A stretch of DNA of 63,452 bases, the filler included, from Rhabdomonas costata (lineage: Eukaryota), in the NCBI GenBank assembly GCA_019059605.1. It is 50 parts of 50 records of this genome, joined end to end, with 100 filler letters (N's around TTAATTAATTAA, not from the genome) between each part and the next. Parts side by side here need not be neighbours in the genome. Positions count along the whole stretch, not along the records: positions 52,117 to 53,287 come from JAHMHO010025179.1; positions 53,388 to 54,558 come from JAHMHO010025180.1; positions 54,659 to 55,829 come from JAHMHO010025181.1; 47 more parts are not named here. One strand, 5' to 3'. Below, piece by piece: positions 1 to 63,452 of this stretch. A program made the translations under genes and the position numbers. How positions within the stretch are numbered: the stretch's first letter is position 1; every line of letters begins with the position of its first letter. A model generated the notes under the pieces. That model ran no database searches, was not told where the DNA came from, and worked only from the letters and a program-made list of their open reading frames with translations.

Positions 1-1172
1 CACAAACGCAGCCACCGCCACCGTCAGCAGAACTTCAGCCGCCACCCGTCCGGGGTTGGAAGGAAGGAAACGCATTCTGGACGATGTTGCTGTAGAAAAA
101 GGCAGCGGAGCGGGGGAGTGCTGTTGTTTGGTAACAGTTAACTTAGCAAATATTGACAGGTTAAACCGAACCTAAAGGTTCTGGAACCGCTTTTCAGTGG
201 TGGGGGTGCCTTATGGCGAGCTACCGTCCCGGTCGGTATCCGGTACGGCAGCAGCTGCAGCGGTGGGGTAGCAACCGTTCTAAGTCTTCTTACTACCGCT
301 ACCCTTCTTACTACCGCTACCTGTGTCTTAGTGAGCGAGGAAGTCCGACTGACAGGAGTATTGCACCACTAACGTTGGTTAACACGAGAAGACGAAGTTA
401 GCGGGCAGCTCTAAGCTGTTGTGTGCTGCTGGGAAAGGGGGCTGTTGTTAACAGCAAACCCGCACACTTTTCGAGGACTGGTTACGAGTACGGACACACA
501 GGATACAATTCGTCCAAGTACAACGCACGCTATCCTACAACTTTTGGTCTAGGAAGAACGTGCCAAGGAAAGGGCGAGTGTCTTCCAACGCGGCGGAGGT
601 GAATGGTCATGATGAAGCTTTCGGTGAACAAACGGGCCTCGCTTTTTAGGGGGGTGTGTCATTAGAAGCGGCTCTAGTGGGACGTGATCTGACCACTGAT
701 TTCTACATTCCTTGGTCAAAGAGAGACTATGAGACTCCTGCCGTGCTAGCCGAGCCAAGGCTGCAACCCCGCTCCTGGAGACATGCAGCCGTGCGACAGA
801 CCACAAAAGGAGTTGTCATCCAGGTGAGATCCCATGCAGTAGGCAACATCACATTAAAAAGAAAACCACCTGTGCTGTGCTCGTGACAAACCAATGCGTT
901 ATGCCGTGCGGAAAACGAGGTTAAATGTAAAAGAGCTGCACCAGTGGGTTAAACATGAACCCTCCATTGGCGACGATAACTAGTAAGGTTTCTGGAACCT
1001 GCCAAGACTAGTCACACGCTACCACACGTAAGTGGAGTACACGGGGAAATCTTCACGGCCAATGGTAAAACTTGCAAATGGAGGACAAAGGCAAACCAAA
1101 GAGGAACCTCAGTCTGTAGCTTGAAAAAAAAGTCTACAGATCACATTTAAAGCCCAATAAAGACACAAACCC

Positions 1173-1272
1173 NNNNNNNNNNNNNNNNNNNNNNNNNNNN
1201 NNNNNNNNNNNNNNNNTTAATTAATTAANNNNNNNNNNNNNNNNNNNNNNNNNNNNNNNNNNNNNNNNNNNN
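1173..1272. other. Artificial contig spacer (first of 49; last at 62183-62282)
   Basis: 44 N + TTAATTAATTAA (stops in all six frames) + 44 N, recurring about every 1270 nt. Confidence 0.99.
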
Positions 1273-3863
1273 GTTTGTGGCTATTGCTGGGCTGCTTCGG
1301 ACGTAATCCCTTCTTTTACTGAGTTTAGGTTTTTGGGGGGATTATAAGTCTAAAGATTTTTTGGGGGTATTTTTAGAGGTCGCATTGGGTCGTCGCACCT
1401 CCGGCCCTTAATCAGTGCAAAGCCAGCGACACCTGGAATAAAATCGAGCCGGGTTGGGAACCCGCAAAGTCGGTTCTATTTCCGCTCACAATATTAAATC
1501 ACAGAATCACAAAATAATAAACGTAGGCGGAAGGGGCGGTGATCCGGGTACACCCGGGTACACCCAGCTCCAGTGGTTGGCGGTCACCCTGTTCTGGGGC
1601 CCCATGTGCTTCCAGTTATTCACGGTGCTCACCTTAATTCCAAGCGGCGATATTAGCTCGACAATGTTGCCATGGACTCCCAATTACTACTCCCAATTAT
1701 AAGAGAATGAACAACACATTAAAATGCAATTGGAATTTTATTCTTCACTTATTGACTCCATGCAAACTATTCGCACTGGCTGTTTGGGTGCGTTCCCCCC
1801 CCCCTCGCAAGCTTTTCTTGAGTCAGAGTGCGATGTCCACTCAAACAAAGCGAAAGTCGGATTGGTTAGGTTTCGCAAAGCCTCTCTCCATTCACACTTT
1901 TCATGAGTGTTGTTCGCTACTCAGCCGCGAATTTCTAACTCCATTAACTCATTAACTCATTATTGATTTTTCGGTGAGGCAAAAGGACGCAGAAGGGCTG
2001 TGGCGCTTATCACTAATCACGGACCGAGTTGTAATGCAAGTGTGTATGTATGAGTTCCGTCCTGATTGTATTTTTTCGAGCTCTCTTCCTGCTGCTGTGT
2101 GCGTTGGTCTTTTTCTGCAATACTGGGCCTTACCCTTGTATACTTTCTCGTTTCTATTGAAACTCCCTGTCTTGCGTCGGTCGAACGGCGAATGCCGCAC
2201 GTTCGGCGCACACTTCCGGGGACGAGCAGAGCGGAAATACTCGATGATGCATGGCAACCAACCTCGACGGATTCCGGGGGAACTTCTCTTCCACAGGCAC
2301 TGCCCGTGTCATGCTGTATCTCTTTCTCCCTGTTTTTATGTCAGCGTATTTGTTCATCCTTCAATCCTGCAATGCAAAAAGTAGTACGTCAGGAGCAGCG
2401 CCAGCGCCTCAATATGATACGGATAGTGCAAGACACCACCCCCCNNNNNNNNNNNNNNNNNNNNNNNNNNNNNNNNNNNNNNNNNNNNTTAATTAATTAA
2501 NNNNNNNNNNNNNNNNNNNNNNNNNNNNNNNNNNNNNNNNNNNNTGTGTGTTTGATTACCCCCCTCCTCTCTGGCACGTTTGAGGAGTGCGATGGACGAA
2601 GTGACCCACACGCAGCATAGTCCAGGCTCAGGACAAATAGGAGGGTTTTCCATGCAGGTATACCTGTTCAGGGATTTTGGAATTTTTCTTTATGTTGAAG
2701 TGCTCACCATACGCTGCAGGGATGGTGCTTTCATCCTCGGCAGGAATGTGTGTCTGCCCCTACGCTGCTAATTTGTCGTTTTTAGATTTGACCCGCTTAT
2801 TGTCCCAACGCAGCGGACTGTTTCTCTATGGCACTCACAAAGTATTACCCCCAATACCCCGCAGCCTAAAAAGATGAGGACCCCGTCAACATATTACATA
2901 TTACATATTAGAATGATTGGCAACCTGGAGGGAGGAGGGCGTAGAAAGCGAAGGGCTGCACTATTACGTGCCGCCCCAGCGCAGCCGCCGTTTGGGACAC
3001 CCAGTGCGGATTGGAGAGAATGGTGTCCGAATCGATCCATACAACCTAATCAACAATGCAAACACCCAACACATATGAGACTGGTGTCGGGGGTGTGGCG
3101 AGGAAGGCACACACACTTGGTGCACACTTGGCAAGGATGAGGCACACACACAATCATCAGCTGCACACAACAGTGTCCTGGCACCACAAAGGTAGCGTAG
3201 ATAGCCTCTCCCTGAATCCCAGTCACCAAAAAAAAGGCTGCACTTCTGGACACCGCAACGTTTCCCTGTTTGCATCTCTCAAGACAGAAAGAAGAAGACA
3301 ACACTGACAGCAACAATGTCCAGAGATTTGTTCCATCTTTCAAGGCCCTATCAACCTTTCTATGCTATCTTTTCCAGACACCATTAGAACAGTACGCACT
3401 TCTTTTGAGAGAATGTTTGCGAACAATCCATGCGGAGCAGTTAGGGTAGAAAGACGACTCCAACAACATCCAACTCTCACGGACACACCTTGTCACAAGA
3501 CTGCGGAAGTCGGTCCTGCGTAAGGGAAAAGAGAATTAAACGATGATCACATTGCGGTGGTGTTTTCTATTTCAAGCAAATCAGAAGCGAACTGCCTTAA
3601 CTATTATTAACTTATCCCATCCTCCCACTCGGTACTCCGCACACCAGGGCGACGTTCAGAAGAGACTCCTTGGAGACAAGAGCAGAGTCCGGCAGCTCGT
3701 GCTTCACCCACCACCCNNNNNNNNNNNNNNNNNNNNNNNNNNNNNNNNNNNNNNNNNNNNTTAATTAATTAANNNNNNNNNNNNNNNNNNNNNNNNNNNN
3801 NNNNNNNNNNNNNNNNGTTGCGTTCAAAACTCAGACGTAAAACCGGCCATGTCTGATTTTTAG

Positions 3864-4848
3864 TTGCACGCAGTGTCCGTGAAACTATCCACGGAAGTTA
3901 TTCCCGATAATCAGCTGGGCTTTACACCGTGGTCAAATGGAGCCCAGACCGCGATCTACACGGTCCGAATGGACCAGCAATCTCTGTGCATGGTGGTTTT
4001 TTGCAACGCCTTCAAACAAGTCAGTCGCCAGTCATGTTGCCAGCCACTTGCTGACATCTACCCACTGTTGAATGCATGGTAAAGCTGGTCTCTCTCGGCT
4101 GCAGTACCGGTGGTCAGTGGAGGGCCTCTCTTTTAGACCCACCACTGGAGTGCTTTAAGTAGACACACTGTCGGTCCAACTCTTATGCATTGCCACCGCG
4201 CCAATTCTCCGTGGACTCTGACTGGAAGGAACTGGCCGTGGCGTGTGGTAAATTTACGAGTGGGTGCTCAACGTCGAACCCAAAGGAGTGAAACTCGCTT
4301 TTATATAGCTTAATGAGCAACTCCACACCATCGGGCTGGAAGTCAGCGAGCGCAAGTGCTAGCTGTACTACTAAGGTCCGGTCCTGATCCGCATGACATC
4401 AGTCAGGTGCCTTCAATCCACTGGAACTACGAGGGCACATATCTTGTGGTAACACTGTCGTCTCGTCCAAACCGCGCATTCGAAGCTGCCATAAAACGCT
4501 GGCAAAGTGTCTTACAAGCGTTCCGACGCATGGCTGTGCAGTTTCCCCCCAAAAAACTGAAACTTTTAAACGCATGACTTGGATCCTGTCGAATAAACAC
4601 ATCTCAAAGGCAATTTCAAGTGACGAGTGAACTCAACAATATCCCAGAGGAAGGACGGGAAATGCGCACTTTTGCAGACCATCATCACACCGGAAGTACG
4701 TCCTCAGGCCACACTCGGCAGAAAACACGGTGGACTGGGTATCAGCGACTTCATGGCAACCTTGTCCAGCGCACTTTGGGCGATGCACGGAAGCAACGGA
4801 AACGAATTTCTTCAGCGGCGGAACAACACAACCACGCTGAAAGCGTAA
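3864..4848 (+). mobile_element. Degenerate non-LTR retrotransposon reverse transcriptase, CRE/SLACS-like
   Basis: RT motifs in order with in-frame stops: QLGF..GAQTAI..NAFKQVSR; TTGVL*VDTLS (GVxQGDxLS); W*IYEWVL (YxDD site); IGLEVSERKC; GTYLVV; later KHGGLGI. Confidence 0.8.
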
Positions 4849-5290
4849 ATTGCCAGAGCAGCGCTCTTCTACGCGCAGCAATGTGTGAAGACAAAGCTGA
4901 CCGTGCCACTACCCGAGGCTCATTTCCCGCATGTCCTGACACTTCAATTTCACGGGGCCACAAAAGCACAATTCTTTTAAAGCTTGTTNNNNNNNNNNNN
5001 NNNNNNNNNNNNNNNNNNNNNNNNNNNNNNNNTTAATTAATTAANNNNNNNNNNNNNNNNNNNNNNNNNNNNNNNNNNNNNNNNNNNNTGTGTGGTTGAA
5101 ATAGCAAGTGTAGCTTGCACTGCCCTGGGATGCGATGCAATGCCTTGGCTGAGCGGGCTGTGCCTGTAGAACGTGTTAGGTGTAGTGCAACTCTTTCAGG
5201 ACGCGACACGTGAAGAAGTAACTTTTTCCACTTCGTTCTTCTGCATGCATTAGGGCTCTCGTGCAGTTGCTTTTCGTGCATTGCCGCACT

Positions 5291-6133
5291 ATGCCGGCAA
5301 AGATGTCCTCTCGCCATATCGAGAAAAGCACAATTGCCACACTTCCGGATGACTGCCTGAGAACTATTTTCGCCTTCGTGGAGTCCCACTACCGTCTCTG
5401 CGAGGTTTGCGTCCGGTGGTCTTCTCTGCATCACCACCAGTACGTGAAGTTCGCTGTACTGGAAGATGAGGATGCCAGGGATGCAGCAGTGGAGTTGCCC
5501 GCCATACTGCAGTCTGGGGTTCAGCGGCTGCGATTGTTTATTGGGTTTGATATTTCCAGCATGAGAGCATCGCAACTGTTGACATCTGTGCTGCAGCATC
5601 GCCCTGTTATCGACTGGCTGAGCATCTACAGGTTTGCATCGGACCTGGATGCCAGCTTCTGCCAGAAGATTGCGTCCCTCCGTGGTCTGCAGCAGTGCAG
5701 CTCGTTGATGCTGTGTTTGCGGAAAAGTTCCCCATTCTTACCACTTTCTGAGGACCTTTGGATGCAGTTGTTTGAAACAGTGCACATACCCAACCTCACA
5801 ACATTTTCTCTGGAAGTGGAGTCAGACAGCCTTTCCTGGGAAGTCTGCCCTGCCCTGCGAAAGCTTGCATCCACGTGCCCCCGTTCTGTCGCGGTGAAGG
5901 TCGAACTTCGACTGAACGCCGTTTCAGAGGACGAAAAAGCGGCCTTGCAGCAGCTGTGGAGTTCTCACCGCTTTTCTTTGACGTGTGCACGAGACGACGA
6001 GGAAGAAGAAGCGGACGACCAGGAGTGGTACGATGAAGAATTCGCGGACTTGATAGAGTACATGGGGTTTCCGGATTTTCCTCAGTCATATGGCGGTTGG
6101 GGTGATGGGGACGATTGGGATGATGCGTACTGA
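5291..6133 (+). CDS. Intronless F-box protein (280 aa) with LRR-like middle and acidic D/E/W tail
   Basis: Complete ORF; N-terminal LPDDCLRTIFAFV...LCEVCVRW matches the F-box consensus; pyrimidine-rich tract and CAG upstream (5266). Confidence 0.8.
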   Translation: MPAKMSSRHIEKSTIATLPDDCLRTIFAFVESHYRLCEVCVRWSSLHHHQYVKFAVLEDEDARDAAVELPAILQSGVQRLRLFIGFDISSMRASQLLTSVLQHRPVIDWLSIYRFASDLDASFCQKIASLRGLQQCSSLMLCLRKSSPFLPLSEDLWMQLFETVHIPNLTTFSLEVESDSLSWEVCPALRKLASTCPRSVAVKVELRLNAVSEDEKAALQQLWSSHRFSLTCARDDEEEEADDQEWYDEEFADLIEYMGFPDFPQSYGGWGDGDDWDDAY

Positions 6134-6748
6134 TCGGATCTGTTTTGCAGGGGTGTCTTATTCGGATGCTTTGTGAGATGACAATGTTTGATACTCGGTA
6201 CTCGGTACTTGGTATTGTTTGGTACCCATGGGTTCCGCTGTGATTTTCATCCCACAAAACNNNNNNNNNNNNNNNNNNNNNNNNNNNNNNNNNNNNNNNN
6301 NNNNTTAATTAATTAANNNNNNNNNNNNNNNNNNNNNNNNNNNNNNNNNNNNNNNNNNNNGTTGTTTTTTGTTTTTCTCCAATCCGGTGATTTCTTGGGG
6401 GTGGGAGGTGACGTCATTCTCTTTTGGTTTTGCCAGACATACACACACACATCTTAATGCTCGCTTCACACCGAAGTTGAGCTCCCCCAGGTGATGTGAC
6501 ACAAAAAAAAACGTGGGGGCTCGTACTGATTCTGGGGAGCACATCGAGTCCTAACCAATCTGTCCGCCATCATGAAGAAAACCTGTACATTAGTGTATCG
6601 CTTTGTATGGCAAAAATATATCATAAAATACCTGCGGGGCAATGTCCGCACCTGTTGTTGTTGTTTCACCTGTTGGGAACCTCCTTCGTTTTTGTTGCCC
6701 TTCAACCGCCCTTCTGTTCTGTGGCTTAGGGTGATGGGGGGGGGACAG

Positions 6749-6943
6749 GTGTGATTGACTTCGCCGGTGGGATTGTCATCCACACCACCGCCGGGGTGTC
6801 CTCTCTGATTTGCGCCTTGGTGCTTGGCCGCCGGGCCCACTTTGGGCCCACCTCGAACCCCCTCGACATCAACGAGGCCCACAACATCCCCATGTCCATC
6901 ATGGGCGCCGCCCTGCTGTGGTTTGGGTGGTTCGGGTTCAACG
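6749..6943 (+). CDS. amt: Ammonium transporter (Amt family), internal exon
   Basis: DFAGGIVIHTTAG..ALVLGRR..HNIPMSIMGAALLWFGWFGFN signature; AG/GT boundaries, phase 1-1. Confidence 0.95.
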
Positions 6944-8416
6944 GTTTGGTTTTTTTTTGCTTGTGCACCCCTCCCTGTCCACTCGTTTCTGCTTATTTTT
7001 GCGGTGCAAAGTGCGCACTCTGCGATTGTTGTTTGTTCTGCTAGCTCCTTTCCCCCACCTTCATATACAGTCCATACTGGTGCTGGTTCCCAGGGCGGCT
7101 TCCGCTGGATCAGCGCATCTTTTCTTCTGGTCGCGACTCAGTTTTGCGGCAAAGAAATAAATGCTGGGAGATGAGGAACCATCTCAACGATGTGCCCAAA
7201 ACTTCAGATGAAAAAATGACTCAAAGCTGCATCTTCCACCTACCGGTGGTTCCGGCGCTCAAAAGAGCATCCAGCGTGGAATGCAGGGGAGTGCTGGAAT
7301 GTAAAGGAGGAAACCCCTGCTGGTGTCTGGCATCCTGAATCAGGAGCAATGACATCTTCGACGGGTTCTCCCTCCCTTCTCAAAGGCAGACCCCTTTTTG
7401 TGCTGTAATATATTGGGCGTGCTCGGCAAGGGTACTGTTGCCCTTCAGCTCAGCACAGGCGAAAAGAAGAAGAAGAAGAAAGTTACCCAGTGATAGATGC
7501 GCTTTATTTTTGACAACGGTTAACCAAACCCNNNNNNNNNNNNNNNNNNNNNNNNNNNNNNNNNNNNNNNNNNNNTTAATTAATTAANNNNNNNNNNNNN
7601 NNNNNNNNNNNNNNNNNNNNNNNNNNNNNNNGGTGTTGTGGTGCTGGCGCGATAGTTGGAGGTGGTGACGGTGGTGGGTGGTGAGGGTGCTGGTGTGTGC
7701 GAATCGGGGCTGTCGGCGTGTGTGAACTTACCCATGGGTGTGCTTGCTTGTCCATCTGTTGACTTGTGGTGTGGGATCGGAGGTGTGGGTGCGTTGGAGG
7801 GTTCCGTGGTGTGTGGTTCGTCGTCGGTAGTGGTGTGGGTGATTGTCGTAGGGTTGGTACAGGTGTTGCTTGCAGGGTAGTTGGGGGTGTGGTTCATGGA
7901 TTCGAAGCGTGGGGTGGCTCTGAGTACGATGGTGCATGTGGCGTTGATGGTGGTGGGGTTGTGTGCGTTTGCGTTGTTGGGAGGTGTGGATGGTGGGGTG
8001 TTGGCGGGTGGTGCGGTGATCTCGGCGAGATAGACCTCTGTCCCACCACCGGTCTACCCCATACACTTGGTCTGTATCTAACCGGTGAAACGGTTCTGTG
8101 GAATCCTCCTTTTCCTCTACTCAAAAAGCGTCCCCCCTGGGGTACACTCTGGTCGTTGGGGATGTGGGTCTAGGTGACGTGGTCCTAAATGCGTTTGCTT
8201 GCGCCTCTCCACGTTCCACAAACGGCACCCTTCTGGGCGGCGACGCGATAGGCCACTGCAAAGTTCCTGACGTCATGGCTTCCCAACCCCCGTCAACCGA
8301 CATCCCACTAAGGCCTCTTGAGCTAGCACTGACCACCCCCGCACTCTCTGAACCGTGTGATTGAATTCGAGCGGTTCAAAGTACCGCGCCCCTCCAAACG
8401 GCGAGTTACCGTATCT

Positions 8417-8803
8417 CATGGAATACAGCTCCATTCCTGTCGGTTTCGCTGTCGCTTTCTCCGCTGGCGGCGCGACAACAATGACCTTGGTTGGCGCTCT
8501 GGGTTTCCTGTTGAACTCCCAGGATGCTTCAACGTTTTTCTGCAAACTCAAAAGCTTTTCCGTCATCAGCCTGCATTTATGTCTCCAACACTTGAATGAA
8601 AAGGTACATCAAGTGTAAGTCATGAACAAAAGGACAACATCTTAGTAGCTTGGCTCCCAGTGTGAACTGAGACACAAAAAACTGAAAGTTTCCGTCAACT
8701 CTCAGCTTATCCAATCTCCACAAAATGTTGTACTCAAAAGTGTCCGAACAGAACCTGGTCTTCAAGTAAGCTACAAACGCGTCCCACGTCTCAAACGTCT
8801 GAG
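8417..8803 (-). mobile_element. Degenerate Ty3/gypsy-type Gag fragment
   Basis: TWDAFVAYLKTRF...LDKLRVDG..FVSQF...D..LMYLFIQVL, then PTGMEL (PxPMEL-like); stop and frameshift present. Confidence 0.65.
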
Positions 8804-8922
8804 NNNNNNNNNNNNNNNNNNNNNNNNNNNNNNNNNNNNNNNNNNNNTTAATTAATTAANNNNNNNNNNNNNNNNNNNNNNNNNNNNNNNNNNNNNNNNN
8901 NNNGGCACGGGAGACAGATGTG

Positions 8923-9909
8923 AGCGCAGTCCGAATTTCTGCCCTAAGACAATACAGTGCAAAAAGCACCCCCTGTCCCCCTCCCGGCCGAGCAAGCAAC
9001 GGTGCACCCGAGAAAAAGATGAAAGCCGAGGCACAAAGCAGGACCAACAGCCTCCAATAAGTAGGGAAAGAGGGGATTGCGCGGAGCCAAGAGTCAGAGT
9101 CAGAGCCACAGGGAGGTAAGCCTGATAAAAAAGAGAAGCGAGAAAAATCACAAGGGGGCGGGGGATGCGCGAGGAGCAAGGGGGCATCGTGCACTTCCAC
9201 GACAGAAGGGAAGTGTACGAGGTCACAGCGGCACCCGACCCCAACGTCCCAGCCTTTGCAGGGCTGTGAACAGTGAGCGAGGACAGAGATGGGAGGACCT
9301 GTAATAAACAAAAGGGAGGGGCAGAGAAGGTTGATCTGACAGGAGAAACGCAAAGCGCCCCGACTCTTCTCACACATCGGCTCGTTTTTCTGAACTCACA
9401 CTTTTCTCGCTTCCACGGAAACGTCCAAACGATGCTTCGCCTTTCTCCTGCACAAAAAAGGGGGTGGGGGCGGTGACGCAAACAAAAAGGCCCACAGACA
9501 CCAGTGACGGCGCTAATCAGAAAAGGCCACACGCAAGCACGACAGAATAGATAATGGAGGTTGCGGACTCCATAAAACGGGCCGTGTTGAGTGGATCATG
9601 AAGTAAAAAGAAAAGCAAAGAAAAATCACAAGGGGGCAGGGGATGCACGAGGAGCAAGGTGGCATCGTGCATCCCCTGCCCCCTTGTGATTTTTCTTTGC
9701 TTTTCGTCTTTCTCAGGCTTATCTCCCTGTGGAATGCAAACTCTTGGCTCCCCGCAATCCCCTCTTTCCTCACTTATTGGAGGATGTTGGTCCTGCTTTG
9801 TGCCTCGGCTTCATCCTTCTCTCCGGTGCTTCGTTGCTTGCTCGGCCGGGAGGGAGACAGGGGTACTTTTTGCTCTGCATTGACTTAGGACAGAAATTCG
9901 GACTGCGCT
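8923..9909. repeat. Fold-back structure: diverged inverted copies (about 250 nt) plus a perfect 41-bp hairpin
   Basis: 8923-9170 is an inverted diverged copy of 9665-9909; 9610-9650 and 9665-9705 are a perfect inverted repeat with a 14-nt loop. Confidence 0.9.
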
Positions 9910-11557
9910 TGTGCTTATCCTGGTATGTGTGTGCATCTCTGCAAACCTTCGGGAATCGCGGCGGTGGGGAAATGCGTCCCTTGCTTAAATTGATAGGATG
10001 GACATCGCTGAACCGCTGAACACAGGCGCATCTGCCCATTGCCACGTCTGTCTCCACAAATGTACCCCCAAAACNNNNNNNNNNNNNNNNNNNNNNNNNN
10101 NNNNNNNNNNNNNNNNNNTTAATTAATTAANNNNNNNNNNNNNNNNNNNNNNNNNNNNNNNNNNNNNNNNNNNNGCACCAGCGCAAAAACCACTAGCAAC
10201 AACAAAGCCCGCTCCCTTCCGTGCGACAGGAAACACTGCCTTTCGAAAGACAAAAACCCTCCCTGTCGCATCCTCAAGAACATGCGTAATGAAGAAACCA
10301 AAAAGAATAATAAAAAGAGTAAGTGAAAGGGTTCAGAGCGGGCACAGGGGAAGTTTGCGCTGGCAGCGTCATACGTAGAGGAATTGTTCCGCTCAGATGA
10401 CATACAAGCACTCTGGGAACCCTAATCCATAATCCTATCAGCGTAGGTGTGGAGCTCTTCTGAGGTGGACTTTCGTTTGCACCCAATACTTCACTATAAG
10501 TATCTGCAGAACAGCCAGCATTGTTTCTGCACGGCGAATTGCATACTTTTGCGAGAAAAAAATGAGCCAATAAAAAAGAGAAACATCTGAAAAGAACTCC
10601 AAAGAGAGAAGGAATGAAAAGCATCACGCAAGCGTGGATGGGCCAGAGGGCAACACCCCCTCTCACAATCCACGAACCACGCCATTCATCGCCTCTAAAA
10701 GCTGAGGTGCCAAAACCTGTGCACACGAACAGATACACGGATGAAGGCAACGACGACGAACGTGGAACAAATCCCCGTTCGCTCCGCCCCAGGAGAGGCA
10801 GGGTGATTAACGAATAAATAAGCAAACTTCAGCAAACAATCGCACCCATTCACGTAAGGATTGCCCATGACAGGACAATCCGAAAATCCGAATCCACCGG
10901 GGCTAACACCTTGTCCACAGTTACCACAGTTTGGCAGCTTGTGTGTGTGACATCCTGCTCCAACCTTGACTTAAAGGCACCTGTGCTCTTTATCAAGTTG
11001 TGCAAATCCTTACCGGTTACGGACACAGTGAGTCATGCGATGAGTGAGACAAGCGCGAATTTTAACTCAACATCATCCTCCGGCCATCATAAAAAGCAGT
11101 CCGATGAGACGCGAGCATACCGGCTTCGTGAGCACAGCCCGCATTCCGCACCCCAGACACTGCTCATGAAGAGCCGCGGTGTGGTCCGCTGTCACCCCTG
11201 TGCATCACCACCAGTAAAGTACCACGGAAGAGAAGGGAAAGGGAAACAACTCAGCGTCTTCGGGAAACGGCCTTAAAAAACGGCCTGGGCAATCCAGTAT
11301 ACGGTATATGATAATACAGCCAGGCACTTGAATGGTAATTCTGNNNNNNNNNNNNNNNNNNNNNNNNNNNNNNNNNNNNNNNNNNNNTTAATTAATTAAN
11401 NNNNNNNNNNNNNNNNNNNNNNNNNNNNNNNNNNNNNNNNNNNGGGGTTTTGGTTTTGCCTTTGCAGCCATGTGGAATGCCAGACGATGATTCATCAAGG
11501 CTGGATGGCGCGCGGTGAGCATAAGGTCATTATTGTTGATTCCACTCCCACAGACAC

Positions 11558-11795
11558 CTCACAGTAAGGCGCTGCCCCGCCTGCACGGGGCGCACCACTC
11601 GCAACACAATCTCTGCAGTGGGGCCGCCCTGCATCACCTCCACGGTGGGATCACAGCTGTGGTTCATGCACGCCTGCAGCAGGTACACCCCCGCGCCGTG
11701 AACAGCGGGAGCAGAACCAGAACCACTACCACCACTGCTTTGGAAGCCGTCCACGGCATTACCGGAAGTGACAGCCGCACGACCAAGCTCGCCAC
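11558..11795 (-). CDS. SET-domain (SMYD-like) lysine methyltransferase exon
   Basis: GAGVYLLQACMNHSCDP...IVLRVVRPVQAGQRLTV(S); TAG acceptor, GT donor. Confidence 0.85.
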
Positions 11796-12914
11796 CTATA
11801 AACCCAAAAATTATGTGCTTCGTAATGCGCAACCATTCGACTATATACGTGAACGTGAAAAAGGAGATGTAGAATTCGCTTCGAAGTATAGGTCAATATT
11901 GGATAGGTCAATATTAGGCCAAATAATCAATACAAAGACAAAACGTTGCCAAAGTGCGGACGTGAGCATGAAAAATTGCTGAATGTGGAATTCGAGCTGT
12001 GATGGCGGTGGCTCATTCGTCCAGTAGAGTTCTGGTAGAGGTCGAATCTACCCAGTATAATCACACTCCACACAATCACATGCTTTTCACACGAGGCATT
12101 CCACCTAGTGCACCCTTCCGACTTTCGTGAAGAACAAAATATGCTACAGCTCGTTACGCCGTATACTCCGAGCACATGCTTTTTTGCCTCAGAAACGTGC
12201 AAACGCAGTATGAAGTATGATATACTTCATGCATACCAGCCTAGACGGATGTTATAACATACCAAATTATGGATGTAACTTACCGTAGAGTTGAGTAATT
12301 ATGGTGGATTATGGTGAGTAATTATGGTGGAATGCTGAAAAGCACTGTGGGAGAGGAGATGGCCAGACCCAAGGTTTGGGCAGAGGGTGGTGGATGATCC
12401 CGGCCACTACTGCCATTGTTTTAGTCCGAGCCAAAAGGGTGGTGCAAGTACCGAGACGATGCTCGGGTATAGGGCAAGCACCTCTCGCAGTTGTGGTAAG
12501 GAAGCTCTGGCTGTTCACCAGAAGCCTGCCTAAGATGTCATCCACCGCTTCAGGAGACAGCAGCGTGTCGGCCCACCATTGCCCCAAGCACTTCTGCAAG
12601 CACCACCCCACCNNNNNNNNNNNNNNNNNNNNNNNNNNNNNNNNNNNNNNNNNNNNTTAATTAATTAANNNNNNNNNNNNNNNNNNNNNNNNNNNNNNNN
12701 NNNNNNNNNNNNCCCCTGAAATCCTGGCAGGCTGTGGGGCTGATGGTGGTGGCGTGGGGTCAGGGTGTGTGCTAGGGTCAGGTGGTGGAGGTGATCGTGT
12801 GTGCTGGGCTGGGACGTGGGGTGCGTGTGAGGATGCTGAGGTGGGTGGTGACGGTGGTGGTTGCGTGAGTTGGGGTCGTGAGTTGGGGTCGTCGCGTGGG
12901 TCTTTGGTTTCCGG

Positions 12915-12950
12915 TTTCGGCATTCGGCATTCGGCATTCGGCATTCGGCA
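12915..12950. repeat. (TTCGGCA)5 tandem heptamer
   Basis: Direct reading. Confidence 0.9.
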
Positions 12951-38741: not shown

Positions 38742-38873
38742 CTTCTCCATGAGGTCTCCCTCCAGGCCACCCAAGGTGCCCGGCATGGGCTTCGCCTGCT
38801 TGGGGCGCATGAACTTGGCCTGCCGGAAGCACTCCGGGCAGCACACGGTGATGCTGCTGCCGCTCTTGTGCAG
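38742..38873 (-). CDS. Internal exon, unknown protein with CxxC
   Basis: LHKSGSSITVCCPECFRQAKFMRPKQAKPMPGTLGGLEGDLMEK; pyrimidine tract + TAG, AAG|GT; 44 codons, very GC3-rich. Confidence 0.75.
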
Positions 38874-39419
38874 CTAAAGATGATTGGAGAAAAGAGCCAA
38901 TGACACATCATGCCCATCACACACACAAACATTTCTATTCATATTCAGCACCGCTCCCCCCAACGTCACCACAACAAATTTAAACCGCTTGTCTGGTTGT
39001 GAAAGTTGATGAAAGAACCGCCCACACGTTTCTGGAGGCCTGGCGTACATACAAAAGACCCCAGGCCCTCTTCTGCACAGCTTCATATCTTTTAAAAAAA
39101 AGTTGATACAATTTTCTTAATATGAAGTTCTGCACGTTCGCTTTCGCCACCCAGATAACAAACGATGCCCCCTCCCGCTGTCCTCACAGGCACTCCCAGG
39201 ACTCAATGATAGGCTCTGTAGCTCTATTTTCAGTCACTCCGCAGATGGACTCCACAACCATCACACTCAGTGTAAGTGTCTGTGAAGTCCTACAGCACCC
39301 AACAAANNNNNNNNNNNNNNNNNNNNNNNNNNNNNNNNNNNNNNNNNNNNTTAATTAATTAANNNNNNNNNNNNNNNNNNNNNNNNNNNNNNNNNNNNNN
39401 NNNNNNTGTGGTTTGTTAT

Positions 39420-40196
39420 GTCCTGCAGGGCGATCTGGCGAGCCTTCTCGTCCAGCTCGCCCTGCAGGACATAACTGACCTCATCGAAGACCTGGTGGTT
39501 GAAGCTCCGCCGGGGCTGGGTCAACCTCCCCTCCACAATCACGTCGACCTCGAACATGAACAGCGACAGGTCCTCGCCCACGGTGTACAGGTACTTCTCG
39601 TCTGGGCTCATGGAGAGGAACAGGATCTCGCCTTGGTGGATCTCGTACTTCTGGTACGGGGTGGCATTGCTAGCCAGAGGCCTGCAGGAGGCAAGGGACG
39701 GAGCATCAGCGTGGGTTCTATCGGAGTGAGCACAGCTACGCTGCCATTCGGTAAAAAAAAAACAGCCACAGCGAGGATTTAGTAATCGCAGGTATTTTAG
39801 AAAGCTGGGCGTAGGTGCGGTACATAGGGGTGTGCAAGTTTGAACCCCAAAATAATCATACTGGTAGGTGGAAGAGCATAGCTGTAATGTTTGGGCCCAA
39901 AAATTCAGAAGAAGAGGGCTGGCCGGAAGAGTCAAAAAGACCACGCTGACAGTTGAGGCAATGATGGAGGCTCCCCCACAACGGACTGCCTTCAAACGTC
40001 ACACCCATACCTGAACTTCGATAGTGCAGCTTGCAATGAGAAGAGGACAATGCAGAAGCAGGAGAAAATAGCGCCCCGCACCACTTGTACAGGTGGAGCT
40101 GTCCGTTGGGCATCCCCACGAAGAGGGTCTGCGCCGCGCTGCACACGGCAAGCTCCTTGGTGTGGATCTTGTTGAGGTGCCGCGTGCTGACCTGTC
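39420..40196 (-). CDS. CFAP57: CFAP57/WDR65-like flagellar protein, two exons (about 40196-40082, 39681 to contig end)
   Basis: TLFVGMPNGQLHLYKW|PL...YEIHQGEILFLSMSPDEKYLYTVGEDLSLFMFEV...FDEVSYVLQGELDEK: last WD40 to coiled-coil junction typical of CFAP57. Confidence 0.75.
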
Positions 40197-40687
40197 CTGG
40201 CCGCAGGCAGGCCTTCTCCTCGCCACGGAAGATTTGCCGGATCGAGAACTCTCCCTAAACCACAGGAAACGCTCATCGCCGCACATACAGCATCCAGATT
40301 TTGCATGGCAGTATCTCAGTAATAAACCCATTTTGACCTTTTGCATTCAAGGAACTCCTATGATACAGGATTTACTGAATCTCTCGCCAAAAAAAAACAC
40401 GGTTCAGTGCGGGTTCCAAAGAGAGCACAGTTGCAAGCACAGGGCTGTTCCCAGTGCAGCGTTCATGTAGCTCGTCAAGGGCGGAGCGAGAGGGGTTCAC
40501 TGGAATCATGGGAGGCAACGCAAACGTGTGCATGGCTCTATGCGGGTGGCTGTGGGTGAGAGAGTCAGTTGACCTCTNNNNNNNNNNNNNNNNNNNNNNN
40601 NNNNNNNNNNNNNNNNNNNNNTTAATTAATTAANNNNNNNNNNNNNNNNNNNNNNNNNNNNNNNNNNNNNNNNNNNNGTGTGGGGGG

Positions 40688-40808
40688 CTGCGCTGGCAGT
40701 GTGGAGCCCGTCGCGGCGCTGTCCCCGCCTGCCACAGGGACGGAAGCCGAGGGCTCCTTCTGCCGATTTATCCCCAACCAGCCCAACGAGGAGATAGTTG
40801 CGGAAAGC
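40688..40808 (+). CDS. Partial exon, unknown protein
   Basis: GC3-rich frame CAGSVEPVAALSPPATGTEAEGSFCRFIPNQPNEEIVAES ending at a GT donor. Confidence 0.45.
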
Positions 40809-42159
40809 GTGTGATGACCTCTGATGACCCGTCTCCCCACTCTCATCTTCTTCATCCCTCCCCAATCGTCGCTTTTCCCTCACCTCTTCCCTCTTCTCAC
40901 CGCTTTGTGTGCCAGGGTGAGCCATAACGGGGACATTCTTTTGTCCCCCCTTATGGGTCTGCTTTCCTCGACACGCAATAGGTCTTCATCTGCGTGGCGA
41001 AAATTCGTATCTGGAAGGTCTGATTGTACAGTTCTGCGTGATTTTGTTTGTCGTCGTGTGTGTATGTGTGCTTGTTTGTGAGGAGGTGGGCGGGTCATTG
41101 TTTAGGTCATTGGGTGGTCATGGGGCTATTACCCTGGGTTGGCCTCTGCGGTTGCTTGTCGTGGCGAGCACGCGTAACGCACAGCTCTCAGTTTCTTCCC
41201 CTGCTGCTTATCTCTGTGCGTTTATGTTGCGCAGTGCTGGTGCAGTGCTGGTGTTCACCGGAGATCCGTGAGTTTTGTCCTTCGTGACCGCAACTGCTCT
41301 TTCGCTGCTGCTCGTGACATTATTTTAGTGTGGTAGCTTTTGGTCCTTTAGAGCGCGCTTGCCTTTTTGATCCATTTGTGCCAAATAGCAAGTGTTTCAT
41401 TAAATATGGCAAATTCAATTTTTCAGACTTCAAATTCAAGCTAAGCGGAGGAAGGTTACATCCTTTTGTCTTCGCCGGCGCAGGTGCATGTCGCGCCACC
41501 CATTTACTGAGATGAAGTATCAATGAGAGGCGCTATGTTATGTGAAACAAACGCGGAACAAAAGTCAACACGTACTCTTTAGAGGCGTGCTCTTTAAAGG
41601 CGCGCTCTTGTTCTCGAAGCGATGAAGATTTTGCCCCCTTGCGCCTTGTACGCGGTTGAACTTTTCCGCCGGTTTTTTGTCACGTCTGGAAAAAAGGCGA
41701 AAGTTTTTGGTCCCTTGTTGTTCTGCCGCAAAGGTTTGGCGAGCCCAAAACAAACACTGAAAGCCAACCGCCAACCAACCGGGGCTGCAAAAGGACCGAA
41801 GATGCAAAAGAAAAAAAGCACGCAAAGCGAGCTCAAAAACAACAAAACNNNNNNNNNNNNNNNNNNNNNNNNNNNNNNNNNNNNNNNNNNNNTTAATTAA
41901 TTAANNNNNNNNNNNNNNNNNNNNNNNNNNNNNNNNNNNNNNNNNNNNTCTTTGTGGTGTAGTTGCAGCAAAGGGCTGGGTGTGAATACTAGTCGTGGGT
42001 GAGCGGGTGGGATATAACAGAAGCATCATTGAAATCTCCTGACGCCGCTGTAGTAATTCGAGGCGCTTGCTAACCCCCTCCCCCATACACAGCATACACC
42101 ATTCTAAATTCTAGAAGCTGCACGTCAAACACACACACACACGCCACACGCCCTCGTAC

Positions 42160-43119
42160 CTCAACAATGATCAGCTCGGTGATGTACAGCTTCGCAGCGA
42201 ACTGGAGAGTGATGAACTCTGTGTAGCAGAACTGGGCCTCGATACACGTGAAGTTGTTCCCCATCGTACCCCAAGCCCTTGCGTTGTCGCCATACGTGAA
42301 AACGTCCTGCGGCCCAAGAATCTCCTTTGCAGGCTCACGGGGATACTCGCTGCTGAAGTCAAGAACCTCAGAGGCCCAGAGCGCCGTGCTGTTCATCGCG
42401 GGCACCAGGGATGTCACCGCACGCCCGTTGAGGTACAACGTCCCCTTTGTAGGAAGGCTACCCAGAAGGACGGTGGCTATGCTCTGCACAAAACACAACT
42501 GTGCGGTCCAGTTGTAGTTGGGGTGTGGGTGCAACTATGAACTCCCATTCTTCATGAAACTTCTGGGAATGATGATGCCATATAATTAAATCAACTAAGA
42601 AACCAGAAGCTAACTCAGGATTTTGGCATGCTGCAATGTCTTGACGTATTTCGTCCTGAACTTTGCAACATGATGTTCGTTGGTTGTTAGGAAGAAAAAC
42701 GCAAAACAGAACAAGCAGAATCTGTAATAGAGAATGTCCACAGGAAAAAAGTGGGACTGCGAGGCACAGGTCGCAGAAGCATCGGCATTCTGCTGCCTGG
42801 GAAGGGGGTGCTGACGCACTTTACAGGTGATGGCTTAGGGGGTGGAAGCAGTGTAAGGGAAGGAAAGAAGCCGAACAGACAAAAAAGCATCCTACAGATG
42901 TAGACGGCTCCAATCTCGAATAGCAGGAGCGATGCAAAAAATCTGAGGTGGAAGTGACAAGAGCTCCCTCACGCGTGTTTATATGGCAGTTTGCTACCAA
43001 TATGCACACGATAGCTTGACATTTCATATCCTACCAACTACGGCATCGCCACACACCCCCATAGGATCGCTGGCATTGATCGAGATGTTGACCCCAGGCG
43101 AGTCCTCCATTAGGGTCAC
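42160..43119 (-). CDS. Surface protein: cadherin-like/Ig repeat followed by a pappalysin/FBXL4-type galactose-binding-like domain; exons 43119-43057, 42483-42160
   Basis: VTLMEDSPGVNISINASDPMG|SIATVLLGSLPTKGTLYLNG, then WASEVLDFSSEY..ILGPQDVFTYGDNARAW..EFITLQF. Confidence 0.8.
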
Positions 43120-43229
43120 NNNNNNNNNNNNNNNNNNNNNNNNNNNNNNNNNNNNNNNNNNNNTTAATTAATTAANNNNNNNNNNNNNNNNNNNNNNNNN
43201 NNNNNNNNNNNNNNNNNNNGGTGGGGATG

Positions 43230-43327
43230 GGGTGGGAGAACGCCAGGCGGGCGGTGACCGTCAGCGGCCCCACCTCGCACGGCGCAATCGTCGGGGCGTC
43301 CTCGGCCACGCACTCCAGCACGCAGCC
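43230..43327 (-). CDS. Partial exon, unknown protein
   Basis: GCVLECVAEDAPTIAPCEVGPLTVTARLAFSHP, GC3-rich after an AG. Confidence 0.5.
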
Positions 43328-46300
43328 CTTCCAACCGACACACACAAGTGAGATAATTGGGTGTTGGGTCCAACACCCCAAAAATATACACTAAGTCCGA
43401 GGGGGTAAAAGGCGAGCAAAGTGCCCCTGCGATCCGACCTTTGGTGTGCATAGTCGCTCTGACGAAATCTCAAAAAGTGCAGTTGGCTGAAGTGAGGTGG
43501 AGGAAGGTGGCCCTCCCCCTACCCTCCTTCGTCAGCTTCCCACCTGCAAAGGATTTGGGTACAGGGGATGCCAAGAGGGGTGGGGTTTGTAAAAAAAACC
43601 TCCGCAGGGGTGTCGATGGCGAGATCGTCGAAGACCAGGCCGCTGGCCATTCCTTCAGCCTCCGTCCCTGAAGGAATTCAGGACCAAGGAGACTGGGAGG
43701 CTTGAAACATCTCAGCCGTAGTTGAAGAGAGGTCGTCATGTGGCGAAGCATCTTTTGCTTCTGGAGGGGGTTTGAGTAGTCTCGCGGTCATTTTTCACAC
43801 ACGGTTTGGCAAAGATCAAAAGGGGCCACCTCTTCCTCTTGACGACAAGAAACGCTTTCAGTGCAGCACTGAACTAAAGCTCAGTTCAAGGTCTGCAAGA
43901 AGCAGACCACCACCACCCCACCACCATTAGAAAAGCGTCATCAAGAAAAAAGTTCATAACGCGCCCTTCGCCGAGTAAATGCCACTCTAATGCCACCGTT
44001 TGTACCTGCATGGGGCTTAGTAGCAGAAAAGATTCACATTTTCAACCATGTCATCTGTTCTTCTTGGGCTTTTGAAGCTCCACTGCATTTTTATTGCACA
44101 CTACTGGCGGGTTCCCGAAGTGAACTGAGACCCTAGCTGTTTGCCAGAATGATGCAAAAAGGAAAAGAGGCAAAATAATGACGGCGAAGAGGCACCTCCC
44201 TTGCAGCAGCATCCCAGAAGGTGGGGCCCTGTGGGGTGTTCTCGAAGGCGCAGCCGAAGGCAGGCCGGCGTCAGGACCTGCAAACCAGATGGCGTTTTGC
44301 GATGCACGATTCGGTGACCCCCTCCTTGTATCGCAAGTGGCTCCGAAAGACAAGGAAGGGGTCACCGAATCGTGCATCGCAAAACCCACANNNNNNNNNN
44401 NNNNNNNNNNNNNNNNNNNNNNNNNNNNNNNNNNTTAATTAATTAANNNNNNNNNNNNNNNNNNNNNNNNNNNNNNNNNNNNNNNNNNNNGTGTTGGGTG
44501 TGTGTGGGGTGTTGTGGTTACAGCATCCGGTGAAAGCTCAGGTGCTCTCGAAGGAGAAAAAACTCTCTCGAAGGAACAGCGCCCTCAAGGGTGGAGAATT
44601 AGGGACAATGAGAATCTGGGATGAATTCGGTCGAATAAAGGCGGTAGCTAGCAGTCTAAAAAGGTTGGTACCATTATTGATTTGATTAAAACAGGCTGAA
44701 AGACACGATGACAAACCTTTACGTCAATGGAATCCCATTTGCACCAGGTGTGGTTTGGAGAAAAAACCTGCTCTAAATAGAAACTAAACAGTAAAAAATG
44801 ACAAAAAGGACGCATTGAACCACATAAAACTTTTCAGCAAAAGGGAAGCACCGCATAACCAGACCAAAACACTATAACTTAAAATGGAGTCCCAGAAACC
44901 GACACCTTGCGAAGGAATCTGAAAATACCATACCGGCTGCAGTGTGTGCGTTCCCGCGCGGGAACACGCCAGGGTACTCAAAAGAAGGGGCAGAGTGCAG
45001 AGCTTACTTCAGGATTGGGTAAAGTCTATCGCGGAGGGTCATGCTAAGCAAAGCAGCAAACACAGAAACGAAAACAAAAACAAGAACGGGGGTGGGGGAG
45101 GCATGTCCAGACCCCAGCCAACCAAGGATGTGCTCCAGATTCCAGGCTGTGAGTTTCCCCAAAGAGGGGATTTCCCTCGCAGCCTTTCATGCACGCATCC
45201 AGGGAGGGTGATCCGGACATATGCCGATCTCTTTTGGGGAGGTTGTCTAAAAAGATCAAAGGGTGGTTGGATTGCAAGGAACTCCGGAGCGGTGCTGGCA
45301 CACGGGGCGTTGACCCATGTTCCCAGTGTGTCTATCCAGGCAACAAGGCTCCCCGGAGCGGAGCTTTCCTCGCCGCCCTTCATGTGCACTGAAAGAACAA
45401 AATGGGAAGCTGGTGTGCGCCAAGCATGCAACCGGAAGCAGGAAGGCAGAGGAAGTATAGCGGCAAATTCGCACTGCCATGACTGAGAAAAAGGAGAATT
45501 TCAGTGGTGGAAGACGATACAGCCCGCCCTCTCAGCGTAACTTTCCAGACACTGAGGCTCTCCGAAGCGGAGCTTTCCCCCGCGCCCTTCACAAGCCGCA
45601 GAGAAGAAAGGAAACGGGCCCTTCCACACACGTACCACACCCACCAACCACACCCACCACANNNNNNNNNNNNNNNNNNNNNNNNNNNNNNNNNNNNNNN
45701 NNNNNTTAATTAATTAANNNNNNNNNNNNNNNNNNNNNNNNNNNNNNNNNNNNNNNNNNNNTTGTTCTTTCTCTCTTCTCGTGTTTGCACCGAAAGAAAA
45801 AGTGGCAGACGGGCACACACGCCCTTTCCGTGCTTTTGGGATGGGGATGCCTGGTCTGCACTCCGCTCTCCCTCTCTCTCTCTGTCTGTCTCTCTCTCTC
45901 TCGAACATTCTTGTGACCAATTTGCAGTTGTTTACATCCTCCTCCTTCCGTTTTTCCTTCCCGCTTCTCGCAAAAGGTGCTCAGTTTTTGTTCGCGGCAG
46001 CTGTATCAGGCACACCTCTATCGGTTGCCTGGGCCGCGCTTTGGCTCCACGAAGAATGAACAGTCAAATTGTGTCATGCCCGGGGGGACGGAATCTGTGC
46101 AGTGATTGCGCTTTTTGCTATTTCCTCCTTACCCAATGACTTGCTAAGTTTCCCTTTTTTGTGCCTCACTGCTGCCTCAAGGCTGCGTTGGTTTCTTTTT
46201 GGTCACCCTTCCGTCGGTGCGTCCAACTGCCTGCCTTGTCTGCGTCCGGTTTGAGGTTGGTTGAAATTGTGTTGTGGGTTCAGTTCGCCTTCGATCCATT

Positions 46301-46712
46301 TCGGCTCACGAATTCAGGTCAACATTAAGCAGTGAGAAGGTTGGGATTGTCTTGGGGCACCGTTCTCTCCACGCGGCGAGTCATGCTCTTATGAGTTAGC
46401 GCTAGAATATTCGGTGCTATTCTATTATTCGGGTTTTAATGTTTTTAAAATGGCGAACCCATCATTCGGGATTTCTCATCTTTTTTTTTCGCTATTGCTG
46501 TGCTAAAGGGCGGGAGTATCCTTGCCGAGCACGCCCATTAAATGACAGAGAGCGAGTTTAGAGGGTGGGGAAGTTGCCCACAGAACGCGAGTTCCCAACT
46601 AGTCTGCTTTTGAGAAGGAAGGGTGAACCCGTGGAAGTCGGTCTCTATATCCACTCCACTGACACTGGCGATATTCAGCCGCACCTTCCTTTTCTTGTAG
46701 CGCCAATTAATT

Positions 46713-46916
46713 ATGGCCGCTCCTCCATGCTGTCCCCCGGGTTCCATCGGCCGGGCCTCGGAGTATGTCGGTGCGAAGGGCTCCATGACAAAGTGGACCC
46801 TGAACGGCCGTGAAGTGGAGGTCTATATCAGCGGAGAACCCGCCGCGAAGGTTGCGGTGCTGGGCATTGTGGATGTTTTCTCCATCCACGAGGGCCGTGC
46901 AAAGGGCGCCATGGAT
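46713..46916 (+). CDS. Dienelactone hydrolase family, N-terminus (truncated by contig end)
   Basis: MAAPPCCPPGS...KG...YISG...AVLGIVDVF...GRAK..D; CCTTCCTTTTCTTGTAG acceptor 12 nt before the ATG. Confidence 0.75.
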
Positions 46917-47057
46917 GGAGAAAACACCCACANNNNNNNNNNNNNNNNNNNNNNNNNNNNNNNNNNNNNNNNNNNNTTAATTAATTAANNNNNNNNNNNN
47001 NNNNNNNNNNNNNNNNNNNNNNNNNNNNNNNNCCCCTCCCTTATCGCTACCCCACAG

Positions 47058-48203
47058 CTGGAATAATTGGAGGAATTCCAGACCATCCCACCTGCCAGTG
47101 GATGAACCGCATCCCCTTCTCCATCCTGATTGGGCTTCCGCTCAATTACCTCGAGTGTCGCATTCCTTTTCATGACCGCCGAGGGCTTTTCGTTGTACAA
47201 ATGGGCGCCAGCGTGTACACCATCAGCAGCGTGCTGCTTTCCCTTGTCCCAAAGCATGGTGACAGGCTGTTTGTCATTTTCGGGACTGACGCGGGAATCA
47301 TGGTTGGGGCCTCCCACGGGAAGTTCTTTTCCCACTCCGATATCGACTACAGCCAGAACAATCCCTTCACGAACCCCCCACCCATCAGCGACTTTCAGCT
47401 GTATAGTGCAGTGAACTCCACGGACCCCACCATCCAAGCGGCGGCGTACTGGCTGCTGACGCAGTATCAAGGCTGGTCAAACATCCCTGAGCTCAACGCG
47501 ACGGTGAGCCTGGTGACGGGCACCTTCTGGATGTGCTCGGTGCGCATTCCCTCAAAGGTGTTTGCACTATTGTATTTGAAGTGGCTGTTATTCTGATGTA
47601 TTGCCTTCGGTTTCAGAATTGACTTTGATATCCTGCCACTCAATCCTCAGAAGCTGTTGGTCCACGGAACATTTCAATGAACATAGTCGCTGCTTTTGTT
47701 CATTTCAATTCTTGGACTTGAAAAACCTGTAAAAGACCAACTGCTTGAAACCCGGGCTTAGTTCCTCTTTTTAGCCTAAATCTATGCAGGTGGTCCTTCG
47801 CGGCATCCTGTGATGTGCCGTGGTTAAAACTCTTATCTTGTGGCGCAGCCCACGGTGTGTTACTCTTGTCATCACACCTCACCTTTCTCAAATTTTATTC
47901 CTCAACCCAACGCCCTATACGCCTCACGCAGTACGGGCTGATGTGGCAAGTCTTCCTGCTGATCGATGTGGACACCCGCCTGGGCCCAGTGGTTGCCCAG
48001 AACGAGCAGGCCGCACAGGACGTCCGTCACACCAACGCCATCCTGGTGGGGATCCTTGTGGCCGTGGTGGTGGTGGCGACGGGAATTGCGGCGGGGGTTG
48101 CACTGCTGCTTTCGTGGCCCTTGGAGCGGCTGGCGAAGGGGATGGGTCTGCTGGCGGTGTTGAACCTGGAGGACCAGGAGCTTGCTCTTGCGTCTCGGCC
48201 TTC
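47058..48203 (+). CDS. Cache-like sensor + TM + HAMP receptor (cyclase/kinase-type); exons 47058-47557, 47932 to contig end
   Basis: RLFVIF..GIMVGASHG...FWMCSVRIPSK|YGLMWQVFLLID, a long TM helix, then SWPLERLAKGM (HAMP). Confidence 0.8.
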
Positions 48204-48365
48204 NNNNNNNNNNNNNNNNNNNNNNNNNNNNNNNNNNNNNNNNNNNNTTAATTAATTAANNNNNNNNNNNNNNNNNNNNNNNNNNNNNNNNNNNNNNNNN
48301 NNNCCCCCACCCGCACAGTCGTAGCGTGTTCCATGTTCTATCAGTGGTTTTTTGTTTCCTTACAG

Positions 48366-49233
48366 ATCGACATGGTACGCAAGCTGCTCAAGGCGGGTGC
48401 CCCAGCAGATGCCCCAACACGCAGTGGGCAGCGCCCCCTGCACCTCTGCTGCGAAGGTTCAAAGTTCCCGCTGCTCTGTGGATTGAGAAACGAACCGCCA
48501 GCCGTGCCGGCAATGCCACCTCAGTCATGAGAATGGAAAAGAGCGAAGAGGCTTCATGATGTACCGCAAAAGAAAATGCGAAGTTTTACCAGCTTTGAAG
48601 GAACCATGGTGCGACTCATTGCGGGGCTTGCAATGCACCCTCCTTTCTCTCTCTCAGGCGGACACACCAAAGTTGCCGAGCTTCTCCTGTCCAGCGGAGT
48701 GGACATTAACGCCCTTACTAGGTTGCCCACCTTGGTCTTTCCCTGTCGCTCTTGTCTTCTGCAGATATGATTACATCTCTGACATGATTACATGATTACT
48801 GGCGTCGACCCCTCCTCACATCACGCTGACACGAGGATGGGTATATGGGTAAGATGGCCTCTTCGGATTTGGCTGTATTTCATGGCGAATGAAGCTTTTC
48901 TTTTGGACCACACAGCATTTTTTTCCTTTTCGCCGTTGAGTATTGAGCGTAAATTATTTAAGTAATATTTGCCATTTTTCCATGGAGAGGATCGTTATTA
49001 AATTGAGTATTGTGAGATATGTGGGCGGTACCGAGGAAATACGATGGGAGACTTGTGTGTGTATGTCTGTTTATGCGCCGGCAGATGAGAAGGTCTCTGC
49101 GGTGTACCTGGCCGCGTTGAACGGGCACGTGGAGACTCTGCGACTGCTGCTCTCGCTAGGCGCCTCGCTGCGCACCGGGGCCGGGCCCACAGCGAACCCG
49201 CTGTATGCGGGGTGTCAGAACGGTCACCTGGAG
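48366..49233 (+). CDS. Ankyrin-repeat protein exons (48366-48456, 48658-48721, 49085-49233)
   Basis: MVRKLLKAGA..D..GQRPLHLCCE|GGHTKVAELLLSSGVDIN; SAVYLAALNGHVETLRLLLSLGA..NPLYAGCQNGHLE. Confidence 0.85.
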
Positions 49234-52167
49234 GTCTCCTGTGTGCCCGTCCGTGGCTAGAAAGAGGAGAGAGCTGTGCTGTTGTTGTCCTCATCCATCA
49301 TCGGTCCCCGGAATGGCTCGCGTGGTTTGAAGGTGTTTTCTAATCATTGGAATATCGGTCACGAAAAGAGTTACCACTTCGAAGTACGAAGTGCCCTGAA
49401 GGGACATATGGGCATTTCGTACTTCGAAGTGGTAACTCTTTTCGTGACCGATATTCCAATGATTACAAAACCCCNNNNNNNNNNNNNNNNNNNNNNNNNN
49501 NNNNNNNNNNNNNNNNNNTTAATTAATTAANNNNNNNNNNNNNNNNNNNNNNNNNNNNNNNNNNNNNNNNNNNNGGGTTTGTTTCCTACTTTGAAGTGTT
49601 CAGCTCTTCCGTGTTCTTGTGTTAATAAAACGGACGTTGGGGGGAGGGAGTAAAACTGCTACCACACGTTGAAGAAGACTTTATAAAGGCCCTTCAGGCG
49701 ACGTTCCCCGCTTCGCTTCCAAAAAAGAACGCTGTGCCATTCGGCCGCTGGTTCAGTCCTTTCCCGAATCACATGCTGACGTGCCGAAACTTAAATGCGA
49801 TTTCGAGGGTGCTGGGATCGCGTTCCTAACCAAATTGAATTTTAAGATAACAATCGATAGGCTGTTTTACCGGTGTCACTCGGTAAGTAGTCGGTGAACG
49901 CTCAGAATTGGGCCTTGACATGCGGTTCAGTGTTTGTAAACGTCAATGATCTGTCCTCTTTAGTTCGAGTTTGACGTTCCCTGAAATTGCCTTCTGTGTC
50001 TCGAGAGGTGCTCCAATGAAGGCATTGAAAGGGTGAAGGTAAGCGGCAGATGAAGTGGGGTGCACCTGGAACCGGGTTGGACCTGGACCAACCACACCAG
50101 ATAAGTGAGGGCAGTTGACACACACAGCACATGAATCCCCTCCTTCGAAGAACCAGTTCCTGCTCCCTGCTCGTCCAGGTTCCCCAGATAGAAATTGCCT
50201 TGCCTTTTTCAAATGCACAAGTTCAAGTGAATGTGAGCAAATTGGGTCTCGTGTGTCGTTTGGCAGAGAGTTTGCCCGGACCTCTGTTGCCACCGACCAG
50301 AGGCCAGGCTCCCGATGCCCTTTGCTTCGGCGGCGTCGAATCCCCTCCCTTGGAGCACGGAATCTTTACCCGCCGCGGGTTGGGACTGTCCTCGCCCATT
50401 GGTTTGCGCTTGGTGGCTTGGTGGTTTTGTGGGACTGGTGATGAGATCTTCTGCCGTTGGTTGATAGTTGTCTCGAAGGTCTGTCGCTAATTGATCAACA
50501 AAAATTAGCTAAGTGTTTTCTTTCATGGTTTCTGCACCTAACGAGAACACGAAACCGCACCCAGGGAAGAGGGCAACGGGCAGTTACAGATCAGAGGCCG
50601 GTTCGACAGAGATCCGTAAGAAAGAATGCAGAGACGTTGACTACGCAACAATACTCCACGAATCAAGGAAACAAGAATTACATTGCCCCCGAATATCATC
50701 TCATTTGCACAGCAGTGGTGAACGCAGGATCGGCCAACCCACCCCNNNNNNNNNNNNNNNNNNNNNNNNNNNNNNNNNNNNNNNNNNNNTTAATTAATTA
50801 ANNNNNNNNNNNNNNNNNNNNNNNNNNNNNNNNNNNNNNNNNNNNTGTGTTGGGTTTTTTGGGCTTGGAATTTTGCCCCCTTTCCCGGCCTCCCGGTATA
50901 GTGGAATTTTCCCCTAATATGGTTTTTTTAATTCCTGGGTCATGCCCTTTCAGAAAACCACAGGACAGCCAAGGGCGTTCTGGCGATAGACTCCCAGCCG
51001 GATGTTGTAGGGAGCAAGCCCTGCTGGATCTCATTTCCCAGAGTTTCGTTGACGGGGGAATCCCCTTCCTGGTGGCAATTGGCCACATGCCTTTGGTGGC
51101 AAGCCGATGGTCTCTGCACTCACCCCGTGTCCTTGAAAGTTCTCACCGTCGGTCTCCCCGTATGTATGATGTATGATGAAAAATAGTCGGCCATAGTGAC
51201 GGCTCCTGGTTGCGGGTCGCCACCTTTAGCTTAAGTCGAATGGGGGAGCCTCCATGTCGGGGAGGTGAGAAAACGGCCCTCCCTAGGCCGGTCGATCTCC
51301 CAACGCCTGCCCTGACTTTGGGGACGTTTCCGCTGCTTAGGGTTGTCGGTGTACACGCCACCAGGGGTGGCAATGCTGGGTAGTCTGTGTGGGTCGAGCG
51401 AACCGCCTTGGGTCTCTCACACTCCCAGGTTCTGCGAGCCCGGCAGGGCCGCCTTCCTTGGAGGTAGGCTCTGCCCGGTTGCAGAGTACACGTCTCCGAG
51501 GGCGTTGGTTTGGTAGTAAGGTTCGCCAGCGCAGCGCACGCCTTCTTCCGCATTAGGGCCCCCAGAGTCGCTCCTCAACGCCACCAGATGAGGCGCTGTC
51601 CGGGGAGCAGCTCTGGTGAAGTAAACGGGGATAGTGGGGGCCTCCGCCTCCCACTGGGCTGGGGAGGAGCTCCGGGCTCCGAAGTTGGGGGTCGCGTCAG
51701 GGTGCTGACGTGGCGAGTGCCAACCCAGCGGGCTCGCTCAAGGCGAACTGTAATGAAATAGTCAACCCGCTCTTTGCTCACCCCCCTCCCTAGTCAGAGC
51801 TCCACGAGCGGGGGGTGGGGGTGGATTAATGCAAGTCGAGATGAACGTCTCAAGGCACACATCAAAAAAAGTAGAGAGGGGTGAGCTGCGGAAACCCTCC
51901 ATCAAGCAAAGCAGACATGGCACTGCAGTTAATAATAGCTCATGCTATCATTATTTCTATCCTAAGAACAGTAGTTACGAGCAACCACGATAAACCAGTA
52001 GAGCGGAGTGGGGTTTNNNNNNNNNNNNNNNNNNNNNNNNNNNNNNNNNNNNNNNNNNNNTTAATTAATTAANNNNNNNNNNNNNNNNNNNNNNNNNNNN
52101 NNNNNNNNNNNNNNNNGGTGTGGTGTCAGTATGAAAGTACTTGGTTCTGAACCCTGTGTCGTCGCGT

Positions 52168-53283
52168 CTATTCGTTGATCCAGTCTTCTGCTGGCTGCAT
52201 CTGGATGGGCGCGCATAGAGGACCATCAAAGTAGATGGGAGTTGGCTTTTTAATGGCTTCTGCGATCAGAGCACTGAACATCGCTGATTCATCCATCGGT
52301 TCTCGCGACAGCGCATCAGAGGGTGAGTTAAGTCTCCCCGGTATGTGGGTAATATTGAGCGAGAACGCCTGTAGTTTTTCTAGCCATCTGATTTGTCTGG
52401 GTGCAGGGCGGGGGGTTGTAGTTACATGAGTGCGGAGTTGTAGGTATAGACGTGCACTTCGGCACCCAGTAGGTAATGACGCCATGCCTCTAGAGAATTC
52501 ACCAAGGCTAGCATTTCTTTTTCATGAACCGGTTAGTTCGTTTCTGCGTGTTAACGTTTCCGATATCCGCAAACAACAAGCCGTATGTCTCCTTTCTCGT
52601 CGTGTTGTGACAGGGTTGCGCCGACACCAATTTCTGAAGCGTCACTGTGGAGAATAAGTGGCTTGGACAAATCATTAGAACGGGGTGTTTGAGGAGTCGG
52701 CGTTTGAGTTCATAGAACGCTTCGGTTTTTCTCTCCCCACTGCCAATCTTGGTGCTTCTTCATTAGATCCTTTAGGGGCGCTGCAACGGTAGAGTAGTCG
52801 TTGGTAGAAACCACAAAGGCATAAGAAACTTTTCACGTCAGTGGGGTTGCGAGGGGTTAGCCAAATGTGGACTGCTGCCAGTTTTTCTGGAATGTGGCGG
52901 ACACCTTCGCGTACAACGATGAAACAACAGTACTTAACTCCCGGTTGACAGAAGGAGCACTTCTCCGGGTTGGCAAAGAGATGGTTCTTGTCAAGTCGTT
53001 CGTACACTTGTCGGATGGAGTGCAGGTGTTCCTCAAGCGCGTTAGTGAAGATTAGCTTATCGCCAATGTACGCTTCGGCAAAATCACTTAGATCGGACAG
53101 GACAAAGTCCATCGTCTTTTGAAAGGTAAGTGGGGCGTTACACAACCCAAATGGCATGACCCGGTAGTGAGACGTGACATACTTAGTCTTAAAGGCAGTA
53201 CGGTGAACGTGATTCGGGTACACTCGGATTTGGTGAAATCCAGAGTTGAGGTCAAGCTTGGTGAAGTAGCAAGCCTTCCACAC
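52168..53283 (-). mobile_element. Degenerate Ty3/gypsy Pol (RT + RNase H)
   Basis: FTKLDLNSGFHQI..RTAFKT..VMPFGLCNAP.TFQ..YIGD (YxDD mutated)..KCSF; RQIRWLEKLQAF..ITHIPGRLN..SDALSR; frameshifts. Confidence 0.95.
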
Positions 53284-53531
53284 AACCNNNNNNNNNNNNN
53301 NNNNNNNNNNNNNNNNNNNNNNNNNNNNNNNTTAATTAATTAANNNNNNNNNNNNNNNNNNNNNNNNNNNNNNNNNNNNNNNNNNNNTTGTTTTTTAAAG
53401 ATTTTAGAAAACGAACGGGAAGTAAAACCAAGACCGTTGAAGAAGAAATAGAAGCGATCAAGAAAAAGAAGGTTTACAGCAAGGGATATATTATTAGGAA
53501 AAATTATTATTATTAGGAAAAAGAAACTTGA

Positions 53532-53851
53532 GGAACTGCGGATGATGTTTGTCAACATGATCAAACGAGAAGATGTGGTGACTGTGACGAAATAAAACCC
53601 CTTAGTGAGTTCTACGGAAAGAAGGTTGTCATATGCAGAAGTTGCATAAGAGAAATCAATACCAGAAATTCCCGCGTGAGGGAAAAGAACGCGCAAACAC
53701 AAGTAACCTGTGAATGTGGGGCAACTGTTCTTAAAAGGGGGTTTGCTCGGCATAAAGGTCCAACATTCACACCAAACTACTAAATAAATCTGAAAATGGA
53801 GTTCACATACCCCATTTTAACTTTTACAACAATATAAAAAATCTCAAATAG
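53532..53851 (+). pseudogene. Zinc-ribbon + CECG-type C2H2 finger protein (one frameshift)
   Basis: RRCGDCDEIKPLSEFYG..ICRSC...VTCECGATVLKRGFARHK, frame change, then SNIH. Confidence 0.65.
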
Positions 53852-53856
53852 TATAA

Positions 53857-54230
53857 ATGATAGAACATTGCGGAAATTGTGAAGCAACAATTCAAAAAAC
53901 ATTGTATGGTTTGTGATAGAGCAATATGTCTGAAATGTGATACATATTCAAAACATAATGGACACAAATATTTTTTATACTGTGAGGAATGTACAAAATT
54001 TCAATGTTTTTTTTTTACGTTGTAAAGGTTATCTCGAAACGTGCTTGATCTGTCATACCTTATTTTGCGTAGTTTGTGATGATGGAGCGGTAGAAACGGA
54101 ATATGACGGCGACATTGCCTTTTGTCGGAAACATAGACCATTAAGAGTAGATGATTTATATTTATAGCTTGTCAAAACGTATAATGAAAAATTAACTCCC
54201 GAGGAAATAAGAACAAAATTATTATATTAA
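53857..54230 (+). pseudogene. CxxC-repeat Cys-rich protein (homopolymer frameshifts, internal TAG)
   Basis: MIEHCGNC..CMVC..ICLKC..YCEEC..TCLIC..FCVVC..FCRKH. Confidence 0.6.
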
Positions 54231-54425
54231 ACTATTCTATATATGAATTGCGTTGCTACAAATACTGATGCGCTGGTTCTAGTAAAAAGAAGTAAAATAA
54301 TTCAGCTCTATAATGAATTAATTGAAGCAAAAATATAGCATTACAAGATCGAAACAAACACTGAAAAAATAGAAAACATAAAAAGTAAAATACTAGAACT
54401 CATAGCACTTTTAGAGAAAGTATAA

Positions 54426-54461
54426 AAATAATAATTGATGACAAACCATCAATTTTTATTT
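54426..54461. terminator. AT-rich hairpin between convergent stop codons
   Basis: 15-bp stem with one mismatch (AAATAATAATTGATG / CATCAATTTTTATTT), 6-nt loop; + strand TAA ends at 54425, - strand TAA ends at 54473. Confidence 0.6.
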
Positions 54462-55077
54462 AATTAAACTATTTATTCAGACCCAAAATTATATCTACCA
54501 TTGTTACAACAGCCACCGTTACAACAACCTTCACATTGTTTCATCATTTGATCAGTAANNNNNNNNNNNNNNNNNNNNNNNNNNNNNNNNNNNNNNNNNN
54601 NNTTAATTAATTAANNNNNNNNNNNNNNNNNNNNNNNNNNNNNNNNNNNNNNNNNNNNTGTGGTGGGTGTGGTTGGGGTTGTGGGTTCCATCTCGGTGTG
54701 TCTGTGTGAGTATGCGTGTGTGAATTAAAGAGGAGGAGTGCGGCGGTATTTGCACAAGGCTATGTTGTCAAGCAACTGTCCACGCAGGAGGACAATGCAG
54801 AAAGGGAAGCGGGAACTAGGAGAGAACAGTGGTGCAGCGTATAAGCAAGAATAACCATCTGGTGCGCAACGAATGAAAAGGAATGGTCCAGACGGAGGGG
54901 AGGGGAGGGGGGATCGCCAAGACCATTCTCAGCAAAACGTTAGGTTAAATATGTGCTTTCCCAAAAACGCGGGAGGGTAGAGCGCAGGGCAAGAAAGGCG
55001 AAAGTGGGTTGGGTAAGGAGAGGAGGAGCGGAAAGGAGGAGAGGACGAGGAAAGGAGGACAGGAAGAGCCCACATGC

Positions 55078-55261
55078 CTGTGGCACCGCTGCGGGACGAG
55101 CGCGGGGAGCGAGACCGCGAGCGGGAGCGGTTGCTGCCCACGGAGAACCGCCGTGCCGCCACGGGCTGGATCAGAATCGTCGGCGAGGTCCATGGGTCGC
55201 ACGACCCCGGAGAGATGGGCTCCGGTGCCGAGCCCTCCGTGGCAGCAGGAATGGACTCCAC
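55078..55261 (-). CDS. Exon with RS-rich segment, unknown protein
   Basis: VESIPAATEGS...RSRSRSRSPRSSRSGAT; CTCTCTAG acceptor; probable CAG|GC donor. Confidence 0.65.
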
Positions 55262-55982
55262 CTAGAGAGTTGGAGGGAAGGACAGGTATACCTTGGGGAG
55301 GGTACACTGTTGAACGTTTTTTTTACACCTGAAGTGGGATAGGTTCATTTGGGATGGGAGGGGGCAGAAGCTAGCGTCTCGGCGGCCTAGTCGGTAATTT
55401 CCATTGGGCAGGAGGGTCGGGGGCGGACAAAAAAAACAAACAATCAACCAATTAAACTTCCAACGAGCAAAACGTATTTCGATTAGTTGTATTCTGTATT
55501 CTCCTAGAAAGGAAGTTAGCAACCACCGCAATAGAGTGTAGGAAAAGGGATTGCGTGTGTGTCCATGAGGTAATTCTAACACAAAGGGCCATTCTGCACC
55601 TCTCATGTGTACATGCACGCTTGAGCTGGGCTCCTTGGCTGGGGTTATGAGGAAGGCAATGAAATGCACCTGCGCCCCGTATGCGAGCGTTACGCAGTCC
55701 TGTCGCTGCCTTATGACAGCATACATGCTGGTCAACCAAAACGACTAAGCAAACGGTCTGAGCAGGCGTATTGAATTCCCTTTAATTTAAGGTGTAACAT
55801 TGTTCAACAACGCTTAACACCTCCCCAAANNNNNNNNNNNNNNNNNNNNNNNNNNNNNNNNNNNNNNNNNNNNTTAATTAATTAANNNNNNNNNNNNNNN
55901 NNNNNNNNNNNNNNNNNNNNNNNNNNNNNGTTTGTTGGTCAGTTCGACAGAGCATGTCACAGAGATGCGCAGCGAAGGAGAC

Positions 55983-56157
55983 CTCAGAAGTAGGCGTCAG
56001 GCTATCGCCTTCCAAATCCACGGGAGGACTCTTCACCACAGGTGTGGTTGGGGAGCTGCGATGAACGATTTCACGGCTTTTGCCAGATTTTTGATGAAGC
56101 TGCGGCTGTGGCTGCTGCGGTTGTGGTTGTGGTTGCGGTTGAGGGTGAGGTTGTGGC

Positions 56158-56192
<35 letters not shown>

Positions 56193-57100
56193 TCTGACCG
56201 CGGAAGACGGCGCTGCGGCGGGGGCAGCCTTTCTGGGACTGAGAGTCATAGGTGCCTTCATTTCGGGTCCCACCCGGGGGCGCTCTTTGGCGGGCCGTGA
56301 AAGCTCCGGAGGCGCAGAATCCGTGGTGGCAGCAGCTGTAAAGGAAGGAACCTCCCGCGAAACAGCGGGTTTTGCGTGGACGCGCTCTGGGGTCGGCCCC
56401 TTTTGGACGGTGGTGGTGGGCGGAGACGGTGCGGAGGGGGCGGTGGAATGAGAGGCAGGCGCTGCAGGGGTGGGTTTGACTCGTACAGCCTTCGGTGGGG
56501 AGGACGGCAGCACTTTCAGGGTGCCATGGCTGAGTTGCTAAAAGAAAAGCAGCGCAATAAACAAGGCCAGACCCCCCCCCCCGAAGGAGGCATATAAGTC
56601 ACCAACCAAGAGACGGTTCCCCTATCAACGAGACCTCCGCGAACTTGCGTGCTGTTGTCGAACCTCAAGAAGACACTAAAAGACAATACAATAAACAAAA
56701 TCCACATCTAATATACTCACGTAATGTAGCAACAATCCTCCAACGCACCACCACCGCGCACGCCCCAGCTGCACCCGCTGAAATCTGCATATAATCATGC
56801 ATCCTTCAAGACGAAACAGACGAAACGCCTGCTTTCCATCACGACGGAGAAGGACGGAGCGTTAACTATTTAAAGAGCGACGGTCACAGGCATCTGGAGG
56901 TGCAAGTGCACAGTCGATATTCAGTTGGTATTCAGTAAAAGAGCCAGCCAGCCGAACAGGAAGAACGTCCTGACCTGGGGGATCCTCTTCAGCAGCGGAG
57001 TTCCTCCCTCCGCCGACTCTGGCCTTGCCGGGCCAGCCCCGCTCGATGCCACACCAGCAGGCCCACTGATCACCACTGTGGCCTTTACCCCCAAAGGGGG
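55983..57100 (-). CDS. Low-complexity Pro/Gln/Ser-rich protein; exons from contig start to 56975, and 56537-55983
   Basis: ...LLKRIPQ|QLSHGTLKVLPSSPP...polyQ and PQ repeats...TPTSE|GT; phase 0 joins. Confidence 0.7.
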
Positions 57101-57380
57101 NNNNNNNNNNNNNNNNNNNNNNNNNNNNNNNNNNNNNNNNNNNNTTAATTAATTAANNNNNNNNNNNNNNNNNNNNNNNNNNNNNNNNNNNNNNNNNNNN
57201 TTTTGTTTATTTTTTGGGTTTTGGGTTTCTCCCGCAGGACACGGCTCCCCCTGCCACGTTGTCCTATCCCTTAACCTTGGAGAGGTAGGTTCGGACCGGT
57301 GCCCGGGGTCACTGCGCGAGCGGGAGTTTTTTTTTTTTGGGTTGTGTGTATGTGTCGCTCTCCCTCCCCCTCCTCGCTTT

Positions 57381-58369
57381 TGGCTGCGGGATCACCACTG
57401 ACTGCTTCGCTGGATACCTCCGGATGTGAAACGGGTACTCCCATTCTCGATCGTAGAGCGCTGTACGCACTTTCCCATCTTGTTCGTATACCTGGATCCC
57501 GATATAGGTGACGCTTGCTCCTTCTCCGGTTGTTGTGTAGCGCATGCCATACTGGTCTTCTGAGGGAATCGGTGCGGGGGCATATAGGTCGTCGAGAAAT
57601 CTACAATTTGTCATCGTCCGGAGTTCCGCTTGCTTCACGAAGTCCCTCTCGGCCACGTAACAGAAGATGTTTGACAGCTGTGGCGAGGGTGAGATCCCAA
57701 TTGGGATTCCTTTGATTTGCCTCCTGATGGTGCCCCCGTTAACAATGTAGCAACGCCCCAGGACCCAGCGGAGGATTTGCACCACTTTCTTTATTGGCCA
57801 CGAGGTAATCGCATCTTCGTTTCCCCCAACTATCCATCCCTCGCGCGTCACTTCGAGTTCTTCTCCGTTCACTCCTCTTTTTTCGGCTTCGAAGTCACGC
57901 GCCTCTCTGAGGGCCTCTTCGACTCTCCTCAGCAGCTCCGCATGCGGGATATTGGTGTACATGTCCCGGAAGTCTACTGTCCTGAGTGGCTTCCTGCGAG
58001 TTTTTGTTGCTGCAGTCGGATCCAACCACCAAAATCCTGAACACTCTCCACTATCCAGTAGGCCCGCTTGCCCGTCTCGGTGAGTCTGCGCTCGTCTTTT
58101 CGCCTTAACCAGGCAAGCGCTGTTTGCAAGATCTCGGTCAACGCCTCCTGCGGCTCTGCCAACGGCTGTTTCGGCTTCCCTTTGTGCTTCTGCTTTTTCG
58201 TGCCGGCTTCTGCTCCTGACCTGACACCCACAATTGGGCGCCAGCGCTTTTTCTTGGACTTGTAAATGCCATAGAGATACGGCACTCCGTCTCCCAGTGT
58301 TACTTCCTCTTTCTCCGCTTCCCGCCTCATCTCTTCGCGTAGCTCGTCCCAGGTCTTACTCTCCTCTTC
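57381..58369 (-). mobile_element. Penelope-like element reverse transcriptase (Naiad/Chlamys-like), one frameshift, 3' truncated
   Basis: PYLYGIYK..RWRPIV; YWIVES; TVDFRDMYTNIPH; QIKGIPIG..SPQLSNIF; RFLDDL; TALYDRE.EYPFHIRRYP. Confidence 0.85.
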
Positions 58370-58494
58370 NNNNNNNNNNNNNNNNNNNNNNNNNNNNNNN
58401 NNNNNNNNNNNNNTTAATTAATTAANNNNNNNNNNNNNNNNNNNNNNNNNNNNNNNNNNNNNNNNNNNNTGTTGTTGGTCAACAATTGAAGCCC

Positions 58495-58980
58495 CAACAT
58501 GAACGCATGAAGTCAACACCTTCCATAGTCCCTATCCCAACACCAGCCCCGACGAACCCCGACGGAGCACCACCCATGAACGCATGAACCCCAAGACCGA
58601 TGCAACCCGACACCCGAAGGCCTCGGGGTAGAAATGCACGTTGATGGGGTATGGTGGGCTCTTGGTACCCTAGACACCTAAAAGCCACCCAGGGGGACCT
58701 CCTATACCCCGGGATGTGTGTCTACCCCGGTGGGCTTAGGGGCACCGATGGACCCCAGACACCTACCCTACCCCAGAAGGCCTCCAAGACCCCTCCATGA
58801 CCTGGGGGTATGGGTGCGGGTAAGAGGACCTAGGGGCATCAAGGGACCCAAGGGACCTAGAGACCCTCCTACCCCTGGGCTCCAGGACCCCTCCATGACC
58901 TGAGGGAGATGCTAACCCAACCCACCTACCTGCATCCTACCACCTAAGGGACCTAGGCACCCTCCTACTAAATCCTCCAA
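58495..58980. repeat. Low-complexity CCTA/ACCC-rich satellite-like region with internal repeats
   Basis: GACCCCTCCATGACCTG x2, GGACCTAG x3, CATGAACGCATGAA x2. Confidence 0.6.
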
Positions 58981-61900
58981 GGCGGTGGGCCGTTCACCCG
59001 CCGAAGTCCTAAATCGTCACACTGGGCAAAAACAGGCCGGCAGGGTTGTTTTAAGGCATGGTTAACCCGAAGGACACATTTTCATCGAAAAGGGATGATG
59101 GTTGGACGTCGTGGTTAAACTGGAGTTTAGAGGGCAATGCTGAGCACGGCAGATTCCTTGCGCAAGCGCCAAGAGAACGGAAATTCCATCTGAATATCAA
59201 AAGATTTTGAAACCACAAGATGCCCAGTGTGCGCGTACAGCACACTCTGGCACGCTTGAACGCGTGATGGTCTCGAGCGAGGGAAAAGGCAGATAAAAAG
59301 GGAGGGCTGAAGCAAGAGCTCGTTTCTCCCCCTGGGAAGGGAGAAAGAATCAGTAAACTTGTCCGCTGGCTGAATGTACAGGTACAACCCAACAACTTCA
59401 ATTCACAACACTGCCACAACAACAAAACCCTCACCGGGCATGCACCCGCAAGATTTATGGACAAAACAAGAAGATGGGCCTCTAGGGAAAAGGGAAGCGT
59501 TCCGGCACCCCCAGGCTCCCGAGCGAGTCAACCAGCACAGGCCACAGGAGTCAGGCATCGCAAAGCCTAATGAAGAAGGGCATGCGTCAGTGTGTGTCAC
59601 CCAAAACAAACATACATACACTGTCCGTGCTGATTATTTNNNNNNNNNNNNNNNNNNNNNNNNNNNNNNNNNNNNNNNNNNNNTTAATTAATTAANNNNN
59701 NNNNNNNNNNNNNNNNNNNNNNNNNNNNNNNNNNNNNNNAATATTTCTGGAAGGCAATGCGCTTTTACTCAACACAACCCATCCATCTATCGTTGGCAAA
59801 GTTTCCATAAATTACTGACGTTTTAGCAGAATAACTCACCCGCGGGTGGAAAACGGAAAAAGGCCATCACAGAGAAGCGCACTGAAGTCAAACAGTGGGG
59901 CAAGGGGGTAATACAAAGGAGAGGAGGAGGAAAATAAAGCACCCCGAGGTATGACATGCAATGAACGTTGTTTCTTGTTTTTTGCACGACGTTCTATGGC
60001 ATGCAATCAACGTTGTTTATTGCTTTCTTTTGTCATTGTGTTTTTGTACAGGTTCTAGGCGAGCGGAGGTTACGGCCCCACCTGCGGCGTCCACCAAAGC
60101 GAAGACGCCTTCCTTTTCACTTCGGTTCGCTCTTGGCCGCCATTCCTCGGTTTTTCTCCCACGATAAATCGCCCCGCTTCGTAACCCTGAGAGCAGAACT
60201 CTCCCAGTTCGGAATTTCCAGCCAGTGTGGGGGTGTTCACTTTTCGCCGCCTTAATGCGTTGCACTTGCTTCCCCTGGTCATGATGGTGTTGCGGTGGAT
60301 TCGGCGACGGCGTGCTTGTGTTGGATTGATTAGGAATGGATGAGCTGTTTGAGTTAGGATGAACGTTTTGGAAGGTTGCGATGGGCAGTGAATTTTCAGC
60401 AGCGCAAAACGTTGGTCAGATGCTTTTCTTATAGGACCATTCCCATTGTTCTTTTCAGGTGAAGGGAGACTGTTTTTCGAAGGCAAGCCAGCGATCGCTG
60501 TGGCGCTTTTGTTTCGGCTTACTTTGCTGATGCGCTCTCTCTCTTTGCCATTATATGCATTCCTCTCTGGGAGTCAGAGCCCGGGGGTCTGGCCCTTATT
60601 TTTGACCAGCAACATCTCTTGTTGACGTTAGTGGGCTAACCCTTCATCTCTCTCTTAATCGGATTCGGTGGGGCTCAGTCCTACTGACTACATATCGCTG
60701 AGGAGGTCAGTGAGGCAGGCCTTTTCGGCGGAGTCGTTTGCCACTTTATGGACAGGGTGTGCGGATTGGAGAACTTAATGTGCGGATGCACCCCACCACG
60801 TATTGAGCTGGCTTTCGCCAAGCCGAGTGCGAGTGCGGCGGTTCAGAGCTGGGGGGGGGGGTTGTGTCCCAAGTGATTTCTTTTCTTCTCCTGCACCTTG
60901 CAGCCTGCACNNNNNNNNNNNNNNNNNNNNNNNNNNNNNNNNNNNNNNNNNNNNTTAATTAATTAANNNNNNNNNNNNNNNNNNNNNNNNNNNNNNNNNN
61001 NNNNNNNNNNGTTGGGGGTTCATCAAGCCTCATTGCTCAGCGTCTATGTCAATCAATTTCTGTCAAGGCTAATTGATACTTGCACAGACTGTTTCGCCGG
61101 TGCGGTAATCTTGTCCAAGTGGAAACGGTCCTTGCATAAAAGCTTTCAGCTCTTCCGGAGCAAAAAAAAAATAGACGCTGAGCAATGAGGCTTGATGAAC
61201 CCGCAGAGCCCGTGTTTGGGCTGAAACTTGTTCACCACTCGATTCCCAAATGAAGAGCGTCATTCGCTGAAAAAGGAGGAGGGTATCCCAAGCACGCGCT
61301 AGCCAGCACCCCCGCCCCTCCACACACGAACACACTATTTGCACAAGTTCGTTCGCAGTTTTCCTCTGACGGGCTTCTGATCGATCCTCCCGCCTCCGCG
61401 GAAACAAACATACACACAGTTTTCATTATACTTGGGATGGTGACGGCTCAATACCACCGACGCTGTCATCGGTGGAGCTGCCACGACCGGAATCCACAGC
61501 AGCCATTTGCCGCGTGTACAAGGACAGGAACAGAAAAAGCAGCAGAAAAGCGCACCAAAAAAAAGAGGGGTCGTATGGTGGTGGTGGTGGTGGTGGGTGG
61601 TGGTAGTGGTGGGGCGAGCCGCAGAGCCCAAAAGTAACGCCCCTCGACTGAGGGTAGTGACCACAGTGACCACAAGAAGGCACAGGAGTGTGTGAGAAAA
61701 GCTTAAAGTTCTGAAGGTCAAAACAGAAGGAATAAGTCTTTTCTTTTGCAAAACTACGGAGCGAAGCCGAAGCAGGGCTCTTCTGTTTCAGATGCAATTT
61801 CTTGGCCCACCTCAGCAGAGGGTTTCTCGATATACAGCCGCCTCCAGTCCTCAACGTATAACCGCCGCGCAGCCAAATGACTTGCGGCGCCCGCTGGTGC

Positions 61901-62134
61901 TTTCCTTTCTTTGTGACGGTTACCATTACGCTTAAGAAACGCACTGGCAACCCAAGTGCACACTGAGTGCAACGTGAAATGCATCATAATGCAAATGCAT
62001 CATATGCACTAAACTCTCCACACAATTCCCACACTGCTCACCCACCCACCCACACATGCACTCAAAGGTGAACTATGGGCTTCCGCAACCCCAGACCCTC
62101 AGGAAGTTCGGCACGGAGCGACCTCCAAATCAAA

Positions 62135-62175
<41 letters not shown>

Positions 62176-62795
62176 GCCCAGTNNNNNNNNNNNNNNNNNN
62201 NNNNNNNNNNNNNNNNNNNNNNNNNNTTAATTAATTAANNNNNNNNNNNNNNNNNNNNNNNNNNNNNNNNNNNNNNNNNNNNCTGGGTGTCATGTTTCAG
62301 CTCTTCCCTGTCAGTGAGCTCCAAAAGGAACTCCTGTGTCCCCCGTTTTTTCTGAATCGTTTTTCTTTGGGATGTCACTTCCATCGCCTTCCATGGAAGC
62401 CTGTCATTCAGGCCCCCTGAGGTTTATTCCGCTACAGGTTTCACACTGTTTCATGATTGATTCATGATGACAAATGCCTTTTCGACAACTGACGCCGCGG
62501 GCACAGGGTCACAACAAAAAAACGAGGCTTCACTTCAAGCCAACGATTTCCACAATTTCCAACCAAAAGTACTTGGCCCCGATCCACCGGGAAATAAAAC
62601 TTAACATATCAGAAATCGTGGGGACGAAGTCCTTTTTGTCAATGCTTTTTCTTTGCAATATTTTGCAACAGGAACAAAACGTGCATTAGAAATGAATTTT
62701 CTCTTTCTTGCAACGCGCCACGTTAGCACGCATTCGGCGTTGGGCATGTGGAGGGTAGGAGGGGGTGTAAGGCGGTGCCAGATGGGAGCTGCAAC

Positions 62796-62958
62796 CTGAA
62801 CTGCGGAGCACAAAGCTCGCGCCCACGAAGTTGTAGTTGTCCGCGCAGGTGTAGGCGTGAACACCGATGATGGCGTCCCCCGCGGGGACTCCGAAGGAGC
62901 CCAGCGACAGGTCGCCTCCCCCGTGGCGGACGGGCATAAGCGAGCCGTCATATTGCAC
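62796..62958 (-). CDS. Exon, possibly a jacalin-like lectin domain
   Basis: VQYDG..VRHGG..SFGVPAGDAIIGVHAY..FVGASFVLRSSG; TAG/GT boundaries. Confidence 0.65.
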
Positions 62959-63146
62959 CTAGCTCCCCCCCCCCCCGAATGTACCACCCTCTAACTGAGT
63001 TGGGAAAAAAATGCAAATTGGAGAGACCAAAATGATATACAAATATGAAAAAAAAGCATTTCAAGCCAAATTTTCAGCCGGGTCCTTTTTGTCATCGACA
63101 CAAAAACGTACTATAAGCGCAAACGAAAGAAGGTTTTCCATATGCT

Positions 63147-63177
63147 TCATTCATTCATTCATTCATTCATTCATTCA
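63147..63177. repeat. (TTCA)n microsatellite
   Basis: Direct reading. Confidence 0.9.
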
Positions 63178-63452
63178 GCAGCAAGCACAGGCGGTGACAG
63201 CCGTGGATACCGTGGATAAATCAGGTCTGGAAGGAAAATGCAAACTGGGGTTTAAAAAGCGGTCAAAATGGGATGCAAAACCTTGCAAAAGTGCATTTCA
63301 CGCCAAGAGTTTCGGAGGGTTGATAAAGCAAAAAAATTCTCGCACAATTTCCAGGCGGCACTTCGCAGGTTGCACTTTTTTCCCAGCCCTTTCGCCCGTC
63401 ACCCCCCGTTCTCACCCAGGGGAGCAGTATTCACTTTTTTCCCAGCCCTTTC

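Follow-up and report, generated by a model that had tools for sequence, protein, structure and literature searches.

A single AT-rich contig of the Rhabdomonas costata assembly (JAHMHO010025180.1) raises the question of whether viral DNA is present among the sequences of this protist and, if so, whether it belongs to the nuclear genome. The window, by which we mean the whole 63,452-nucleotide stretch of DNA that was analysed, consists of 50 unrelated contigs of 1169-1174 bp each, separated by N/TTAATTAATTAA spacers, and the contig under study (53388..54558, no strand assigned) stands alone within it as 1171 bp with artificial N spacers on both sides. Its GC content of 31.7% (0.317) is below that of all 49 other contigs (0.404-0.578; mean 0.519, sd 0.031; z = -6.5), none of which is similar in composition, so the AT-richness that an earlier reading of the sequence alone had remarked on is borne out. 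This outlier status rests on GC, because the trinucleotide signature of the contig, once corrected for base composition, ranks just 10th of 50. Our preferred reading, which we hold tentatively, is that the contig may be a fragment of an uncharacterised AT-rich large DNA virus of eukaryotes from the giant-virus/Polinton-like gene pool. Foreign viral DNA would have been sequenced along with the protist and assembled into a separate, low-quality contig of 1.17 kb, and the fragment would carry densely packed small accessory genes.

The packed small frames described by this sequence-only reading were all located: the 1171 bp accommodate five small genes or gene ends, set 5-75 nt apart. On the + strand, the 3' end of an upstream gene (53388..53516; 42 codons that run in from the contig edge to a TAG at 53514-53516) is followed by ORF A, a two-module zinc-finger protein (53542..53851), by ORF B, a tandem B-box-like, Cys/His-rich and CxxC-rich protein (53857..54167), and by a short helical, coiled-coil-like ORF (54243..54422), which runs from an ATG at 54243 to a TAG at 54336-54338 (31 codons) in a frame that continues open beyond it to a TAA at 54420-54422. 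On the - strand lies the terminal part of a convergent ORF rich in Cys, Gly and Asn (54473..54558); it either runs off the contig edge or starts from an ATG at 54547 and counts 24 codons. Pfam searches gave no family match for the upstream gene end, the helical ORF or the convergent ORF end. Stops number 14 per 390 codons in frame 1, where all three kinds occur, versus 33-34 in the other two + frames. An exact 15-nt direct repeat on the + strand, in two copies 19 nt apart (53489..53522), spans the upstream gene end and the spacer before ORF A.

ORF A is read across three frames. Its candidate ATG is at 53542 in frame 2, and its core (53532-53783, frame 1) holds a CxxC..KPLSEF..CxxC ribbon from 53574 and a C-x-C-G finger from 53703; past the A run at 53754-53756, the second finger His and the tail lie in frame 3, up to a TAG at 53849-53851. 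In an AlphaFold model (pLDDT 85.6), the beta-hairpin ribbon is followed by a long helix and then by a beta-beta-alpha unit. ORF A is most likely a DNA-binding protein with two zinc modules, the first being of the ribbon type found ahead of HNH/endonuclease VII domains in mobile nucleases and the second a predicted beta-beta-alpha C-x-C-G-x10-H-x5-H finger of the type that ends GIY-YIG/Bro-N proteins of giant-virus contigs; what remains of the gene contains no nuclease domain.

The ribbon matches PHROG 1035 (endonuclease VII; E = 2.5e-5) over profile positions 59-145 of 271 only, which is the zinc ribbon part, and its CxxC...KPLSEF...CxxC pattern is common to the N-terminal ribbons of phage and giant-virus HNH and endonuclease VII proteins. 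Among phage records, ORF A matched only a 63-aa protein that has the ribbon and no finger (E = 2e-3). The His-Me (beta-beta-alpha-metal) catalytic domain that marks endonuclease VII/HNH proteins is missing from ORF A, which had no Stc1, Endonuclease_7 or HNH match in Pfam. Among 22 scanned HMMER relatives, 11 carried Stc1, three Endonuclease_7 and three HNH domains; in contrast to the Stc1-type tandem zinc finger (PF12898, PDB 2luy), ORF A has a single ribbon. Fold searches with ORF A returned nothing at E <= 0.001 in either the PDB (2luy, E = 0.63; PacI, E = 0.34) or BFVD, where the best rows, above E 0.001, were HNH/intron-encoded endonucleases of phages and giant viruses mixed. KPLSEF-type ribbons were present in 120 IMG/VR loci with GC of 0.22-0.67, and in none of the 120 did the same ORF carry the finger. 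Judged by its sequence pattern, the ribbon is undiagnostic of virus type, being widespread in phages and giant viruses alike.

The CECG finger, claimed at the outset to be viral in type, proved to be a module common to AT-rich giant-virus-type contigs: 30 of the 52 IMG/VR loci retrieved with its DNA pattern carry the full C-x-C-G-x10-H-x5-H finger, although IMG/VR holds viral contigs only and the scan therefore says nothing on absence from cellular genomes. GC was 21-37% in 29 of these 30 loci, some of which come from long contigs (223, 192 and 118 kb). In the shortest of these three, a 118-kb record with a completeness rating of 27%, a 1771-aa open frame contains PolB. One finger-bearing record is labelled GVMAG, a term used for giant-virus MAGs in one report (PMC13524828). 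Domain scans of 37 of the 42 flanking ORFs found GIY-YIG fused to the finger gene in three loci and Bro-N in one, along with Pox_A32 (A32-type ATPase) neighbours above the cut-off in two loci, both on 4-kb contigs. It is through the finger, then, that ORF A shares modules with giant viruses, by way of the 118-223 kb contigs, PolB, the GVMAG label and the Pox_A32 neighbours. One 8.9-kb finger record, rated 46% complete, falls in the size range of virophages and Polinton-like viruses; no capsid was found in it, and its large ORFs had no Pfam family. Searches of two giant-size finger records for capsid, VLTF3 and A32 found nothing. Abundant as a module in giant-virus-like contigs, the finger is unnamed in Pfam, and the 219 relatives of one family member in the protein collection are all annotated as 'hypothetical'.

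A profile built from 28 unique finger segments matched ORF A alone among 2378 six-frame pieces of the window (E = 9.7e-11; next-best match, E = 0.1), with E-values that are partly circular because the family was gathered with a pattern derived from ORF A itself. The match (38 bits) covers profile positions 4-28 and breaks off at 28 of 43; frame 3 picks the profile up at positions 29-40, with the second His correctly spaced, so that frame 1 supplies the Cys pair with the Gly and the first His, and frame 3 alone the second His. The frameshifts reported by the sequence-only reading are accordingly present in the contig sequence. GIY-YIG, Bro-N and lysine-rich repeat proteins of AT-rich, giant-virus-like IMG/VR contigs share with ORF A both the finger signature and a preceding basic helix; in those proteins the finger comes after GIY-YIG or Bro-N and 'EYY..NKE'-type repeats, whereas ORF A has the KPLSEF ribbon in front and no nuclease domain, and identity outside the finger is low. 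None of 50,697 phage records matched the finger protein L016 at E <= 1.

Close relatives of ORF A were not found. Among 1.84 billion representatives there were 23 matches (best E = 7.8e-8) and no close homologue. Two metagenomic proteins, P0009 (166 aa) and P0007 (221 aa), from source contigs of 1.2-1.5 kb, have the same module order of CxxC..K(P)..CxxC ribbon, helix and C-x-C-G finger at 35-36% identity to ORF A. The nearest Atlas cluster (score 0.94) is 100% viral, most often Nucleocytoviricota. Word-indexed protein searches with ORF A and the ORF B tail returned zero candidates, and scans with the single ORF A protein returned only a 13-residue chance match in IMG/VR and nothing in JGI metagenomes; its one match in prokaryote genomes, within an acetate kinase gene, was rejected as chance. 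P0009 found nothing in IMG/VR, and P0010 found there only relatives of its GIY-YIG end (L002-L006), all without the finger. A tighter DNA pattern (C-x-C-G-A-T-V-L-K-R) had zero matches in IMG/VR, and when all ORF pieces were run by tblastn against the fetched IMG/VR loci, only the ORF A finger matched.

ORF B begins with an ATG at 53857 in frame 2, passes to frame 3 from the A6 run at 53894-53899 and to frame 1 from the T10 run at 54007-54016, and ends with a TAG at 54165-54167. Its middle piece aligns with positions 12-39 of 42 of the B-box zinc finger profile (zf-B_box, PF00643; E = 1.2e-4, 22.7 bits, below the Pfam gathering cut-off of 24.1). The first B-box ligand pair falls in the preceding frame, and the full set of eight Cys/His ligands, assigned by eye, is complete only with frames 2 and 3 combined. 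ORF B further differs from the canonical B-box in being split over three frames and in having a longer second module. It is probably a tandem B-box-like zinc protein, with predicted protein-protein contacts.

None of capsid, A32, PolB, VLTF3, D5 or integrase was found on the contig, nor were the virophage and Polinton-like markers (double jelly-roll capsid, penton, A32-type ATPase, protease, pPolB and integrase). Absence of hallmarks does not count against giant-virus membership, because the contig is only 1.17 kb long. Viral domains were likewise absent from the other contigs of the window, where scans of 56 of the 94 stop-free stretches of at least 120 aa gave just two RVT_1 matches. Were the contig viral, it would point to an unknown virus linked to the protist or its culture and would justify the binning of low-GC contigs.

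We placed four frame breaks. Two lie on three-base A runs, 53563-53565 (a tentative placement) and 53754-53756; the others coincide with the A6 run of 53894-53899 and the T10 run of 54007-54016. Since all four are on A/T homopolymer runs, sequencing errors in run length account for them no less well than decay, and the claim that the frameshifts signal a decaying element is not upheld. ORF A and ORF B are otherwise free of internal stops; the helical ORF has one in-frame TAG. In our view the breaks more probably reflect miscounted runs in a contig of thin coverage than genuine pseudogenisation. Real damage could account for the TAG of the helical ORF and for the stops that separate the upstream gene from ORF A. 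Homopolymer frame breaks in a short orphan contig of this kind should not be read as decay until the reads have been checked. The frameshifts and stops of a neighbouring retroelement contig were considered as a gauge of assembly error and set aside as uninformative, since that contig is a transposon copy.

How, then, does a free viral fragment compare with other origins? The viral-type finger evidence would apply equally to an endogenous giant-virus, virophage or Polinton-like insertion decaying by frameshifts in the protist nuclear genome, and two reports document endogenised giant viruses in protists (PMC11244446, PMC11890097), a precedent for such an insertion. The four frame breaks, the in-frame TAG of the helical ORF, and a TAG and a TGA that share one frame in the stretch from the upstream gene to ORF A speak for this reading; the exact 15-nt repeat at 53489-53522 is no homopolymer artefact and could have disrupted a longer gene. 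Yet every indel is on a run, and ORF A and ORF B are free of substitution-type stops despite four indels. Neither end of the contig has a host junction or host-like composition, both being AT-rich coding sequence bounded by artificial spacers, and the window contains no further viral contig. GC is still 20 points under that of the host, which indicates no amelioration. Integration thus found no backing, and what survives of the viral-element reading is its giant-virus-type finger module, without the integration or the decay. We regard an endogenous insertion as unlikely, and the same holds for its fuller form, a nuclear relic of a giant or Polinton-like virus with a previously unseen fusion of a phage-type KPLSEF ribbon and a giant-virus C-x-C-G finger. 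Such a relic would point to a virus lineage that lacks any close relative among the 15 billion proteins catalogued, and would record that the host was once infected; integration would add one more protist to the hosts of endogenised giant or Polinton-like viruses. Another view of the same breaks, that they are genuine and tolerated through polymerase slippage on A/T runs or a non-standard genetic code, would account for their position on runs, T10 and A6 included, and for most coding sequence lying in one frame, which has 14 stops of all three kinds. We find it very improbable, because two of the runs are just three bases long and the stops fall at sensible gene ends. A read-through or alternative code was also dropped; read-through is unneeded, since the frame 1 stretch between ORF A and ORF B overlaps the real frame of ORF B.

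Other candidate origins lie outside eukaryotic viruses. A fragment of a bacteriophage or an AT-rich bacterium that contaminated the culture would explain the KPLSEF ribbon, which is widespread in phages (PHROG endonuclease VII, E = 2.5e-5; PhiSTP2 gp045), the Endonuclease_7 or HNH domains in six of the 22 scanned HMMER relatives, and the nearest Atlas clusters of the ORF B tail, which are bacterial or phage at scores of 0.86-0.87, under the 0.9 lead level. A GAGGA located 7 nt 5' of the ORF A ATG resembles a bacterial ribosome-binding site, and the T-tailed hairpin that separates the convergent gene ends resembles an intrinsic terminator. Before ORF B and the helical ORF, however, there is no ribosome-binding-site-like sequence. 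By blastn the contig DNA was unmatched in 50,697 phage records, the finger module was unmatched in phages, and the prokaryote genome scan returned no true relative. B-box-like and beta-beta-alpha C2H2-like fingers, moreover, are uncommon in bacteria. We therefore consider a phage or bacterial source rather doubtful, somewhat more so than an insertion. AT-rich composition would also suit another cellular or organellar genome, such as that of a food organism, a co-cultured eukaryote or a mitochondrion with mobile-endonuclease ORFs, and organelle introns often carry mobile nucleases, with which zinc-ribbon modules are associated. A density of five genes in 1.17 kb, set just 5-75 nt apart, is nevertheless a poor fit to a eukaryotic nuclear source, and as to an organelle, we found no organellar genes, tRNA or rRNA on the contig and no Rfam match across the whole window, and high-copy DNA would normally be expected to assemble long and clean. 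An origin of this kind seems improbable. The tentative assignment to a large DNA virus of eukaryotes is the reading we retain.

Sigma-70 promoter-like sites numbered four versus a shuffle mean of 5.3, i.e. no excess. The mimivirus early motif AAAATTGA occurs once, within the hairpin, and TAAATG occurs once, at the start of ORF B; we rejected both as viral signals, single occurrences being meaningless counts in DNA of 32% GC. A second hairpin, after the frame-1 stop of ORF A (z = -2.3), was dropped as a terminator because it sits within the extended ORF A. The strong hairpin (54426..54461, no strand assigned) lies between the convergent gene ends and has 14 pairs, a 6-nt loop and a T-rich tail on the + strand, where it folds at -10.8 kcal/mol (z = -5.0, 0 of 200 shuffles), compared with -9.9 kcal/mol (z = -3.8) on the - strand. 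Hairpin-forming palindromes are described as transcript ends in Mimiviridae in an earlier study (PMC4402537), and by analogy this hairpin probably marks the transcript 3' ends of the convergent genes.

Contig 53388-54558 was the clear compositional outlier of the window, as the sequence-only reading had proposed, with a GC content of 0.317 against a mean of 0.519 in the other 49 contigs (sd 0.031, minimum 0.404; z = -6.5), and its trinucleotide signature, normalised for base composition, was unremarkable (rank 10 of 50). All four small frames named in that reading were found with their motifs. On the + strand, stops numbered 14 in the 390 codons of frame 1 and 33-34 in each of the other two frames. 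The last 42 codons of an upstream gene, which runs off the contig edge (53388-53516), are followed on the same strand by the core of ORF A, a two-module zinc-finger gene (53532-53783, frame 1), by the tandem B-box-like ORF B (53857-54167, in three frames), and by a helical ORF of 31 codons (54243-54338) whose frame, once past an in-frame TAG, remains open up to 54422. A Cys/Gly/Asn-rich ORF on the - strand converges on these genes, and its end occupies 54473-54558. At the end of the upstream gene, 15 nt are repeated exactly and in direct orientation, the copies being 19 nt apart (53489-53522). This gene shares frame 1 with the ORF A core; a TAG and a TGA stand between them, and the two may formerly have been a single gene.

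The ORF A core consists of a CxxC..KPLSEF..CxxC ribbon followed by the V-T-C-E-C-G of a C-x-C-G-x10-H-x5-H finger. Its AlphaFold model, built on a 31-row alignment, was confident (pLDDT 85.6) and comprises a zinc ribbon folded as a beta-hairpin, then a long helix spanning residues 36-54, and last a beta-beta-alpha unit (57-75) truncated by a frame break. A profile of 28 unique finger segments matched ORF A at positions 4-28 and stopped abruptly at His-Lys; positions 29-40 align with the frame-3 piece from 53756, which places the second His five residues past the first, and the break itself coincides with an A run (53754-53756). From there frame 3 remains open as far as a TAG at 53849-53851, five bases ahead of ORF B. 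Since frame 1 has no ATG before the first Cys and an ATG-ATG occurs at 53542 in frame 2, a further frame change is likely within 53545-53573, a stretch that includes an A3 run; of the four breaks, this one is the most tentative.

An exhaustive HMMER search with ORF A against 1.84 billion representatives returned 23 matches at E <= 1e-3 (best 7.8e-8) and none as low as 1e-10; the contig is an orphan fragment without close relatives. Pfam domains in 22 of these 23 proteins (one of 3295 aa was omitted) included Stc1-type zinc fingers (11), Endonuclease_7 (3), and HNH (3), so the ribbon would appear to be the DNA-binding module at the front of mobile nucleases; the match to PHROG 1035 (endonuclease VII) covers the ribbon part only. 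Six of the matches, all metagenome proteins, also carry the C-x-C-G finger (P0001, P0007, P0009, P0010, P0019, and P0020), and P0009 and P0007 share the two-module order of ORF A. Fold searches of the model against BFVD and PDB gave no match at E <= 0.001, the best BFVD rows being HNH or intron-encoded endonucleases from phages and giant viruses alike.

Judged by their distribution, the ribbon is widespread and the finger more telling. The ribbon DNA pattern occurred at no fewer than 120 loci in IMG/VR (GC 0.22-0.67 in those listed), none of those listed having the finger in the same ORF, and a Salmonella phage protein has the ribbon alone. A DNA pattern for V-T-C-E-C-G-x-x-V recovered 52 IMG/VR loci, 30 of which carry the full C-x-C-G-x10-H-x5-H; GC was 0.21-0.37 in 29 of these 30 and 0.31-0.65 in the 22 finger-less loci. 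The exception, L013 (4-2022; GC 0.44), is a 673-aa polyprotein-like ORF with a twice-like finger motif on a 3.3-kb contig of 44% GC, a context unlike that of the AT-rich finger contigs. Elsewhere the finger ends ORFs of ~110-235 aa, together with GIY-YIG (loci L031, L034, and L039) or lysine-rich repeats, and a 497-aa Bro-N protein (L053) has two fingers near its C-terminal end. Among the flanking genes (37 of 42 ORFs scanned, 5 redundant or antisense ORFs being left out), Pox_A32-type ATPases above the Pfam cut-off adjoin two finger genes.

Finger-bearing contigs reach 223, 192, and 118 kb, and one finger record is labelled GVMAG. The 118-kb record (G001, behind L046; rated 27% complete) encodes PolB (C1:29659-32193) within an open frame of 1771 aa, and no capsid, VLTF3, or A32 was found in this record. 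An insert of ~350 codons, possibly an intein, interrupts the PolB Pfam match at profile position 228. The small, virus-like record G003 (behind L061; 8935 bp) has a GIY-YIG plus C-x-C-G finger gene and two large ORFs (425 and 554 aa) without a Pfam family, and could, because of its size (8.9 kb, rated 46% complete), be a Polinton-like virus or virophage. Loci L008-L057 (e.g., L046 1368-1949) include a very well conserved, giant-virus-like, finger-terminated family of ~160-220 aa, without a Pfam family and often adjoining YbjQ_1 and thioredoxin genes; for one member, the protein collection lists 219 relatives, each annotated as 'hypothetical' and on contigs of at most 352 kb. In the Atlas, the cluster nearest ORF A (score 0.94) is a viral one whose most common assignment is Nucleocytoviricota, a lead only. 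Given that ORF A's motif was itself the bait for this family and that IMG/VR holds viral contigs exclusively, the result places the finger among the regular contents of giant-virus-like contigs, with no exclusivity implied.

The viral flavour of the contig is moderately supported, through this one module; the integration and decay that had also been proposed are unsupported. The contig has no host-like flank and no GC shift toward the host, and because the window is an artificial concatenation of 50 unrelated contigs (each 1169-1174 bp, ordered by size, with N/TTAATTAATTAA spacers), adjacent contigs carry no linkage information, leaving 1171 bp as the evidence base. As for decay, ORF B begins with its ATG at 53857 in frame 2; an A6 run (53894-53899) marks its passage into frame 3, and a T10 run (54007-54016) the next one, into frame 1. 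Its middle piece matches Pfam zf-B_box slightly below cut-off (positions 12-39 of 42, E = 1.2e-4), and the first ligand pair, absent there, is found in the frame-2 piece. Each of the four breaks falls on a run of A or T (3, 3, 6, and 10 bases long), and aside from the breaks ORF A and ORF B have no internal stops. Miscounted run lengths in a contig of thin coverage give just this pattern, although natural indels favour such runs too; neither an alternative genetic code nor programmed slippage is needed. Homopolymer artefacts do not account for the in-frame TAG of the helical ORF or for the 15-nt repeat before ORF A, and these two may reflect real damage. In our judgement, viral DNA that is free or contaminating and carries sequencing errors is roughly twice as likely as an endogenous, decaying element.

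An origin in a phage or bacterium remains a rival reading on account of the phage relatives of the ribbon, a GAGGA 7 nt ahead of the ORF A ATG, and a terminator-like hairpin of 14 pairs (54426-54461; -10.8 kcal/mol, z = -5.0, 0 of 200 shuffles as stable). Mimiviridae transcripts are described as terminating at palindromic hairpins (PMC4402537), and this hairpin is compatible with that rule and equally with a bidirectional intrinsic terminator. ORF B and the helical ORF, however, lack a ribosome-binding-site-like sequence, and phage records yielded neither a DNA match to the contig nor a finger match (finger protein L016 against 50,697 records, E <= 1). Organellar or other cellular DNA fits poorly with the gene density, no marker was seen, and an Rfam search found nothing.

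The other 49 contigs (40.4-57.8% GC) have low coding density, and a Pfam scan of 56 of their 94 long stop-free stretches matched only two reverse-transcriptase domains. Contig 52117-53287, which immediately precedes the AT-rich one, carries a retroelement RVT_1 on the - strand (E = 1.4e-22), with later domains in other frames and many frameshifts and stops; it is a host transposon copy in a degenerate state. A 348-aa open frame on the - strand (57312-58355), which matches RVT_1 weakly (E = 3.1e-7), is probably another retroelement. The longest-frame peptides of contigs 13983-15154 (40.4% GC, the second-lowest) and 19068-20240 (52.7% GC) are clearly similar, an indication of a dispersed repeat family of the host and not of a second foreign contig.
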